Origin: Gammaproteobacteria bacterium
GTDB taxonomy: Bacteria; Pseudomonadota; Gammaproteobacteria; CAJXQU01
Reading direction: 5' to 3'
Assembly (NCBI GenBank): GCA_965238175.1
Contig: CBDEGZ010000003.1
Span: forward strand, 992,001-1,056,000
Length of the DNA stretch: 64,000 bases
Shown here piece after piece: positions 1 to 64,000 of this stretch; position 1 is the first letter of the stretch, and each line of letters begins with the position of its first letter. The position numbers and the translations under genes are program-made. A model generated the notes under the pieces. It made no database searches, was not told where the DNA came from, and saw only the letters and a list, made by a program, of their open reading frames with translations.

Positions 1-35
1 GAAGGCTATCGCCCAAAAATATGAGGTAATTATGA

Positions 36-578
36 ATGATCACCAAAGACGAACTCAAAAGACTGGAACAACCGTCCCGGCAAAACAAAGAACTGCATTA
101 TACGATTGGCGGCTCTGTAGAATCTGCCGTTCACTCAAATTTAGAGAGTGAGCGTATCAGCAAGCTTAATAAAGGCCACCGCATCATGAATAAGGCCGTT
201 CAACAGTTTGAAAATAACATGGCCTTTAAATCACGCGAAGGACTGGCACACAGTCAGTTTCAGCAATTGGTGAATAGTGAACCACCGCCGCCAGACAGAA
301 AGCTTGCTGAACAAACATGGCAGGATAATCATAAGGTGGCGCACCAAGAAACATTCGATAAAGCCCGCAAACAGTTTCGCTCTGCGATGCAACAGGCAAC
401 CCAAGGTGAGCTTCCCATTATCGATACCGATTCAGGCTATGGTGCAGGTCAGGACAATACCACCGTTGAGAAATACGTTAACCATACCACTAAGGAACAA
501 CAACCTGTCCGCAATGAACGGGTTAAGGCATTCGCACAAAATATGACGCAAGACCGCAGTCAAGGTTTAGAACGCTAA
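36..578 (+). CDS. Hypothetical protein of integrative element
   Basis: 180-aa ORF with GAGG RBS; hydrophilic; ends in a charged tail (QDRSQGLER); no family recognised. Confidence 0.6.
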   Translation: MITKDELKRLEQPSRQNKELHYTIGGSVESAVHSNLESERISKLNKGHRIMNKAVQQFENNMAFKSREGLAHSQFQQLVNSEPPPPDRKLAEQTWQDNHKVAHQETFDKARKQFRSAMQQATQGELPIIDTDSGYGAGQDNTTVEKYVNHTTKEQQPVRNERVKAFAQNMTQDRSQGLER

Positions 579-606
579 TTTTTTACCAGCACACAGGAGA
601 ACCATT

Positions 607-915
607 ATGAGCAACGAGAATGAACAACACACAACCGTAATCAATTCACAGCAAGGTAATAGACCTATAGACACACTTTGGGATGGTTCTATTAAAGTCG
701 CTATTTTTAAAAACCAACGGCAAAACGGTGTGTCATTTTCTGCTGAGGCAGGTCGGATTTATACCGATAGCCACGGTCAGACACAGGAAGCCAAAAGTTT
801 TTCAGGTAGAGAATTACTTAGCGTGGCAAAACTTTCAGAAAAAGCCTATGACCGTATCGGCGAATTCAAGCAACAAATGAAATCTCAGCAACGAGGCACA
901 GAGCGAGAACGCTAG
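607..915 (+). CDS. Small hypothetical protein of mobile element (possible nucleic-acid-binding fold)
   Basis: 102-aa ORF with AGGAGA RBS; beta-rich core IKVAIFKN...FSAEAGRIYTD; tail QQRGTERER. Confidence 0.65.
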   Translation: MSNENEQHTTVINSQQGNRPIDTLWDGSIKVAIFKNQRQNGVSFSAEAGRIYTDSHGQTQEAKSFSGRELLSVAKLSEKAYDRIGEFKQQMKSQQRGTERER

Positions 916-931
916 ACAAAAAATAGAGATT

Positions 932-960
932 GCCGTTGTGAATGCAACGGCTGTTTTTTG
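932..960 (+). terminator. Rho-independent terminator
   Basis: GCCGTTG-tgaatg-CAACGGC hairpin followed by a T-run, just after ORF 607-915. Confidence 0.7.
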
Positions 961-990
961 TATTGCCAGATTTAAAAATATCGGTTAAAT

Positions 991-1005
991 GTTCTCGTTA
1001 TGTTC
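991..1005 (+). promoter_or_regulatory. Putative alphaproteobacterial-type LexA box (GTTC-N7-GTTC)
   Basis: GTTC-tcgttat-GTTC downstream of TTGCCA (963-968), upstream of the ORF115-recombinase pair. Confidence 0.55.
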
Positions 1006-1054
1006 TATTTAGAAAAGGAGAGAGCATTGATGTATTAATTCAAGACACGGAGGC

Positions 1055-1402
1055 GTGATGAAAAATAATAACACTATTGAAATCGCTGACTATAGCGAAG
1101 AGCAAAACGATATTGCGGTTGTGCCGCCCCTGCAATTGGAGCCGGATGACTATCGGGATGAGTTGGCAGAATTTGAGCTTACACCCGAGCAGGAAACTGA
1201 ACTGTTGCAAGTACTCTGGAATATCATGTCAACAATGGTTGACCTTGGTTGGGGACTGGATTCTGTACAACTGTTTTCATTGCCAAAAGCACATAAAATT
1301 GACAGCGATTCCAGTGACAAGGTAAAACTAACAGACAACAACCAAGCATTTAATCAGACCGCAGGAAATACAACTGAGAAAGGCAACAATGATGAAAAAT
1401 GA
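1055..1402 (+). CDS. Small acidic protein coupled to the recombinase (possible accessory/directionality factor)
   Basis: 115-aa ORF with GGAGG RBS; overlaps the recombinase start. Confidence 0.65.
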   Translation: MMKNNNTIEIADYSEEQNDIAVVPPLQLEPDDYRDELAEFELTPEQETELLQVLWNIMSTMVDLGWGLDSVQLFSLPKAHKIDSDSSDKVKLTDNNQAFNQTAGNTTEKGNNDEK

Positions 1403-2948
1403 AACAAATAAGAAAGCCCTTATCTACTGTCGCGTTTCCAGTAAGAAACAAACTAAAGGCAGTGGGTTGGACAGTCAGGAACACCGTTGCCGTCAATATG
1501 CAGCCTCTAAGGGCTATGAAGTCGAAGCTGTTTTTCCCGATGATGTAACCGGAGCAGGTGATTTTATGAAACGTCCCGGCATGGTGGCCTTGCTAGCGTA
1601 TCTGCAAGCGCAGACAGACAGCAATTACGTGGTGATTTTCGACGATCTCAAACGTTTCGCTCGTGACACTATCTTTCACTGGGGGTTACGTCACAAGCTC
1701 TTAGAATATGGCGCTACAGTGGAATGCCTGAATTTCAACTTTGAAGATACACCGGAAGGTGAGTTTGTTGAAACCATTGTTGCTGCGCAAGGGCAGCTTG
1801 AACGCCAGCAAAACCGCCGTCAGACCTTGCAAAAGATGAAAGCCCGACTTGAGAAAGGTTTTTTCGTTTTTCAGGCACCCATTGGTTATCGCTATCAGAA
1901 ATCACAGTATGGTGGAAAAGAATTAGTCAGGAATGAACCGCTTGCCAGTATCATGCAAGAGGCATTGGAAGGGTTTGCCACGGGTCGGTTTCAGATCAAG
2001 GCTGAGGTGAAACACTTTCTGGAGAGTTTTCCTGATTTCCCACGAGGCCCAAGCGGAGTCATCGGTAGTTCACGTATTGATGAAATGCTGACCCGTGTTA
2101 CTTACGCTGGATATATTGAGCATAAGGACTGGGGAGTGAGTTTACGAAAGGCGCGCCATGAAGGAATAATCAACTTTGAAATGTTCCAGAAAATACAGGA
2201 GCGTCTTAGAGGTCGAGCTAATGCGCCAGCCAGAAAAAATATCAATCAGGATTTTCCGTTGCGCGGCTTTATCAGTTGCTCGTGTGGAAAACCGTTAACC
2301 GCAGCATGGTCAAAGGGGCGTAATACCCATTACCCCTATTATTTTTGTCAGGCTCGCGATTGCAGTCATTACGGTAAGTCCATCAAGCGTGAAGTCATAG
2401 AAGGCGAATTTAAAACCCTGCTCAAACAACTAACCCCAACAAAGGAATTAATCGGGGTCGCCAGCATCATGTTTGAAAAGCTATGGAATCATCGAGCGCA
2501 ATATCAACAATCTCGTGTCTCCATGCTTGATACTGAATATATCAAAATTGATCGCAGTATCGACAAATTGCTTGATCGAGTCGTTGATGCTGAATCACCA
2601 ACAGTGATAAATGCACTTGAGAAACGAGTTAAAGCATTGGAAGAAAAGAAAATTGTGATACAGGAAAAAACCGCCAATTGTCGCCGCCCGGTAAAGGCCT
2701 ATAGTGACAGTTATAGAACCGCTATGGAATTCCTCGCTAAGCCTTATAGGCTATGGGCTTCCGATCGGCTTGAAGATAAGCGAGCAGTGCTAAAATTAGC
2801 CTTTGCAGACCGCTTAACCTATGTGCGTGGCGAAGGTTATAGAACCGCAAAAACCACCTTACCTTTCAAGGTATTAGGGGATTTTTTTGCTCAAAAAGAA
2901 GTAATGGTGGGCCCGGGAGGACTCGAACCTCCGACCAATGGATTATGA
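1389..2948 (+). CDS. Large serine recombinase (integrase)
   Basis: N-terminal YCRVSS catalytic motif, DDLKRFAR, recombinase domain, zinc ribbon (CSCG...CQARDC), coiled coil; C-terminus read from the tRNA antisense strand. Confidence 0.92.
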   Translation: MMKNETNKKALIYCRVSSKKQTKGSGLDSQEHRCRQYAASKGYEVEAVFPDDVTGAGDFMKRPGMVALLAYLQAQTDSNYVVIFDDLKRFARDTIFHWGLRHKLLEYGATVECLNFNFEDTPEGEFVETIVAAQGQLERQQNRRQTLQKMKARLEKGFFVFQAPIGYRYQKSQYGGKELVRNEPLASIMQEALEGFATGRFQIKAEVKHFLESFPDFPRGPSGVIGSSRIDEMLTRVTYAGYIEHKDWGVSLRKARHEGIINFEMFQKIQERLRGRANAPARKNINQDFPLRGFISCSCGKPLTAAWSKGRNTHYPYYFCQARDCSHYGKSIKREVIEGEFKTLLKQLTPTKELIGVASIMFEKLWNHRAQYQQSRVSMLDTEYIKIDRSIDKLLDRVVDAESPTVINALEKRVKALEEKKIVIQEKTANCRRPVKAYSDSYRTAMEFLAKPYRLWASDRLEDKRAVLKLAFADRLTYVRGEGYRTAKTTLPFKVLGDFFAQKEVMVGPGGLEPPTNGL

Positions 2949-2981
2949 GTCCACTGCTCTAACCAACTGAGCTACAGGCCC
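2905..2981 (-). tRNA. ileX: tRNA-Ile2 (anticodon CAU, lysidine type)
   Basis: Reverse complement GGGCCTGTAGCTCAGTTGGTTAGAGCAGTGGACT-CAT-AATCCATTGGTCGGAGGTTCGAGTCCTCCCGGGCCCACCA; cloverleaf, CCA, C4-G69/C5-G68, position downstream of rpoD as for ileX. Confidence 0.9.
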
Positions 2982-3010
2982 TGAATGGGTTGGCAATTAT
3001 AGCCGAGTGC

Positions 3011-3037
3011 GTTTGATCCTGAAAGTCAGGATCAAAC
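3011..3037 (-). terminator. Perfect 12-bp hairpin, probable original rpoD terminator
   Basis: GTTTGATCCTGA-aag-TCAGGATCAAAC; would lie just downstream of rpoD if the IS481 were removed. Confidence 0.5.
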
Positions 3038-3074
3038 TTATCGTTGTACGACTAAACGAATTGGATTTATTAGT

Positions 3075-4300
3075 TGTAGAAGTTTAGACCCAATCTGACA
3101 CATCACTAAATCAAGCGGAGCGTAGCGACGCTTGATTTAGTGAGAGTTACCCGCTTTGATGTAACTGCAACGTAAACATCAAAACACAAAGAGGTAACTC
3201 TCATGATTCATACTAATGACAAAGTTATAAAACATAAAGTTGGTCTACTCAATCTCGCTGAAGAACTCGGCAATGTCTCAAAAGCCTGCAAGATGATGGG
3301 TTTGTCCAGAGATACATTTTATCGCTACAAAGAAGCGGCTGATGAAGGCGGTGTAGAAGCCTTGTTTGATCGTAATCGGCGTACCCCAAATCTTAAAAAC
3401 AGAATCGACCCGGCTATTGAAACCGTTGTGCTCGAGTATGCACTGGAAGAGCCCGCACATGGTCAAACGCGCACCAGTAACGAGCTGCGCAAACGGGGAA
3501 CATTTGTCTCACCCAGTGGCGTTCGTTGTATCTGGCTTCGTCATGGTCTTGCTTGCTTTAAAGATCGCCTGAAGGCATTGTCTGATAAGGTAGCTGGTGA
3601 AGGCTTGATCCTCACTGAGTCTCAAGTCGCGGCGATGGAACGCAAAAAAGACGACGATGAGGCTTGTGGCGAGATAGAGACGGCACACCCTGGTTATCTT
3701 GGCTCGCAAGATACTTACTATGTCGGTACTTTCAAAGGCATTGGTCGGGTTTATCAACAAACGTTTGTTGATACTTACAGCAAGGTCGCTCACGCGAAAC
3801 TGTACCCGACTAAAACACCGATTACGGCAGCTGACATGCTCAATGACCGCGTCCTCCCATTCTACGAAGAACAACGTTTGCCTATGTTGCGCATTTTGAC
3901 AGATAGAGGGACGGAGTATTGTGGGCGAGCTGACCAGCATGATTATCAGCTTTATATGGCGTTGAACAATATCGAACACACCAAAACCAAGGTCAAATCA
4001 CCTCAGACGAATGGTATTTGTGAGCGATTCCATAAGACGATCCTCAATGAGTTTTATCAAGTCGCTTTGCGTAAGAAAATTTACCAATCGATTGATGAAC
4101 TGCAACTCGACCTTGACGAATGGTTGCTCAAATACAATACTCAACGAACTCACCAAGGCAAAATGTGCTGCGGGAGGACGCCGATGGAAACACTCATCGA
4201 CGGACAAGCTATCTGGAAGGAAAAGTTTGTGAATTAAACTTAACCTGACAGTCGGTTACTGATAATTGGGTAACTGTCAGATCAAATCTGAATTTCTACA
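3075..4300 (+). mobile_element. IS481-family insertion sequence, copy 1 (1226 bp)
   Basis: Ends TGTAGAA...TTCTACA; 7-bp direct repeat TATTAGT at 3068-3074 and 4301-4307; near-identical inverted copy at 59578-60803. Confidence 0.93.
3203..4237 (+). CDS. IS481-family transposase
   Basis: N-terminal HTH, rve/DDE core (QDT...TDRGTEY...NGICERFHKT). Confidence 0.95.
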   Translation: MIHTNDKVIKHKVGLLNLAEELGNVSKACKMMGLSRDTFYRYKEAADEGGVEALFDRNRRTPNLKNRIDPAIETVVLEYALEEPAHGQTRTSNELRKRGTFVSPSGVRCIWLRHGLACFKDRLKALSDKVAGEGLILTESQVAAMERKKDDDEACGEIETAHPGYLGSQDTYYVGTFKGIGRVYQQTFVDTYSKVAHAKLYPTKTPITAADMLNDRVLPFYEEQRLPMLRILTDRGTEYCGRADQHDYQLYMALNNIEHTKTKVKSPQTNGICERFHKTILNEFYQVALRKKIYQSIDELQLDLDEWLLKYNTQRTHQGKMCCGRTPMETLIDGQAIWKEKFVN

Positions 4301-4302
4301 TA

Positions 4303-6162
4303 TTAGTTATCCAGGAAAGTTCGAAGTTGTTCTGATCGTGAAGGATGGCGTAATTTTCTTAATGCTTTTGCTTCTATTTGACGAATGCGTTCACGTGTTA
4401 CATCAAACTGTTTTCCGACTTCTTCCAAGGTGTGATCGGTGTTCATGCCGATACCAAAGCGCATGCGCAGTACTTTGGCTTCTCTTGGAGTGAGTCCTTC
4501 GAGTACGTCACTTGTTGTTCTACACAGTCCTTCAAAGGTAGCTGAATCAACAGGTGCTTGGATATTAATGTCTTCAATGAAGTCTCCGAGGTGCGAATCT
4601 TCATCGTCACCTATAGGTGTTTCCATAGAGATAGGTTCTTTAGCGATTTTTAGTACTTTGCGGATCTTGTCTTCTGGCATTTGCATGCGTTCGGCAAGTT
4701 CTTCAGGTGTTGGTTCACGTCCTTTTTCTTGAAGGATTTGCCGAGAGATACGATTCAGTTTATTGATCGTTTCTATCATGTGCACGGGGATACGGATAGT
4801 ACGTGCTTGATCGGCAATTGATCGCGTTATTGCTTGCCTGATCCACCATGTTGCGTAGGTGGAGAATTTGTAGCCACGACGATATTCAAATTTATCGACG
4901 GCTTTCATCAGGCCGATATTGCCTTCCTGAATAAGATCCAGAAAGAGCAGGCCACGGTTGGTGTATTTTTTCGCGATCGAAATAACCAGCCTTAAGTTGG
5001 CTTCAACCATTTCTTTTTTCGCACGCCGTGCTTTTGCCTCACCGATCGACATGCGACGGTTGATCTCTTTGATCTCCGGGATTGGCATGTACGATCTTTC
5101 TTCAACTTGAATAAGTCGTTTTTGCGCAAATATAATATCTTCCTGATAGTTTTTTAGTTTTTCTGACCAGGGTTTTCCGGCAGCAAGTAATTGATCTGTC
5201 CAATCTAAGTTGGTTTCATTATCTTTAAATGAGGCAATGAAATCTTTACGTGGCATTCCAGAACGTTTAGTACATGCGGTGATGATGGTTTTTTCTTGCT
5301 TGCGCAGTTCATCAACTAGACCTCGAACTTCTTTATTTAAGCGATCAATAAATTTAGGTGTGAATTTAAGTTCGCGAAAGCGTTCTGCCAGTTCTTTTCT
5401 GAGAGGCTTGGTTTTATCATCTTCTCTGCCGTGTTGTTTTGTTGTAGCAAGGACTCTGTCATGCAATTTAGCGAGATGTGTGAAGCGAATGTGTGCTTCT
5501 TCAGGATCTAATGCATTTGGATCTTCTTCCTCTTCGTCGCCATCGTCATCAGGTTCTGAATTATCTTCTGCTTCGACAGCCGGTCTTGGTGCTGGTTGGG
5601 CTGCTGCTTCGTTAGGGTCAAAAAATCCAGTGATGACGTCAGTTAATTTGAGTTCTTCCGTACCAACTTTGTCATATTCAGCTAATACGATATCCATGAT
5701 ATATGGATAATCAGACAGGGCAGCAAGGACTTGGGTTAAGCCTTGTTCGATGCGTTTTGCGATGACGATCTCACCTTCTCGGGTAAGAAGGTCAACCGTT
5801 CCCATTTCACGCATATACATTCTGACGGGATCAGTTGTTCGCCCAAAGTCGTTTTCAACTAATGCCAGCGCTGCGGCTGCTTCTTCCGCCGCTTCATCAC
5901 TGTCTGTGACGGCGTTATCCGACATCAACAATGAATCCATGTCTGGAGCTGTTTCATGGACTGTAATACCCATGTCATTGATCATGCTGATAATTTCTTC
6001 GATCTGCTCAGGATCTACAATTTCTCCTGGCAAGTGATCGTTTACTTCATGATATGTGAGGTAGCCCTGTTCTTTACCTTTTGCGATCAATTCCTTTAAC
6101 AAGGAACGTTGCACGTCTGTTTTTACTGGTGAAGATGAATTCTCTTTTGTTTTTTTATCCAT
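4303..6162 (-). CDS. rpoD: RNA polymerase sigma-70 factor RpoD
   Basis: [50 protein letters not shown]. Confidence 0.99.
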
Positions 6163-6182
6163 TAAATAGCCGTAAATTGGAG

Positions 6183-6212
6183 AAAGTATGTATTAATAAA
6201 GTATGTATTAAT
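6183..6212. repeat. 15-bp tandem duplication in rpoD leader
   Basis: AAAGTATGTATTAAT x2. Confidence 0.75.
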
Positions 6213-6377
6213 AATATAGGGTAAAATCGTTGATTTTAAAGTTATAAATCTCGTCATAATACTTTTGAAGTCTAGTACCAATGTAGTCTTCCTGCCATAT
6301 TGCTAATGATTTAGCAAATACCAACAGGGGATTATACATTAAATTTGTTTATAGGCGGTAGTATAAATTTTTTATTT

Positions 6378-8153
6378 CTAATCTGTAGTTGAACGCTTGT
6401 ACATGTTTATGTTCTTAATCTGATCTGTAATTTTACCGTCGGAAGTTTGAATCAAAGCGGAACGTTGTTGTTTTGCTAAGTTTTTTTGTAATGTTTGGAT
6501 AATCCCTAAATATTCTGCACGCATAGCCTCGTCTGATAACTCTTTTTCACCCGCTAATAACTGGTTTAGTATCTCGATTTTGTCAGATTCTCTGTAGTGT
6601 TCTAATAATTGCCCGGTGCTCATAAAGGATCGGTTTGAGATTTGTTGAGTAAGTTCCAAAATGAATGGGATCTGCTGATCTGACAAGGCTGATAATTCTT
6701 CAGGAAAATCAATGTCCAAGACAAATTCCGGATGGTTGATTACGATGTGAATGGCCTGCTCAACCAGCGAGCGAGTGAATCGTTTATTTCGATTTACGGG
6801 TGTTCTTTGTATTGGTTTTATCCGTTCAGGAGCCGGGTTATGGCCCGGCATCATTTGATCAATTTGTGCAGTAGCAAGTTGCGATAATGTACTAAGTTGT
6901 TGTTTCATCAGTGTGCGTAAAGCGCCGGTGGGAATTTTTGCGATTAATGGGCTGGCAAGATCAAATAATCGGGCACGGCCTTCGAGCGTGCTTAAATCCG
7001 TCTGCTGAACGAGTGAGTCGAATAAGAATTCCGATAATTGGGCGTAGTTGTTACTGTTTTCAAAATATGCTGCACCTTGCTTTCGGATAATACTGTCAGG
7101 ATCATCTCCTTCTGGTAGAAATAGAAAACGCACGGAGTAACCTTCTTTTAGCAGCGGGAGTGATAATTCTAAAGCCTTCCAGGCGGCACGTTGGCCAGCT
7201 TTATCGCCATCAAAACAAAATACAATTTCACGTGTCGCTTTGAATAGGCGTTGTAGATGTTCAATAGTTGTTGCTGTCCCTAAAGTTGCAACGGCATTGT
7301 TGATGTCGAATTGGGCAAGTGCGACAACATCCATATAACCTTCAACAACGATAATGTGTGATAAATCTCGACAGCGTTTTCGCGCTTCATACAACCCATA
7401 AAGTTCACGGCCTTTATGGAAAACGGGTGTTTCTGGAGAATTTAGATATTTTGGTTCGCCCTGATCGAACACTCTGCCACCAAAACCGATGACTCGGCCT
7501 TTATAGTCACGTATGGGAAACATAATCCGATCACGGAAGCGATCATAATGACGTTTTTTATTATGCTCTAAATCTTTTTCGGCGATTAAACCAGATTTTA
7601 GGAGTAAATTAATTTGATCCGTTGTAATTTGTTCTTTTGTGCCAAAGGAATTGATCAAGTTATCCCAACCCGGTGGTGCATAACCAATGTCATAGGCGGC
7701 AGCGATTTCTCCGGAGAGTCCACGACTTTTCAGGTATTGAACAGCCCTTTCTTTGCTCGAATGTTGACGCAATTGTTTTGCATAAAACTGGGCGGCTTGT
7801 TCTAGTATATTGAATATGGGGCTGTGATCAGGACGATTTTGCTTTGTTTCAGTATTTTCTGGAAGTTGCATCCCGGCTTTTGAGGCGAGATCTTTGATTG
7901 TTTCAACAAAATCCAGATGATTATGATCCATTAAAAAACTGATCGCCGATCCATTCGCGCCACAACCAAAACAGTGATAGAACTGTTTGACCTGGCTGAC
8001 GGTGAAGGAGGGTGTTTTTTCGTTATGGAATGGACAAAGTCCTTGATAATCCTTACCAGCTTTGCGAAGTTGCACAAATTCGCCGATCACATCGATAATA
8101 TCGGTGCGACTCAAAAGATCGTCAATAAAATCTTGTGGGATCATTCCGGCCAT
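6378..8153 (-). CDS. dnaG: DNA primase
   Basis: CPFHNEKTPSF zinc finger, KYLNSPET, EGYMDV TOPRIM; start placed at MAGMIPQ (8153) because the longer ORF runs into a MITE. Confidence 0.97.
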   Translation of the reverse strand: MAGMIPQDFIDDLLSRTDIIDVIGEFVQLRKAGKDYQGLCPFHNEKTPSFTVSQVKQFYHCFGCGANGSAISFLMDHNHLDFVETIKDLASKAGMQLPENTETKQNRPDHSPIFNILEQAAQFYAKQLRQHSSKERAVQYLKSRGLSGEIAAAYDIGYAPPGWDNLINSFGTKEQITTDQINLLLKSGLIAEKDLEHNKKRHYDRFRDRIMFPIRDYKGRVIGFGGRVFDQGEPKYLNSPETPVFHKGRELYGLYEARKRCRDLSHIIVVEGYMDVVALAQFDINNAVATLGTATTIEHLQRLFKATREIVFCFDGDKAGQRAAWKALELSLPLLKEGYSVRFLFLPEGDDPDSIIRKQGAAYFENSNNYAQLSEFLFDSLVQQTDLSTLEGRARLFDLASPLIAKIPTGALRTLMKQQLSTLSQLATAQIDQMMPGHNPAPERIKPIQRTPVNRNKRFTRSLVEQAIHIVINHPEFVLDIDFPEELSALSDQQIPFILELTQQISNRSFMSTGQLLEHYRESDKIEILNQLLAGEKELSDEAMRAEYLGIIQTLQKNLAKQQRSALIQTSDGKITDQIKNINMYKRSTTD

Positions 8154-8159
8154 AGGCTG

Positions 8160-8435
8160 GTACTCTATCCAGTTGATATTGTCGTATTCAGCGTTACCGT
8201 GGCGTTTCGCAACAAGGCGCAGTGCACAGGGAATAGTCGCTCTATTCGCAAGCGCTGCAACGCAGTTGCGAAACGCCACGGTAGCGCCCTACGGGTTAGT
8301 ATGTCAATATCCATGGACGGTGTTGTGCCTTTTGGAAATGGCCAAGCTTATTTTAAGGCCATTTTCTGCAAGACACGCCTTGCCATGAATATTGACATGC
8401 TAACTGAAAACGACAATATCAACTGGATAGAGTAC
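8160..8435. mobile_element. MITE-like palindromic element, family A copy 1 (276 bp)
   Basis: Perfect 25-bp terminal IR GTACTCTATCCAGTTGATATTGTCG; nested internal hairpins; diverged inverted copy at 11755-12028. Confidence 0.85.
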
Positions 8436-8510
8436 GGGTATAGCCGGATAATTATTCTGTCTGGAGGATCTTTTCCGAAAGGTATTAGCGGTGTGGTACG
8501 TTTAAGCTAA

Positions 8511-8963
8511 CTAACCAGCAAGTTGCTTTTTGATCAGCCCACTAACAGCACTCATATCAGCACGACCTTGTAGTTTAGGCTTTAGGATCCCCATTACCTT
8601 ACCCATATCTTTCATTTCGCTGGCACCACTCGTACTAATCGCCTCTTGAACTAAGCTGAGAATTTCTTCTTCAGAAAGTTGTTCTGGCAGATAGGTTTTA
8701 ATGATGTCGAGTTCGTAGATCTCTTGATCAGCGAGATCTTGTCTATTGGCTTTTTCATATTGCGAAATTGATTCACGACGTTGTTTGCACATTTTGTCCA
8801 AGATCGTCGTAACATCGGCATCTTTCAGTTCAATACGTTCGTCCACTTCACGTTGTTTTATCGCGGCAGTGATCAGACGCAAAGTTCCAAGGCGCGGCTT
8901 ATCTTTGCTGCGCATTGCATCTTTTACGTCATCAAGCAGGCGTTGTTTTAGAGAATCTGACAT
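8511..8963 (-). CDS. yqeY: GatB/YqeY domain protein
   Basis: KQRRESI..Y....R.DLA..E motif; between rpsU and dnaG. Confidence 0.93.
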   Translation of the reverse strand: MSDSLKQRLLDDVKDAMRSKDKPRLGTLRLITAAIKQREVDERIELKDADVTTILDKMCKQRRESISQYEKANRQDLADQEIYELDIIKTYLPEQLSEEEILSLVQEAISTSGASEMKDMGKVMGILKPKLQGRADMSAVSGLIKKQLAG

Positions 8964-9015
8964 GTTGTATTGACTTATGAAAATTTTCTAGCCTTATTGT
9001 ATAAATCTCTAAAGG

Positions 9016-9231
9016 CTAGTAAAGGCGTTTTCTTTGCAGGCTAGTACGTGATGCTTTTTTCTGCCAACGTTTTACTGCAGCGGCAGCTTTACGCTTTCTT
9101 TCTTGAGCAGGTTTTTCGTAGTATTCTCGGCGATGTACTTCCGCGACGGTTCCAGCTTTTTCACAAGAACGTTTAAAACGTCGCAGAGCGATGTCAAAAG
9201 GTTCGTTTTCTCTGACCTTAACTGATGGCAT
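9016..9231 (-). CDS. rpsU: 30S ribosomal protein S21
   Basis: [27 protein letters not shown]. Confidence 0.99.
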
Positions 9232-9324
9232 TCGATATTCCTAAGTTGTTTAATTAATAAAAAAGTTGCACAAAATCCAAAAGGCGCATTATTCTAGTTC
9301 CTTAACAGGAGAAAAGCAAAAATC

Positions 9325-10326
9325 ATGCGCGTTTTAGGCATCGAAACTTCTTGTGACGAAACAGGGGTCGCAATTTATGACACAAAGCAAGGACTTTTAG
9401 CTCATGCTTTATTCAGTCAAATTGATCTTCATGCCCAATACGGTGGAGTGGTTCCGGAGTTGGCATCACGTGATCATGTTCGAAGGATTATCCCTTTAGT
9501 GAAAGGTGTTTTGGAAGAAGCGAACACTCACTCCGATCAAATTGGGGGCATTGCCTATACACAAGGTCCTGGTCTTATTGGTGCACTTTTAGTTGGGGTT
9601 TCTGTCGCGCATGGTTTGGCATGGGCATGGAAGATCTCAAGTGTCGGTGTACATCATATGGAAGGGCATTTATTGGCCTGTATGCTGGAAGAAAATCCAC
9701 CAGCATTCCCATTTGTTGCTTTACTTGTTTCCGGGGGGCATACGCAGCTAGTCAAAGTCAGCAGTGTCGGTGACTATCAAATACTCGGTGAATCACTTGA
9801 TGATGCAGTGGGAGAGGCTTTTGATAAAACGGCAAAGTTACTTGGATTATCATATCCAGGTGGGTCGGCAATTGAAAAACTTTCAAATCAAGGAAATTCT
9901 GATTGGTATACTTTTCCTCGTCCAATGGTTAATCGCCCGGGGTTGGATTTCAGTTTTAGCGGGTTAAAAACATTTGCTAAGAATACCTGGGAAAAGTCAG
10001 AACAAAATGATCAGACTAAAGCGGATATCTCTCGCGCTTTTTCTGATGCGGTTTTTGACACTTTATTAATCAAATGTAAGCGCGCATTAAAAGAGACTGG
10101 GTTAAAAAGATTAGTGATCGCGGGTGGCGTAAGTGCTAATAATCAGTTGAGGGATCAATTCAAAACATTAAACGCGGAAGTTTATTACCCAAGGTTAGAA
10201 TTTTGTACCGATAATGGCGCTATGATCGCTTATGCAGGTGCAATAAGGTTAGCTGCGGGTGAAAAAAATGGGTTGGCTTTTCAGGCGCAACCTCGATGGC
10301 AAATGGAAGATCTGGAGCCGATTTAA
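9325..10326 (+). CDS. tsaD: tRNA threonylcarbamoyltransferase TsaD
   Basis: [24 protein letters not shown]. Confidence 0.98.
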
Positions 10327-10332
10327 ATCACT

Positions 10333-11715
10333 ATGATTCATACCTTCGCCTGGTTTTCGTTGCGAGAAGCACTTTCTATTTATAAGAATTCCCGTGTGGT
10401 GGGAATGCTGTTTCTGGGATTTTCTGCCGGATTACCGATATTGCTCGTGTTTGGAACCTTGTCGTTTTGGTTACGTGAGGCAGGTGTTTCAAGAAGTACG
10501 ATCGGTTTTTTTAGTTGGATCGGCTTAGCTTATGCCGTGAAATGGTGTTGGTCTCCTTTAGTTGATCGACTGAAATTGCCTGTTCTGACCCATTGGCTGG
10601 GAAGGCGGCGTGCCTGGTTACTCTTTTCTCAAATTTTGATCATTTTTTCGTTGGTGTGTATGGCGATGACAGATCCTGGGGTTGATCTCAGATTAATGGC
10701 TGGATTTGCCTTGTTAGTTGCAGTCTCTTCAGCGACTCAAGATATTGCCTTGGATGCTTATCGAATTGAAGCTGTTCCAGAAGACATGCAAGGTGCGATG
10801 TCGGCGAGCTATATGGCTGGTTATCGTTTAGGTATGATTTTGGCGTCAGCAGGAACATTGGCAATTGCTGCGATTTTTGATCCATCTGAGGCAAGTTATG
10901 AGCACCATCCTTGGCAGATAGCCTATCTATGTATGGCGGCTTGTATGTTGGTGGGGATTATCTCGACGCTGTTAACAACGGAGCCAGATCAAATAGAAGA
11001 TCTTGAGTCGGGCCAAAGAAAAGAAAAGTTAGCGACATTGATAGCGCGTCATCAACATTTACCAAAACCTATTGCTAATTTCCTGGGTTGGTTTTTAGAT
11101 GCGGTGGTCAGCCCTTTCTGGGATTTTCTCATACGTTATGGTTGGCATGCATTACTGATCCTGTTTTTGATCGGAACATATCGCATATCCGATATTGTTT
11201 TAGGAATCATGGCAAACCCATTTTATTACGACATGGGTTTTACTAAAGCAGAAGTGGCGGGAATTACCAAGATCTATGGTGTAATAATGACAATTGTAGG
11301 AGCCGGATTCGGTGGACTTATGATCGTTCGCTGGGGAGTCTTACCCATTTTATTACTCGGTGCTGTTCTGTCAGCTGGGAGTAATCTTCTATTCTCAGTA
11401 CTCGCTGGTATAGGACATGATATCTGGTGGTTAACAGCCGTAATTTCTTTCGATAATTTCAGTGCTGGAATTGCAACTGCTGCATTTGTCGCGTACTTAT
11501 CAAGTCTGACGAATGTGAGCTACTCGGCAACGCAATATGCGTTATTCAGTTCGGTCATGTTGCTGTTGCCTAAATTCATGGCAGGTTTTTCTGGCGTGAT
11601 TGTCGATAAGATCGGTTATTCGGAATTTTTTGTGGGCACGGCTTTATTGGGAATGCCTGTTTTAATTTTGATCGTGCTGGCTATGAAATTTGTTCCGACA
11701 AGGAACAAATCCTGA
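10333..11715 (+). CDS. ampG: AmpG-family muropeptide MFS transporter
   Basis: LGFSAGLP, WSPLVDR, SATQDIALDAYRIE, ATQYALFSS. Confidence 0.92.
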   Translation: MIHTFAWFSLREALSIYKNSRVVGMLFLGFSAGLPILLVFGTLSFWLREAGVSRSTIGFFSWIGLAYAVKWCWSPLVDRLKLPVLTHWLGRRRAWLLFSQILIIFSLVCMAMTDPGVDLRLMAGFALLVAVSSATQDIALDAYRIEAVPEDMQGAMSASYMAGYRLGMILASAGTLAIAAIFDPSEASYEHHPWQIAYLCMAACMLVGIISTLLTTEPDQIEDLESGQRKEKLATLIARHQHLPKPIANFLGWFLDAVVSPFWDFLIRYGWHALLILFLIGTYRISDIVLGIMANPFYYDMGFTKAEVAGITKIYGVIMTIVGAGFGGLMIVRWGVLPILLLGAVLSAGSNLLFSVLAGIGHDIWWLTAVISFDNFSAGIATAAFVAYLSSLTNVSYSATQYALFSSVMLLLPKFMAGFSGVIVDKIGYSEFFVGTALLGMPVLILIVLAMKFVPTRNKS

Positions 11716-11754
11716 AAGTGTCTGTCATTACAGACTACTGTTTGACGTTAATGG

Positions 11755-12028
11755 GTACTTTATCTAGTTGATATTGTCGAATTCAGTTAGTTTGTCAGTA
11801 CTCATGGCAAGACGTGTCTTGCTGGAAATGGCTTAAAATAAGTTTGGCTATTTACAAAAGGCACAACGCAGTCCATGGTCGCTGACAAGCTAACCCGAAG
11901 GGCACTACCGTGGTGCCCCGCCGCTGCGTTGTAGCGTTTGAGAATAGAACGACTATTCTCTTCGCATTACGCCTCGCCGCAAACACCACGGTAACGCTGA
12001 ATGCGACAATATCAACTGGACAGAGTGC
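11755..12028. mobile_element. MITE-like palindromic element, family A copy 2 (inverted, diverged)
   Basis: Terminal IR core AGTTGATATTGTCG...CGACAATATCAACT; alignable throughout with the reverse complement of 8160-8435. Confidence 0.85.
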
Positions 12029-12241
12029 TTAGATGTGTGGAGAATATTGGCGCGATTAAGTTAAAATCACGCGATTAAGTTTATGCAATAAGTACAAGTC
12101 CGAATAATCTTAAAAATAATAATTAATCAAGATATAAATAAACTTTGTTCGGAAGGTATAGCCCAAGAATAGTTACCTTAAGAACAATTGCCTAAAATTA
12201 ACGTAAGAACAGTAAAACCAACGAATAGTGAAAATAAAGTA

Positions 12242-13234
12242 ATGCCAAAAAATCCTATGGAAAATGCGATAGAAGTAAAACGTTTGAGCAAGCAATTTGG
12301 ATCATTGCTTGCCGTTAATGATATTTCGTTTAATGTTAGGCGTGGTGAAGTACTCGGATTTCTAGGACCAAATGGTGCTGGTAAATCCACAACGATGAAA
12401 ATGATCGCAGGGTTTCTAGAACCAACCAACGGAACCGTCAGTCTGTGTGGTCATGATGTTCTGGAAGATCCAATTAGTTTGAAAAAGAAGCTGGGTTATT
12501 TACCTGAAGGTGCGCCTGCTTACGGCGAAATGACACCAAAAAATTTCCTGAATTTTATTGCTGACATTCGTGGTCTGCAAGGAAGCTATCGACAAGAAAG
12601 AATCGACGATGTGGTTAAAAAAATTAATATCGATGGTGTTATGAATCAGCCAATCGAAACCCTTTCTAAAGGGTTTAAACGACGAGTGGGTATGGCGCAA
12701 GCGATTCTGCATGATCCTGAAGTGTTGATTATGGACGAACCCACAGATGGTCTTGATCCAAATCAAAAGCATGAAGTACGAACCTTAATACAAGCAATGG
12801 CTCAGGATAAGGCGATTATTATTTCGACGCATATATTAGAAGAAGTTGGTGCCGTTTGTGATCGCGCGATCATTATAGCGAAAGGTCAACTTCTGTTTAA
12901 TGGCACACCAAAAGAATTGATATCTAAATCTAAATATCACAATGCCGTTTCTTTGACGATAAAAACCTCTCAAAGTCAGAGTGCGAAACAGCTGCTTTCT
13001 AATCTGCCGAGTGTGGAAAACATTGAATTGTTAGAAAAAACGCTCGGAAAGTCCCAACTGTTAATTATCCCCAAAAAGGGTATGAGCATTGTTGGTAGTA
13101 TTAGTGATCTCGTACATACACGTGCTTGGGAAGTGGGTGAACTTCGTGTAGAAACAGGGCGCGTCGATGAAGTGTTCAGAGATATCACTATAGGATCAAA
13201 TTCTCCGGCGCTAGAACAGGAGCACCTTTCATGA
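12242..13234 (+). CDS. ABC transporter ATP-binding protein (GldA-like)
   Basis: GPNGAGKST, LSKGFKRRVG, DEPTDGLDP; start may be 12257. Confidence 0.93.
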   Translation: MPKNPMENAIEVKRLSKQFGSLLAVNDISFNVRRGEVLGFLGPNGAGKSTTMKMIAGFLEPTNGTVSLCGHDVLEDPISLKKKLGYLPEGAPAYGEMTPKNFLNFIADIRGLQGSYRQERIDDVVKKINIDGVMNQPIETLSKGFKRRVGMAQAILHDPEVLIMDEPTDGLDPNQKHEVRTLIQAMAQDKAIIISTHILEEVGAVCDRAIIIAKGQLLFNGTPKELISKSKYHNAVSLTIKTSQSQSAKQLLSNLPSVENIELLEKTLGKSQLLIIPKKGMSIVGSISDLVHTRAWEVGELRVETGRVDEVFRDITIGSNSPALEQEHLS

Positions 13235-13965
13235 ACAATATTCTGTCTATTTTTAAACGTGAATTAAGTGCTTATTTTGCAACACCGGTTGCTTACGTTT
13301 TTATTGTGATTTTTTTATTTTTAACCGGTATTTTTACTTTTTATATCGGTGGGTTTTATGAAAGTAATCAAGCTGGCTTAGTGCCTTTCTTTAGTTTCCA
13401 TCCATGGCTTTATTTGTTTTTGATCCCGGCGATATCAATGCGCCTTTGGTCTGAAGAACGCAAAACTGGCACTATCGAATTATTAATGACATTACCCATA
13501 TCTTTAACAGAAGCAGTTATTGGTAAATTTTTAGCGGCCTGGTGTTTTACCGCAATCGCGCTAGTGCTGACTTTCCCGATTTGGATCACGGTAAATTATT
13601 TAGGTGATCCGGATAACACGGTTATTTTTGTCAGTTATATCGGCAGTTTATTGATGGCAGGAGGCTTCCTTGCAATTGGTTCTTGCATCTCTGCATTGAC
13701 AAAAAATCAAGTCATCGCGTTTGTTGTTAGTGTCGTTATTTGCTTCTTATTTACTCTAAGCGGCTTCCCACTCGTACAAGACTTTTTTAGTGTCTGGGCT
13801 CCACAATCGATTTTGGATGCGATCAGTTCATTTAGTTTTCTAAGTCATTTTAATTCAATAATGAAAGGCGTTATTGATATTCGTGACATCATCTTTTTTG
13901 CATCGCTAATCGGTTTGTGGCTGTATTTAAACACGCTGGCAATTGATAGTAATAAGGCCAGATAA
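13231..13965 (+). CDS. ABC-2 permease (GldF-like)
   Basis: MRLWSEERKTGTIELLMTLP; six TM segments. Confidence 0.92.
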   Translation: MNNILSIFKRELSAYFATPVAYVFIVIFLFLTGIFTFYIGGFYESNQAGLVPFFSFHPWLYLFLIPAISMRLWSEERKTGTIELLMTLPISLTEAVIGKFLAAWCFTAIALVLTFPIWITVNYLGDPDNTVIFVSYIGSLLMAGGFLAIGSCISALTKNQVIAFVVSVVICFLFTLSGFPLVQDFFSVWAPQSILDAISSFSFLSHFNSIMKGVIDIRDIIFFASLIGLWLYLNTLAIDSNKAR

Positions 13966-13981
13966 AATAAGACGAGATAAA

Positions 13982-15850
13982 ATGAGTAAAAGATTTATAA
14001 CATTAAGCAGTCTAGTTCTGGCTATCGTACTTTTTCTCGCGATCAATATTCTTGCGAGTGGCACGCTGACTTCATGGCGTATGGACATGACCGACAATAA
14101 ACTTTTCACCTTGTCGGACGGCACTCGAAACATTCTTAAAGATCTTGAAGAGCCAGTCACATTGAGATATTTCTTTTCGCAAAAAATGCTCAACAGCATT
14201 CCTAATCTAAAAAATTATGGTGCGCGTGTTCGTGATATGTTGGAAGAGTATGAAGATGCGTCGAATGGCAAGTTAAAATTGATCATTTCTGATCCAGAAC
14301 CATTTTCAGAAGTAGAAGATGAAGCCGTCAGTTATGGGATGCAACAGTTACCTGTTAGCAATAATGGCGAGCTAGCCTACTTTGGTTTGGCCGGTACGAA
14401 TACCACAGACGACGAAGAGATCATTCCATTCTTTCAGCCTGAAAAAGAACAGACGCTCGAATATGAATTGACTAAAATGATCTACAATTTGGGTAATCCA
14501 AAAGATCGTGTTATCGGCGTGATTAGTACCTTACCGGTTTTTGGTCAACGTTCTCCTGATGGTCGATCAAGTGTGCCTGCCTGGGCGGTGATGGATATCA
14601 TGCGTAGTGAGTACCAAGTGCGAGATTTAGGTGTACAAACCAGTTATATCGATCCGGAAATTGATACTTTATTGGTTATTCATCCGAAGTCTTTAAAAGA
14701 CAAAACATTGTACGCAATTGATCAATTTGTTTTGAAAGGTGGTAAGGCAATTGTTTTTGTTGATCCGATGTCGGAAGCAGATGAAACTATGCCAGATCAA
14801 CAAAGCCAGATGGTTATGCCAGAACGTCACTCAACGATGCCGACACTTTTCGATAAATGGGGTATTGTTTTTGATACAACAAAAGTTGCTGGCGACATTG
14901 AAGCGTCAATTCGAGTGCAATCGAGAAATGCGCGTGGTCCGCAAGAAATTGCTTATATTCCGTGGATGCGTTTGCAACCACAGCATTTCAATAAGGACGA
15001 TTTTTCTACTAACCAATTGACCTTAATTAATTTAGGTACAGCGGGCTTTCTTCAGCAAGAGGAAGGGGCGACAACGACATTCACACCATTGATTTCAACA
15101 AGTAATAATTCAATGGCTTATGAACGCGATTCCGTTATTTTTGTTCGTGATCCAACCGCATTACTTGATCAATTTGAATCAGGTGGAAAACAATTAATGA
15201 TCGCTGCGCGGATTAATGGAAAGGTAGCAACTGCATTTCCTGAAGGTCGTCCAGCGGCGGATGAAAAAGATCCAACGTTTGTTAGCGAATCGAAAGAAGA
15301 TATTAATCTTATCGTAATAGCCGATACCGATATTCTTGCAGATCGATTCTGGGTACAGTTCCAGAACTTTATGGGATCACGAGTACCTACACCGCATGCT
15401 GATAATGCAAAATTTATATTGAACAGTATTGATATTTTAGGCGGCAATGCAGATCTGATTAGTTTAAGAAGTCGTGGTCAATATTCTCGGCCTTTCGATA
15501 GAGTTCAAGATCTGCAACGACAAGCAGAAGATCAATTCCGAGCACGCGAACAAGCATTGCAACAAAAACTGCAAGAGGCTGAGCAACGTATTAGTCAATT
15601 GCAGCAACAGAATACCGAAAACAGTGGAACCTTGTTGAGTCCTGAGCAAAGGAAAGAGATCGAAAGTTTTCAACAGGAGCAGCTTAAAACACGTAAGGAA
15701 CTGCGTTCTGTACAACATGATCTGAAGAAAAATATTGAGCAACTAGGAACAAAATTAAAATTTCTCAATATTGGTTTGATCCCGATGCTGATCGGACTAC
15801 TTGCGATTGGAACCGCTGTTTTAAGTGTTAAACGTAGAGCACGTCCTTAA
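13982..15850 (+). CDS. GldG-family ABC auxiliary protein
   Basis: RMDMTDNKLFTLS, EYELTKMI, DQFVLKGG; N- and C-terminal TM helices, coiled coil. Confidence 0.9.
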   Translation: MSKRFITLSSLVLAIVLFLAINILASGTLTSWRMDMTDNKLFTLSDGTRNILKDLEEPVTLRYFFSQKMLNSIPNLKNYGARVRDMLEEYEDASNGKLKLIISDPEPFSEVEDEAVSYGMQQLPVSNNGELAYFGLAGTNTTDDEEIIPFFQPEKEQTLEYELTKMIYNLGNPKDRVIGVISTLPVFGQRSPDGRSSVPAWAVMDIMRSEYQVRDLGVQTSYIDPEIDTLLVIHPKSLKDKTLYAIDQFVLKGGKAIVFVDPMSEADETMPDQQSQMVMPERHSTMPTLFDKWGIVFDTTKVAGDIEASIRVQSRNARGPQEIAYIPWMRLQPQHFNKDDFSTNQLTLINLGTAGFLQQEEGATTTFTPLISTSNNSMAYERDSVIFVRDPTALLDQFESGGKQLMIAARINGKVATAFPEGRPAADEKDPTFVSESKEDINLIVIADTDILADRFWVQFQNFMGSRVPTPHADNAKFILNSIDILGGNADLISLRSRGQYSRPFDRVQDLQRQAEDQFRAREQALQQKLQEAEQRISQLQQQNTENSGTLLSPEQRKEIESFQQEQLKTRKELRSVQHDLKKNIEQLGTKLKFLNIGLIPMLIGLLAIGTAVLSVKRRARP

Positions 15851-15854
15851 TAAT

Positions 15855-17072
15855 ATGAAAAAATCATTACCCTTATTTGCTATTGTTACTTTGTTATTTG
15901 TTATTGCTGCCTGGTTCTCTGTTCAGCAACGTTCATTAGAGACAGTGGTCAATAAAGAACCTTTGTTTCCAGAGCTTGCTAATAAAATCCAGGATGTCGC
16001 AAAGGTAGAGCTGAGAACCCACGACATGGAGACAGTGCTCGCAGCAAAAGATGATCTATGGGTGTTGGAAAACCGTGGTAGCTATCCTGCTCATTTTACT
16101 CGAATTAAACCTTTGGTAATTGCGCTGAGCAAACTTGAAATACGGGAAGCTAAAACCGCTAATCCAGCGTTATATTCTCGTCTACAAGTCGAAGATATTA
16201 CTGACGAAAAAGCAAAATCAAAACAGGTGGTTTTGAAGGATGTTGATGGCAATGTTTTAGTATCGCTTCTGGTAGGAAAGGAGCGTATCAACAGAACAGA
16301 TGGATCAACTGATTCGCTCTACGTTAGAAAAGCTGGTGAAGAAAAAACCTATTTGGTTAAAGGTGAAGTTTCCCTGTCAGCAGATCCTGCAGAATGGTTT
16401 GAAAATAGTCTGATCAATTTATCTTCTGATCGTCTGAAGAGTATCTCGATCCAGCATGGCGGTGATAAGACGGTTGAAGTGATTAGAGAAGATAAAAATA
16501 CGGTCAATTATGATTTACAAAATATACCAGAAGGTTTTAAGGTTAAATCGCAAACCACCCTTAATAGTTTGGCTTCCATCGTTGAAGAATTGCATTTTGA
16601 TGACGTGAATAGTTCTGCGGAATTCAAATGGTCTGATGAAACTTTAACTACTGTTTATGAAACGTTTGGAGGTCTTGTAGCAAAGATTAAATCGAGCAAT
16701 ATTGATAATAAAACTTGGGCGGCTTTTTCATTTGAATTTGTTGGTAAAGATGAGCTAAAAAGTGAAACTCAGAGTGATGCAGGAGTAAGTAAGGCTGAAA
16801 AATCTAAAATACCTTCGGTTAAGCAACAGGTAGAATTACTCAATGCAAAAACGGATGGTTGGGTTTATGCACTACCTGCACATAAAGCGCAACAACTTAC
16901 ACGAACACTTTCTGATTTAATTATAGAAGAAGGTCAGCAAACAGAGTCTAAAAAACAATCTCAAATGCCTGGTTTACTACCGGGAATGTCTGGGGGAATG
17001 CCAACGGAATTACCACCTGGTGTCACCCCTGAAATGTTACAAGAGATGATGTCACCTCAAGGACAGCCTTAA
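15855..17072 (+). CDS. DUF4340-like periplasmic protein
   Basis: N-terminal TM helix; typical fourth gene of Gld-like operons; Pro/Met-rich tail. Confidence 0.75.
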   Translation: MKKSLPLFAIVTLLFVIAAWFSVQQRSLETVVNKEPLFPELANKIQDVAKVELRTHDMETVLAAKDDLWVLENRGSYPAHFTRIKPLVIALSKLEIREAKTANPALYSRLQVEDITDEKAKSKQVVLKDVDGNVLVSLLVGKERINRTDGSTDSLYVRKAGEEKTYLVKGEVSLSADPAEWFENSLINLSSDRLKSISIQHGGDKTVEVIREDKNTVNYDLQNIPEGFKVKSQTTLNSLASIVEELHFDDVNSSAEFKWSDETLTTVYETFGGLVAKIKSSNIDNKTWAAFSFEFVGKDELKSETQSDAGVSKAEKSKIPSVKQQVELLNAKTDGWVYALPAHKAQQLTRTLSDLIIEEGQQTESKKQSQMPGLLPGMSGGMPTELPPGVTPEMLQEMMSPQGQP

Positions 17073-17159
17073 TAAATTTTTTAGGATGCAACAAGCCAAG
17101 AAAAATTGATCAGTTTGTATTATGTATTAAAATGATGATAGTAAACCCTGGGGACGTTC

Positions 17160-18578
17160 ATGCGTTCTATTTTCAAGGCTTTTTTAACTCTTCTATTTAA
17201 CCGTTATACGGGTGTTGCCTTTCTGGCAGGTGTACTTGTAGCGAGTTGGTTTATTGGCGGGTTTGGTGAGGCTAAACCCGATCTTCAACGTCTTTTCTCA
17301 GAAAGTAAAACGGTTACGGATCAGCCGCCAGTGGTGTTTATTCATGGTGTACTTGGTGGGAAATTAAAAAATACTCAAACCGAAGAAGAGGTCTGGCCAG
17401 GTTCGGTCTTCAATATACTGCTTGGAGATCATGATCGCCTCGCTTTAAAAATTGATCACGATACGCTTGAGGTCAAGCCTGATGAGCATCATGCATTTGC
17501 GATTGCAGATAGTTCAGCTGGTAAAGATTTCTACGGCAATATTATCAAAACGCTACACACTTATGGTCGTTATCAAAAAGCACGTCCAGGTCAGACAATT
17601 GATCCTGTAAACAAATATTACTACCCATTTTTTTATGACTGGCGGCAGGACAATTCAAAGACCGCCGCGAAGTTAGCAGATTTTATTGATCAGATCAGAA
17701 AGGATTACAACAACCCAAACTTAAAAGTCGATATTGTCGCACACAGTATGGGAGGATTGATCGCCCGGTATTACCTCCGGTATGGAAGAACGGATGTTTT
17801 GAACGACAATGATTTCCCGATCAATATGTATGGTGAGGATCGGATCCGACGCGTAATTTTGCTTGGTACACCTAATCTGGGATCGGTCAAAACAATGAAG
17901 GCCTTTATAGCTGGTATCAATTTAGGGGCTGGCAAGATTAATCCCGAAATTTTGGCAACCATGCCAAGCTTGTATCAGCTTATGCCGCATCCACTTAATA
18001 ATTGGATCGTGACAACGCAGGGTAAAAGTTTGGAGCGAGATTTATTTGATATAAATTTATGGCGACAATTTGAGTGGAATATTTTTGATCCAGAAGTTCG
18101 AGCAAGAGTTAAAGCGCAATTTACAGATGCAAAAGAAGCGGAAGAACATTTGCAAGTATTAGAAAACTACTTCGAGAAAACAATTGAAAGAGCTCGGAGG
18201 TTTGTTTGGTCGTTAACTATTCCTTTGCCAGAAAAACATCCAACTCTGATCGTTTTTGGTGGCGATTGCACATTGACCCCAGCTAGAATTGCTGTTGAAG
18301 AAGTTGATGGCGTGTCGTTTGTTCGATTGAATGCGGGAGAAATAGTTAATCCGGATGAGAATATAGATTACGAAGAATTATTAATGGAGCCGGGCGATGG
18401 TGCTGTCACTAAAGCATCCTTGTTGGGGCGTAATGTTCTTGACCCCAGCATCCCAAGACACAAGTATTCTTTTTTCCCATTGGATCATGGGATTATGTTG
18501 TGTGAAAAACATAACAGTTTGACCGGTAATATTAGTTTTCAGGATAATTTATTAAATGCATTATTAATAAGAGATTAA
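17160..18578 (+). CDS. Alpha/beta-hydrolase, LCAT/lipase-like
   Basis: FIHGVLG, YDWRQD, AHSMGG nucleophile elbow, GDGAV, C-terminal His. Confidence 0.85.
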   Translation: MRSIFKAFLTLLFNRYTGVAFLAGVLVASWFIGGFGEAKPDLQRLFSESKTVTDQPPVVFIHGVLGGKLKNTQTEEEVWPGSVFNILLGDHDRLALKIDHDTLEVKPDEHHAFAIADSSAGKDFYGNIIKTLHTYGRYQKARPGQTIDPVNKYYYPFFYDWRQDNSKTAAKLADFIDQIRKDYNNPNLKVDIVAHSMGGLIARYYLRYGRTDVLNDNDFPINMYGEDRIRRVILLGTPNLGSVKTMKAFIAGINLGAGKINPEILATMPSLYQLMPHPLNNWIVTTQGKSLERDLFDINLWRQFEWNIFDPEVRARVKAQFTDAKEAEEHLQVLENYFEKTIERARRFVWSLTIPLPEKHPTLIVFGGDCTLTPARIAVEEVDGVSFVRLNAGEIVNPDENIDYEELLMEPGDGAVTKASLLGRNVLDPSIPRHKYSFFPLDHGIMLCEKHNSLTGNISFQDNLLNALLIRD

Positions 18579-18591
18579 TGCAAGGTTGATC

Positions 18592-20295
18592 ATGAAGCTT
18601 TCCACTCTTTTTGTATATTCAGTATTTTCAACAATATTTCTTTTAACGAAAAATTCATCAGCTCAAGATGATACTCAGGCAGAAGCTGACCAAGTCGTCT
18701 ACTTAGAACAAAACTGGACTGAAGAAGAAAGACAACGATTTTATTTTATCGATCAAGGGTCACGGCTCATACCCTATGATATTTTTCTTAATCTTGAACA
18801 GGCAAAAAATGCAGAATTATTTCGTAGCGATAACAACATAAAGCGACTGGGTTTTATGCCAGCGAGAGCGAGCCGATCAAATCCAGATGGATTACCGATT
18901 GGTTTTGCTAAAGGTGATGATTTTCTTGCACCAACCTGTGCGGGGTGTCATACGCAAGTAATAGAGTACCAAGGAAAATCTATACATCTTGATGGTGGTC
19001 AAGGGATGGGTGATCTTCAACTTTTTTTGCAAGAACTTACAGAGGCACTTGGATCCACTTTAAATGATAAAGAAAAATTTGTGCGTTTTGAAAAAGCTGT
19101 GCTTGGAGAAAATGGATCAGAAAGTGCGAAACAGAAATTACAGAAAAGACTTAAGGAGCAGTATGAAATACGCAGGGATTACAATCACCGTAACCATACT
19201 GACGTACCATACGGATACGCCAGACTTGATGCATTTGGCGCCATTCTAAATAGAGGTCTACATCTAACAGGTGTGCCGGATAATTTTAACTCCCCTAATG
19301 CACCTACAAGCTATCCTTATTTATGGGATACGCCTCAACATGATTATGTGGAGTGGAATGGTTCGCAATCAAACTCCTATATTGGTGCATTAGCAAGAAA
19401 TATCGGTGAAGTAATAGGTGTTTTTGGTGACATAGATACAACGCCAACAAAAAAAATATTTTTCATTGATGGTGGATATAAGTCTTCAATACAAGCTAAA
19501 AATCTCCGTGAGGTAGAGATGTTGGTGAGTAAATTACACTCCCCCGTTTGGCCTGATTTTTTCCCAGAGATTGATCAAGATCAAGCTCAAAAAGGTCGGG
19601 CTTTATATGAGCAACATTGCTTTGCTTGTCATGCAGATATTGATCGAACCGATCCGAAACGTAAAATACACACACAAATGAGTACGCTTGATTATGTTCA
19701 AACCGATCCTTTAATGGCCAGAAATGCACTTTTCTTGCGTGGTAAAACGGGTATTCTTGAAGGTAAGCCTCGTTTCTATGCGAAAGGTAATTTACTTGGA
19801 GAAGAAGAGCCAGCACTTTTTATTGCTAACCATTTTATGGGAGGTATATTAAAAAATAATCCTCTTCAAAGTTATTTTTCAATCAGGGATGCAAAAAAAT
19901 TGGGACATGAGGATGAAATTCATCCGGTGAAATATGTTGATGGAGAAGTGATTGAAATGGGGAAAGAGGTTTCTGAACATGCATTGCTTGCCTATAAAGC
20001 ACGTCCCTTAAATGGGGTGTGGTCGAGTGCACCATTTTTACATAATGGTTCTGTTCCAAATTTATATGAGTTGCTGCTGCCTGCCGAGGAAAGATCAACC
20101 GTTTTTTATCTAGGGGACTGGGAGTTTGATCCAACCCATGTGGGTTATGTTTCAACATCGGGTTCGTTTTTGTTTGATACCAAATTACTTGGAAATAGTA
20201 ATGCAGGCCACGAATATGGCACAGGTAAGGATGGAAAATTAAGACTTCGCGAGAATGAAATTTGGGAGTTGCTAGAGTATATAAAGATGCTCTAG
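18592..20295 (+). CDS. Secreted di-heme c-type cytochrome (RoxA/peroxidase-like)
   Basis: Signal peptide; CAGCH and CFACH; APFLHNGSVP, GNSNAGHEYG. Confidence 0.85.
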   Translation: MKLSTLFVYSVFSTIFLLTKNSSAQDDTQAEADQVVYLEQNWTEEERQRFYFIDQGSRLIPYDIFLNLEQAKNAELFRSDNNIKRLGFMPARASRSNPDGLPIGFAKGDDFLAPTCAGCHTQVIEYQGKSIHLDGGQGMGDLQLFLQELTEALGSTLNDKEKFVRFEKAVLGENGSESAKQKLQKRLKEQYEIRRDYNHRNHTDVPYGYARLDAFGAILNRGLHLTGVPDNFNSPNAPTSYPYLWDTPQHDYVEWNGSQSNSYIGALARNIGEVIGVFGDIDTTPTKKIFFIDGGYKSSIQAKNLREVEMLVSKLHSPVWPDFFPEIDQDQAQKGRALYEQHCFACHADIDRTDPKRKIHTQMSTLDYVQTDPLMARNALFLRGKTGILEGKPRFYAKGNLLGEEEPALFIANHFMGGILKNNPLQSYFSIRDAKKLGHEDEIHPVKYVDGEVIEMGKEVSEHALLAYKARPLNGVWSSAPFLHNGSVPNLYELLLPAEERSTVFYLGDWEFDPTHVGYVSTSGSFLFDTKLLGNSNAGHEYGTGKDGKLRLRENEIWELLEYIKML

Positions 20296-20311
20296 CCTGA
20301 TAAAAAACAGT

Positions 20312-22489
20312 TTAAACCGTCAATTTTACTTCGAGTTTATCGACCAGATCTTCATTACGTTGCTTGGCCCAATCGATCAGATCTTCGCCAGGTAATGGAC
20401 AACTAAAATAATGACCCTGGATAATGTCACAATTCTGTTCTTGGAGGATCTTAAGTTGTCCCACCTCTTCGATACCTTCTGCAATTACTTTTAAGCGTAA
20501 ACTATGAGCGAGGGAAATCACCGCCTGGACGATGGCTCTGTCATCTTCATCTTTTTCAATGTCTTGTACAAAAGATTGATCAACTTTCAATGTTGTTACC
20601 GGAAATTTTTTCAAATATGAGAGGGAGGAGTAACCTGTTCCAAAATCATCAATTGCAATAGAGAATCCCAGATTTCGGAGTGTCTTTAATGTGTTAATCG
20701 CTTGTTCTACATCATTCATGATCAGGCTTTCTGTTATTTCTAATTGTATATGTTTAGATTCAATTCCGTAGTCTTCAATTGTATTTGATAATATTTTAGG
20801 TAAATCAGTTTGCCCAAATTGTACACCTGATAAATTGATTGCGACTGTTGGTGCAGGGAACCCTTCCTCTTGCATCTTATTTATAAAACGACAGGTTTCT
20901 TCAAGTACCCACTGTCCTATTGGAATAATCATTCCTGTTTGTTCGGCAACAGGAATAAAGTCTGCTGGCGAGATCATACCTAAATCAGGATGTTGCCATC
21001 GGATCAGTGCTTCCATTCCTCGCAGTTTGCCTGACATCGCATCTACTTTGGGTTGGTAGAATAAAACAAATTGTTTTTCCATGATGGCTTTGCGTAAATT
21101 GACTTCCAATGTAAGACGTTCATAAGCACGAGAATTCATTGATGTGGTAAAAAATTTGTAGCAATTCCGGCCTTCATTTTTTGCATGATAAAGTGCTGCA
21201 CCACTTTGTTTTAATAGTGATTCAACATCGCTTCCATCTTCGGGATAAGCACTTATACCTATGCTTGTCGTAATTGAAACAACATTACTATTAATCTCGA
21301 CAGGTTCGGCAATTGCACTATTAATCATCCGTGACATAATGGCCGCGGCCTCAACAGCATGGATCCCATCCATCAACACAACGAATTCATCTCCACCTAA
21401 ATGTGCTAAGACTATTTCGAGCGTTGATTTTGCGTGGTACATACGGGTTGAGGACATATCATCTTCAATATATTCTTCAATACATTGGTTTAATCGTGCG
21501 GCGACATTTCTAAGCAGTTCATCTCCACTTTGATGACCTAGTGTGTCATTAATACGTTTAAAATGATCTAAACCTAGTGTCAAAATGGCCGCGATATGAT
21601 CATCTGAATTATGGCTAGAGATGACTTTTTCTAATTTTCGTCGTAACAACGTACGGTTTGCTAGCCCGGTAACCTTGTCATAGTTAGATAGTTTTTCTAT
21701 TTTACTTTCGGCATGTTTTCGATCGGTTATATCTTGTATTGTTCCGATCAAATGATGTGGTTTTCCAGAATCGAGATAGGTAATTTCAGCTTCATGATAA
21801 ACGACACGAATTTTTCCAGCTGAGTTTTTTATGCGATATTCGAGTTTAAAGTTTTGTTGTTTATCTCTGGCGAGTTTTAGAGCAGCTTTCACTTTTCCCA
21901 TATCTTTTTTATAAATGTTTTGGAAAAAATAAGTAATATCACCAGAAGATTTTTCAGGCTTAAGCCAAAATGTATTTGTGATCTGCTCAGACCAGCTTAC
22001 ATGTTGACTAAAATCCCACTCCCAATAACCTAGTTTTGCTAAACGCTGTGCATGTCCAAGTTTTTCCTGACTGGCACGTAAATCGTCAGCAGTTTGTTTT
22101 GAACGTAACATATAAATAATACGATGAGATAGTATGGTGTAGTTGATTGGTTTTGTAGCAAAATCGGTTGCACCTGCTTCGTAAGATCTATCAATCGATT
22201 TTATATCTTCAAGCCCAGTCATCATTAAGATCGGCGTGTGTTCACACTCAGGTATTTTTCTGATGAAAGCACATGCTTCGAATCCATCCATTTCAGGCAT
22301 CATTACATCAAGTAAAATAATATCTGGTTTTAATTGTTGTGCCTGTTCAATTGCCTGCTTACCATTTTCAGCTTCTTCGACGATAAAACCTTGTTGTTCA
22401 AGTGATTCTTTGACCATAAATCGTATTGTGATGTCATCATCAACAACAAGTATGACCGAAGAATGCTGAGTTTCTATACTAGACGACAT
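20312..22489 (-). CDS. REC-PAS-GGDEF-EAL response regulator
   Basis: REC (LLDVMMP), PAS, HLGGDEF, EALIRW, DDFGTGYSSL. Confidence 0.93.
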   Translation of the reverse strand: MSSSIETQHSSVILVVDDDITIRFMVKESLEQQGFIVEEAENGKQAIEQAQQLKPDIILLDVMMPEMDGFEACAFIRKIPECEHTPILMMTGLEDIKSIDRSYEAGATDFATKPINYTILSHRIIYMLRSKQTADDLRASQEKLGHAQRLAKLGYWEWDFSQHVSWSEQITNTFWLKPEKSSGDITYFFQNIYKKDMGKVKAALKLARDKQQNFKLEYRIKNSAGKIRVVYHEAEITYLDSGKPHHLIGTIQDITDRKHAESKIEKLSNYDKVTGLANRTLLRRKLEKVISSHNSDDHIAAILTLGLDHFKRINDTLGHQSGDELLRNVAARLNQCIEEYIEDDMSSTRMYHAKSTLEIVLAHLGGDEFVVLMDGIHAVEAAAIMSRMINSAIAEPVEINSNVVSITTSIGISAYPEDGSDVESLLKQSGAALYHAKNEGRNCYKFFTTSMNSRAYERLTLEVNLRKAIMEKQFVLFYQPKVDAMSGKLRGMEALIRWQHPDLGMISPADFIPVAEQTGMIIPIGQWVLEETCRFINKMQEEGFPAPTVAINLSGVQFGQTDLPKILSNTIEDYGIESKHIQLEITESLIMNDVEQAINTLKTLRNLGFSIAIDDFGTGYSSLSYLKKFPVTTLKVDQSFVQDIEKDEDDRAIVQAVISLAHSLRLKVIAEGIEEVGQLKILQEQNCDIIQGHYFSCPLPGEDLIDWAKQRNEDLVDKLEVKLTV

Positions 22490-22549
22490 ATAAATTCAGT
22501 TTATAGATAGTCATGAGAGAATAGTGGCTGATAATGTTGCAAGTTAATA

Positions 22550-25324
22550 TCATGCTACTTCTTTCTCTTCTTGAATAACAATATTTAAAGCGGTGCAAAC
22601 CGCTTCATATTCATATTCAAGAACATTCAGTGAGGACTGTGCTTTCTCAATATCTTCTTCTTTTCCTAAAGTTTCGAGTTCAGAACAAAGTTTAGCTAGA
22701 CCTGTTGCTCCAACTGTCAAACAACTCGATTTTAGACTGTAAGCTGAGCGTCGTAACGAGGCATACTCACCTTTAGAAATAGCGGACTCTAAAGCGTGAA
22801 TAATTTTCTGACTATTGCTCAAGAAAAGTTTAATCACTTTTATAACAACATTTGCTTGACCTTCTCTTTGTAATTTTCGGATTTTATCGAAAGCTAAGAT
22901 ATCAATTTTGGCGACAGGTTTTATTTCCGAGTCCTTAATTTCAGTTTCCTTATTTTGTTTTAAAGGATGTTCTTCCTGCTTTTTGTTATGTTGATAAATT
23001 TCACTTTTATTTTCTTTTGCTAACAGAGGAAGCCATCGATATAAAAGTGCGCCTAGTTGCTCTATGTTAAATGGTTTGGCCATGTAATCGTCCATACCTG
23101 CAGAAATACATTTTTCTCGATCACCTTCCATAGCATTCGCCGTGAGTGCAATAATCGGGATATGTTGAATTTCTTTTTGTCGACTTTCCCAAGCACGTAG
23201 TTGTTTGGTTGCTTCAAAGCCATCCATTTCAGGCATTTGACAATCCATTAAGATCAAGTCATAGGGTTCATGAAAATTATCGAGTGAGTATTTTGTAATG
23301 GTATCGAGAGCTAACTTACCGTTGTCAACAATCTCAGCAGTACAACCAAGGTTAGCGATCATTTCGCGAACTAGTTCCTGATTTACAATATTATCTTCTG
23401 CTATCAGGATATGCCCATGTAAATCGGATATTTTGCTAGAGAGGGTAACTTCACGTATGTGATCTGATGCATTAAAGCCCGTTTGTTCTGAGTAAAGTGC
23501 GGCACAAACGGACTCATAGAGTTCATTTTGTCGGATCGGTTTATTAAGGTATGTCTCTATCCCTGCTAATAACCACTGTCCGGTTTCTTCCAAATTACCG
23601 ACCGAACTCAGCATAATTAATTTGATCTCTGCCAGGCTAGAATCGTTTTTAATTTTTTTTGCAAGGGAAATACCATCAATATCTGATAGCTGATTGTCAA
23701 GAATTGCGAGTGTGAAGGGGTTACCTTGTTGTTTTGCAGCGAGTAATGCTTCGAGCGCTGTTTTTCCATCGGAAACAGAATAAAAATCTATGCCCCAGTT
23801 TGTGAATTGTTTCTCAAGAACATTGCGGTTGCTTACGCTGCTGTCTGCGATTAATAATCTATTCTTTTCAAAGTGATTTGACGTTGTTTTAGATAGTGGT
23901 TGTTTTACAGCGACTTCTTTTTTTAATGGAATGGCAAACCAAAAAACTGCTCCTTTTCCCAGTTGACTTTTAATGCCTATTTTCCCTTGCATTAACTCGG
24001 TTAGTTTTTTACATATGGTCAAGCCTAAACCTGTGCCTCCAAATTTACGAGTTGTTGAACCATCTGCTTGCGAGAAAGAACCAAATATTTTGTGCTGAGC
24101 AGATTCTTCAATACCTATTCCTGTATCACGAATCTTAAATCTTATGAAAAATTGATCAGACGTTTTCTCAAATAATTCAACTTGTAAAGATACTTCACCT
24201 TCAGAAGTAAATTTGAGTGCATTCCCAATCAGGTTAATCAGAATTTGTCTTATTCTTTCAGCATCACCTCTAAACATGCTGTGACCATTAGCAGGGTAAT
24301 CGCATATTAATCCCAAACCTTTTTGATAAGCCTGATCTGCAAATAAGGCACTCACTTCTTCAACTAGGAAGCGCAGATCAAAAACAGTATGGTTTAATTC
24401 GAGTTTTCCAGCTTCGAATTTAGAAAAATCCAAAATATCATTGATAATAGTGAGAAGTGCATTTCCCGATTTGTGTATTGTTTCGGCAAACCTGATTTGC
24501 TTATTGGTTAATTCGGTATTGATTAACAACTCGGCCATACCTAATATGCCGTTCATTGGAGTACGAATTTCGTGACTCATTGTTGCGAGGAACTCACTTT
24601 TAGCACTCGTAGCAGCTTGTGCTTCATCCCTTGCTTTGATTAATTCTTCTTCTGCTTGTTTTCTATCATTTATTTCATGTTTCAGTTCCGCATTAGTTGT
24701 TTTTGTTTCCCGAATTGCTATGTTTAGATCATTAATTAACTTTTGGTGCATATCACTCAGTGAATTAGTTCGCGTTTGGAAATCAAGACTTATTCTTACA
24801 ACCCTCATAATCACTGGAATCAAGGAAGCGATGAGGAAACTTTTACTAATAGAAACCGTATTTAGTTCAGACAAATAAAATAGTGATGTAGGTAATAAAA
24901 TGACAGATGAAAATATTAAAACAAGACGCGAAGAGGATGTGAATAAGGGAACACCAAGAGCGACTATTGCAATCAGCGACATGATGAGTAAGACATGATT
25001 ACTATCTGATGTCTGAGGTAAAATAATTCCACCGAGAGAACCCCAAATAAGGCCACTAAAAACAAATCCACTTGTAAAAAAAATATTATTGTGAGACCTG
25101 GTTTTTTTTAACGAAGATATGTAGTGGAATAATGCTAATATGGCCGTATTAGCTTCTAGGCTTATAAACCATAAATGTAACAGGTTGTTGTCTGTGTCAC
25201 TACGTATTACAACAAGAACAAACAAAGCCAACAAAGCTGAAAATACGAAATACATAAATGTATTTCGTGATAGAGCATCTTCTATAAAAAGCTCTGGAGG
25301 CAATTCTATTTCGTTATTATCCAT
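22550..25324 (-). CDS. Hybrid sensor histidine kinase (TM-HisKA-HATPase-REC-REC-Hpt)
   Basis: SHEIRTPMNG, NALKFT, GGTGLGL, two REC domains, Hpt-like C-terminus. Confidence 0.93.
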   Translation of the reverse strand: MDNNEIELPPELFIEDALSRNTFMYFVFSALLALFVLVVIRSDTDNNLLHLWFISLEANTAILALFHYISSLKKTRSHNNIFFTSGFVFSGLIWGSLGGIILPQTSDSNHVLLIMSLIAIVALGVPLFTSSSRLVLIFSSVILLPTSLFYLSELNTVSISKSFLIASLIPVIMRVVRISLDFQTRTNSLSDMHQKLINDLNIAIRETKTTNAELKHEINDRKQAEEELIKARDEAQAATSAKSEFLATMSHEIRTPMNGILGMAELLINTELTNKQIRFAETIHKSGNALLTIINDILDFSKFEAGKLELNHTVFDLRFLVEEVSALFADQAYQKGLGLICDYPANGHSMFRGDAERIRQILINLIGNALKFTSEGEVSLQVELFEKTSDQFFIRFKIRDTGIGIEESAQHKIFGSFSQADGSTTRKFGGTGLGLTICKKLTELMQGKIGIKSQLGKGAVFWFAIPLKKEVAVKQPLSKTTSNHFEKNRLLIADSSVSNRNVLEKQFTNWGIDFYSVSDGKTALEALLAAKQQGNPFTLAILDNQLSDIDGISLAKKIKNDSSLAEIKLIMLSSVGNLEETGQWLLAGIETYLNKPIRQNELYESVCAALYSEQTGFNASDHIREVTLSSKISDLHGHILIAEDNIVNQELVREMIANLGCTAEIVDNGKLALDTITKYSLDNFHEPYDLILMDCQMPEMDGFEATKQLRAWESRQKEIQHIPIIALTANAMEGDREKCISAGMDDYMAKPFNIEQLGALLYRWLPLLAKENKSEIYQHNKKQEEHPLKQNKETEIKDSEIKPVAKIDILAFDKIRKLQREGQANVVIKVIKLFLSNSQKIIHALESAISKGEYASLRRSAYSLKSSCLTVGATGLAKLCSELETLGKEEDIEKAQSSLNVLEYEYEAVCTALNIVIQEEKEVA

Positions 25325-25362
25325 GCAATAAAATTTCAACGAGGATTCTATGAGTTCTATGT

Positions 25363-27198
25363 TTAGTACTTGTGTGCATTTTGGTTCAATGGCTCGTTGG
25401 TTAGCTCTGCTATTAAGGCAGATTCCACTTGGATTATTTCTGCATTTAGTGAATGAAATGGTTTTGGTATGGAAGTATATTCTTTGCTATCGATAGCCTC
25501 TTTAATTGTGTTCAAATATTCCATCAAACCAATCGCTCCAACATGTAGGCTTCGGCTTCCTAAATCTTTTACAATGACATTGAGTTCTGAATATTTTCTG
25601 GCATCAAGGGCCTGCTGTGCTTGTTCTAATAGTGCTGGCGCATCTTCCAGGTAGCTATTCAGGATCGAAGAAAAATGTGTTGGTATTATTGATCGAAGAC
25701 CATCAATAACATAAGAATCAATAACAGGTTTATATATTGTTGGGAGTTTTTCTCTTTGAGAAGATGATGTTGAAATTTCAACTAAATCATCAATCAGAAT
25801 TTCTAGTGGAGAAGGAAGCCTTTTGGATAGTTTTTTTACCGATTGAGTAATTGCAGAGATCAGTAAATCTTCATTGATAGGCCTTTCAATTATATGATAT
25901 ATATTTAATCTTTTTAGCCTTTCTTGATCTATTTTTTCACTAGAACCCAGTATAATGAATTCAATGTTTTTGAATGCTGGATCATCTTTTAAACATTCTG
26001 CAAAACCTAGCCCATCTATTTCTGGAAAATTGATGGTTGAAATGATAATTTCGAAATAATCTTTCCGAGATTCTGCATCGCAAAGTGAATTAAGCGCAGA
26101 AGTAATATTGCTCACAAATTCGCAGTTCCACCCTGATTTCAAAACACATTTTTCAAGGATTTTAAATTCATGTTTCTGATCATTAACAATTAAAATATTA
26201 CCCTGAATAGGACTCTTGAATTCTTTTTCTTTGTTATCAAAATCCAGAGGAATGTATTCCGAGCTTCCTATATCAACTTCGTTTAAATTGTCAGCTATAT
26301 AATGTGCATTTTCTTCTACAAAAGAAAGAAGCTTCTTTTGTTTTTTTGATAGTTTTGATTCTTTTAATAAATTAAGATTATTGACTAGATTAAGAGATGT
26401 TCCAGCAAGCTGATAAAGTTCTTCACCAAGCTCGGTAATAATGTGATCAGTTTCTTCTGTTTTTTGTGACTTGATGTCAAATTGATCTTTGAGGTTTTTG
26501 AGTTTATTTTTTTCTTTTCTGATGTTTTTTCTCAGAAGAAGATTTTCATCTTCTAAATTAATAATTGTTATTTCATTTTCAGTGTCGATACTAAAAGCAG
26601 TGTGCAGCGTATTATTCAATCTACATGTCGAAAAATAGAACATCATGCTGAGTACACCAAGTGAGCTTGCGATCAAAAATTCACTATCACCTCCTGTGCT
26701 GAAAAGGCGTGTTATGTAGGGTAGGGTTACGCATACAAGAAAAGGCACTGCGACAAGAATATTAGTTGAATAAGAAATACTACCGGTACCACCAACACCT
26801 ATTAACAAAAGTGCAATTAAACTCATCATCAATATTGAATCAATAGGGAATAAAAAGGCAGCTGAAATTCCCCATCCTAGTCCTTCTACTAAGATCAGAG
26901 AAATAATAATTTTTTGCCAGTGTGAGGTTAAGGATCCAGTCGTTGTTGCGTTTGCAAAGCTAAAACCACAAAGCCAACGTGCAATAAGAAAAGATACCAT
27001 CGTTCCTTGCCAAACAAACATCAGTTTATGATCTATCTGTTCCCAGACAAGCACAGGGAATAAAATGATCAGACAAAGACTGACCAGGGATGTCAGCAGA
27101 TCATTTTGAATAAAACTTGCTGTACTGAAATTGTGTTCGTCCAGGAAGGAGTTAAGATCCGGATTTTCATCATCTGGATTGACCGTATAGTCAGTCAC
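25363..27198 (-). CDS. Degenerate sensor protein (TM input, coiled coil, REC-like, Hpt-like)
   Basis: Same TM layout as the downstream kinase but no H-box or ATPase motifs; REC lacks the phospho-Asp context. Confidence 0.7.
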   Translation of the reverse strand: MTDYTVNPDDENPDLNSFLDEHNFSTASFIQNDLLTSLVSLCLIILFPVLVWEQIDHKLMFVWQGTMVSFLIARWLCGFSFANATTTGSLTSHWQKIIISLILVEGLGWGISAAFLFPIDSILMMSLIALLLIGVGGTGSISYSTNILVAVPFLVCVTLPYITRLFSTGGDSEFLIASSLGVLSMMFYFSTCRLNNTLHTAFSIDTENEITIINLEDENLLLRKNIRKEKNKLKNLKDQFDIKSQKTEETDHIITELGEELYQLAGTSLNLVNNLNLLKESKLSKKQKKLLSFVEENAHYIADNLNEVDIGSSEYIPLDFDNKEKEFKSPIQGNILIVNDQKHEFKILEKCVLKSGWNCEFVSNITSALNSLCDAESRKDYFEIIISTINFPEIDGLGFAECLKDDPAFKNIEFIILGSSEKIDQERLKRLNIYHIIERPINEDLLISAITQSVKKLSKRLPSPLEILIDDLVEISTSSSQREKLPTIYKPVIDSYVIDGLRSIIPTHFSSILNSYLEDAPALLEQAQQALDARKYSELNVIVKDLGSRSLHVGAIGLMEYLNTIKEAIDSKEYTSIPKPFHSLNAEIIQVESALIAELTNEPLNQNAHKY

Positions 27199-27226
27199 TG
27201 CTCATATTCTCCGTTTATGTTTTATT

Positions 27227-27793
27227 CTAATGGATCGTATTTGACCCTTCAATTATAAAACTGGAGCCCGAGACTTTTTCTAAGGTTCGTTTGGCATTCT
27301 TGCTACCTGAGCCGGTCCATAATTCATGGGCTTGCATTGGATCTAGGCAGCTGTATCCATCGTCTATTTCTCGTAAACTTTGTAGAACATCCATCAGTTT
27401 TACAAAGTCACGACTCATATGCGCATAAACATTATCGAATTTCCCAGCAGCTAATTCTGCGTATGTTCCTATGCCTAGCTCAACAAAATAATTAATGGAT
27501 ATTTGCTTTTGTCCGGCGTAATCTGGAAATAAACCGGCGAAGATAAGACATTGATCGGCGACATCTTGCATGCTTCCATAACGAATAACGCCTGTTTCAA
27601 GGAATTCATCAAGGAGATCTGTTGAACTGGTTTGAGTATGATTCTGGTTTATATTGCCCATAAAGCGCATCAGCGTTGTTACGAGATAACCTTCGGTTTC
27701 TTCGTCTAATGTATAACCTGCAGAGGCTTGTGCCTCGCCAACGAGGGCATGCCATAAAGCAGTCTCAGATGTATGTAACATGACATGGCTCAT
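27227..27793 (-). CDS. Conserved hypothetical protein
   Basis: 188-aa ORF with AGGA RBS; DVADQCLIFAGLFP motif. Confidence 0.75.
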   Translation of the reverse strand: MSHVMLHTSETALWHALVGEAQASAGYTLDEETEGYLVTTLMRFMGNINQNHTQTSSTDLLDEFLETGVIRYGSMQDVADQCLIFAGLFPDYAGQKQISINYFVELGIGTYAELAAGKFDNVYAHMSRDFVKLMDVLQSLREIDDGYSCLDPMQAHELWTGSGSKNAKRTLEKVSGSSFIIEGSNTIH

Positions 27794-27956
27794 ATTTATG
27801 TCCTTGAGTAAATTAATTATGTTTTGTGTGCTTAGATAAGCGACCAGAAACCAAAAACCTTTAGTGTGTGTCGTATCAATTGTTAAAATGATTATTTACA
27901 CAAGCAATCATCGAAAGGCTATAATCTTTGCCATTTTTCGTCTTAAATAAAAACAG

Positions 27957-28871
27957 ATGACACAGCAGAACGATACTTTTCAAGAACTCATTCGGGAGCT
28001 TCAGGATTATTGGGCTTTACAGGGTTGTGTAATAGAACAACTCTACGATATGGAAATGGGGGCTGGCACCTTCCATCCCTCGACGTTTTTACGTGCAATT
28101 GGACCAGAGCCGTGGTGTTCAGCATATGTACAAACTTCACGCCGGCCAACCGACGGGCGTTATGGTGAAAACCCGAATCGATTACAACGATTCTCACAGT
28201 TCCAGGTTTTACTTAAACCTTCGCCGCCAGATATACAAGAAATTTTCCTGGGATCATTAAAACATTTAGGAATTGATCCTCTTGAGCATGATATTCGTTT
28301 TGTCGAAGATAATTGGGAATCCCCAACCTTAGGTGCCTGGGGGCTCGGTTGGGAAGTTTGGTTAAATGGCATGGAAGTATGCCAGTTTACCTATTTTCAA
28401 CAGGTGGGAGGACTGGATTGTCGGCCCGTTTCGGGCGAGATCACCTATGGTCTGGAACGCATTGCGATGTATCTGCAAGATGTAGATAGTATTTATGATT
28501 TGATCTGGGCGAAGACTCCCAACGGCGATGTGACATATGGACAGATTTTTCATCAAAATGAAGTCGAGATGTCGGCCTATAACTTCACTTACGCCGATAC
28601 TGGATCTTTGTTCGGTTGGTTTGATACTTGTGAAAAGGAAAGTCAGAAATTGATCGGAAATGATCTACCACTACCAGCATACGAACAGGTTATGAAAGCC
28701 TCGCATACCTTTAACTTACTCGATGCACGACATGCGATTTCTGTCACCGAGCGGCAGCGGTATATCTTGCGGATAAGAACGCTTGCAAGAGAAGTCGCAA
28801 GTGCCTATTTTAACAAACGTGAAGCACTTGGTTTTCCTCTCATAAATACGCAGAAGGGGGGAGTCGAATGA
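27957..28871 (+). CDS. glyQ: Glycine-tRNA ligase alpha subunit
   Basis: [31 protein letters not shown]. Confidence 0.99.
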
Positions 28872-30958
28872 GTAGACAAACATTTTTGGTCGAAATCGGT
28901 ACGGAAGAATTACCCCCAAAAGCGCTAAAAAAACTGAGTGATGCATTTGGATTAGAGGTTCAAGCGGATCTTGTAGAACACGAATTAGGTTTTAAAGATC
29001 TAAAAGTATTTTCTTCTCCTCGACGTTTGTCAGTACTCGTTTCGGACTTAGTTGCACAACAGGATGATAAAGAAGTGGAACGTCGTGGGCCAGCATTACA
29101 AGCTGCGTTTGATGAAAACGGAGAGCCTACCAAAGCTGCACAGGGCTTTGCTAAATCTTGCGGTGTTGAGGTTACTGATCTTGATCAAATGGAAACCGAT
29201 AAAGGTACTTGGCTGGTTTATAGCCTCAAGGAAAAAGGTAAATCTGTTGCTGAACTACTTCCCGAAATAGTTTCTAATGCACTGAATAAATTACCGATCC
29301 CAAAACGAATGCGTTGGGGTAGTGGCGATGCGGCTTTTGTGCGTCCAGTTCATTGGGTTGTTATGCTTTTTGGAGATCAAATTATTGATGCGGAGATTTT
29401 GAGTATCAAATCCGGAAATGTTACTTACGGACACCGTTTTCATCATCCCGATGCAATTTTAGTCATCGATCCGAGCGCTTATGAAAAACAATTGGAAACG
29501 GTGCGAGTTATCGCCGATTTCGATCGTCGTCGTGATCTGATTTCTGAGCAGGTTAACAACCTTGCTGAGGAGATAGGTGGCCAAGCCGTGTTAGATCCTG
29601 ATCTTCTAGATGAAGTGACTGGTATGGTCGAATGGCCAGTTGCACTGTCAGGTGACATCGATCCAACCTTTTTGGAACTGCCGGATGAAGTTCTTATCTC
29701 CACAATGGCCAGCCATCAAAAGTATTTTCATGTTGTGCACAAAAGTGGTGATCGCGCGGGTAAATTGATGCCTTATTTCATCACTGTTAGTAATATTGAG
29801 AGTAGTCATCCTGCTGTTGTTAAACAGGGCAATGAGCGGGTCGTTCGTCCACGTTTGAGTGACTCAGCGCATTTTTGGAAAACTGATCTTGCGACGGATT
29901 TTTCTGTCTGGGAAAAAGCCTTAGAAAAAGTCGTATTTCAGGATAAGTTAGGCAGTATTTCGGATAAGTCCAAACGGGTATCAAAATTGGCTGCTGATAT
30001 TGTTACGACATTGCAAGGTAGTGCGTCGGACATTGAAAATACCACAAGAGCCGCTTTGATTAGCAAATGTGACCTGATGAGTGAAATGGTGAGTGAATTT
30101 CCTGATTTGCAAGGAAACATGGGGTGCTACTATGCCGAACACCATCAGGAACCTGCGGAAATCGCCTTGGCGCTGGAAGAGCAATACATGCCTCGTTTTG
30201 CCGGTGATCAAATTCCGTCTAAGTTAACAGGACAAGCGCTAGCAATAGCAGATAAGCTCGATACTCTGGTGGGTATTTTTGGTATCGGGCAGGCGCCGAC
30301 GGGAGCAAAGGATCCCTTTGCCTTACGTCGAGCATCCTTAGGATGTTTGCGCATAATAATCGAAGCGAAATTGGATTTAGATCTAAAAGATCTTTTACAA
30401 AAGGCTGCATCCAATCTTGACGGCAAGATTACCGAGCCGGATGTGGTTGAGCAGGTTTTTAACTATATGCTTGAAAGGTTGCGCGCTTATTATTCTGATC
30501 AAACACTCTCATCAGATATCTACGATGCAGTTGTTGCTCGTCGACCAGGTAAGCCCTACGATTTTGATCTTCGCATGCGTGCGGTGCAGGTATTTAGACA
30601 ACTACCAGAAGCGACGAGCTTGGCGGCTGCCAACAAGCGTATTGGTAATATACTGAAAAAACTTGATCAACAACCAGCGGCTGAGATCAATTCTAATCTG
30701 TTGGAAGAGCCGGCAGAAAAAGAATTAGTTAAAGCTTTAATGTCTGTGCGAGAGGGTGTTAGCGGAGATCTAAAAGCTCAAAACTATACCGAAGCATTAG
30801 CAGGCATGGCCGTTTTGCGTGAACCGGTCGATACCTTTTTTGATCAGGTAATGGTCAATTGTGATGATGAAAAAGTGAAGAATAATCGTCAGGCTTTATT
30901 AGCTCAATTGCGTTTCTTATTTATGGAAATTGCTGATATTTCCAGACTTCAAAGCTGA
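28868..30958 (+). CDS. glyS: Glycine-tRNA ligase beta subunit
   Basis: [27 protein letters not shown]. Confidence 0.99.
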
Positions 30959-31509
30959 TGGCTTATTTGATCCTTGATCGTGATGGTGTGATTAATCAGG
31001 ATTCTGATGATTATATTAAAAGTCCGGATGAGTGGTTGCCAATCCCAGGTAGTTTAAAAGCGATTTCTAATGCAAATAGAGCAGGTTTTCGGGTGATCGT
31101 TGTCACCAATCAGTCGGGTTTAGCGAGGGGCATGTTTGATATTAATACCATGAATGCGATGCATAAAAAACTGCATAAAAAATTAGCGCGTGTCGGTGGA
31201 CGTATTGAAGCCATTTTTTTCTGTCCACATAAACCGGATGCAGGTTGTAATTGTCGAAAACCAAAATCGGGAATGTTGGATGAAATTCGTAAGCGGTTAA
31301 ATATTTCACTTGAGAAAGTTTGGTACGTTGGAGACAGTTATACGGATGTGCAAGCAGCAAGGGCAGCTGGTGCCATCCCAATTCTGGTAAGTACAGGAAA
31401 AGGTGAGCGAACATTGGCCGAAGACGTTAAAAATGATCTTAGCGATGTGCCAGTGTATTCCGATCTGGCTGCCTGTGTTGATGCCTTGTTACAGCAACAA
31501 AACAACTAA
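30958..31509 (+). CDS. gmhB: D-glycero-beta-D-manno-heptose 1,7-bisphosphate phosphatase
   Basis: LDRDGVIN, TNQSG, CPH...CNCRKP. Confidence 0.95.
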   Translation: MAYLILDRDGVINQDSDDYIKSPDEWLPIPGSLKAISNANRAGFRVIVVTNQSGLARGMFDINTMNAMHKKLHKKLARVGGRIEAIFFCPHKPDAGCNCRKPKSGMLDEIRKRLNISLEKVWYVGDSYTDVQAARAAGAIPILVSTGKGERTLAEDVKNDLSDVPVYSDLAACVDALLQQQNN

Positions 31510-31529
31510 AATCGTAAGGCTAATAAACG

Positions 31530-32252
31530 ATGCTTTATATCCGTTCTCTAATTTGCTTGCTAGGTGTTGTGCCCATGACGATCTTTTTTGGATTATTGAG
31601 TTTGTTGATCCTTATTCTGCCTTTTCAATTTCGCTACAAAATCATTTCTCATTGGGCAAAAGGCAACCTATGGTGGACAAAGATAGTCTGTGGTTTGTCT
31701 TTTCGTCTCCATGGAGAAGAAAATATTCCATCAGGTCCTGCGGTTATTATGTGTAATCATCAATCTGCCTGGGAAACGCTCGCCTTACAACTTATTTTCC
31801 CCGCTCAGGTTTGGGTACTAAAAAAAGAATTATTGTGGATCCCAGTTTTTGGATGGGGGCTTTTTGTGTTGAAACCTATCGCTATCGATAGAGGCTCAGC
31901 TCGAAAGGCACTACAGCAAGTTGTAGAGCAAGGCACAGCTCGCTTGAAAAATGGTATCTGGGTCACCATATTTCCTGAAGGTACTCGTATTGCGCCTGGA
32001 GAAACAAGACGTTATGGGAAGAGTGGTGGATTGTTAGCAACAAAAACAGCATGTCCAGTTGTTCCTGTAGCACACAATGCAGGGTTATTTTGGCCGAAGA
32101 ATAGCTTCTTAAGAAAACCGGGCGTCATTGATATTGTTATTGGCCCAGTTATTGCCTCTGATAACAAAAGTGTTGCTGAAATCACACAAGAAGTTCAGAG
32201 CTGGATAGATCCTATGGCTAAACAGCTATTTGATGGATCGTTAGGTGCTTGA
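31530..32252 (+). CDS. plsC: 1-acyl-sn-glycerol-3-phosphate acyltransferase
   Basis: NHQSAWET, FPEGTR. Confidence 0.92.
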   Translation: MLYIRSLICLLGVVPMTIFFGLLSLLILILPFQFRYKIISHWAKGNLWWTKIVCGLSFRLHGEENIPSGPAVIMCNHQSAWETLALQLIFPAQVWVLKKELLWIPVFGWGLFVLKPIAIDRGSARKALQQVVEQGTARLKNGIWVTIFPEGTRIAPGETRRYGKSGGLLATKTACPVVPVAHNAGLFWPKNSFLRKPGVIDIVIGPVIASDNKSVAEITQEVQSWIDPMAKQLFDGSLGA

Positions 32253-32326
32253 CGAATGACCTGAAACTAACAGAGAATTACCAGTTGTGCCGATAAGGGT
32301 ATTTTCACACATGAGGAAAGACATAA

Positions 32327-32653
32327 ATGAGCGATAACATTATTGCTGTCACCGATGAAAATTTCGAGGACGAAGTCCTTAACAGCGATCGACCAGTATT
32401 GGTTGATTATTGGGCAGAGTGGTGTGGTCCTTGTAAAATGATCGCGCCAGTATTGAAAGAAATTGCTGAAGAATATGGTGATAAGATTAAAATCGGTAAA
32501 CTCAATATTGATGAAAATCAGAATACACCACCAAAGTATGGTATTCGAGGGATCCCAACTTTGATGATTTTCAAAGACGGTAATGTTGAGGCTCAAAAGG
32601 TTGGAGCTGTGTCGAAATCCCAACTTGCTGCTTTTATAGATAGCACTATTTAA
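32327..32653 (+). CDS. trxA: Thioredoxin
   Basis: WCGPC; directly upstream of rho. Confidence 0.98.
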
Positions 32654-32661
32654 CGAATTGA

Positions 32662-32692
32662 TCGTCCAGACTCAATTAATGGGGCTGGACGA
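32662..32692 (+). terminator. Hairpin after trxA (terminator/attenuator)
   Basis: TCGTCCAG...CTGGACGA stem. Confidence 0.5.
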
Positions 32693-32861
32693 TTGTATAA
32701 AGGGGTGCTATCCTCAGCGCATCAAATAACGAAACCGCCTTCCGGGCTAGTTTCGAAAGAATCCAAATCCAAAACAGAATCAACACATAATCTATAGATC
32801 TCTTTTATTTAGAGTTAGATCTACTAAAACTTACCTACATCTACTAAAACATACAAACACT

Positions 32862-34118
32862 ATGAATCTTACAGAATTGAAAGAAAATCCCGCCGCAGAA
32901 TTGATCAAACTTTCGGAATCAATGGGAATTGATAATGTCGCCCGAGCCAGAAAGCAGGATTTGATATTTAATATCCTTAAGGCACAAGCAAAAAAAGGCG
33001 AGGATATTTTCGGTGATGGGGTTTTGGAAATTCTTCAAGATGGTTTTGGATTTTTACGATCGGCAGATTGTTCTTATCTCGCTGGACCGGATGATATTTA
33101 TGTTTCACCTAGTCAAATAAGACGATTTAGTTTACGTACAGGAGATACGATTGCTGGAAAAATCAGGCCTCCAAAGGATGGAGAACGTTATTTTGCATTA
33201 TTAAAGGTTGAAGAGATCAATTTCGAAAAACCGGAAAATGCAAAAAACAAAGTTCTGTTTGAAAACCTTACTCCATTATTTGCCCGAGAAAGACTGACTC
33301 TAGAAATAGGTAATGGCAGCACCGAAGATTTGACTCCCCGAGTTATAGATTTAGTTTCACCGATTGGTAAAGGCCAACGTGGTTTGATCGTATCTCCACC
33401 GAAAGCAGGTAAGACGGTGATGCTGCAAAGTATTGCTCAGTCTATCGCTGCGAATCATCCAGAGTGTTATCTGATCGTATTATTGATCGACGAACGTCCT
33501 GAAGAAGTCACCGAGATGAGTCGTACTGTTAAGGGTGAAGTGGTGGCAAGTACATTTGATGAACCTGCAAGTCGTCATGTTCAAGTGGCAGAAATGGTCA
33601 TCGAAAAAGCCAAGCGTCTTGTCGAGCATAAAAAAGATGTCGTTATCCTGCTCGATTCGATTACTCGTTTAGCACGAGCTTATAACACAGTCGTTCCATC
33701 TTCCGGTAAGGTTCTAACCGGTGGTGTTGATGCAAATGCGCTGCAACGACCAAAACGTTTTTTTGGTGCTGCGCGTAATATTGAAGAGGGCGGTAGTTTA
33801 ACCATTCTGGCAACGGCACTTGTCGATACTGGCTCGCGTATGGATGATGTGATCTTTGAAGAATTCAAAGGAACCGGCAATATGGAAGTTCATCTGGAGC
33901 GTAAGATTGCTGAAAAACGTGTTTATCCTGCCATCAATATTAATCGTTCAGGAACGCGCCGGGATGATTTATTAGTCACGCCCGAAGAGCAACAAAAGAT
34001 CTGGATTCTGCTGAAGCTGATGCACAGTATGGAAGAACTCCCAGCAATGGAATTCTTACTTGAGCGTCTCAAGGCAACTAAGAATAACAATGAGTTCTTC
34101 GATTCGATGAAACGATAG
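32862..34118 (+). CDS. rho: Transcription termination factor Rho
   Basis: [23 protein letters not shown]. Confidence 0.99.
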
Positions 34119-34147
34119 TTATTTATAGAATGGGCTTAGAAGTCAAC

Positions 34148-35712
<1,565 letters not shown>

Positions 35713-36009
35713 GTATTTAGCACATTGTGTGCCTTCTTTAAGATAAAGTTATCAATTTTAGGGTTGCGGATTATACAACATGGCTATATTTCGTCCTAAG
35801 ATCTTAATATGCTAATGATATCTGATAAATGGGTGCTTATTTATATTTACTAAAATGTAACATAATGATAATAGAAAGATTAAGGACATTATGCTTTAAT
35901 TACTACGGGGGGGTTCTTGGAGGTGTCTTCCTGAAGTTAAAAAGGATGATCTGGATGGGTTTATATGCGGATCAAATATAGAAAATATTTCAGAAAAAGG
36001 AAAATATCA

Positions 36010-36753
36010 ATGAAAAAGTTAATCTTATTTTTAGTAGTCGCAGGACTGCTATCAACCGGAATCGCGAAGGCAGATAGTCGAAAGGACCATTGTCGTGATT
36101 TACCAAGTTTCTACGATGTGAGGAATGCTTTGAGAGATGTGGTCGCTAATGACGCGAACGGTTTTAATCTTCAAATGTGGGCAACAGTAGTTGATCGAGA
36201 CGGCATCGTATGTAATGTGAGTCGTTCGGGTGATAAACGTGGTGATCAATGGCCGGGCAGTCGCGTTATTTCTGCGCAAAAAGCCAATACAGCCAATGCA
36301 TTTAGTTTGCCGGGGCTGTCATTATCTACTGCTAATTTATATGTAGCGGTTCAGCCAGGTGGAAGTCTTTTTGGTTTACAACATAGTAATCCTGTAGATA
36401 CCAGAAATGCTTATCGCGGACCTTCAAGAAGATATGGTACTAGAAAAGATCCTTTGGCTGGCCGAAAAATTGGTGGTGTTAATGTTTTTGGTGGTGGTTT
36501 AGCTTTATATGATGAAAATGGGGAGCTCCTTGGTGCTGTCGGTGTTAGCGGTGACAGTTCATGTCGAGATCACATTATTGCATGGAAACTACGAGATGCA
36601 CTTGAGCTTGATAATGTTCCGACGGGTGTTAGTCCAACGGGAGATGATAATTTGATTCCGGATGTGACTAATGGGTTCGGTCATCCAATTTGTGGAAATG
36701 GTGAAGAGGGTCCAATTAATGCTCTTCCTACTTCGCACCCAATCGGTTCGTAA
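36010..36753 (+). CDS. Secreted heme-binding protein, GlcG/HbpS family
   Basis: Signal peptide; VVDRDG, SAQKANTA, GGGLAL...GAVGVSG. Confidence 0.85.
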   Translation: MKKLILFLVVAGLLSTGIAKADSRKDHCRDLPSFYDVRNALRDVVANDANGFNLQMWATVVDRDGIVCNVSRSGDKRGDQWPGSRVISAQKANTANAFSLPGLSLSTANLYVAVQPGGSLFGLQHSNPVDTRNAYRGPSRRYGTRKDPLAGRKIGGVNVFGGGLALYDENGELLGAVGVSGDSSCRDHIIAWKLRDALELDNVPTGVSPTGDDNLIPDVTNGFGHPICGNGEEGPINALPTSHPIGS

Positions 36754-36772
36754 CCGAATTTGAGAGTAGTTT

Positions 36773-36807
36773 GTAAAGCCAGAGTAGGTTATCTACTCTG
36801 GCTTTAC
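36773..36807. terminator. Bidirectional terminator hairpin
   Basis: GTAAAGCCAGAGTAG-gttat-CTACTCTGGCTTTAC between convergent genes. Confidence 0.75.
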
Positions 36808-37175
36808 GTCTTAATGTCGTCATCTTTGCACCAGGGTGGGCTGACTATCACAATAAATTCCAGGTCAATCTCGCCAGTGTTTTCCAGCCATTGTTCTTTA
36901 TAACGTGAAACGATAGCCGTACTCCCTTTTATCAAATTAGTTGTTTCAGATCCAACATACAAGCGCCCCTTACCTTCCAGAATAAAGTAAACTTCAGTTT
37001 GTTTAAGATAATGGTGGTAGGTGCTTTCCCCAGCAGAAACGGTCGCTATGGAGAAAGAATAGGGTAGTTCGACAGGATCATTTTTGGGGTGCAATAACTC
37101 CTTCAAATAACAACCGTCATTAGCGATAATCTTCTCACAGTCGTTTAGATGTTTTGTAAATAATTTAGTAACCAT
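36804..37175 (-). CDS. Cupin domain protein
   Basis: HHYLKQTEVYFILEGKG, LENTG...IVSPPW. Confidence 0.85.
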   Translation of the reverse strand: MVTKLFTKHLNDCEKIIANDGCYLKELLHPKNDPVELPYSFSIATVSAGESTYHHYLKQTEVYFILEGKGRLYVGSETTNLIKGSTAIVSRYKEQWLENTGEIDLEFIVIVSPPWCKDDDIKT

Positions 37176-37200
37176 ATGTTATCCCAACCTGAAGAGTGTT

Positions 37201-38163
37201 ATGACAGCGAATAAAACAGTCGTTTTACTGACGAATCTCGGTACGCCAGATGCACCTACAATCAAAGCAGTCAGAAGGTATCTGGCTGAATTTTTATCTG
37301 ATCGTCGGGTGATTAAAACGTCACCATTTATTTGGCTGCCTATATTATATGGAATTATTTTACCAACAAGGCCTAAAAACTCCGCTGAGGCTTATCAAAA
37401 AATCTGGACTGAGGAAGGCTCGCCTTTATTGACGATTACACTCGAACAAGCACAGGCATTGGATCAACGATTGGGTCAGGAAGTAACTGTCCTCCCTGCA
37501 ATGCGTTATGGAAATCCTTCGATCAAATCTGTACTTGATAAGGTTAAGAATCAGGTAGAAAAACTGATTGTTTTGCCTATGTATCCACAATATTCAACAA
37601 CAACGACGCTTTCTACTTTTGATGCGATAGAAAATGCATTGAAAGGTTGGGAAAACAAGCCGCAAATAGAAAACGTCAATGATTATCATAACAACCCAGA
37701 GTACATTGGGGCATTAGTTAATTCGGTCATAAATTTCCGCAAACAAAATGGGCCGAGTGAGTTGTTGCTTTTTTCTTTCCACGGATTACCTAAGGAATAT
37801 ATTGGTGATGATGAACCTTACCTGGATCATTGCAGGGAAACGACACGCTTAGTGGTAGAAAAATTGAAATTAGATCAGGATGAGTGGCAGTTAAGTTTTC
37901 ACTCGCGAGTCGGGCCAAAAGAATGGTTGCAGCCCTACACGGATGAAACAGTAAAAGCGTTGGGTAAGAATGGTTTAAAAAAGCTTGATGTAATCTGCCC
38001 AGGTTTTTCCGCTGATTGTCTGGAGACGTTGGAAGAAATCGCGATGGAAAATTTGGAGTTCTTTACTGAGAGTGGTGGAGAAAAATTACGATATATTCCA
38101 GCACTGAATGCCAGTGCTGATCATATCGAGGCACTGGCAAAAATTGTTGAAGGCAAGCTCTAA
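37201..38163 (+). CDS. hemH: Ferrochelatase
   Basis: NLGTP, SFHGLP, WLQPYT, ADCLETLEEI. Confidence 0.97.
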   Translation: MTANKTVVLLTNLGTPDAPTIKAVRRYLAEFLSDRRVIKTSPFIWLPILYGIILPTRPKNSAEAYQKIWTEEGSPLLTITLEQAQALDQRLGQEVTVLPAMRYGNPSIKSVLDKVKNQVEKLIVLPMYPQYSTTTTLSTFDAIENALKGWENKPQIENVNDYHNNPEYIGALVNSVINFRKQNGPSELLLFSFHGLPKEYIGDDEPYLDHCRETTRLVVEKLKLDQDEWQLSFHSRVGPKEWLQPYTDETVKALGKNGLKKLDVICPGFSADCLETLEEIAMENLEFFTESGGEKLRYIPALNASADHIEALAKIVEGKL

Positions 38164-38198
38164 GTTATATCTAACTTAGCTAGTTTTAATAAAAAAGT

Positions 38199-38813
38199 CT
38201 ATGAAGATGATTCAGCACGTGATTCTAATTTTTTAATTAAATCGTCGAGACTTTTCCTTTTGATCTCATCTTTAAACGTTTTACGATAGGTTGAGACCAG
38301 ACTCACGTTATCAATAGAGACGTCATAAACCTTCCAGACATCACCGGCTTGATATAGACGGAAACTAAGCGGAATTATTTTACTGCCATTTTTTCTGTCG
38401 ACTTCAGCATTGACGATAACTTTCTTTTTGTTTGTAGAAGTACGAACCGGCAGATAATTGATTTCAACATCTTTCGAGGCTACTAGCGCTTTCGAATATG
38501 TAATGATCAATAATTTTTGGAACGCATTAGTAAAACGTTCTTGTTGATCAAGCGAAGCAGCTCCCCAGTTTTTTTTGCCTAATATCCAGCGTGACATTTT
38601 GGGAAAATCAAAATTGGGCGTGATCAACTCATTGATGACATTTTTAACGGCTTGAGGATCTGCCTCAATATCGCCTGATCCATTTTTTAATCGCTCAATC
38701 ACTTGTTCAGAAGTGTTTTTTACAACTTCTAATGCGGTTGTTTCAGCATAGACAGAAGCCGTAAACAACAAGAAACTAAGAGCTGCAAATATTGATTTAT
38801 TTATACTTTTCAT
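38199..38813 (-). CDS. mlaC: MlaC/Ttg2D phospholipid-binding protein
   Basis: Signal peptide; FDFPKMSRWILG, WKVYDV...VSLVSTYR. Confidence 0.88.
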   Translation of the reverse strand: MKSINKSIFAALSFLLFTASVYAETTALEVVKNTSEQVIERLKNGSGDIEADPQAVKNVINELITPNFDFPKMSRWILGKKNWGAASLDQQERFTNAFQKLLIITYSKALVASKDVEINYLPVRTSTNKKKVIVNAEVDRKNGSKIIPLSFRLYQAGDVWKVYDVSIDNVSLVSTYRKTFKDEIKRKSLDDLIKKLESRAESSS

Positions 38814-39156
38814 AATGAGTCTATTTTTATTATAAGTTGAGTTATTTATGGCCTATTTTGTTGATAACGTTTAATCGGCGAGCATTCTACTCTCCTATCA
38901 GCGTTATAACTATGGTTCTTTTGTACTAATTATATCAATGTTCCTATATATAAATTCTTGTATCTGAGGAGTTAAAAAGCTATTTGTTAGCACAGTTCTT
39001 ACATGTGGGTATATCATCCCGGTCTTCCATTATCTCATTGGTGATTTCATGAGTGCTCAGCCCCTGGTCAATGCCTCTATAGTTCGTTGGACAGTCATTT
39101 CACTAAGAATACTCAATGAATTTTAATATTCACATAATAAACAATGGCTTAACAGA

Positions 39157-39942
39157 TTAAAAAAACATCTTTAAACCTATAAGTGCAAGGAAAATAGCAA
39201 AAGTACGCTTCAAGGTGAGTATCGGTAATCGGTATGCAAGTTTTGCTCCAATTGGAGCAAAAAACACACTGGTTGAAATAATACAAATAGCTGCGGGTAA
39301 ATAAATATAACCGAGGCTCAATTCTGGTAGGCTCGGGTTGTCTAAACCGGTGAACAAAAATCCAATGGCTCCAGATACGGCGATAGGTAACCCACATACG
39401 GCAGATGTTCCAACCGCTTTTTTCATTGACACATTGTTCCAGAGTAAAAATGGGACGGTCAGCGAGCCACCACCAATTCCCATGACTGATGAAACCGTGC
39501 CGATAATTCCTCCTGATGCGGTCAGGCCAACTAAGCCAGGAAGTGTTCTATGGGCTGCTGGTTTAAAGCCGAAACCAATTTGCAAGGCGATGAAAATCTC
39601 GAATAGTCCAAAGCCTTGTTTGAGAACATCTGTTGTCAACATGTCAGCGATACCAGCACCCAGTAAAGCACCTACTAAAATACCGGGTGCTAATGATATG
39701 AAAGTTGGGACGTTTACATTTCCTAAACGATAGTGTGAAAGTCCCGAAGAAATGGAAGTAAAGACGATGGTTGCAAGCGATGTGCCGATAGCAAGCTGCA
39801 TGGTTGAATCAGGTGCCAGCCCTTGCGCATGAAAAATAGCAAATAGGATCGGTACAATGATCGCGCCGCCGCCAAGGCCTAATAATCCAGCCGTTATACC
39901 AGCAATAGTACCCGTCAGAATATAAGCAAACAAAATTAACAT
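39157..39942 (-). CDS. TauE/SafE-family (sulfite exporter-like) membrane protein
   Basis: Repeated GLLGLGGG / GIGGGSLTVP; AIGTSLA. Confidence 0.88.
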   Translation of the reverse strand: MLILFAYILTGTIAGITAGLLGLGGGAIIVPILFAIFHAQGLAPDSTMQLAIGTSLATIVFTSISSGLSHYRLGNVNVPTFISLAPGILVGALLGAGIADMLTTDVLKQGFGLFEIFIALQIGFGFKPAAHRTLPGLVGLTASGGIIGTVSSVMGIGGGSLTVPFLLWNNVSMKKAVGTSAVCGLPIAVSGAIGFLFTGLDNPSLPELSLGYIYLPAAICIISTSVFFAPIGAKLAYRLPILTLKRTFAIFLALIGLKMFF

Positions 39943-40000
39943 TTGTGTATTGTACCAGTGTGTCCTAGTGGTGAATCAGGAAATGATCTAAGATCTACTG

Positions 40001-41950
40001 ATGAGATTTATAGCCAAAAGAAGCAAAGAAATCCTGTTTTGTTGGCTGTTGACCCTTTCCTTATTGACAAGTGCGACTGATAGAGAGGAACAACGGGTTC
40101 GTTTCAAAGAAGCTTACGATCTCATTCAATCTCAAAAAGAGTATGATCTGGTGAACCTTTCTAAAGGTTTAAAAGGTTATCCACTTTACCCATACCTGCA
40201 ATTTGCACATCTTTATGCTGATGTTGCACATAGATCGGTTATTGAAATGGATCAATTCCTTGCAGAAAATTCAGGAACGCCATTGGCAAAACGACTTTGC
40301 AAGCGATGGTTATATTCTTTAGCGCGTAGAAAACAATGGGATACTTTTTTAAAACGCTACAAAGCTAATCAAGCTGAAAATATTTTGCGATGCTATCAAC
40401 TGCAAGCAAGAATCAATACCGCTGAAGTTAATCCCAAGTTGCTAGAAGATATTAAAAGTATGTGGTTGGTTGGAAAATCACAAGCTGATGAATGTGATCC
40501 TGCTTTTAAGGTTTTGTATGGCAGTAAAGTAATGACGACGGATTTGATCTGGCAGCGGATCAGACTAGCGATGAAAAATAATAATCCGCGACTGACAAAA
40601 CATTTATCAAAACGATTAAACGAAAAAGATCAGAAAATAGTTCAACGATGGCGTGCAATGGCTTCTGATCCCAATCATAATCTGTTACAAGCTGAGCTGA
40701 AAAAGGATACTTCTTTAAATCGGGAAATTATTTTATATGGATTAATAAAGCTGGCAAATATTGATACGCTAAAAGCTTACACAATTTGGAATAAAGTAAT
40801 TGATCAATATAAATTCAGTTCGTATGAAAAAAATTCCATAGAGAGGGAGATGGCCTTTACGGCCGTTCAGCAAGATCTTCTGCGTGCCGGCAAGTGGCTA
40901 GATAAACTGCAAACCAAACAGTCAGATGAATATATTCAACGATATTTGATCCGCTACGCAACAAGGAATCAGGATTGGGAGAAATTAAGAAAGTGGACGA
41001 AAAAACCCCCCGCTGCAGAATTTAATAAACTCCGATGGCAATATTGGAGAGCACGAGCCCTAGAAGAAACAGGATCAAAAAAAGCTGCAAACTTGATCTA
41101 CAAACACTTAGCGAACAACCGTGATTATTATGGATTCCTTTCAGCAGAAAGAGCCGGTCTGGATTATCGTTTTCATGATAAGCGATTGCCGTTAACTGAT
41201 GCTCAACGAACAAAGTTATTGATGCGACCAGCGTTTGCAAGAGCTGAAGAATTATATAAGTTAGAAATGTTCGAAGATGCACGACGTGAATGGCAATATG
41301 GTATTCGAAAAATGAATCGTGCTCAGTTACAACAAGTGGCAGTTCTTGCCAATGAATGGGGCTGGTATGATCGAACCATACTCACTTTAGGCAAAGCGAA
41401 AGCATATGACGATCTATTGCGTCGTTTTCCTTTGCCGTATAACAAACTGATAAGAAGTTACGCACAAAAAAGAGCATTGCCCATATCGACTATCTACACG
41501 CTAATGCGGTCAGAAAGTGCTTTTATTCATGATGTGCGATCACACGCAGGTGCCTTAGGATTAATGCAAGTCATGCCAGCTACAGGTAAGCAAACGGCGA
41601 AAAAGATTGGCTATAAATATAAAAATTCCCGACAACTTTATGATCCAAAAACTAATATTGCGATAGGCACTGCCTACCTAAAAGAAATGCTTGAACGTTA
41701 TGATGGTAATTTGATCATGGCTGCAGCTGCTTATAATGCCGGGCCACATCGAGTCAAACGTTGGCGTCCTGATCAAGGTTGTATGCCCGGTGAATTCTGG
41801 GCGGAGACTATTCCATTTACAGAAACACGTCGTTATGTACGCCGCGCATTATTTTACTCTGTGTTGTATCAGTGGCGTTTAAAAGAAAAAATTAAATCAG
41901 TACAGTCACAACTGAAATCCGTTCCTGCATTAAAGACAAGTTGTTCTTAG
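40001..41950 (+). CDS. slt: Soluble lytic murein transglycosylase
   Basis: YPLYPY, RSESAF, GLMQVMPATG, AYNAGP, ETRRYV. Confidence 0.93.
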   Translation: MRFIAKRSKEILFCWLLTLSLLTSATDREEQRVRFKEAYDLIQSQKEYDLVNLSKGLKGYPLYPYLQFAHLYADVAHRSVIEMDQFLAENSGTPLAKRLCKRWLYSLARRKQWDTFLKRYKANQAENILRCYQLQARINTAEVNPKLLEDIKSMWLVGKSQADECDPAFKVLYGSKVMTTDLIWQRIRLAMKNNNPRLTKHLSKRLNEKDQKIVQRWRAMASDPNHNLLQAELKKDTSLNREIILYGLIKLANIDTLKAYTIWNKVIDQYKFSSYEKNSIEREMAFTAVQQDLLRAGKWLDKLQTKQSDEYIQRYLIRYATRNQDWEKLRKWTKKPPAAEFNKLRWQYWRARALEETGSKKAANLIYKHLANNRDYYGFLSAERAGLDYRFHDKRLPLTDAQRTKLLMRPAFARAEELYKLEMFEDARREWQYGIRKMNRAQLQQVAVLANEWGWYDRTILTLGKAKAYDDLLRRFPLPYNKLIRSYAQKRALPISTIYTLMRSESAFIHDVRSHAGALGLMQVMPATGKQTAKKIGYKYKNSRQLYDPKTNIAIGTAYLKEMLERYDGNLIMAAAAYNAGPHRVKRWRPDQGCMPGEFWAETIPFTETRRYVRRALFYSVLYQWRLKEKIKSVQSQLKSVPALKTSCS

Positions 41951-41978
41951 CGAGACCTCAGCATTAAGTTGTTCAAGA

Positions 41979-42121
41979 TGAGACCTTTGCACGAAAGTTA
42001 TTTTTGTTTCCACGTGGCGTTAAAAACATGCTCAATCGGTCATTTATAATGTATAAACTCCCTCTCTGCACGTATTTTTGCTTTGCTTGGAAAGAAAATA
42101 TTCTTCCGTGCAAAGGCCTCA
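41979..42121. mobile_element. MITE-like palindromic element, family B copy 1 (143 bp)
   Basis: TGAGACCTTTGCACG...CGTGCAAAGGCCTCA terminal IR; inverted diverged copy at 51376-51518. Confidence 0.8.
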
Positions 42122-42139
42122 TAGTATTAAAATAACCTG

Positions 42140-43360
42140 ATGCAAATCTACAAAGTCGGCGGTGCGGTTCGCGATAAACTTCTAAACATTCCAGTTAAAG
42201 ATGTTGACTGGGTAGTCGTTGACGCCTTGCCTGGAGAACTCATTGATCAGAACTACAAACAAGTGGGAAAAGATTTTCCGGTATTTCTGCATCCCAACAC
42301 ACATGAAGAATATGCACTAGCAAGAAAAGAAAGAAAAGTCGCCGCAGGATATACCGGCTTTGAATTTGATACCTCAAGAAGTGTGACATTAGAAGAAGAT
42401 CTAGAGCGTCGTGATCTGACCATTAATGCGATGGCTGAGGATGAGCAAGGAAAGATCATTGATCCCTATAATGGCAAAGCAGATCTGGAACAAGGTACCT
42501 TAAGACACATATCAGCGGCATTTTCTGAAGATCCTGTTCGGATCCTCCGCGTTGCTCGTTTTGCAGCAAGGTTTAATTTCATCGTTGCAGAAGAGACGAA
42601 TGATTTAATGAAAGAAATGGTCAGCTCCGGTGAAGTCGATGCTTTGGTTGCGGAACGCGTTTGGGCAGAATTGGAACGTGCTTTAGGAGAACAACATCCA
42701 GAGTTGTTTTTTGCAGTTCTCAGATCATGTGGCGCATTAGAAGTTATCTTCCCGGAAATTGATCGTCTTTTTGGTGTTCCACAAACGGCGAAATACCATC
42801 CCGAGATAGATACCGGCATTCATGTAATGATGGTGCTGCAACAAGCGGTCAAACTCAGTCAAGGAAAATCAGACAATAAAGTGATCAGGTTTGCAGCCTT
42901 AGTTCATGATCTCGGAAAAGGCACAACACCAACAGATATACTCCCCAGTCATCATGGTCATGAAGAACGCGGCGTGGAATTGATCAAACAACTTTGCAAG
43001 CGGATAAAAGTCCCAAATGAATATCGTGATCTTGGGATATTAAATGCGCAGTTCCATACCCACTGCCACCGAATAAGAGAAATGAAAGCAACGACCATTT
43101 TAAAGACCTTAGAAAAGATGGATGCATTCCGAAAACCGGAAAGGTTTGATCAATTTTTGATCTGTTGTGAAGCCGATGCAAAAGGCCGAACCGGCAAAGA
43201 AAATGATCAATATCCACAAGCCGAATATTTTAAAGCTATGCAACTCGCTGCATCTTCTATAGATACAAAATCTATTATTAAAGAAGGAATGCAAGGAGAA
43301 CAGATTGCTCAAGTGTTGAGAGAAAAACGGTTGCAAGCAATTAAATGTTTGATGATCTAG
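42140..43360 (+). CDS. cca: Multifunctional CCA-adding enzyme
   Basis: VGGAVRD, RRDLTINA, EDPVRILR, HD domain. Confidence 0.98.
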   Translation: MQIYKVGGAVRDKLLNIPVKDVDWVVVDALPGELIDQNYKQVGKDFPVFLHPNTHEEYALARKERKVAAGYTGFEFDTSRSVTLEEDLERRDLTINAMAEDEQGKIIDPYNGKADLEQGTLRHISAAFSEDPVRILRVARFAARFNFIVAEETNDLMKEMVSSGEVDALVAERVWAELERALGEQHPELFFAVLRSCGALEVIFPEIDRLFGVPQTAKYHPEIDTGIHVMMVLQQAVKLSQGKSDNKVIRFAALVHDLGKGTTPTDILPSHHGHEERGVELIKQLCKRIKVPNEYRDLGILNAQFHTHCHRIREMKATTILKTLEKMDAFRKPERFDQFLICCEADAKGRTGKENDQYPQAEYFKAMQLAASSIDTKSIIKEGMQGEQIAQVLREKRLQAIKCLMI

Positions 43361-43361
43361 C

Positions 43362-43615
43362 TTGCTATTGCTACGTAACTCCGCCTTAACCAGTAGTCTT
43401 TTCTGCCTTTGTAAGGTTCTGGTATTAGTATTAGCGACGCAGAAGTGTTGGCCATTTTCTTTCAACTCCAATAGGAATAATAATCCACCTGACTAATATG
43501 TTGGTTTGTCTGAAAGATCACAGATGGAGGCGAAAACTCAACGGAGTTTTTATGCTGTTACCGGAGATATGAAGATCCTGATATTTGATGCTACCTTTTC
43601 AGGGTTTTGAAGCGA
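43362..43615 (-). pseudogene. Decayed paralogous fragment of the 3' part of gene 46027-47307
   Basis: ELKENGQHFCVANTNTRT vs ELKENGRHFRVAHTNART; DNA aligns with about 46145-46395; frameshifts and stop codon. Confidence 0.8.
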
Positions 43616-43820
43616 GGTGGGTCAGGAATAATCCGCGACATGGTGCTGTAGAGTCCATTTTGAAGCCGGTTTTTTGGATTCAGGGAAGTGGATTATAATA
43701 CATCAAATCTTAGTAACAGGGTGAGTTCGACATATAGCACTCTACCGACTGTAGGGAAAGGTAGCTGCGATTTACAATATTCTAGAGAACTTTTGTTTAG
43801 AAGATCCCAAAGGAGAAATA

Positions 43821-45773
43821 GTGATTAATTTAATAAGAAGTGTGAAACCAACAAAATATAGAGCGATTAGTTTTCTCAGCTTTATATTATTTTATTCCAT
43901 TAATGTAAATAGTGCGGATTCGGTTCAGACATCTATTTCAGATAAATTGCTAGAAACCAGTTACGAAGGCACACTGGTTATCTATAGCCATGTGCGTACG
44001 GGGCAAAAGCTCGATGGCAGCTATAAGATCATTAATAATCGAGGCCATATAATCGCTTCATTTCGAGATGGAGTGGCTGATGGTAGTTGGGAGCATTACA
44101 ACTCTCAACGTATCCTCACAGAGAAACGTAATTACCTTAATGGTAAGCTCGACGGAGAGCTTTTACGTTTTACTTCAAGTGGCAAGCAAGCCGAGTTAGA
44201 ACGTTATGAAAATGGTGTACCCTCTGGAACATGGAAAAAATACGCGCACAGTGGTGGGGTGATTGAAGTAACGGCTTACAATGATGGTATTAAGACACTT
44301 GTCGAAAAGTTTTATACCGATGGTCAGAAAAAGACGATAGAAACGTATGTGGATAATCTCAAACAAGGCTCCTGGCAAAGTTTTTATCCCGATGGCACTT
44401 TGGAAATTGAACAAACTTATGCCAACGATGTACTCAATGGCCCGTACACGGAATACTACCGTTCTGGTGAGAAAAAACTTGAAGGAGAAATCAATGAAGC
44501 TGGGTATCGTAGTGGTGTTTGGAACAAATACTTCGATACCGGGAAAATCCAAAAAACCCGTTATTACTTGGATGGAAGAGAGCAGGGGCCTTCCATCTCG
44601 TTTTATGAAAATGGACAGGAAAAACGGGCTTGTCAATTAAACGAGAAGCGTACAGAAGGCAGTTGTAAAAGCTATGATGACACAGGGCGTCTACTAGAAG
44701 AGTGGTCAATTAAGGGCAATAAATATGAGGGTATCTTTCGATCGTTTTATGAAAATGGTGATCCAAAACTCGTTTCTAACTATAAGAGCGGAAAGAAGTC
44801 AGGAAAGCAGGAATTCTATAACGAAAACGGTATTCTAATACGACGCGAACATTACAGTGAGCAAGCCAATGAGAGTGGGGAATTTTCTCAAGATGGAAAC
44901 TATGAAAGCTTTTATAGCAATGGTGATCCTCAGGAACAGGGACAATATGCGAATGGTCGTAAAACGGGTAGCTGGAAGTCATTCAGAGAAGGTCGATTGT
45001 TATCCGAAGAAAATTATCGTAATGGCACTCGGCATGGTAATTATGCAGAGTTTTATGATGGGCGTCGTCGTGTTACAGGTAGTTACATAAATAATAAGCG
45101 TGATGGTCTGTGGCTCCATTACTATTATGAACCTGAATCTCCGACTTTCGGACATATTCAAGAAGGCGTCGTCGCGCGCAAGGAACATTGGCAGAATAAT
45201 AAAAAAAGCGGAGTCTGGGAGTTCTTTACTGTAAAGGATAAACTTTATAAACGGGAGCGCTATGAAAACGGAGAGCTGGCCGGTTTATATGAAGAATTTC
45301 ATGTGGAATCAGGTGTGCCGCTGGTTATTGGTAACTATGTAGAAGGAAGGACGCATGGTAAATGGGAAGTTTTTTATGATGATGGACTGCCTAAATTACA
45401 GGAGAGTTATGACAAAGGCCTTCGTAGTGGTCATTATCAAAGTTTTTATAGTAATGGGCAAATAGAAGTTTCAGGCAAATTTGAAATGGATAAAAAAGCA
45501 GATCAATGGATCACGTATTATCAAAGTGGCAAATTACAAAAAGAAGAACAGTTTGCTAATAACCTGAAAGAAGGACAGTCAAAGTACTACCATCGAAATG
45601 GTCAATTAGAATCCGAAGGTCCCTTTGTGCGAGATCGAAAAGAAGGGGCATGGAAAATGTATTGGCCTAATGGCAAATTGCAGAATGAAGGAAGCTACCT
45701 GCGTGGCAATCAGGCTGGTGATTGGCTTAATTATGATCAAACGGGCAAGCTAATCTCAACACAGCATTATTAA
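43821..45773 (+). CDS. Secreted MORN-variant repeat protein (YwqK-like)
   Basis: AAGGAG RBS plus GTG; signal-like N-terminus; many G.W..FY.NG....E..Y repeats. Confidence 0.88.
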   Translation: MINLIRSVKPTKYRAISFLSFILFYSINVNSADSVQTSISDKLLETSYEGTLVIYSHVRTGQKLDGSYKIINNRGHIIASFRDGVADGSWEHYNSQRILTEKRNYLNGKLDGELLRFTSSGKQAELERYENGVPSGTWKKYAHSGGVIEVTAYNDGIKTLVEKFYTDGQKKTIETYVDNLKQGSWQSFYPDGTLEIEQTYANDVLNGPYTEYYRSGEKKLEGEINEAGYRSGVWNKYFDTGKIQKTRYYLDGREQGPSISFYENGQEKRACQLNEKRTEGSCKSYDDTGRLLEEWSIKGNKYEGIFRSFYENGDPKLVSNYKSGKKSGKQEFYNENGILIRREHYSEQANESGEFSQDGNYESFYSNGDPQEQGQYANGRKTGSWKSFREGRLLSEENYRNGTRHGNYAEFYDGRRRVTGSYINNKRDGLWLHYYYEPESPTFGHIQEGVVARKEHWQNNKKSGVWEFFTVKDKLYKRERYENGELAGLYEEFHVESGVPLVIGNYVEGRTHGKWEVFYDDGLPKLQESYDKGLRSGHYQSFYSNGQIEVSGKFEMDKKADQWITYYQSGKLQKEEQFANNLKEGQSKYYHRNGQLESEGPFVRDRKEGAWKMYWPNGKLQNEGSYLRGNQAGDWLNYDQTGKLISTQHY

Positions 45774-46026
45774 TTTTAAGGAATATCAAAAGGGGAGATG
45801 TTAGAATTATCTATCAAATCCCCCTTTTTATTTTCCATTCTCACATGGGAGTCACTGTGAGTGATGCGGATACATTTATAAAACTCAGAAAATATTCCAA
45901 GTTTCTTGGATGTCTGTTTTTCAATCAATTTATTTACGGTTGAATTTTATAAATTATTTCCTGATAATCGTCAGATAATAGATTTTAAATTCTGTTCTAC
46001 CTGAGGCCCCGTAATATTAAAATTGA

Positions 46027-47307
46027 CTATTTGCCAGATAAATCCTCATACCAGTTTTCCGGCAACTTGACCCGATAAACATCAGAATAACCTTCACCAG
46101 TGATCCCCCAGTTAGACCCCCAGAAAACATATTTGCCTTGACGATCAATTGTTGCGAAGGCTTCTGACCAGTAATCTTTTCCGCCTTTTGAGGTTCTGGC
46201 ATTAGTATGAGCCACTCGGAAGTGTCGACCATTTTCTTTCAATTCCAACAGAAATAATGATCCATCTGACCAGTAGGTAGGCTTGTCTGAACGACCATAG
46301 GTGGAGACCAAAACCCAGCCGGGTGTTTGTGTACTGTTACCAGAAATATGGAAACCTTGATAACTGACGCCACCTTTTTCTGGAGCTTGAAATGGGATAT
46401 TCATCAGCTTAACCTCCTCAAGCGTATCAAGATAAATCATGGTGATGTGATCATTGGATGTATCTTGTGCGACAAATACATCGCGGCCATTTTTTGATAA
46501 AGCTAAATCGCCGTGACCATGTCGTCCTGGCAAAGCTCTGCCATTTGTCCAATCGCGATTGAAAACCTGAGTCGGCGTACTTTCAACTAGAATATATTTA
46601 CCTGTCATACTCATGCTGACTGTATTAGCATTGCTTATGATGTTGCCAGGTACATCGGAATTGCGAGAGATAACCGTCTTTGTTTCTGCATCAAAAGTGA
46701 TCCAGTCAAGGTACGTTTTTTTCTTTGTTTGATTGCTGTAATTAACCACCATAAAAGCCCAGTAACGACTGTCGGCAGATCCATCACCTTCACCCTGTGC
46801 TGTAATCCAGCTGGCATCTGGATAGTCTTTTTTAACATCATAGAGTAGTGATTTTCTTTTCAGTTTGACGTTATATTTATAAAAGTTTTTGCCTTTTACG
46901 TAAAATAAAATATTTGGATCGGTCGCGTGCCATCGTGGTTCTAATCTACCCTGTCCAAGAATTTTCCCTCTATATTTCAGGGTGTTCATATTGTACAAAT
47001 ACCAGGTTGCATTTGTGCCGTGAAAAATGCCAAGACTTCCATCTGCATTTAGTAGATCTGCACGAGCATATTCATTGACCATACCCTTTGCCTTTGTCGA
47101 AGGGTTGCCTTTTTTTACGTTAGTAATACGAGTTACATCTGTTCCAAAAACGGGATCTTTATAGATTTTTGCAACGGGGGGGAGATGATCAGAAGCAATA
47201 AAAGAATACGGAATTTCAGATAAACCTTTTGTGTATTCAAAACTAAAACAGAATGTTGAGGAGCAAGAAATCAATAGTAATATTGTGAATTGTAGTGTTT
47301 TTTTCAT
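46027..47307 (-). CDS. Secreted protein, probable beta-propeller
   Basis: Signal peptide; DPVFGT..TRIT, HISGN, A.IDRQGKYVFWGSNW; last gene of the polysaccharide operon. Confidence 0.75.
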   Translation of the reverse strand: MKKTLQFTILLLISCSSTFCFSFEYTKGLSEIPYSFIASDHLPPVAKIYKDPVFGTDVTRITNVKKGNPSTKAKGMVNEYARADLLNADGSLGIFHGTNATWYLYNMNTLKYRGKILGQGRLEPRWHATDPNILFYVKGKNFYKYNVKLKRKSLLYDVKKDYPDASWITAQGEGDGSADSRYWAFMVVNYSNQTKKKTYLDWITFDAETKTVISRNSDVPGNIISNANTVSMSMTGKYILVESTPTQVFNRDWTNGRALPGRHGHGDLALSKNGRDVFVAQDTSNDHITMIYLDTLEEVKLMNIPFQAPEKGGVSYQGFHISGNSTQTPGWVLVSTYGRSDKPTYWSDGSLFLLELKENGRHFRVAHTNARTSKGGKDYWSEAFATIDRQGKYVFWGSNWGITGEGYSDVYRVKLPENWYEDLSGK

Positions 47308-47330
47308 AGTGTTTTCTCCTGAATATTTTT

Positions 47331-48551
47331 TTACAAGATCGTATCGTAAACGGCTAATAATTTATCGCCGAGTATACGCCAGTCGTATAACCTTTCAGCT
47401 TGTTCGTGTGCCGCCTTGCCAAGTGCATCACGAAGTTTTTTATCGTCCATCAATTTAAGCGTAGCCGTGGCGATTTCTTCAGGAGTATCAGCGATGAGTA
47501 CATTTTTTCCATTTTCCAAAACAACACCTTCTGCTCCTATTGTAGTAGAGACAATCGCTTTGCCCATTGCCATGGCTTCGAGTAGTTTAAGACGGGTTCC
47601 ACTGCCAACACGTAATGGCAATATATAGACGGCTGCTTCGTGCACCAATGGTTGAAAATTATCAACGAAGCCGGTGGCGGAGACTTTGTTCCTGAGCTGA
47701 TCAGGGATCTCCAGTCCGTCGGACTTCCCTACTACCGTCAGACTGACATCAGGATTCTGATCACTGATCAACGGCATCACGTCCTTGATAAAAAAGTTCA
47801 TGCCATCCTTGTTCGGGAACCAGCCCATGCCACCGACGAAAACGATCTTATTTTGATCAACCTGAACCTTACCTGAAGTGTTCTTTTTTGATGGAGCATT
47901 TGGTTGAAACTGTTCAATATCAACACCATTTGCAATAACGTGGATTGATTTTCCATTACCCATCTTGCTTAAAATATCCGCATCATCTTGAGAGCAGGCG
48001 AGCACTTCCGTTGCATTTTTCATCGCAAATTCTTCAAAGGATTCGAGCTTCGGTGCCTGGTTAGAAAAGAATATTTTTTGTGCTAGTGAGGATGATGCTT
48101 CAGCGCGTCGTTCGACCAATAAGCTCTCTACATTATGGTCATTTAAAACAGTAGGAATATTTCCACATAGGGGCAAATATTGAGCGAGTGGCAACATATC
48201 AAGATGGATCAAATCCGGTGCTTCGGTTTTGATTACACTCTGCAGTTTATTTCGCATTTCCAGTGCAAAATATTTTCTAACCACGAAAGGTGTTTTAGTT
48301 ATGACGCCAGATAAAATAGTGCTTAGCAATTTAACTTTATTTTGATCAGCAGGAATAGGGATTAATGCGACAGATTTACATAAGGTGCGTAAATGATCGG
48401 CATGATTTGGGTTTTCATCACTGCGTACAAAAGAAACCAGATGTACCTCATGCATTTCACAAATATGCTTTAAAAGATTGTAGGTTCTGATCTGATGACC
48501 TTCCCACGGCGGGTAAGGAATACGTGTTGTAACGAATAAAATTTTTGCCAT
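47331..48551 (-). CDS. GT4 glycosyltransferase
   Basis: GSGTRLKLLEAMAMG; TAATG coupling to the upstream gene. Confidence 0.92.
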   Translation of the reverse strand: MAKILFVTTRIPYPPWEGHQIRTYNLLKHICEMHEVHLVSFVRSDENPNHADHLRTLCKSVALIPIPADQNKVKLLSTILSGVITKTPFVVRKYFALEMRNKLQSVIKTEAPDLIHLDMLPLAQYLPLCGNIPTVLNDHNVESLLVERRAEASSSLAQKIFFSNQAPKLESFEEFAMKNATEVLACSQDDADILSKMGNGKSIHVIANGVDIEQFQPNAPSKKNTSGKVQVDQNKIVFVGGMGWFPNKDGMNFFIKDVMPLISDQNPDVSLTVVGKSDGLEIPDQLRNKVSATGFVDNFQPLVHEAAVYILPLRVGSGTRLKLLEAMAMGKAIVSTTIGAEGVVLENGKNVLIADTPEEIATATLKLMDDKKLRDALGKAAHEQAERLYDWRILGDKLLAVYDTIL

Positions 48552-49678
48552 TAATGTTTCTTCCACAAACTAGCAGTTTGCCCTGTGAGAATCGAATAAA
48601 GTCCAACAACTGCGGTAATGTTCAGCATTAAAAAGCTTGATGCAGTTCCAACTAATTTAACTTTCTTCCCTTGTGCCATTGCAATTAGTCCAGCAATGGC
48701 TGCTGCGTATACAACAAGTTGTAACAAGCCGATAAAACTATATAAAGGTTTACCAATCAAAAAGGATGAGATCAATAATAAGATCATTGCGTAGGGCGAA
48801 AAAAGCCGAAAAACCTTATGCGAGATCCATTGAAAAAATAATCGGTTCTGGAATGGGTTATTGATCCAGGGAGCCGCTTGCATGAGTTGGAAGTTACCCG
48901 CTAGCGTACGAACTTTTCGTGAAAATTCTTCTGCGTGTGATTCGCTCAATGTGTCATAGGCAATTGCATCACGTACCATACAAACGCGATAATCTTGTTT
49001 CGCGATGCGTACTGGTGTGAGTACATCATCAAGAATAATTCCTGCGGGTAGCGGTTCATAGAGTGATCGACGGATCGCATAGATTGCACCTGTTGCACCA
49101 ACCATTGAATCCACAATGCTTTCCGAATCGCGGATCATTTTTTCATATTTCCAATACAAACCAACGCCTTCTGGTTCGTGATCTGCACCAGATGATTCTA
49201 GGATTAATTCACCGGTTGTTGCGCCCATTTTTTGATCAGCAAAAGGTTCAATAAGAGAACGAACTGCATCGGCCGAAAAACGCTGGCGTACATCGGCAAA
49301 AACAATAAACTCACCTGTCGCTTCGCTAACCCCACGACTGACGGCAATAGATTTACCAACATTTTGTTTTAATGAAATTACAGTAACGCGATCAGAATTT
49401 ATTTTATTTAAATTTTCGATGGTGTCATCGGTTGAGCCGTCAGAAACAACAATAATATCGAGCTTATCCGTGGGATAATTTTGTTCGAGTATATTTTCGA
49501 TGCGAGCTACTATTCTATCTTGTTCATTAAATGCAGAGATGACGACTGTCACTGCCGGTTCAATCGAATCAGATTTGATCGGGTTTGGGCGGAATTTGGC
49601 CCACAAAAACATTAACAACGGATAACCGATGTAGGTATAAAAAAGGAATAATGTGCTCAGCCAGAAAATCAGGATCAT
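48551..49678 (-). CDS. GT2 glycosyltransferase (membrane-bound)
   Basis: SDGSTD, FADV, GATGAIYAIRR; C-terminal TM helices. Confidence 0.92.
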   Translation of the reverse strand: MILIFWLSTLFLFYTYIGYPLLMFLWAKFRPNPIKSDSIEPAVTVVISAFNEQDRIVARIENILEQNYPTDKLDIIVVSDGSTDDTIENLNKINSDRVTVISLKQNVGKSIAVSRGVSEATGEFIVFADVRQRFSADAVRSLIEPFADQKMGATTGELILESSGADHEPEGVGLYWKYEKMIRDSESIVDSMVGATGAIYAIRRSLYEPLPAGIILDDVLTPVRIAKQDYRVCMVRDAIAYDTLSESHAEEFSRKVRTLAGNFQLMQAAPWINNPFQNRLFFQWISHKVFRLFSPYAMILLLISSFLIGKPLYSFIGLLQLVVYAAAIAGLIAMAQGKKVKLVGTASSFLMLNITAVVGLYSILTGQTASLWKKH

Positions 49679-49681
49679 TAT

Positions 49682-50455
49682 TTATCCTAATAATTTACTG
49701 CGTGCAATTTCATACAAACGATTGCCTAAGATGGTTTTCATTCTGGTTAAAATAAGCTGGCGTAATTTCATGATACGCATTTCATTGCCTTGACCGGAAA
49801 CAAGAGCAGAAAATGTTTCCATACTCATGGGACGCGTCATTGCAATGCGTTTTATTTTGTATCGATCTGTTGTTTGATCATTATAACCAAGCACCGAAGT
49901 ACCTAGTTTCGTATAACCCAATTCTTTTGCAATTGTACGAGTGCGGTTATCGCCGCGACCACCGGGCAGAGCAATGGTATTTATTTTCTTACTAAGAATT
50001 TCTTCCAACGTATTTTTGCTGACTTCCAGTTCCAGTCGCATTTCTTCATCGCTAAGATCGCTGAGATAGTTATGCGTTTTACCATGTGAATCGACCACCA
50101 TGCCTGCTTGATCAAGTTCGCGCAATTGATCGGCCGACATGCTGAATTCATTGCCGATCCAATCGGTAGTGATGTAAAACTCGGCGGACATAGAGCGTTT
50201 GACTAATTGTGGAAGTGCTGCGGTGAAATTGGTGATATCGCCGTCGTCGAAAGTAATCACGACCACTTTTTCCGTAGCGGATAATGCAAACGCATCATCC
50301 AGCGTGCAGGCTTTGTAACCATTATCTTTTAACCAATCAAGCTGATCTGAAAACTGTTGATGCGTGACGTTATATACAGGATCGTAGTGCCCAGGGTCAT
50401 CTTCTGAATCCTGAATTCCGTGATACATCAATACCGGAAATTGTCCCGCGATCAT
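49682..50455 (-). CDS. Polysaccharide deacetylase (NodB-like)
   Basis: LMYH, ITFDDG, SHGKTH. Confidence 0.92.
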   Translation of the reverse strand: MIAGQFPVLMYHGIQDSEDDPGHYDPVYNVTHQQFSDQLDWLKDNGYKACTLDDAFALSATEKVVVITFDDGDITNFTAALPQLVKRSMSAEFYITTDWIGNEFSMSADQLRELDQAGMVVDSHGKTHNYLSDLSDEEMRLELEVSKNTLEEILSKKINTIALPGGRGDNRTRTIAKELGYTKLGTSVLGYNDQTTDRYKIKRIAMTRPMSMETFSALVSGQGNEMRIMKLRQLILTRMKTILGNRLYEIARSKLLG

Positions 50456-50554
50456 TATTCTTATACCTGTCTCGTCGATGCCTTGGTTCGATGTTCTGCT
50501 TATTTATCAGATTATCGGCATTTTGTGTAAAAAGTTTAGTGAATCATCGATGCG

Positions 50555-51352
50555 TTAGAGGAACAACCAAAGAAGGAAAACACCCAGGCAGAGTCGGTAG
50601 ATTACAAAGGGTAACATTCCGATTTGATTGACTAATTTCAAAAAGTAATGGATGCAAATGTATGCGCTGATCATTGATAAAACAGTGACAAAGATAAGAC
50701 CAAACCAGTCTACAGCTAGTCCACTTTCGATCAAATCTTTGGTTTTCAGTCCAGTCGCGGCAAGGATTAATGGGATGGACAACAAAAATGAAAACCGAGC
50801 CGACGCATTACGTGTTAGGCCAAGCATTAATCCGGCAGTCATTGTAATACCTGAACGAGAGGTGCCAGGGATTAGAGCCAGTGCCTGGGCTAGACCAATT
50901 TTGAGGGCATCTTTTGCCGTTAGTGTTTTTTCAGTTCTATGGTGTGTTGCAGTAGCATCTGAATACCATAATAATAAACCAAAAATAATCGTGGTTGCTG
51001 CGATAACTAACGGATTTCTAAGTACAGTCTCAATATAGTCTTTCATTAAAAAACCAACTATTACTGCCGGAATAGTGCCGATAATAACTGCCCAGCCTAA
51101 GCGACTATTTTCTGTAGTTTCGCCACCAAGAACAGATGAAAACCAGGCGAACAAAACTTTTCTGATATCGTCTCGGAAGTAAACCATCACGGCGAATAAA
51201 GAACCAAAGTGAACAGCAACATCGTAGATTAAACCTTGATCTTGCCAGCCTGTGAGAATTGGTAGCAGGATCAAATGCGCCGAGCTGGAAATGGGTAAAA
51301 ACTCAGTTAAGCCTTGAACGATTGCGAGAACAATAAGTTGTAATAGATCCAA
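50555..51352 (-). CDS. uppP: Undecaprenyl-diphosphate phosphatase
   Basis: QGLTEFLPISSSAH, PGTSRSG. Confidence 0.97.
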   Translation of the reverse strand: MDLLQLIVLAIVQGLTEFLPISSSAHLILLPILTGWQDQGLIYDVAVHFGSLFAVMVYFRDDIRKVLFAWFSSVLGGETTENSRLGWAVIIGTIPAVIVGFLMKDYIETVLRNPLVIAATTIIFGLLLWYSDATATHHRTEKTLTAKDALKIGLAQALALIPGTSRSGITMTAGLMLGLTRNASARFSFLLSIPLILAATGLKTKDLIESGLAVDWFGLIFVTVLSMISAYICIHYFLKLVNQIGMLPFVIYRLCLGVFLLWLFL

Positions 51353-51375
51353 AATTGTTTCCTTTTCAGTTTAAG

Positions 51376-51518
51376 TGAGATCTCTACACGAAAAAATATT
51401 TTGCATCCAGACAAGGCAAAAACACGCGGAAAGAAGGAGTTTATGTTTTATAAATGCCCGATTGAGCATGTTTTTAACGCTGTATGGGTGCAAAATAGTT
51501 TTTGTGTAAAGGTTCTCA
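51376..51518. mobile_element. MITE-like palindromic element, family B copy 2 (143 bp)
   Basis: TGAGATCTCTACACG...TGTGTAAAGGTTCTCA; shares CGATTGAGCATGTTTTTAACGC with the reverse complement of copy 1. Confidence 0.8.
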
Positions 51519-52703
51519 AAGTCGTTCTAAAAGATTGTTTATTGCAAAACCTGTTAAGGGCTTGTTAAATTGTTTTGTGAGTCCTATCACTTTGAAACGT
51601 TCTCCCATTTCTGCTGGGAGTGTTAATATTTGCACTTCCTGTGACAGTTTTAAATATTCAGTTGAATCAAATTCTTCTGTGGGCAGCAAATTGATCAAAT
51701 TATTATTGATCAAAAAATGCGCCTGAGTGGTATAACCTGCAATTTCAAACCCTCCAGTAAAGGCTGCTTCTGCAACAGAAGTAAAATCGACCGAAGCACT
51801 AATATCTTGAAGACCAATATAAACAAAAGGATCATCATGCGCCTGGTGTCGATAATGACAAATCAACGTACCATTATTTTGATCAGGATGATAATAATCT
51901 CGGCGAGAATAGCCATAGTCGACACAGAAAATTACACCTGTTTCTATAGCATCATTGAGGCTTTTAAACCAGCCGGGTAAAGTTTGATTTATTTCCGAGG
52001 CATAATCATATGCAAGATCCAATTGTAGTTCGCTAATGCTATTTTTAAGTTGAGTGGAAGCTTCTTTATTTGCGAAACTGAATTCATCGTTTTGAATTAC
52101 GACACGCTGTTCTTGAATGATATTGTTAATAATCGAAAACCGATCAACAGGCATCGCGTCTAGCACTTCATTTGCGAGAATTACACCGCTGATCTTTTCT
52201 GTCGGGAAAGCTTCCAACCAGGTGACTCTATTTTCTAACTGCGGGATCTTACTTTTAATCAGATGTTGTTGACGTTCTCGCAGATCAGCACTGACTTCGA
52301 GAATGAAATAGCTATCGGGTAGCATCCCTAAGCTTTCAAGTTCGGTCAATATGTCGCAAGCTAGCCGACCACTGCCTGCACCAAATTCCAGAATTGATTT
52401 TTTACTATATTTGGTTTCACTATTTTTGTTTTTATCAAGATGAAGAAAAATCTGACTAATTTGGTGAGCAAAACAACGGCCGAACAAACTGGATGTTTCA
52501 GGTGCCGTGGTGAAATCGCCATCAACTCCAAACTTAGCGGAACCAGCACTGTAATAACCAAACCCTGGTTCATACAATGCCATTTGCATGAATCTGGAAA
52601 AAGAAATGCTGCCATTTTCAGCTTTAATGACTTGCGCTATTTTTTGATGTAGCTGTCGACTAAGTCGTAAGGCATCCTGCTTGGGGATGGGAAGAAGTGA
52701 CAT
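51516..52703 (-). CDS. SAM-dependent methyltransferase, MidA/NDUFAF7 family
   Basis: GDFTTAPE, EFGAGSG, ANEVLDAMP, DISASVDF. Confidence 0.92.
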   Translation of the reverse strand: MSLLPIPKQDALRLSRQLHQKIAQVIKAENGSISFSRFMQMALYEPGFGYYSAGSAKFGVDGDFTTAPETSSLFGRCFAHQISQIFLHLDKNKNSETKYSKKSILEFGAGSGRLACDILTELESLGMLPDSYFILEVSADLRERQQHLIKSKIPQLENRVTWLEAFPTEKISGVILANEVLDAMPVDRFSIINNIIQEQRVVIQNDEFSFANKEASTQLKNSISELQLDLAYDYASEINQTLPGWFKSLNDAIETGVIFCVDYGYSRRDYYHPDQNNGTLICHYRHQAHDDPFVYIGLQDISASVDFTSVAEAAFTGGFEIAGYTTQAHFLINNNLINLLPTEEFDSTEYLKLSQEVQILTLPAEMGERFKVIGLTKQFNKPLTGFAINNLLERL

Positions 52704-52747
52704 TTATGATTAGATCTTACTAATAATTTCCAACGTTCGTTATTGAG

Positions 52748-53185
52748 TTATCGACCGGTGAGATTTGGGATGTCGCCATCAAGCAACCACAACTTTTGTT
52801 CATTATTAAGCCACCAAATTTGCTTTTCACTGATGGTTGAAACGGTTCCTTGATCGACATCATAAAAATTGATCAGTGCGGTAACATCAACAGTTGTTCC
52901 ATCCTTAGAAAAAGTTTTTTGGCTATATTCGTAAGAAGTAATGCGAATGTTTTTTAAGTACTCAGTATCACGTAAAGATTTCTTATAATTTTTTAATTGA
53001 ATAAAACTTGCTGCTTGCGCGTAATAACCCCAACGTAAAGCTTTGCGGAAATCATTTAGACTTTGTTCTAGCAAATCAAGTTGGCTTTTTTTATTGAGGT
53101 TAGAACAAGCTGTCGTGCTCAAGCTGAGACAAATGACTAGTGCATAAGAAAAATGGCTCAGGTTTGTTTTATTGATCACGATCAT
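52748..53185 (-). CDS. Putative lipoprotein
   Basis: Signal peptide with lipobox TTAC; GAGG RBS. Confidence 0.75.
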   Translation of the reverse strand: MIVINKTNLSHFSYALVICLSLSTTACSNLNKKSQLDLLEQSLNDFRKALRWGYYAQAASFIQLKNYKKSLRDTEYLKNIRITSYEYSQKTFSKDGTTVDVTALINFYDVDQGTVSTISEKQIWWLNNEQKLWLLDGDIPNLTGR

Positions 53186-53195
53186 TTCCTCTTAT

Positions 53196-53250
53196 TTGAT
53201 TATTGATTATTGATTATTGATTATTGATTATTGATTATTGATTATTGATT
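53196..53250. repeat. Heptamer tandem repeat (TTGATTA) x7.9
   Basis: Seven perfect units plus 6 nt, overlapping the folK stop codon. Confidence 0.95.
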
Positions 53251-53719
53251 CAGCCAGCCAAACTTTTTGATCTAATATTTGACTATGATCTTTAAATGAT
53301 TTTCCCGTTTCAGGATGAATGTGATCACCATTTATTTCAGCTAATGGAATGGCAACATAAGCGAACTCAACGATATCCTTTCTCGGTAGATCAAGTTCCT
53401 TTTCATGATCAATTAAATCGTTATACAACAGAAGATCAAGATCCAGAGGGCAACGATTCTTTCGTCGTTGGCCACATGTTTTTTCGATTCTTTTGAGATG
53501 TTTATTGACTTGATGTGGCGACAAATCAGTTTCGTATGCTCCCACCAGATTGAAGTAATTATTCGCCTCGGTATTGCCCATAGCGCCAATAGGACTGGTC
53601 TCATAAACACTCGATAATTTTATTTCGGTGAAGTGTTCTTTTAAGTGCTCAATAGCCGTAAGAATATTTTTTTCACGTTTCACATTGCTACCAATGCCGA
53701 CATAAATCTTGTTAATCAC
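53228..53719 (-). CDS. folK: HPPK (2-amino-4-hydroxy-6-hydroxymethyldihydropteridine diphosphokinase)
   Basis: YVGIGSN, SSVYET, LDLDLLLY. Confidence 0.93.
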   Translation of the reverse strand: MINKIYVGIGSNVKREKNILTAIEHLKEHFTEIKLSSVYETSPIGAMGNTEANNYFNLVGAYETDLSPHQVNKHLKRIEKTCGQRRKNRCPLDLDLLLYNDLIDHEKELDLPRKDIVEFAYVAIPLAEINGDHIHPETGKSFKDHSQILDQKVWLAESIINNQ

Positions 53720-54065
53720 GAGTACGCTCTATGACTACGCCGACATCACGGACAATGGGAACAGCGCCTTTTTTATTGATCTTCAATCGCATCCAGGGTG
53801 CTTTAAATTCGTTGAGAATGATCTTGGCCACACCTTCCGCGACCGATTCGATCAACTGAAAGCTGCTTTCTTCAACGTAAGCGACTACACGTTCAGCGAC
53901 TTCGGCGTAATTGACGGTATATTGCAGATCATCCGTCGCGCCAGCTTTGCGTATGTCGGTGCCGATTTCCAAATCGAGGATCAGGGTTTGCTTAATTTCC
54001 CGTTCCCAGTCATAAACACCAATAACAGTGTCGATTCTCAGATCAGTCAGGTATATGATATCCAT
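53712..54065 (-). CDS. folB: Dihydroneopterin aldolase
   Basis: IGVYDWER, LIESVAE, VGVVIER. Confidence 0.97.
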   Translation of the reverse strand: MDIIYLTDLRIDTVIGVYDWEREIKQTLILDLEIGTDIRKAGATDDLQYTVNYAEVAERVVAYVEESSFQLIESVAEGVAKIILNEFKAPWMRLKINKKGAVPIVRDVGVVIERTRD

Positions 54066-54127
54066 CGGAGCAATTTAAACGCTATGCATAATCTGTCAAG
54101 CCAAATATAGTAATCACAACAAAAATT

Positions 54128-54733
54128 ATGAGTCCTACAGTCATCCTAACCATCAATTTCACTCTTATTTCACTCGCTTATCTTTTTGGTTCTTTCAGCT
54201 CAGCCGTGGTTGTCTGCAAAGTGATGGGGTTTTCTGATCCGCGTGAAAATGGTTCTAATAACCCCGGTGCGACCAATGTTCTACGTTTGTACGGCAAACT
54301 AGCCGCTTTTATTACGCTAATGGGTGATTTACTTAAAGGATTACTGCCAGTGATGATCGGGAAATTATTCAATGTATCAGATTTAGTACTCGCTCTGATA
54401 GGACTTGCAGCCTTTTTAGGCCATCTCTACCCAGTCTTTTTTGGCCTTAAGGGCGGCAAAGGGATCGCAACATTTATCGGCGTGCTTTATGGATTCGCCT
54501 GGCAACTAGGCCTTGTTTTTATGATCACCTGGGGGCTGATTGCGTTGCTGTTTAAGTACTCATCTTTGTCAGCGATGGTTGCATCCTTAGTGAGTATTCT
54601 TGCAGCAGGTGTATTCCTTGGTTCAAAAGTCTATTTGGTGGTGGTTTTGATTATAGTAATTTTTATCTTCTACCGGCACAGATCAAATATAAAAAATTTG
54701 ATTAATGGTACTGAAGATAAGTTGAATGAGTGA
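54128..54733 (+). CDS. plsY: Glycerol-3-phosphate acyltransferase PlsY
   Basis: GSNNPGATNVLR, GGKGIAT, HRSNI. Confidence 0.97.
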   Translation: MSPTVILTINFTLISLAYLFGSFSSAVVVCKVMGFSDPRENGSNNPGATNVLRLYGKLAAFITLMGDLLKGLLPVMIGKLFNVSDLVLALIGLAAFLGHLYPVFFGLKGGKGIATFIGVLYGFAWQLGLVFMITWGLIALLFKYSSLSAMVASLVSILAAGVFLGSKVYLVVVLIIVIFIFYRHRSNIKNLINGTEDKLNE

Positions 54734-54971
54734 CAGGCAGAATTTAGGAAAAGTATATAGTCTTAAACATAGAATATGGGAACAGGTTTTATAGGTTTCG
54801 TCCCTGAAATTCTTCTTTCTACGTCATCAGAATGACAGTTTATTGTCTGGAAAAGCCAGTCATCCTGAGCAGTAGCGCAGGATCTCAATATCGGAGATAA
54901 AAGCATTCCAGTGATCAAATTTATTTTAAAGTTAAGCTGTTCTCTTTTATCCAAAACTAAAGTCAAAAAAA

Positions 54972-55826
54972 CTATTTTTGAGCTTCCCTTTTGATCCGAA
55001 ATAAAGAAGAAATATCTTCCTCGCCATAACCGTTCGCAATCAACTGATCATAATCTCTTAAGGTCATCTCCACCGACGGCAGAGGTGCTTTCGCCATATC
55101 ATGACAAATAGCCAAATCTTTTCGATGTAAGGCCACCTTAAAACCTTTACTGAATTTATTTTGCAGCATCGTTTTTCCACGATGGTCCAAAAACCAATTT
55201 GCAGCCGCGCCACTGCCGACCACATCGACAACTTTATCCATATCCAATCCCATCGACTCACCAAAAGCCAGTGCGTCCGTAACCGCCTGATTAATACCCG
55301 CTGCCATAATTTGATTCACTGCTTTTGTCGCCTGACCCGATCCGGTAGATCCCATATAAACAATATTGCCACCGATGGTTTCTAAAACAGGTCGAGCCGA
55401 TTCCAACACTGCTTCGTCACCACCGATCATCATCGCCATCGTGCCGTTCTTCGCGCCTTCAACACCACCAGAAACAGGACTGTCAAGAAAGTCTGCACCG
55501 ACGGTCTTTAATAGATCAGAAACCTTTTTTGCCGTATCAGAACTCACTGTCGAAGTGTCGATCACAACAGATCCTCTCTTTACACTCGGCAGCATCGCAT
55601 TCACCACTTCCAAAACATCCGCATCCCGTGATACACAAATAATGATCAGATCAGATTGCGCTGCGACATTTGCCGGAGAGCCTGAAGCGACAATTCCAGT
55701 TTGATCAGAAAGTGGTTTTGATCTCTCTGGGTTGCGGTTCCAAAACGCCGCAAGATGACCTGCTTTGTGTAAATTCAACGCCATGCCTATTCCCATAGCG
55801 CCTAAACCGATGATGCCTGTTTTCAT
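54972..55826 (-). CDS. NAD(P)-dependent oxidoreductase, beta-hydroxyacid dehydrogenase family
   Basis: GLGAMG, DSPVSGG, KAVNQ. Confidence 0.92.
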   Translation of the reverse strand: MKTGIIGLGAMGIGMALNLHKAGHLAAFWNRNPERSKPLSDQTGIVASGSPANVAAQSDLIIICVSRDADVLEVVNAMLPSVKRGSVVIDTSTVSSDTAKKVSDLLKTVGADFLDSPVSGGVEGAKNGTMAMMIGGDEAVLESARPVLETIGGNIVYMGSTGSGQATKAVNQIMAAGINQAVTDALAFGESMGLDMDKVVDVVGSGAAANWFLDHRGKTMLQNKFSKGFKVALHRKDLAICHDMAKAPLPSVEMTLRDYDQLIANGYGEEDISSLFRIKREAQK

Positions 55827-55848
55827 ACGATCTCCTTAACAGTATTTT

Positions 55849-56526
55849 TTACCAATATTGAGGTTTTATAGCTGGTTTTTTCTTTGTTGGAACTTTTTCG
55901 GGAAGTTGAAAAAGTTCGAGTTCTTCTTCTGAAATGTAAGAGCGAGTCCAATTTGCCAGCCTAGATAACTTTTCGTTACCGGGCCTGTTTTTTTTATTTG
56001 TCGGTTTTTTTCGAGGAAGAATCAGTCCTATTTCCATTTCGGGAACATCTTCTTTTATCATTTTTAAGGCAGGTTCAAGATCAGAATCACTTGAAACTAA
56101 AATAATTTGATCACAGCTTTGTTTAATAGCATCTCTATACATGTGTAATGCAATATTTACATCTGTTTGTTTTTCTTCGAGCTTCCAGACTTCGACTTTG
56201 TTATCTTTCTGTATTGGGTGTTCATATATTGGAGGTGTACCCTTTTCAAGGCTATGGTAGCCCATAATAATTTCTATATTTTCACCATGAGTTATAGTCA
56301 ATGCTTTGTGGTAAGTATTCTGTGATTGGTGGGATAATTCACCCTTTGTTGCAACTCTGGTTAGTACAGGAGATGTAAAATATTTTGATAGTATAATTTC
56401 ATACTTTGGATTTTGTATGTTACAAATTTTCTTGAGTAATTCAGCGACATCAAGCCACTTGTAGCCAGTATCTTTTAATAATCCATAGTAAAAGTTATAA
56501 CCATCAATATAGGCAATTGTTCGCAT
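55849..56526 (-). CDS. NYN (LabA/DUF88) domain putative ribonuclease
   Basis: YIDGYNFYY, EEKQTDVNIA, SSDSDL; start placed at MRTIAY. Confidence 0.9.
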   Translation of the reverse strand: MRTIAYIDGYNFYYGLLKDTGYKWLDVAELLKKICNIQNPKYEIILSKYFTSPVLTRVATKGELSHQSQNTYHKALTITHGENIEIIMGYHSLEKGTPPIYEHPIQKDNKVEVWKLEEKQTDVNIALHMYRDAIKQSCDQIILVSSDSDLEPALKMIKEDVPEMEIGLILPRKKPTNKKNRPGNEKLSRLANWTRSYISEEELELFQLPEKVPTKKKPAIKPQYW

Positions 56527-56544
56527 TTGAATCCCTAGAAATGA

Positions 56545-56570
56545 AAAAACCACCATGAGGTGGTTTTTTC
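56545..56570 (-). terminator. Intrinsic terminator in the leader of the NYN gene
   Basis: AAAAAACCACC-tcat-GGTGGTTTTTT about 20 nt before the ATG. Confidence 0.75.
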
Positions 56571-56703
56571 GTCTTACAGTAATGCCAACTAAATGGCTTT
56601 CCCATAAGATGAGTCGTACTAATAGCATAGTATAGCATTTGCTAGATTACAAACTATTTTATATTTCTAATATTTTATTGGTACTCAAGTAATTACTTTA
56701 AAA

Positions 56704-58158
56704 TCATGGGTTATTTATATTTATAGGGTTTGTACTAAAATGATCTGCAATAACCTCTGCCACGCAACAGGTTAATTTCTTCCCAGTAGGTATATGTAAA
56801 AACTCATTCGGACCGTGGGCATTTGATTTTGGTCCGAGGACGCCGGTGATCATAAATTGTGCTTGTGGAAATTTTTCACCGAGCATTCCCATAAATGGAA
56901 TTGATCCGCCTTCGCCCATATGTACGGCTTGTTTGCCGAAGAAATCCTTTGATGCGTTATTGATTGAATCTTCTAGCCATGGTGTCAGCTCAGGTGCATG
57001 CCAGCCACTTGCAGCCCAGTCAGGAGTGAAGGTGATTTTTGCATTGTAGGGTGGATCACTTTCCAAAATTTGTTTGAGCTTGTTCGAGGCAATTTCAGCA
57101 TCCACTGTTGGCGGTAATCGTAGTGATAATTTGATTGATGTTTTAGGACGTAGAACATTTCCAGCACTTTCAATATCTGGCAATCCACCTGCACCGATGA
57201 CCGACAAGGCAGGTCGCCATGTTCTGTTTAGAACCAGTTCTGCGAGATCATAACTGATCGGTTTTGCTTTATGGTTTTCTTCTCCAACAAAAGGAAATCG
57301 TGAGTAAGATTTTTCGCCGATTACCTCCGCAGCAATTTTCGCTTGTTGTTGTCGTGATTGTGGAATTTCAGCCTGACATTCTGCAAGTAATATTTCGCCG
57401 GTTTCTGCATTTTCGATGCGGTCAATTAATTGTCGAACGATCCGAAAGGAGTCGGGAACAATCCCACTGGCATCGCCAGAATGTGCGCCTTGTTTGATGA
57501 TTTCTACGGAGAGTTCACCGCCAGCCAATCCGCGTAAAGAGGATGTGCACCAGAGTTGATCATAATTTCCGCAACCGGAATCTAAACATATGACTAAATC
57601 TGGTTGACCGATACGATCAGAAAGTTCGTCAATGTAAAAAGGCAGATCGTAACTGCCGCTTTCTTCACAGGCTTCGATGATGACAACGCATCGTGCATGT
57701 GGAATATTTTGTTTTTGTAACGCAGTAATCGCAGTGAGGGACGAGAACATTGCATAGCCATCATCAGCGCCACCACGACCGTACAATTTGTCGTCTTTGA
57801 TTACCGGAGTCCACGGGCCGAGCCCTTCCTTCCAACCGGTCATTTCCGGTTGTTTATCGAGATGGCCATAGAGCAAAATCGTGTTGTCAGATTTGCTTGC
57901 TTCAGTGGCTGGAATATCCATAAAAATTAAAGGCGTTCTTCCTTCAAGCCGAACGACGTCTAATTCCATTTCTGGATTTTTTTGATCTTTGGCCCAACGA
58001 ACAAATTGATCAACGACTTTTTCCATGTAGCCATTTTCTTGCCAATCTGGATCAAACGCTGGAGATTTATTTGGGATACGAATGTAATCAACGAGTTCGG
58101 GAATTATTTGGTCATCCCAAACTTTTTCGACGTAGTTTTGTAATTCTTTTTTATTCAT
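56704..58158 (-). CDS. M20-family metallopeptidase (dipeptidase-like)
   Basis: YGHLDKQP, GRGGADD, EESGS, NAHGPNE. Confidence 0.93.
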   Translation of the reverse strand: MNKKELQNYVEKVWDDQIIPELVDYIRIPNKSPAFDPDWQENGYMEKVVDQFVRWAKDQKNPEMELDVVRLEGRTPLIFMDIPATEASKSDNTILLYGHLDKQPEMTGWKEGLGPWTPVIKDDKLYGRGGADDGYAMFSSLTAITALQKQNIPHARCVVIIEACEESGSYDLPFYIDELSDRIGQPDLVICLDSGCGNYDQLWCTSSLRGLAGGELSVEIIKQGAHSGDASGIVPDSFRIVRQLIDRIENAETGEILLAECQAEIPQSRQQQAKIAAEVIGEKSYSRFPFVGEENHKAKPISYDLAELVLNRTWRPALSVIGAGGLPDIESAGNVLRPKTSIKLSLRLPPTVDAEIASNKLKQILESDPPYNAKITFTPDWAASGWHAPELTPWLEDSINNASKDFFGKQAVHMGEGGSIPFMGMLGEKFPQAQFMITGVLGPKSNAHGPNEFLHIPTGKKLTCCVAEVIADHFSTNPININNP

Positions 58159-58280
58159 TTTCAGATTATATTTTTAGATAATTTTATAAGTAACCTGATG
58201 TGATGGTCTCCTCCCCCTAACGGCATCTAGGTGCCATGATTGAACTGACATACACACAATCAAAAGAGGAGAAGACCAAA

Positions 58281-59294
58281 ATGAAGACTACAACAATCGG
58301 GTTAGACATAGCAAAAAACGTATTTCATGCTGTCTGCTGTAATCAACAAGGGCGTATAATCAAAAAGAAAATGTTAAAGCGAGCGCAGGTACTCTCCTTT
58401 TTTCAATCTCAACCTCCTTGTTTAGTCGCAATAGAATCTTGTGCAACGTCACAGTATTGGGCCCGAGCGATACAACAACAGGGACATCAGGTGAAATTAC
58501 TACCACCTCAGCATGTTAACGCATTTCTAATCGGCAATAAGAATGATTATAACGATGCCTTGGCCATCGCCGTTGCTGCGAAACAACCTCATTTAAAAAG
58601 TGTGGGCATTAAATCAGTTGAGCAACAAGACAACCAGGCACAACATAAAGCAAGAGACTTAGCGGTCAGACAAAGAACCGCATTATGTAACCAAATGAGA
58701 GCGCTTGTTGCAGAATATGGCATTAGCCTTCGTCCCGGCCTAAATACCCTACGTCAATCTATCCCGTTGCTATTAAGTGATGAGAACGAACGGTTGTCCG
58801 TTACTTTCAAAAGGATACTGCGCCAGCTAAAGGAACAATGGCAATCACTTGATGCCTGTATTGCGACATTTGACCAATTGATCATTCAATCGGCAAAAAA
58901 CAATGCGATTTGCCAACGCTTACAAACTATTCCAGGGTTTGGGCCGATGGTCTCGAGCGCGTATTTTAATGAAGTGGGAAACGGCGCTCATTATCACAAA
59001 GGGCGCGATGTGTCCGCCTCATTAGGACTTGTTCCACGACAGTACAGTAGTGGTGGTAAAGAGGTGCTACTGGGGATCAGTAAACGCGGCAATAAATACC
59101 TTCGTTGTTTGTTAATTCTAGGCGCGAAGGCCGTGGTATCAAGAGCCAAAACGAAAGGCGATAAACTGAGTCAATGGATTAATCGTTTAGTTGAGACGCG
59201 GGGGCATAATCGAGCGTGTGTGGCGTATGCCAACAAAATGGCAAGAATGGCCTGGGCTATAACGGTTTCTGGTGATGACTACTCACCGGCCTAA
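58281..59294 (+). CDS. IS110-family recombinase/transposase
   Basis: GLDIAK..E..KNDYNDA (DEDD RuvC-like), GLVPRQYSSGG; GAGGAG RBS before 58281. Confidence 0.96.
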   Translation: MKTTTIGLDIAKNVFHAVCCNQQGRIIKKKMLKRAQVLSFFQSQPPCLVAIESCATSQYWARAIQQQGHQVKLLPPQHVNAFLIGNKNDYNDALAIAVAAKQPHLKSVGIKSVEQQDNQAQHKARDLAVRQRTALCNQMRALVAEYGISLRPGLNTLRQSIPLLLSDENERLSVTFKRILRQLKEQWQSLDACIATFDQLIIQSAKNNAICQRLQTIPGFGPMVSSAYFNEVGNGAHYHKGRDVSASLGLVPRQYSSGGKEVLLGISKRGNKYLRCLLILGAKAVVSRAKTKGDKLSQWINRLVETRGHNRACVAYANKMARMAWAITVSGDDYSPA

Positions 59295-59299
59295 ATAGA

Positions 59300-59510
59300 G
59301 AGAACAAATCATTTCAACGAATTGCGAAGGTAAAACTAAAGATGGCATAACAGGTCAAACCAGCCTATTGAAAACCTGTCGAGCTCAGGGGTAACTAATA
59401 CCGATAACCTGATAAGGAAAATAGGCGCGTAATACATCCAGGTCAGAAGTTGAAAACTTCATTGAAGGCCGTATATATGACAGCAATCCTGTCCCTGTTA
59501 TCTGAATGTT
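59300..59510 (+). ncRNA. Predicted bridge/seekRNA of the IS110 element (boundaries approximate)
   Basis: Stem-enclosed segments matching the target (TAACCTGA, CGAGCTCAGG) and the donor junction (ATATATGA, TACATC). Confidence 0.7.
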
Positions 59511-59577
59511 TTATCTTGCAATACGGGAGGAGACCATATATGAATTCGGGATAAGAATGACTATAAAAACATTAAAG

Positions 59578-60803
59578 TGTAGAAATTCAGATTTGATCTG
59601 ACAGTTACCCAATTATCAGTAACCGACTGTCAGGTTAAGTTTAATTCACAAACTTTTCCTTCCAGATAGCTTGTCCGTCGATGAGTGTTTCCATCGGCGT
59701 CCTCCCGCAGCACATTTTGCCTTGGTGAGTTCGTTGAGTATTGTATTTGAGCAACCATTCGTCAAGGTCGAGTTGCAGTTCATCAATCGATTGGTAAATT
59801 TTCTTACGCAAAGCGACTTGATAAAACTCATTGAGGATCGTCTTATGGAATCGCTCACAAATACCATTCGTCTGAGGTGATTTGACCTTGGTTTTGGTGT
59901 GTTCGATATTGTTCAACGCCATATAAAGCTGATAATCATGCTGGTCAGCTCGCCCACAATACTCCGTCCCTCTATCTGTCAAAATGCGCAACATAGGCAA
60001 ACGTTGTTGTTCGTAGAATGGGAGGACGCGGTCATTGAGCATGTCAGCTGCCGTAATCGGTGTTTTAGTCGGGTACAGTTTCGCGTGAGCGACCTTGCTG
60101 TAAGTATCAACAAACGTTTGTTGATAAACCCGACCAATGCCTTTGAAAGTACCGACATAGTAAGTATCTTGCGAGCCAAGATAACCAGGGTGTGCCGTTT
60201 CTATCTCGCCACAAGCCTCATCGTCGTCTTTTTTGCGTTCCATCGCCGCGACTTGAGACTCAGTGAGGATCAAGCCTTCACCAGCTACCTTATCAGACAA
60301 TGCCTTCAGGCGATCTTTAAAGCAAGCAAGACCATGACGAAGCCAGATACAACGAACGCCACTGGGTGAGACAAATGTTCCCCGTTTGCGCAGCTCGTTA
60401 CTGGTGCGCGTTTGACCATGTGCGGGCTCTTCCAGTGCATACTCGAGCACAACGGTTTCAATAGCCGGGTCGATTCTGTTTTTAAGATTTGGGGTACGCC
60501 GATTACGATCAAACAAGGCTTCTACACCGCCTTCATCAGCCGCTTCTTTGTAGCGATAAAATGTATCTCTGGACAAACCCATCATCTTGCAGGCTTTTGA
60601 GACATTGCCGAGTTCTTCAGCGAGATTGAGTAGACCAACTTTATGTTTTATAACTTTGTCATTAGTATGAATCATGAGAGTTACCTCTTTGTGTTTTGAT
60701 GTTTACGTTGCAGTTACATCAAAGCGGGTAACTCTCACTAAATCAAGCGTCGCTACGCTCCGCTTGATTTAGTGATGTGTCAGATTGGGTCTAAACTTCT
60801 ACA
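59578..60803 (-). mobile_element. IS481-family insertion sequence, copy 2 (1226 bp, no TSD)
   Basis: Inverted near-identical copy of 3075-4300; flanks ATTAAAG / GTTCA do not match. Confidence 0.93.
59641..60675 (-). CDS. IS481-family transposase
   Basis: Identical to 3203-4237 except YEQQ vs YEEQ. Confidence 0.95.
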   Translation of the reverse strand: MIHTNDKVIKHKVGLLNLAEELGNVSKACKMMGLSRDTFYRYKEAADEGGVEALFDRNRRTPNLKNRIDPAIETVVLEYALEEPAHGQTRTSNELRKRGTFVSPSGVRCIWLRHGLACFKDRLKALSDKVAGEGLILTESQVAAMERKKDDDEACGEIETAHPGYLGSQDTYYVGTFKGIGRVYQQTFVDTYSKVAHAKLYPTKTPITAADMLNDRVLPFYEQQRLPMLRILTDRGTEYCGRADQHDYQLYMALNNIEHTKTKVKSPQTNGICERFHKTILNEFYQVALRKKIYQSIDELQLDLDEWLLKYNTQRTHQGKMCCGRTPMETLIDGQAIWKEKFVN

Positions 60804-60808
60804 GTTCA

Positions 60809-62153
60809 TATATGGTCTCCTCCCGTATTGCAAGATAAAACATTCAGATAACAGGGACAGGATTGCTGTCATATATACGGCCTTCAATGAAGTTTTCAAC
60901 TTCTGACCTGGATGTATTACGCGCCTATTTTCCTTATCAGGTTATCGGTATTAGTTACCCCTGAGCTCGACAGGTTTTCAATAGGCTGGTTTGACCTGTT
61001 ATGCCATCTTTAGTTTTACCTTCGCAATTCGTTGAAATGATTTGTTCTCTCTATTTAGGCCGGTGAGTAGTCATCACCAGAAACCGTTATAGCCCAGGCC
61101 ATTCTTGCCATTTTGTTGGCATACGCCACACACGCTCGATTATGCCCCCGCGTCTCAACTAAACGATTAATCCATTGACTCAGTTTATCGCCTTTCGTTT
61201 TGGCTCTTGATACCACGGCCTTCGCGCCTAGAATTAACAAACAACGAAGGTATTTATTGCCGCGTTTACTGATCCCCAGTAGCACCTCTTTACCACCACT
61301 ACTGTACTGTCGTGGAACAAGTCCTAATGAGGCGGACACATCGCGCCCTTTGTGATAATGAGCGCCGTTTCCCACTTCATTAAAATACGCGCTCGAGACC
61401 ATCGGCCCAAACCCTGGAATAGTTTGTAAGCGTTGGCAAATCGCATTGTTTTTTGCCGATTGAATGATCAATTGGTCAAATGTCGCAATACAGGCATCAA
61501 GTGATTGCCATTGTTCCTTTAGCTGGCGCAGTATCCTTTTGAAAGTAACGGACAACCGTTCGTTCTCATCACTTAATAGCAACGGGATAGATTGACGTAG
61601 GGTATTTAGGCCGGGACGAAGGCTAATGCCATATTCTGCAACAAGCGCTCTCATTTGGTTACATAATGCGGTTCTTTGTCTGACCGCTAAGTCTCTTGCT
61701 TTATGTTGTGCCTGGTTGTCTTGTTGCTCAACTGATTTAATGCCCACACTTTTTAAATGAGGTTGTTTCGCAGCAACGGCGATGGCCAAGGCATCGTTAT
61801 AATCATTCTTATTGCCGATTAGAAATGCGTTAACATGCTGAGGTGGTAGTAATTTCACCTGATGTCCCTGTTGTTGTATCGCTCGGGCCCAATACTGTGA
61901 CGTTGCACAAGATTCTATTGCGACTAAACAAGGAGGTTGAGATTGAAAAAAGGAGAGTACCTGCGCTCGCTTTAACATTTTCTTTTTGATTATACGCCCT
62001 TGTTGATTACAGCAGACAGCATGAAATACGTTTTTTGCTATGTCTAACCCGATTGTTGTAGTCTTCATTTTGGTCTTCTCCTCTTTTGATTGTGTGTATG
62101 TCAGTTCAATCATGGCACCTAGATGCCGTTAGGGGGAGGAGACCATCACATCA
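60809..62153 (-). mobile_element. IS110 family, IS1111 group, copy 2 (1345 bp)
   Basis: Reverse-complement copy of 58196-59540. Confidence 0.92.
61055..62068 (-). CDS. IS110-family recombinase/transposase
   Basis: Protein identical to copy 1. Confidence 0.96.
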   Translation of the reverse strand: MKTTTIGLDIAKNVFHAVCCNQQGRIIKKKMLKRAQVLSFFQSQPPCLVAIESCATSQYWARAIQQQGHQVKLLPPQHVNAFLIGNKNDYNDALAIAVAAKQPHLKSVGIKSVEQQDNQAQHKARDLAVRQRTALCNQMRALVAEYGISLRPGLNTLRQSIPLLLSDENERLSVTFKRILRQLKEQWQSLDACIATFDQLIIQSAKNNAICQRLQTIPGFGPMVSSAYFNEVGNGAHYHKGRDVSASLGLVPRQYSSGGKEVLLGISKRGNKYLRCLLILGAKAVVSRAKTKGDKLSQWINRLVETRGHNRACVAYANKMARMAWAITVSGDDYSPA

Positions 62154-62167
62154 GGTTAAGTATTTTT

Positions 62168-62548
62168 TTATGTAAAGTGATCAAGCAGAACGAATATCCA
62201 GATAACCAAGCAATTGATCAGGCTGATCAAAACAGCGGCACTACCGACATCTTTTGCACGTTTTGATAGGTCATGTTTTTCTAATGAAACGCGATCAACA
62301 ATGGCTTCGATGCCTGAGTTGATTAGTTCTACGATCAAGACCAGAAAGATAGAACTGATCATGAGTGCTTTTGCTAACAAACTAACGGGTAGAATGAATG
62401 CAATGATGGTTAGTGGTATACCCAACGCCAGTTCTTGTCGGAAAGCAGATTCGTGTTTGTAGGCGGAGCGTAATCCATCTAGAGAATAGTGATAAGCATT
62501 AAATACACGACTTAGTCCAGTGGTGCCTTTGAAAGGGCTTTTCTTCAT
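62168..62548 (-). CDS. dgkA: Diacylglycerol kinase
   Basis: HESAFRQE, ELINSGIEAIVDR, AKDVGSAAV. Confidence 0.96.
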   Translation of the reverse strand: MKKSPFKGTTGLSRVFNAYHYSLDGLRSAYKHESAFRQELALGIPLTIIAFILPVSLLAKALMISSIFLVLIVELINSGIEAIVDRVSLEKHDLSKRAKDVGSAAVLISLINCLVIWIFVLLDHFT

Positions 62549-62663
62549 TTTCAGCTCATTATTTTATTTGAAAATGCTAGGTTACCTTAAATTTTTAAAA
62601 AAGTGGTCGAGATTCTCAGTTACTGGCAAAATGCCGAGTCAATTAACCAACTGGCTTGGAATT

Positions 62664-63191
62664 ATGACGATTAGAAATTTCAAAGATAAAGCTCCTGAAA
62701 TTGCTGACAGTGCGTTTGTCGATGAAACAGCGCTAGTGATTGGTGACACCACTTTAGGTGAGCATGTTTCTATTTGGCCAATGACGGTTGTTCGTGGTGA
62801 TGTGAATACGATCACAATTGGTGACTATACCAATATTCAGGATTCATCCGTTTTACATGTTAATCATGCTGGCCCTTCGAATCCAGAAGGTGATCCATTA
62901 CACATTGGAAAATACGTGACGGTTGGACATAAGGCCCTGGTGCACGCATGTACGGTGGGTGATTATTGTTTGATCGGAATGGGCGCGATTATTATGGACA
63001 GAGCTGTTTTGGAAGATTACGTGATCATCGGTGCGGGTAGTTTAGTGCCACCTGGAAAGGTTCTTGAGAGCGGTCTTTGGGTCGGCAGCCCCGCGGTAAA
63101 AAAACGTGATCTTACTGAAAGTGAGATCACATATTTGAAATACTCAGCTACGCATTATGCAGAGCTGGCCGATGAGCATAAAATAAAATAG
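62664..63191 (+). CDS. Gamma-carbonic anhydrase family protein (YrdA-like)
   Basis: RGDVN, NIQDSSVLH, TVGH...H hexapeptide repeats; start placed at MTIRNF. Confidence 0.92.
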   Translation: MTIRNFKDKAPEIADSAFVDETALVIGDTTLGEHVSIWPMTVVRGDVNTITIGDYTNIQDSSVLHVNHAGPSNPEGDPLHIGKYVTVGHKALVHACTVGDYCLIGMGAIIMDRAVLEDYVIIGAGSLVPPGKVLESGLWVGSPAVKKRDLTESEITYLKYSATHYAELADEHKIK

Positions 63192-63213
63192 TCCTGAAAT
63201 AAGTTATTGGCTA

Positions 63214-63501
63214 ATGAATATTGAATATCCACTGAATTTAAACGATAACTTCGAAAGTTTCGAGCGAGAGTGTAAAGGTTGGCTCTCAGATGTGATAGTT
63301 AATCTTGACGATGGTAGCCGTCATAAACTGTTTTTTTATGATCCTGTTCGCCTTACGCAGGACTTGGAAGCTGATGTGAAAAGCGGAAAAGCAGGAATAA
63401 CTGAAAAAAATCTATTTGTGGTTCCGAAAGTGACTGAAAAATATATTGAAGCGTCAATAAAACAAGCTATTCGTGAAGGTTACTTTGAAAGTAATTTATA
63501 A
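63214..63501 (+). CDS. Hypothetical protein
   Basis: 95-aa ORF; FYDPVRLTQD motif; function unknown. Confidence 0.65.
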   Translation: MNIEYPLNLNDNFESFERECKGWLSDVIVNLDDGSRHKLFFYDPVRLTQDLEADVKSGKAGITEKNLFVVPKVTEKYIEASIKQAIREGYFESNL

Positions 63502-63630
63502 CAATTTGTTCAAAATGAATGATGTAAAAACAGGTTGTTCTTTGCATTTCCAGGGGGCACGGGTATATAACAAAATGTCGAAAAAACAATAGATTTCTTA
63601 ATTCGACTTGCTTGCCTATAATATAGAGAT

Positions 63631-64000
63631 ATGGAACATCCACAAAATTATCACGTCATCATTGTTGGTGGCGGTCACGCTGGAACTGAAGCCGCACTTG
63701 CTGCCGCGCGAATGGGTGTGCGTACCTTATTGCTTACGCTGAGTATGGACACCTTGGGGCAAATGTCCTGTAATCCTGCCATCGGCGGGATCGGGAAAGG
63801 TCATTTGGTAAAAGAGATCGATGCTTTAGGTGGCATGATGGGTCGAGCGGCGGATCGTAGTGGTATTCATTTCCGAACGCTTAATAGTAGTAAAGGCCCA
63901 GCGGTTAGGGCAACGCGTGCGCAAATTGATCGTTCTCTATATAAAATTGAAACGCGTCTTTTGTTAGAAGCTCAGGAAAACCTGACAATCTTCCAACAAT
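63631..64000 (+). CDS. mnmG: tRNA modification enzyme MnmG/GidA (5' part, runs off window)
   Basis: Translated by eye: [21 protein letters not shown]...[15 protein letters not shown]. Confidence 0.96.

Follow-up and report, generated by a model that had tools for sequence, protein, structure and literature searches.

Between an M20 peptidase gene and dgkA, the window (the whole 64,000-nucleotide stretch of DNA that was analysed) contains a block of nested mobile elements, the order of which we confirmed base for base. From left to right, the block consists of TAAGTA (58187-58192), ACC (58193-58195, plus strand), a 1345-bp IS110-family insertion sequence (IS) referred to as copy A (58196-59540, plus strand), a 37-nt inner left end of a MITE that is cut off by an IS481-family insertion (59541-59577, plus strand; TGAATTCGGGATAAG...CATTAAAG), the complete 1226-bp IS481-family IS itself (59578-60803, minus strand), GTTCA (60804-60808), a second 1345-bp IS in mirror orientation, copy B (60809-62153, minus strand), GGT (62154-62156) and again TAAGTA (62157-62162). 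The two TAAGTA hexamers, both read directly, are the copies of a 6-bp target site duplication made by an IS982-type element. ACC forms the outer 3 nt of the left end repeat of an IS982-derived MITE, as uninterrupted MITE and IS982 ends elsewhere in the genome read TAACCTGAACTCGGGATAAG; GGT, also read directly, is the outer 3 nt of the right end repeat. Copies A and B match other genomic copies at 100% and form a single inverted repeat of 1372 nt, counting their shared flanks. When both are taken out, what remains is ACC^TGAATTCGGGATAAG at the left junction and GTTCA^GGT at the right one. Direct reading thus bears out an earlier note on this DNA, which had described two 1345-bp IS110 copies, a TAAGTA duplication and ACC/GGT junctions, with each IS110 lying 3 nt inside an end and the pair mirror-oriented. 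Of the MITE, 40 nt remain on the left. On the right, only 8 nt of its end repeat are left (GTTCA plus GGT; ACCTGAAC on the other strand), directly next to the IS481 end. Neither the complete IS481-family IS between the copies nor the 8-nt right end repeat was mentioned in that note.

The flanks of the block are 86% identical to those of a congener (G002) in which the M20 peptidase gene and dgkA are adjacent. The site between them has a single AAAGTA and the ACC...GGT element is absent there. This is the empty site that the earlier note had suggested looking for in a relative, and given its one AAAGTA we conclude that TAAGTA is a true 6-bp target duplication.

We identified an IS982-family IS in the genome, as had been guessed from the ends of the block. 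It is present in five copies of about 1045 bp with ends ACCCCAACTCGG.../ACCT(C/G)AGATCGG..., and encodes a 312-aa IS982-type DDE transposase (L087:649-1587; NF033520, 271.3 bits vs. a cut-off of 130; PF13612, E-value 1.5e-77). A perfect 6-bp duplication, TAGTTA, flanks the copy at C3:116795-119144. Members of the IS982 family are about 1 kb long (ISfinder), with terminal inverted repeats starting with AC and a short target duplication; the IS reported here has this length, such ends, a short duplication and the DDE transposase. The genome also contains short, non-coding elements of about 190-235 bp with ACCTGAAYTCGGGATAAG ends, 7 of 13 of which, where paired, are flanked by perfect 6-bp direct repeats of the form TAnnTA. 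These share the end repeats and the duplication length of the autonomous element, as MITEs do, and one IS982 copy (C3:1090213) carries the exact MITE left end. The search for elements with the predicted termini therefore returned both the IS982-family IS and its MITEs. Accordingly, the inverted ends of an older mobile element at the locus are real and of IS982 type. That element is not a simple transposon; it is a truncated IS982-derived MITE that carries an IS481-family IS.

The IS481-family passenger has TGTAG...CTACA ends and a 344-aa transposase (59641-60675, minus strand; NF033577, 278.4 bits vs. a cut-off of 224). There are 57 full-length copies in the genome, of which 39 have a perfect 7-bp duplication, and the copy in the window has none. 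Its family assignment is based on the profile of an IS481-type HTH plus rve transposase, the inverted ends and the duplication at other copies. The 37 nt of MITE end followed by the IS481-family IS also occur at C3:~5401 and ~1391371. This recurrence of the truncated inner module at other loci makes the local history proposed below less certain.

Within the IS110 family, the 1345-bp IS belongs to the IS1111 type. In copy A, a 7-nt left extension, TGATGTG (58196-58202), precedes a subterminal inverted repeat ATGGTCTCCTCCC (58203-58215), and the partner repeat GGGAGGAGACCAT (59525-59537) is followed by a 3-nt right extension, ATA (59538-59540; all plus strand). The repeats are 13 bp long and match perfectly, the extensions were fixed against uninterrupted targets, and six related elements have identical subterminal repeats and extensions. 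The 338-aa transposase/recombinase (58278-59294, plus strand, in copy A; 61055-62071, minus strand, in copy B) has an N-terminal RuvC-like domain, PF01548 (E-value 3.6e-16), and the C-terminal domain PF02371 (E-value 6.4e-20), scores 302.8 bits against NF033542, "IS110 family RNA-guided transposase" (cut-off 140), and was assigned to the DEDD type at the profile level. Among the relatives sampled, even the nearest share no more than 56% identity with it. Starting at an alternative upstream ATG (58236), the protein would be 352 aa long. The transposase contains GLVPRQYSSG, which fits the GL-P----SG motif, and non-coding regions of 82 nt and 246 nt lie upstream and downstream of the gene. The IS1111 family is described as having 7-bp left and 3-bp right extensions, subterminal inverted repeats of ~11-13 bp, a transposase of 330-350 aa with a GL-P----S(t)G motif, and a long non-coding region downstream of the gene (PMC11187229). 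The DEDD and PF02371 domains, the subterminal repeats with 7 + 3 extensions and the downstream non-coding region found here agree with this description.

Comparison of empty ends (TAACCTGAAC) with occupied ends (TAACC[IS]TGAAC) shows that the IS inserts without a target duplication, the target being repeated only by 2-3 nt at the IS left end; IS110-family elements make none (PMC11187229). Reading of the sequence revealed TTGCAA at 59516-59521, 17 nt before the last two IS bases, and IS ends that abut each other would complete a -10-like hexamer. A promoter scan of the inserted state reported nothing at TTGCAA, and the assembled contigs of the one sample contain no circle or excision joint. A circular intermediate whose joined ends form a promoter is a feature of the IS1111 group, and this element may move in that way.

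We examined the 24 complete copies of this IS in the genome. All of them are flanked by AACC|TGA, with a T at position -5 in 23, and the match at the two window junctions is therefore not due to chance. The orientation relative to the site is also the same in all 24. As many as 21 lie in end repeats of the IS982-family IS or its MITEs, in line with the target class suggested in the earlier note. In detail, three interrupt the ends of full-length IS982 copies, 13 are in end repeats of the TGAAYYCRGGATAA type (solo or part of a MITE), two in degenerate end repeats, and three at a repeat tip that is followed by an IS481 end. The other three are outside end repeats, which counts against strict specificity for these ends, yet they are still at TAACCTGA. 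Considering only end repeats that match CTCGGGATAAG internally with ≤2 mismatches, a perfect TAACCTGAA tip is occupied in 13 of 17 cases and an imperfect tip in 1 of 28. The ten ends of the five IS982 copies divide in the same way, as the three with ACCTGA are all occupied and no insertion is present in the seven others, the tips of which are ACCCCAA, ACTCCAA, ACCTCAG or ACCCCAG.

The 3′ non-coding region is predicted to encode the target-binding module of a seekRNA/bridge RNA (59363-59428, plus strand, in copy A; 60921-60986, minus strand, in copy B), the scaffold of which we defined from an alignment of eight natural elements (A1). In copy A, a putative T guide, CGAGCTCAGG (59380-59389, plus strand), precedes a putative B guide, TAACCTG (59405-59411, plus strand), and both are framed by a predicted stem and small hairpin. 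The complement of the top strand is thus located 5′ of the match to the bottom strand and the two overlap in the target, at CCTG. The T-then-B order and the position of the RNA in the right end are those given for IS1111 seekRNAs (PMC11187229). In the alignment, 3 of 15 pairs show compensatory changes and the variable columns are the guide columns. None of 500 shuffles jointly reached the 8-nt sense and 9/10 antisense matches (18 and 19 did so singly). At homologous scaffold positions, the B guide is identical to the element's own left 5 nt plus the 2-nt core in five of the seven elements with known left flanks, and matches 6 of 7 nt in the other two. The T guide is best or tied-best on its own target in five of eight guide rows and falls short by 1 of 10 in the other three; its complement matches the own target at 6-10 of 10 positions (8 of 8 where the left flank is unknown). 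For the element studied here, complementarity of the T guide is 9/10 to the commonest target, 8/10 to the left target in the window and 7/10 to the right one (the last counted by hand), and this imperfect fit counts against guidance. The nearest relatives target GTAGGT^YGGG REP-like hairpins, whereas this element and one from G003 are directed to IS982-type ends; for the G003 element, the guide is CGAATTCAG and the insertion site is TGAATTCGG, within the same MITE family. No bridge-RNA family match was obtained in Rfam 15. RNA guidance, which the earlier note had proposed, is supported at the sequence level by the guide-target matches and by the way in which guide and target covary across seven relatives of the element in other genomes.

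In combination, the results make it very probable that an RNA-guided IS1111-type element hit both ends of an IS982-derived MITE. The MITE would first have entered the interval between the M20 peptidase gene and dgkA, duplicating TAAGTA. Gain of the IS481-family IS and loss of most of the MITE body would have followed, before the same IS1111-type element entered both end repeats. This element encodes a DEDD recombinase and, in its 3′ non-coding region, a predicted seekRNA/bridge RNA, which is presumably made and bound by the protein. The B guide has the top-strand sequence, with the 5 nt that precede the cut followed by the TG core, and the T guide is complementary to the top strand over the core and 6 nt to the right. 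The site programmed in this way, TAACC^TG(A)RCTCG, is the tip of IS982-type end repeats, which would direct integration to 3 nt inside such ends. As the IS left end always faces outward, hits on both ends of one element would result in the mirror orientation. The interrupted host element may have lost its mobility, and the IS may benefit from a safe harbour.

The left junction (IS110, 37 nt, IS481) and the right junction (IS481, GTTCA, IS110) each occur at three loci, and all five visible module tips are occupied, as would be the case if the 3.96-kb block were a composite unit that moved in whole with both IS110 copies already in place. We consider this improbable, as both the 6-bp duplication and the tips (ACC/GGT) are of the IS982 type, and IS110-family elements make no duplication (PMC11187229). 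A transposase is also unlikely to use end repeats that are split by 1345 bp only 3 nt from the tip. Moreover, perfect tips are occupied at 13 of 17 sites genome-wide, so five of five module tips is not unusual, and the module can spread by exchange between loci through identical flanking IS or IS481 copies. Shared ACTTATG flanks show that IS481-IS481 recombination has occurred, and breaks in synteny with G002 coincide with IS copies. Such heavy rearrangement of the genome at IS copies would also fit a scenario in which the IS inserted only once and the pair then arose by inversion, duplication or recombination between distant IS110 copies. However, the two outer flanks adjoin each other in the congener and carry a matching duplication; recombination with a distant copy would have broken this contiguity, and each copy has the end-repeat position and orientation found at all other sites. 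A mirror pair of this origin is therefore slightly more improbable still.

Least likely of all is that the recombinase protein, or DNA structure at palindromic ends, selects the site and that the non-coding region matches the target only incidentally. The end repeats do form palindromes, and no more than 8-9 nt of the target are invariant. Across the eight elements, however, the guides change with the targets while the protein-binding subterminal repeats are identical, and the three insertions at non-palindromic sites have only TAACCTGA in common. For other IS1111 members, experiments found the seekRNA to be essential and programmable (PMC11187229).

Beyond the targeting of both MITE ends by an RNA-guided element, it is conceivable, though rather doubtful, that the locus records one moment in an arms race between three layers of mobile DNA. 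The RNA-guided IS would nearly saturate the matching IS982/MITE tips, the copies left uninterrupted would be those with guide-mismatched tips, the guide would track the local tip variant between species, and identical inverted copies would serve as recombination arms. If so, these arms would copy the enclosed module between loci, and this would account for the truncated MITE::IS481 at three left and three right junctions. The findings open no new principle, and provide a clean natural case in which an RNA guide homes one transposable element onto the ends of another, with guide, target, empty site, escape variants and a retargeted clade that can all be read from genome sequence alone. The catalogue of IS1111-type specificities gains a target class in the ends of the IS982 family and its MITEs, and the eight natural guide-target pairs, which share one conserved scaffold, may help to define the programmable positions in this subgroup. 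Nested IS of this type also affect annotation through 1.3-kb inverted repeats and broken assemblies.

Targeting of MITEs or of the end repeats of other transposons by IS1111-type elements is already described. IS4321 and IS5075, which insert into Tn21-family end repeats, are likewise IS1111-type elements with subterminal inverted repeats and a fixed position and orientation, but the target here is the tip of an IS982-family IS or MITE, 3 nt from the end, and not a Tn3-family repeat. The Tn3-family end repeats are 38 bp long. IS1383 of Pseudomonas putida H is said, in work of Muller, Lauf and Hermann from 2001, to target the inverted repeats of IS1384. That pair is similar in that an IS110-family IS is specific for the inverted repeats of another IS, and it differs from ours in the host IS family and organism; in our case the targets are mainly non-autonomous MITEs and the guide RNA is readable. 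IS1111 of Coxiella burnetii also uses MITE copies as insertion hot-spots, with 20 of 21 copies associated with QMITE2, though the target there is the internal GTAG REP palindrome of QMITE2 (PMC5896051), whereas here it is the end-repeat tip shared with the autonomous IS982-family IS. The seekRNA/bridge RNA systems ISEc11, ISPa11, ISKpn4 and ISPst6 (PMC11187229) and IS621 (PMC11208160) have the same combination of DEDD recombinase and non-coding RNA; by contrast, the scaffold reported here is predicted from the comparison of eight natural elements. The earlier note knew of no description of this host-parasite pair. Its kind is known (IS4321/IS5075, IS1383, IS1111), and only the IS982 partner seems to be new, as far as literature searches reached.

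Reading of the sequence from 57600 to 62800, combined with the ORF list and a repeat finder, placed two copies of a 1345-bp IS1111-type element (IS110 family) between an M20 peptidase gene (PF01546; 56704-58158, minus strand) and dgkA (PF01219; 62168-62548, minus strand). The left TAAGTA (58187-58192) and ACC (58193-58195) are followed by the first copy (58196-59540, plus strand), 37 nt of the left end of a MITE (TGAATTCGGGATAAG...CATTAAAG; 59541-59577), a 1226-bp element with TGTAG...CTACA ends (59578-60803), GTTCA (60804-60808), the inverted second copy (60809-62153, minus strand), GGT (62154-62156) and the right TAAGTA (62157-62162). The middle element is an IS481-family IS (NF033577, 278 bits, cut-off 224). 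In G002, a member of the same genus whose flanks are 85-87% identical, the M20 peptidase gene adjoins dgkA. The spacer there (...GATAAATTAAAAGTATTTTTTATGC...) holds a single AAAGTA with no element inside, and thus the ACC...GGT block is an insertion with a true 6-bp target duplication. A search of genome contigs with the M20 peptidase returned distant relatives only (≤68%) and no empty site. The earlier note had described a pair of IS110 copies inserted into both ends of an older transposon flanked by a TAAGTA duplication. Its coordinates and junction sequences proved exact on direct reading, and the pair, the tips and the duplication are real and were correctly read; the IS481-family element in the middle had gone unmentioned.

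The 338-aa protein of the 1345-bp element carries both IS110-family domains and matches NF033542 (“IS110 family RNA-guided transposase”) at 302.8 bits (cut-off 140). The element also has the features by which the available text of PMC11187229 (Introduction and section 6) defines the IS1111 group: a perfect 13-bp subterminal inverted repeat, extensions of 7 nt on the left and 3 nt on the right, a short upstream region (82 nt), a long non-coding downstream region (246 nt), and a GL-P----SG motif in the protein. The window spans positions 992001-1056000 of contig C3 of the source genome (G000). This genome contains 24 complete copies (22 at 100% and two at 99.93% identity), one copy cut by a contig start and a few relics. 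Among public runs, the stretch is present only in Logan contigs of one sample (X1), and no RNA run is listed with it. In these contigs, a unitig of 1352/1353 nt (58191/58192-59543) has a depth of 139, compared to 5-8 for its flanks. This fits about 25 copies that share exactly AACC, the IS and TGA, and the sample is probably the one used for the assembly and not independent. A DNA search of six congeners detected the element only in G003, where a 196-nt fragment lies at the end of a contig, and across 400 genomes of the class the closest transposases have 50-56% identity.

Relics of related IS1111-type elements, all after AACC, include a left part with 79% identity (C3:2357911-2358383), an 83-nt left-end fragment (C3:1154716-1154798) and two 40-nt left-end fragments that overlap and are inverted (C3:1393274-1393339). 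The genome is 3.35 Mb with 40% G+C, and the collection searched contains only one genus of its family, a small one. Contig C1 (10,967 bp) could be a plasmid, a phage or foreign DNA, because its G+C content is 55.8% compared to 40.4% for the chromosome; that of C2 (8,481 bp) is 43.9%. Self-comparison also revealed other repeats on C3, including those of about 1274 bp (8 copies), 1110 bp (4 copies) and 4960 bp (8 copies), for example at 213557-214830, 710596-711707 and 2003849-2008809.

The same self-comparison identified a 1045-bp repeat whose ends resemble those of the MITE. Its 312-aa ORF, at L087:649-1587, encodes an IS982-family transposase (NF033520, 271 bits, cut-off 130; PF13612), and five copies of this IS occur in the genome, of which the one at C3:1090213 has the exact MITE-type left end. 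Where ends could be paired, 7 of 13 elements, including the window element and one IS982 copy, have perfect 6-bp direct repeats (TAGTTA, TACTTA, TATTTA, TAAGTA, TAACTA and others).

All 24 complete copies of the IS1111-type element occupy the same site in the same orientation, with AACC to the left and TGA to the right; position -5 is a T in 23 of the 24. Elsewhere in the genome, sites that lack the IS read TAACCTGAACTCGGGATAAG, and therefore AACC is target sequence and the IS makes no duplication. We rejected the alternative that AACC belongs to the IS, given that empty ends read TAACCTGAAC and that relatives keep the rule of 7- and 3-nt extensions. The right flanks fall into five classes. 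Thirteen copies sit in the ends of MITEs of about 200 bp, or in solo ends of the same type, and three in the ends of the full-length 1-kb IS. Two are in degenerate ends, three are in an 8-nt tip that directly adjoins an IS481 end (one being the window's right copy), and three are at unrelated sites that still read TAACCTGA, one of them inside an IS481 copy.

Occupancy differs with the tip sequence. When the count was restricted to end repeats with an inner part within two mismatches of CTCGGGATAAG, 13 of the 17 with a perfect TAACCTGAA tip were occupied; among those with an imperfect tip it was 1 of 28. Similarly, of the 10 ends of the five IS982 copies, all three that read ACCTGA are occupied and the other seven (ACCCCAA, ACTCCAA, ACCTCAG and ACCCCAG) are all empty. 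The earlier note had suggested that the ends are IS982-like and had proposed that the IS110 element is specialized on IS982-like elements or MITEs. The IS982 transposase in the matching element and the 6-bp duplications bear out the first point, and the 24 of 24 insertions at AACC/TGA support the second.

Several individual sites deserve mention. The IS982 copy at C3:526562-527605 (positions 563-1606 of locus L087) has both ends uninterrupted and encodes an intact transposase of 312 aa. Because its tips, ACTCCAA and ACCTCAG, do not match the IS1111-type element's guide, they may be escape variants. At C3:589235-590585, an IS1111-type copy lies within an IS481 copy at CTTAACC^TGACAGTCGG, a look-alike of the programmed site, and thus three IS families are mutually nested. 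A mini-palindrome at C3:393939-395310 consists of two end-repeat tips only, with ~27 nt between them excluding the IS, and one tip is occupied. The empty tip reads TGAGCTCGG and is a perfect complement of the 10-nt guide segment, yet it is unoccupied. The 6-nt flanks here are inverted (TACTTA, TAAGTA) rather than direct.

The downstream non-coding region of the IS1111-type element contains a predicted guide RNA. Within it, CGAGCTCAGG (59380-59389) is the complement of top strand CCTGAGCTCG, and TAACCTG(A) (59405-59412) has the same sequence as the top strand. The order, with the top-strand complement first, and the overlap of the two matches in the target are as the available text of PMC11187229 describes for IS1111 seekRNAs. 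In 500 shuffles of the region, the sense match was equalled 18 times, the antisense match 19 times and both together never. Six relatives have an identical subterminal repeat and 7- and 3-nt extensions and are found at other sites, in most cases GTAGGT^YGGG with a hairpin after it. The nearest (loci L113, L115 and L118 of genomes G143, G031 and G298; 50-56% amino acid identity) are at GTAGGT^YGGGTTAGC... and then a hairpin, and these sites resemble the GTAG REP target of Coxiella IS1111 as outlined in the available literature.

The non-coding regions of the six relatives and of the G003 fragment align to one scaffold. It starts with an outer stem and then a 3-bp stem, followed by two variable segments, of 10 nt and then 7 nt, on either side of a small hairpin; 3 of 15 scaffold pairs have compensatory changes. 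Guide and target covary across these elements. The 7-nt segment equals the element's own left 5 nt plus a 2-nt core in five of seven cases, and matches at six of seven positions in the other two. Against its own target, the complement of the 10-nt segment agrees at 6-10 of 10 positions, or at 8 of 8 in G003 (scored without the left flank). It is best or tied-best on its own target in five of eight rows and short by one position in 10 in the other three. In G003 the guide reads CGAATTCAG, and the element is inserted at TGAATTCGG in a MITE belonging to the same family. In each element, the first two bases of the left extension equal those of the right flank (TG or CG), as a 2-nt core would give. 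This comparison among elements is stronger evidence than the shuffle result. The source genome's guide is complementary at 9 of 10 positions to each of the two commonest tip types, and by hand count at 8 and 7 of 10 to the two window targets.

An Rfam 15 search of 58100-62300 (E up to 1) detected no bridge-RNA family; the only hits, all under the gathering scores, were one microRNA model and weak matches to psRNA2 at the IS481 ends. The psRNA2 (RF02349) matches, at 59557-59606 and 60678-60816, score 26 and 18 bits compared to a gathering score of 65. As they fall on both IS481 ends, IS ends may have contributed to the construction of the psRNA2 family. About 50 nt downstream of the guide module as predicted, there is a terminator-like hairpin with a T-rich tail (59479-59493), a possible 3′ terminus for a longer precursor RNA.

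By analogy with the family, as far as the available text of PMC11187229 and PMC11208160 describes it, the IS1111-type element would excise as a circle, the circle junction would form a promoter, and the recombinase-RNA complex would recognize both target strands. A TTGCAA is present at 59516-59521, and 17 nt separate it from the final two bases of the IS; together with the first four bases of the left end, these two would make up a -10-like hexamer. A promoter scan of the inserted state called none at the right end, and the Logan contigs of one sample (probably the assembly's own) contain no circle or excision joints. Once interrupted 3 nt from its tip, an end repeat would presumably no longer be usable by the IS982 transposase, and the IS1111-type element would gain a harmless landing site.

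The IS481-family IS has undergone a massive expansion, with 57 full-length copies that are 99.1-100% identical. Of these, 39 are flanked by a perfect 7-bp duplication, AT-rich and of the form nnTwAnn; the window copy (59578-60803) has no target duplication. Several IS481 pairs have swapped flanks, and one pair shares ACTTATG, which points to recombination between copies. Synteny between the source genome and G002 breaks at IS copies. The window's inner module recurs, with its left and right junctions each present three times in the genome, and only the copy at C3:4143-5401 still has the IS481 duplication (ATTAAAG) together with a longer part of the MITE body. Mobilization of the truncated module in trans is one possible history; another is copying between loci via the identical flanking IS copies. 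A second composite site with a TAATTA duplication (C3:1390019 and C3:2865987) was considered and dropped: TAATTA occurs in 4 of 25 left flanks, G002 joins the homologues of C3:1390000 and C3:1196375, and G002 lacks any match to the 701 nt on the left side of C3:2865990.

IS4321/IS5075 reportedly insert in the end repeats of Tn21-family transposons, and IS1383 is said to insert in the inverted repeats of IS1384. The earlier note regarded its host-parasite pair as undescribed. For IS110 on IS982 this stands within open-access text, but the kind of relationship was already known from IS4321/IS5075, IS1383 and IS1111. In that open-access text we found no published IS110-family element aimed at IS982 ends; the target logos of >300 IS behind Figure 8 of PMC11187229 could include one. 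Among the cases in the available text, Coxiella IS1111 inserts in QMITE2 (PMC5896051), ISPa11 in REP sequences and ISKpn4/ISPst6 in attC (PMC11187229). The 1345-bp element shows the same kind of targeting as Coxiella IS1111, ISPa11 and ISKpn4/ISPst6, and as that reported for IS4321/IS5075 and IS1383.

Follow-up and report, generated by a model that had tools for sequence, protein, structure and literature searches.

Insertion sequences of the IS1111 group, among them ISEc11, ISPa11, ISKpn4 and ISPst6, are described in the portions of Siddiquee et al. (2024; PMC11187229) drawn on here as encoding a DEDD transposase of 330–350 residues with the motif GL-P----S(t)G, and as carrying subterminal inverted repeats and, 3′ of the transposase gene (tnp), a long non-coding region; the length of the protein, its motif and the longer downstream non-coding region serve there as criteria of the group. 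Their seekRNAs contain a match to the top strand of the target that lies 5′ of the match to the bottom strand, the two overlapping at the insertion point. The targets are repeated elements, and a promoter is expected only at the junction of the circular form. The element described here resembles the published IS1111 elements in these respects. Unlike the examples in the same portions of that report, it has the target TAACC-TG-AACTCGG and is known from sequence alone. Its predicted RNA is 165 nt long, compared with 154 nt for the long seekRNA, and, whereas those portions describe target matches only, donor matches can also be read in the second loop here.

The bridge RNA of IS621 (Durrant et al., 2024, PMC11208160; Hiraizumi et al., 2024, PMC11208158), as far as the excerpts of these reports reach, shares with the RNA predicted here two internal loops, a left guide for the bottom strand and a right guide for the top strand, guides that both span the dinucleotide core of their loop, and a short right donor guide. 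It differs in several ways: the RNA here is located in the right end, 3′ of tnp, and that of IS621 in the left end; the guides of each loop stand in the opposite order; TG or CG forms the core, compared with CT; and the subterminal repeats are 13 bp long, compared with 2–3 bp. In addition, protein similarity to IS621 is confined to the C-terminal domain. Of the IS1111 elements, 93.0% have a predicted bridge RNA in their right end, according to an excerpt of Durrant et al. (PMC11208160). ISPpu9 of Pseudomonas putida, with its small RNA Ssr9, is a further IS110-family element that lies in repeated extragenic sequences and has a small RNA gene downstream of the transposase (excerpt of PMC12288879). 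Extra copies of the RNA are reported elsewhere in that genome, whereas here all 25 matches to the covariance model R1, described below, lie inside copies of the insertion sequence (IS).

In the window (the whole stretch of DNA that was analysed, 64,000 nucleotides, to which all coordinates refer), positions 59340–59504 very probably encode a guide RNA (seekRNA or bridge RNA) that belongs to the intact IS1111-group insertion sequence spanning 58196–59543 and has a target loop and, probably, a donor loop. This type of system is already well described (Siddiquee et al., 2024; Durrant et al., 2024, as excerpted), and the element is a further IS1111 seekRNA/bridge RNA case. Specialists will find nothing surprising in it; in NCBI, the protein family already bears the name "RNA-guided transposase". 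As a natural example with good support, it extends the set of RNA-guided IS110/IS1111 recombinases.

Anatomy, copies and insertion sites

Two copies of the element lie in the window. Copy A, an IS1111-type insertion sequence (58196–59543, + strand), was delimited by TGA at both junctions and by the inverted repeat that it forms with copy B (60806–62153, − strand), its mirror. The arms of this inverted repeat, 58173–59544 and 60805–62176, are 1372 nt long and 99% complementary. With a slash marking the junction, copy A reads TAACCTGA/TGTGATGG... at its left and ...CCATATATGA/ATTCGGG at its right; the left junction of copy B is the same, and its right junction is ...TGA/ACTGTAG.

The left subterminal inverted repeat, ATGGTCTCCTCCC (58203–58215, + strand), is kept in the left-end alignment of 47 loci and is preceded by the 5-nt extension ATGTG (58198–58202). 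The right subterminal inverted repeat, GGGAGGAGACCAT (59525–59537, + strand), was identified from the sequence and the family alignment and is followed directly on its 3′ side by ATA and then by the core TG (59541–59542). The repeats are 13 bp long, with extensions of 5 nt on the left and 3 nt plus the core on the right; the subterminal repeats of IS1111 elements are 7–17 bp long with short terminal extensions (excerpt of PMC11208160). The non-coding DNA amounts to 246 nt 3′ of tnp, compared with 80 nt 5′ of it.

The transposase gene (58278–59294, + strand) encodes 338 residues, as judged by Pfam, NCBIfam and the length of homologs, and its ATG at 58278 is preceded by the ribosome-binding site GAGGAG. 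An upstream ATG at 58236, which would give 352 residues, was considered as the start and is disfavoured, given the 337-residue homologs and the position of the GAGGAG site before 58278. The protein has an N-terminal DEDD (RuvC-like) domain (DEDD_Tnp_IS110, PF01548, E 3.6e-16) and a C-terminal Transposase_20 domain (PF02371, E 6.4e-20), and it scores 302.8 bits, against a cutoff of 140, with the NCBIfam model NF033542, "IS110 family RNA-guided transposase". All 21 aligned sequences share residues D10, E53, D90, D93 and S257/G259. The segment GLVPRQYSSG (residues 250–259) corresponds to the motif GL-P----S(t)G, and its serine lines up with the serine of ESG in the IS621 transposase. The only relatives with solved structures are the transposases of IS621 (8wt6, E 2.2e-4) and ISCro4 (9t56, E 2.4e-4), both matched in the C-terminal domain only. 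Protein searches returned thousands of homologs, the nearest of which, at 75–83% identity, come from marine Gammaproteobacteria and metagenomes; one close homolog is already named "IS110 family RNA-guided transposase", and the closest plasmid-borne relatives are about 45% identical.

Because it combines subterminal repeats, a long 3′ non-coding region and these protein motifs, the element is placed in the IS1111 rather than the IS110 group, as the two are set apart in the excerpts of PMC11187229 and PMC11208160. Its membership of the IS1111 group of the IS110 family is supported by every feature that can be assessed from sequence.

The genome holds 25 copies of the IS, of which 23 are identical and two carry one substitution each (at the positions corresponding to 58919 and 59466), both outside the guides. 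With 25 near-identical copies, the element is intact and evidently was active recently. One copy is cut by a contig start, and the flank counts rest on the 24 complete copies. The left flank is AACCTG in all 24 and TAACCTG in 23, and the consensus of the right flank is A-ACTCGGGATAAG. Insertion is therefore site specific, with AACCTG on the left and the consensus ACTCGGGATAAG on the right. At copy A, the left target half TAACC and the left copy of the core TG (58196–58197) together occupy 58191–58197 (+ strand), as defined by the flanks of the 24 copies, and the A at 58198 completes the TGA that the first-pass annotation of this DNA had taken as the core.

The genome contains two exact occurrences of the uninterrupted target, TAACCTGAACTCGGGATAAG, and four with one mismatch; they lie at the ends of a small repeated element. 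Three copies of the IS, including copy B, adjoin the end of an IS481-family element instead of the small repeat. The predicted target of the guide RNA explains the position of the IS at the ends of the small repeat and of the IS481-type element. With its defined target and with empty sites in the same genome, this intact element of 25 near-identical copies should be a useful one.

A search for sequencing runs that contain this sequence gave three DNA contig runs, of one sample and one study, which may be the source of the assembly, and no RNA run. In DNA contigs from one sample, searched over 57900–59900, the element appears as a collapsed repeat contig (58191/58192–59543) with loose ends that run into other flanks; a circle junction or joint was looked for in the same contigs over the same interval, and none was seen. 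The M20 peptidase encoded in the flank has its nearest named relatives, at 72–75% identity, in Methylococcales and in Gammaproteobacteria metagenome bins. The host appears to be an environmental gammaproteobacterium, and nothing that was seen points to a listed pathogen.

Structure and conservation of the predicted RNA

For the comparison, 80 loci were fetched from genome contigs (at most 55% identity among the matches listed), 80 from metagenome contigs (51–77%) and some from related genomes. The family set that was aligned consists of 47 distinct loci, the window included, with both ends and flanks, or 46 homologs when the window is left out. Among 400 genomes of the class, nine match the transposase at E <= 1e-90; locus L226, from one of the nine that is flagged as unpublished, lies outside the set of 47. 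A region of 251 nt 3′ of tnp is 66–84% identical as DNA in more than 85 of the 171 fetched loci, whereas the transposases are only 40–77% identical. In the alignment of the 47 loci, this region forms a near-invariant scaffold that is broken by variable blocks.

RNAalifold gave 30 pairs, 14 of them with compensatory changes. When the outer stem 59341–59347/59496–59502 is added, the resulting 37-pair structure has 95.7% of its cells paired, compared with 30–37% when the partners are slid by 1–3 columns; 16 pairs are changed on both sides, and none of 500 shuffles reached any of five measures. The single-sequence fold of the RNA has a z of −2.47.

In this structure, two outer stems, GATGGCA (59341–59347) with TGTTATC (59496–59502) and ACAGG (59350–59354) with CCTGT (59488–59492), enclose two loops. 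The target-binding loop (59363–59426, + strand), drawn from RNAalifold and the pair changes, consists of a stem (59363–59369/59420–59426) in which four of the seven pairs are changed on both sides, the invariant segments CCU (59375–59377) and AGG (59415–59417), and an inner hairpin (59390–59393/59399–59402) with two such pairs out of four. The stem of the donor loop (59441–59470, + strand), defined by pair changes, joins GGUC (59441–59444) to GGCC (59467–59470) and encloses a hairpin at 59446–59460; changes on both sides occur in two of the four stem pairs and in all five hairpin pairs examined. The first-pass annotation had picked out GCCTATT (59363–59369), AATAGGC (59420–59426), CGAGCTCAGG (59380–59389), GGTA-actaa-TACC (59390–59402) and TAACCTGA (59405–59412) in the first loop, and TACATC (59433–59438), GAAGTT-gaa-AACTTC (59446–59460) and ATATATGA (59473–59480) in the second, and each of these motifs lies where it had been placed. 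These comparisons confirm, for the predicted RNA, a structure with two internal loops in the non-coding end.

The covariance model R1, built from the 46 homologs with the window excluded, matched the window over its full length at 59340–59504 (148.6 bits, E 1e-41), and this match, together with the covariation and the fold, delimits the predicted seekRNA/bridge RNA of 165 nt (+ strand). The same predicted RNA gene is found in copy B (60845–61009, − strand; 148.6 bits, E 1e-41). A search of the genome with R1 gave exactly 25 places, all within IS copies, with no orphan RNA genes. Among 14 more distant IS1111-type loci, 13 were matched beside the transposase gene, with 14 full-length matches of 62.7–155.6 bits, since one locus (L035) has two and another (L098) has none. 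The matches include loci from E. coli, Enterobacter and Vibrio plasmids. The finding of R1 matches in distant IS1111-type loci indicates that this RNA family is the general one of the IS group.

A search of 58100–59700 against Rfam 15, at E up to 10, gave no family on the RNA (59295–59545). Two candidates from Rfam were set aside: psRNA2 (59557–59606, − strand), which is sub-threshold and lies off the RNA, and mir-5880, a chance match.

Target guides and probable donor guides

The right target guide, UCGAGCUCAGG (59379–59389, + strand), and the left target guide, AUAACCUGA (59404–59412, + strand), were both assigned from matches to the element's own sites and from the family. The right target guide is complementary to the top strand over the final 2 nt of the left target half, the core TG and 7 nt of the right target half. 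The left target guide has the sequence of the top strand (left target half, core and A) and would pair with the bottom strand. In the IS1111 seekRNAs, the guide complementary to the top strand lies 5′ of the bottom-strand guide (excerpt of PMC11187229), and the order here is the same.

The identity of TAACCTGA with the left half plus core of both insertion sites, which the first-pass annotation had reported, is found to the left of both window copies. Its further count, that the reverse complement of 59380–59389 agrees with the right side at 8 of 10 positions, holds for copy A; copy B agrees at 7 of the 10, and the consensus over the genome, CCTGAACTCG, at 9. Over the 24 own sites, the 11-nt right guide has 9, 8, 7, 6 and 5 matches in 11, 9, 2, 1 and 1 sites, respectively, and is never perfect, and the 9-nt left guide has 9, 8 and 7 matches in 6, 17 and 1 sites, respectively. 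From these counts, the left target half and the core would be read tightly, and the right target half seems to be read loosely.

Across the family, the guides follow the flanks of their own loci. With the core left out, the left guides of the 46 loci agree with their own flanks at 4.54 of 6 positions, compared with 1.77 across loci, and the right guides at 5.54 of 7, compared with 2.15; neither value was reached in any of 10000 permutations, although the compared loci are kin and the permutation figures overstate their independence. One locus, L144, was left out of the left-side counts, as its left end does not align. In the first loop, the 5′ variable block reads as the reverse complement of the locus's own core and right flank, and the 3′ block repeats its own left flank and core. 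The first-pass annotation had proposed covariation of the guides with target sites across homologs as a check on its reading, a bridge RNA or seekRNA with readable target guides, and that reading is supported both by the own-flank agreement in the 46 homologs and by the two-loop fold.

The 46 loci (L144 excluded) have 39 distinct guide combinations. As read from these sequences, this is a natural re-direction of predicted guides among relatives, as for ISEc11 and ISXne4 in the excerpts of PMC11187229, and it is from this natural variation, 39 combinations in 46 loci, that we infer the element to be "reprogrammable", as the first-pass annotation had called it. About 46 relatives would retarget one scaffold to 39 sites, with two core dinucleotides in use across the family, and the element and its relatives might be used as a table from which IS1111-type guides are designed.

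For the second loop, the two sides differ in how far their matches stand apart from chance. The left donor guide, AUAUAUGA (59473–59480, + strand), matches the right end and core at 8 of 8 positions, being the right end ATATA followed by the core TG and A. The right donor guide, UACAUC (59433–59438, + strand), was assigned from pairing with the left end and from the family, and could pair with GATGTG of the left end (58197–58202) with one G–U pair. In 20000 dinucleotide-preserving shuffles of the 230-nt non-coding region, the left donor guide ATATATGA arose in 243, whereas a 6-mer for the left end with at most one mismatch arose in 12721; TACATC alone is at chance level, and it is the family comparison that speaks for it. 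There, left-end position 4 and the guide base that faces it agree at 43 of the 46 loci (T/T 5, A/A 38, discordant 3), which represents only 2–3 independent changes. The left donor guide and the right end have the same first core base in 46 of 47 loci, and this guide follows the core in four of four independent pairs on the tree. The match of the second loop to the circle junction, as put forward in the first-pass annotation, accordingly stands for AUAUAUGA, with its 8/8 agreement and its switching with the core, and is at chance level for TACATC taken by itself. These results suggest that the second loop is likely to carry donor guides for the joined IS ends.

The motifs in question are short and the genome is AT-rich, with TAACCTGA occurring 244 times in it, so that the matches of the loops to the flanks might be thought to arise by chance or as a by-product of repeats. 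In the same 20000 shuffles, however, the left target guide TAACCTGA appeared in 122 and a 10-mer that complements the consensus target with no more than one mismatch in 60, and both target guides jointly appeared in none; the permutations over 46 loci with 39 guide pairs, none of 10000 of which reached the observed agreement, point the same way. An origin by chance has a negligible probability and is refuted as far as sequence analysis goes. It is also very improbable that the conserved non-coding region acts as DNA, through transposase sites or as a folded single strand, and yields no RNA. Base-pair covariation alone cannot separate an RNA fold from a fold of single-stranded DNA, and a scan of the + strand within the IS for sigma-70-like promoters gave no site. 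However, many positions accept G–U pairs (at pair 30/85, for instance, 17 sequences have UG, 16 have CG and 10 have UA), the layout of the guides is that of proven RNAs, and homologous IS1111 elements make from the same region an RNA that co-purifies with the transposase and is essential (excerpt of PMC11187229). These observations argue for an encoded guide RNA.

For the second loop of this RNA, another reading would restrict guidance to the first loop, as in a strict seekRNA; the second loop would then be a protein-binding scaffold, the ends would be recognised via the subterminal repeats, and the end matches would be by-products of AT-rich ends. For ISEc11, a short seekRNA of 82 nt was enough for transposition and did better than the 154-nt form (excerpt of PMC11187229), and because of this the second loop may be dispensable in the IS1111 group. 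The chance-level frequency of TACATC agrees with such a scaffold, and the IS ends vary little across the family, which leaves few differences against which donor guides could be tested. What variation there is, however, favours donor guides: the core base of the left donor guide agrees with the right end in all but one of the 47 loci and switched with the core in each of the four pairs, and the guide base agrees with left-end position 4 in all but three of 46. Moreover, the stems of this loop are kept by compensatory change, in the hairpin at every one of its five pairs, and donor-binding loops are predicted for IS1111-group RNAs in the excerpted part of PMC11208160. A second loop that serves solely as a scaffold is therefore unlikely, and we retain the reading in which it carries donor guides.

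Core dinucleotide, proposed mechanism and candidate junction promoter

The base that follows YG in the right flank varies among the 47 loci (G in 24, A in 10, T in 8 and C in 5), whereas the left end begins with A in 46 of 46. Because of this difference, the core shared across the family is YG, here TG. The first-pass annotation had described a TGA core common to donor and target; TGA is indeed present at 24 of 24 own sites, but the family comparison requires only TG here and only YG family-wide.

In 44 of 47 loci, a single first core base (T in 21 and C in 24, less one L144 row that is counted with T) is shared by the left target guide, the right target guide, the left donor guide and the right end. 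In 38 loci, the left flank shares this base too (T in 20, C in 18). In six of the 47, the left junction has TG, and both target guides, the donor guide and the right junction have CG. On the transposase tree, the core changed about six times, and the three guides follow it in four of four independent pairs with none opposed (p 0.125), which is too few events for significance. The counts of changes are rough, as four sequences (L085, L230, L066 and L221) entered with a wrong longest ORF and have very long branches; L149, with an ORF of less than 300 residues, was dropped from the tree.

In addition, the left target guide is followed by a near-invariant AU (in the 47 sequences, the G is invariant, and the A and the U are each conserved in at least 90%), and these are the first two bases of every left end. 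As the AU equals the start of the left end, the guide would read the finished left junction. Such a guide could serve bottom-strand hand-over or excision, and the loci with TG at the left and CG elsewhere may be the product of a heteroduplex in which a core mismatch was tolerated and then resolved. We offer only tentatively, and with more doubt than confidence, the proposal that the AU-reading guide, the concerted TG/CG switches at four places and the six TG/CG mosaic loci make up a mechanistic record that is new for IS1111 RNAs. If true, these sequences would document, from natural variation, the polarity of strand exchange and the tolerance of the core in the IS1111 group.

The observed anatomy of the element, its copies and site specificity, the covarying structure and the co-variation of guides, flanks and ends in homologs are compatible with the following course, proposed by homology. 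The RNA would probably be made from a promoter at the circle junction, through tnp, and then be processed, as for the seekRNAs of ISEc11, ISPa11 and ISKpn4 and the bridge RNA of IS621, and would bind the DEDD/serine transposase. In the first loop, 59379–59389 would pair with the target's top strand (CC, the core TG and the right half) and 59404–59412 with the bottom strand. In the second loop, UACAUC would pair with the left end, and AUAUAUGA repeats the right end and core. The complex of transposase and RNA would bring the circle junction ...CCATATA-TG-ATGTGATGG... to the site TAACC-TG-AACTCGG at the end of the small repeat, where the strands would be exchanged at the TG core and the pairings would drive recombination.

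A promoter at the circle junction has been proposed for the IS1111 group (excerpt of PMC11187229), and the right end contains a candidate outward-facing half promoter (59516–59542, + strand), recognised from the sequence and the 47 loci and assigned its function by analogy with that report. Circle formation would join the last four bases of the right end to the AT of the left end, giving the −10 element TATGAT, or TACGAT in the family. We infer that the half promoter fits the circle-junction promoter of the group. It comprises the −35 element TTGCAA (59516–59521), a 17-nt spacer and TATG (59539–59542); TTGCAA is present in 42 of the 47 loci, and the spacer is 17 nt long in 46 of the 47.

Guide blocks and junction sequences

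On the 3' side of the left target guide, one of the first-loop blocks of the predicted guide RNA, lies the trinucleotide G-A-U (window 59411-59413; columns 72-74 of alignment A2). Among the 47 sequences of the family alignment, the G is invariant, and the A and the U are conserved at 90% or more. Every left end begins with the same A-U, and therefore the match between the left target guide and the finished left junction is longer by two bases.

For the right target guide, a repeat end at G000:C3:393936-393960, in the window's own genome, reads TAACCTGAGCTCGGGGTAAG. This repeat end directly adjoins an IS copy of the opposite orientation, and, in contrast to the consensus site, its match to the right target guide is free of the usual A/G mismatch.

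In 6 of the 47 loci (L216, L210, L190, L195, L179, and L066), the core at the left junction is TG, whereas both target guides, the donor guide in the second loop, and the right junction are all CG. Such discord may have been left behind by a core mismatch that was tolerated.

The IS481-family element

An IS481-family element (NF033577, 278.4 bits) is located at window 59573-60790, with its ORF on the minus strand at 59641-60675, in between the inverted IS1111-type copies A and B. Copy B and two more copies in the genome directly adjoin one end of an IS481-family element, with the flank ACTGTAGAAGTTTAGACCCA, and a fourth IS1111-type copy adjoins the opposite end. It seems that the IS1111-type and IS481-type elements nest at shared repeat ends.

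A match to the Rfam family psRNA2 (RF02349) was also observed at window 59557-59606 on the minus strand. This match, which is sub-threshold (26.2 bits vs the gathering score of 65; E = 5.4e-4), falls within the terminal part of the IS481-type element.

IS remnants and a neighbouring ORF

At G000:C3:1393268-1393344 (loci L029 and L030), the IS left end together with the target half occurs twice, in copies of 45-46 nt. The two copies overlap in opposite orientations and lack the IS body, and are a candidate solo-end remnant or rearrangement scar.

In addition, degenerate gene fragments of related transposases are present at G000:C3:2357906-2358383 and 2897426-2898116. One of the two exhibits 79% DNA identity over 395 nt, and the other, which is interrupted by stop codons, exhibits 35% protein identity.

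Within the window, a 259-aa ORF is located upstream of the M20 peptidase gene, on the minus strand (55849-56628).
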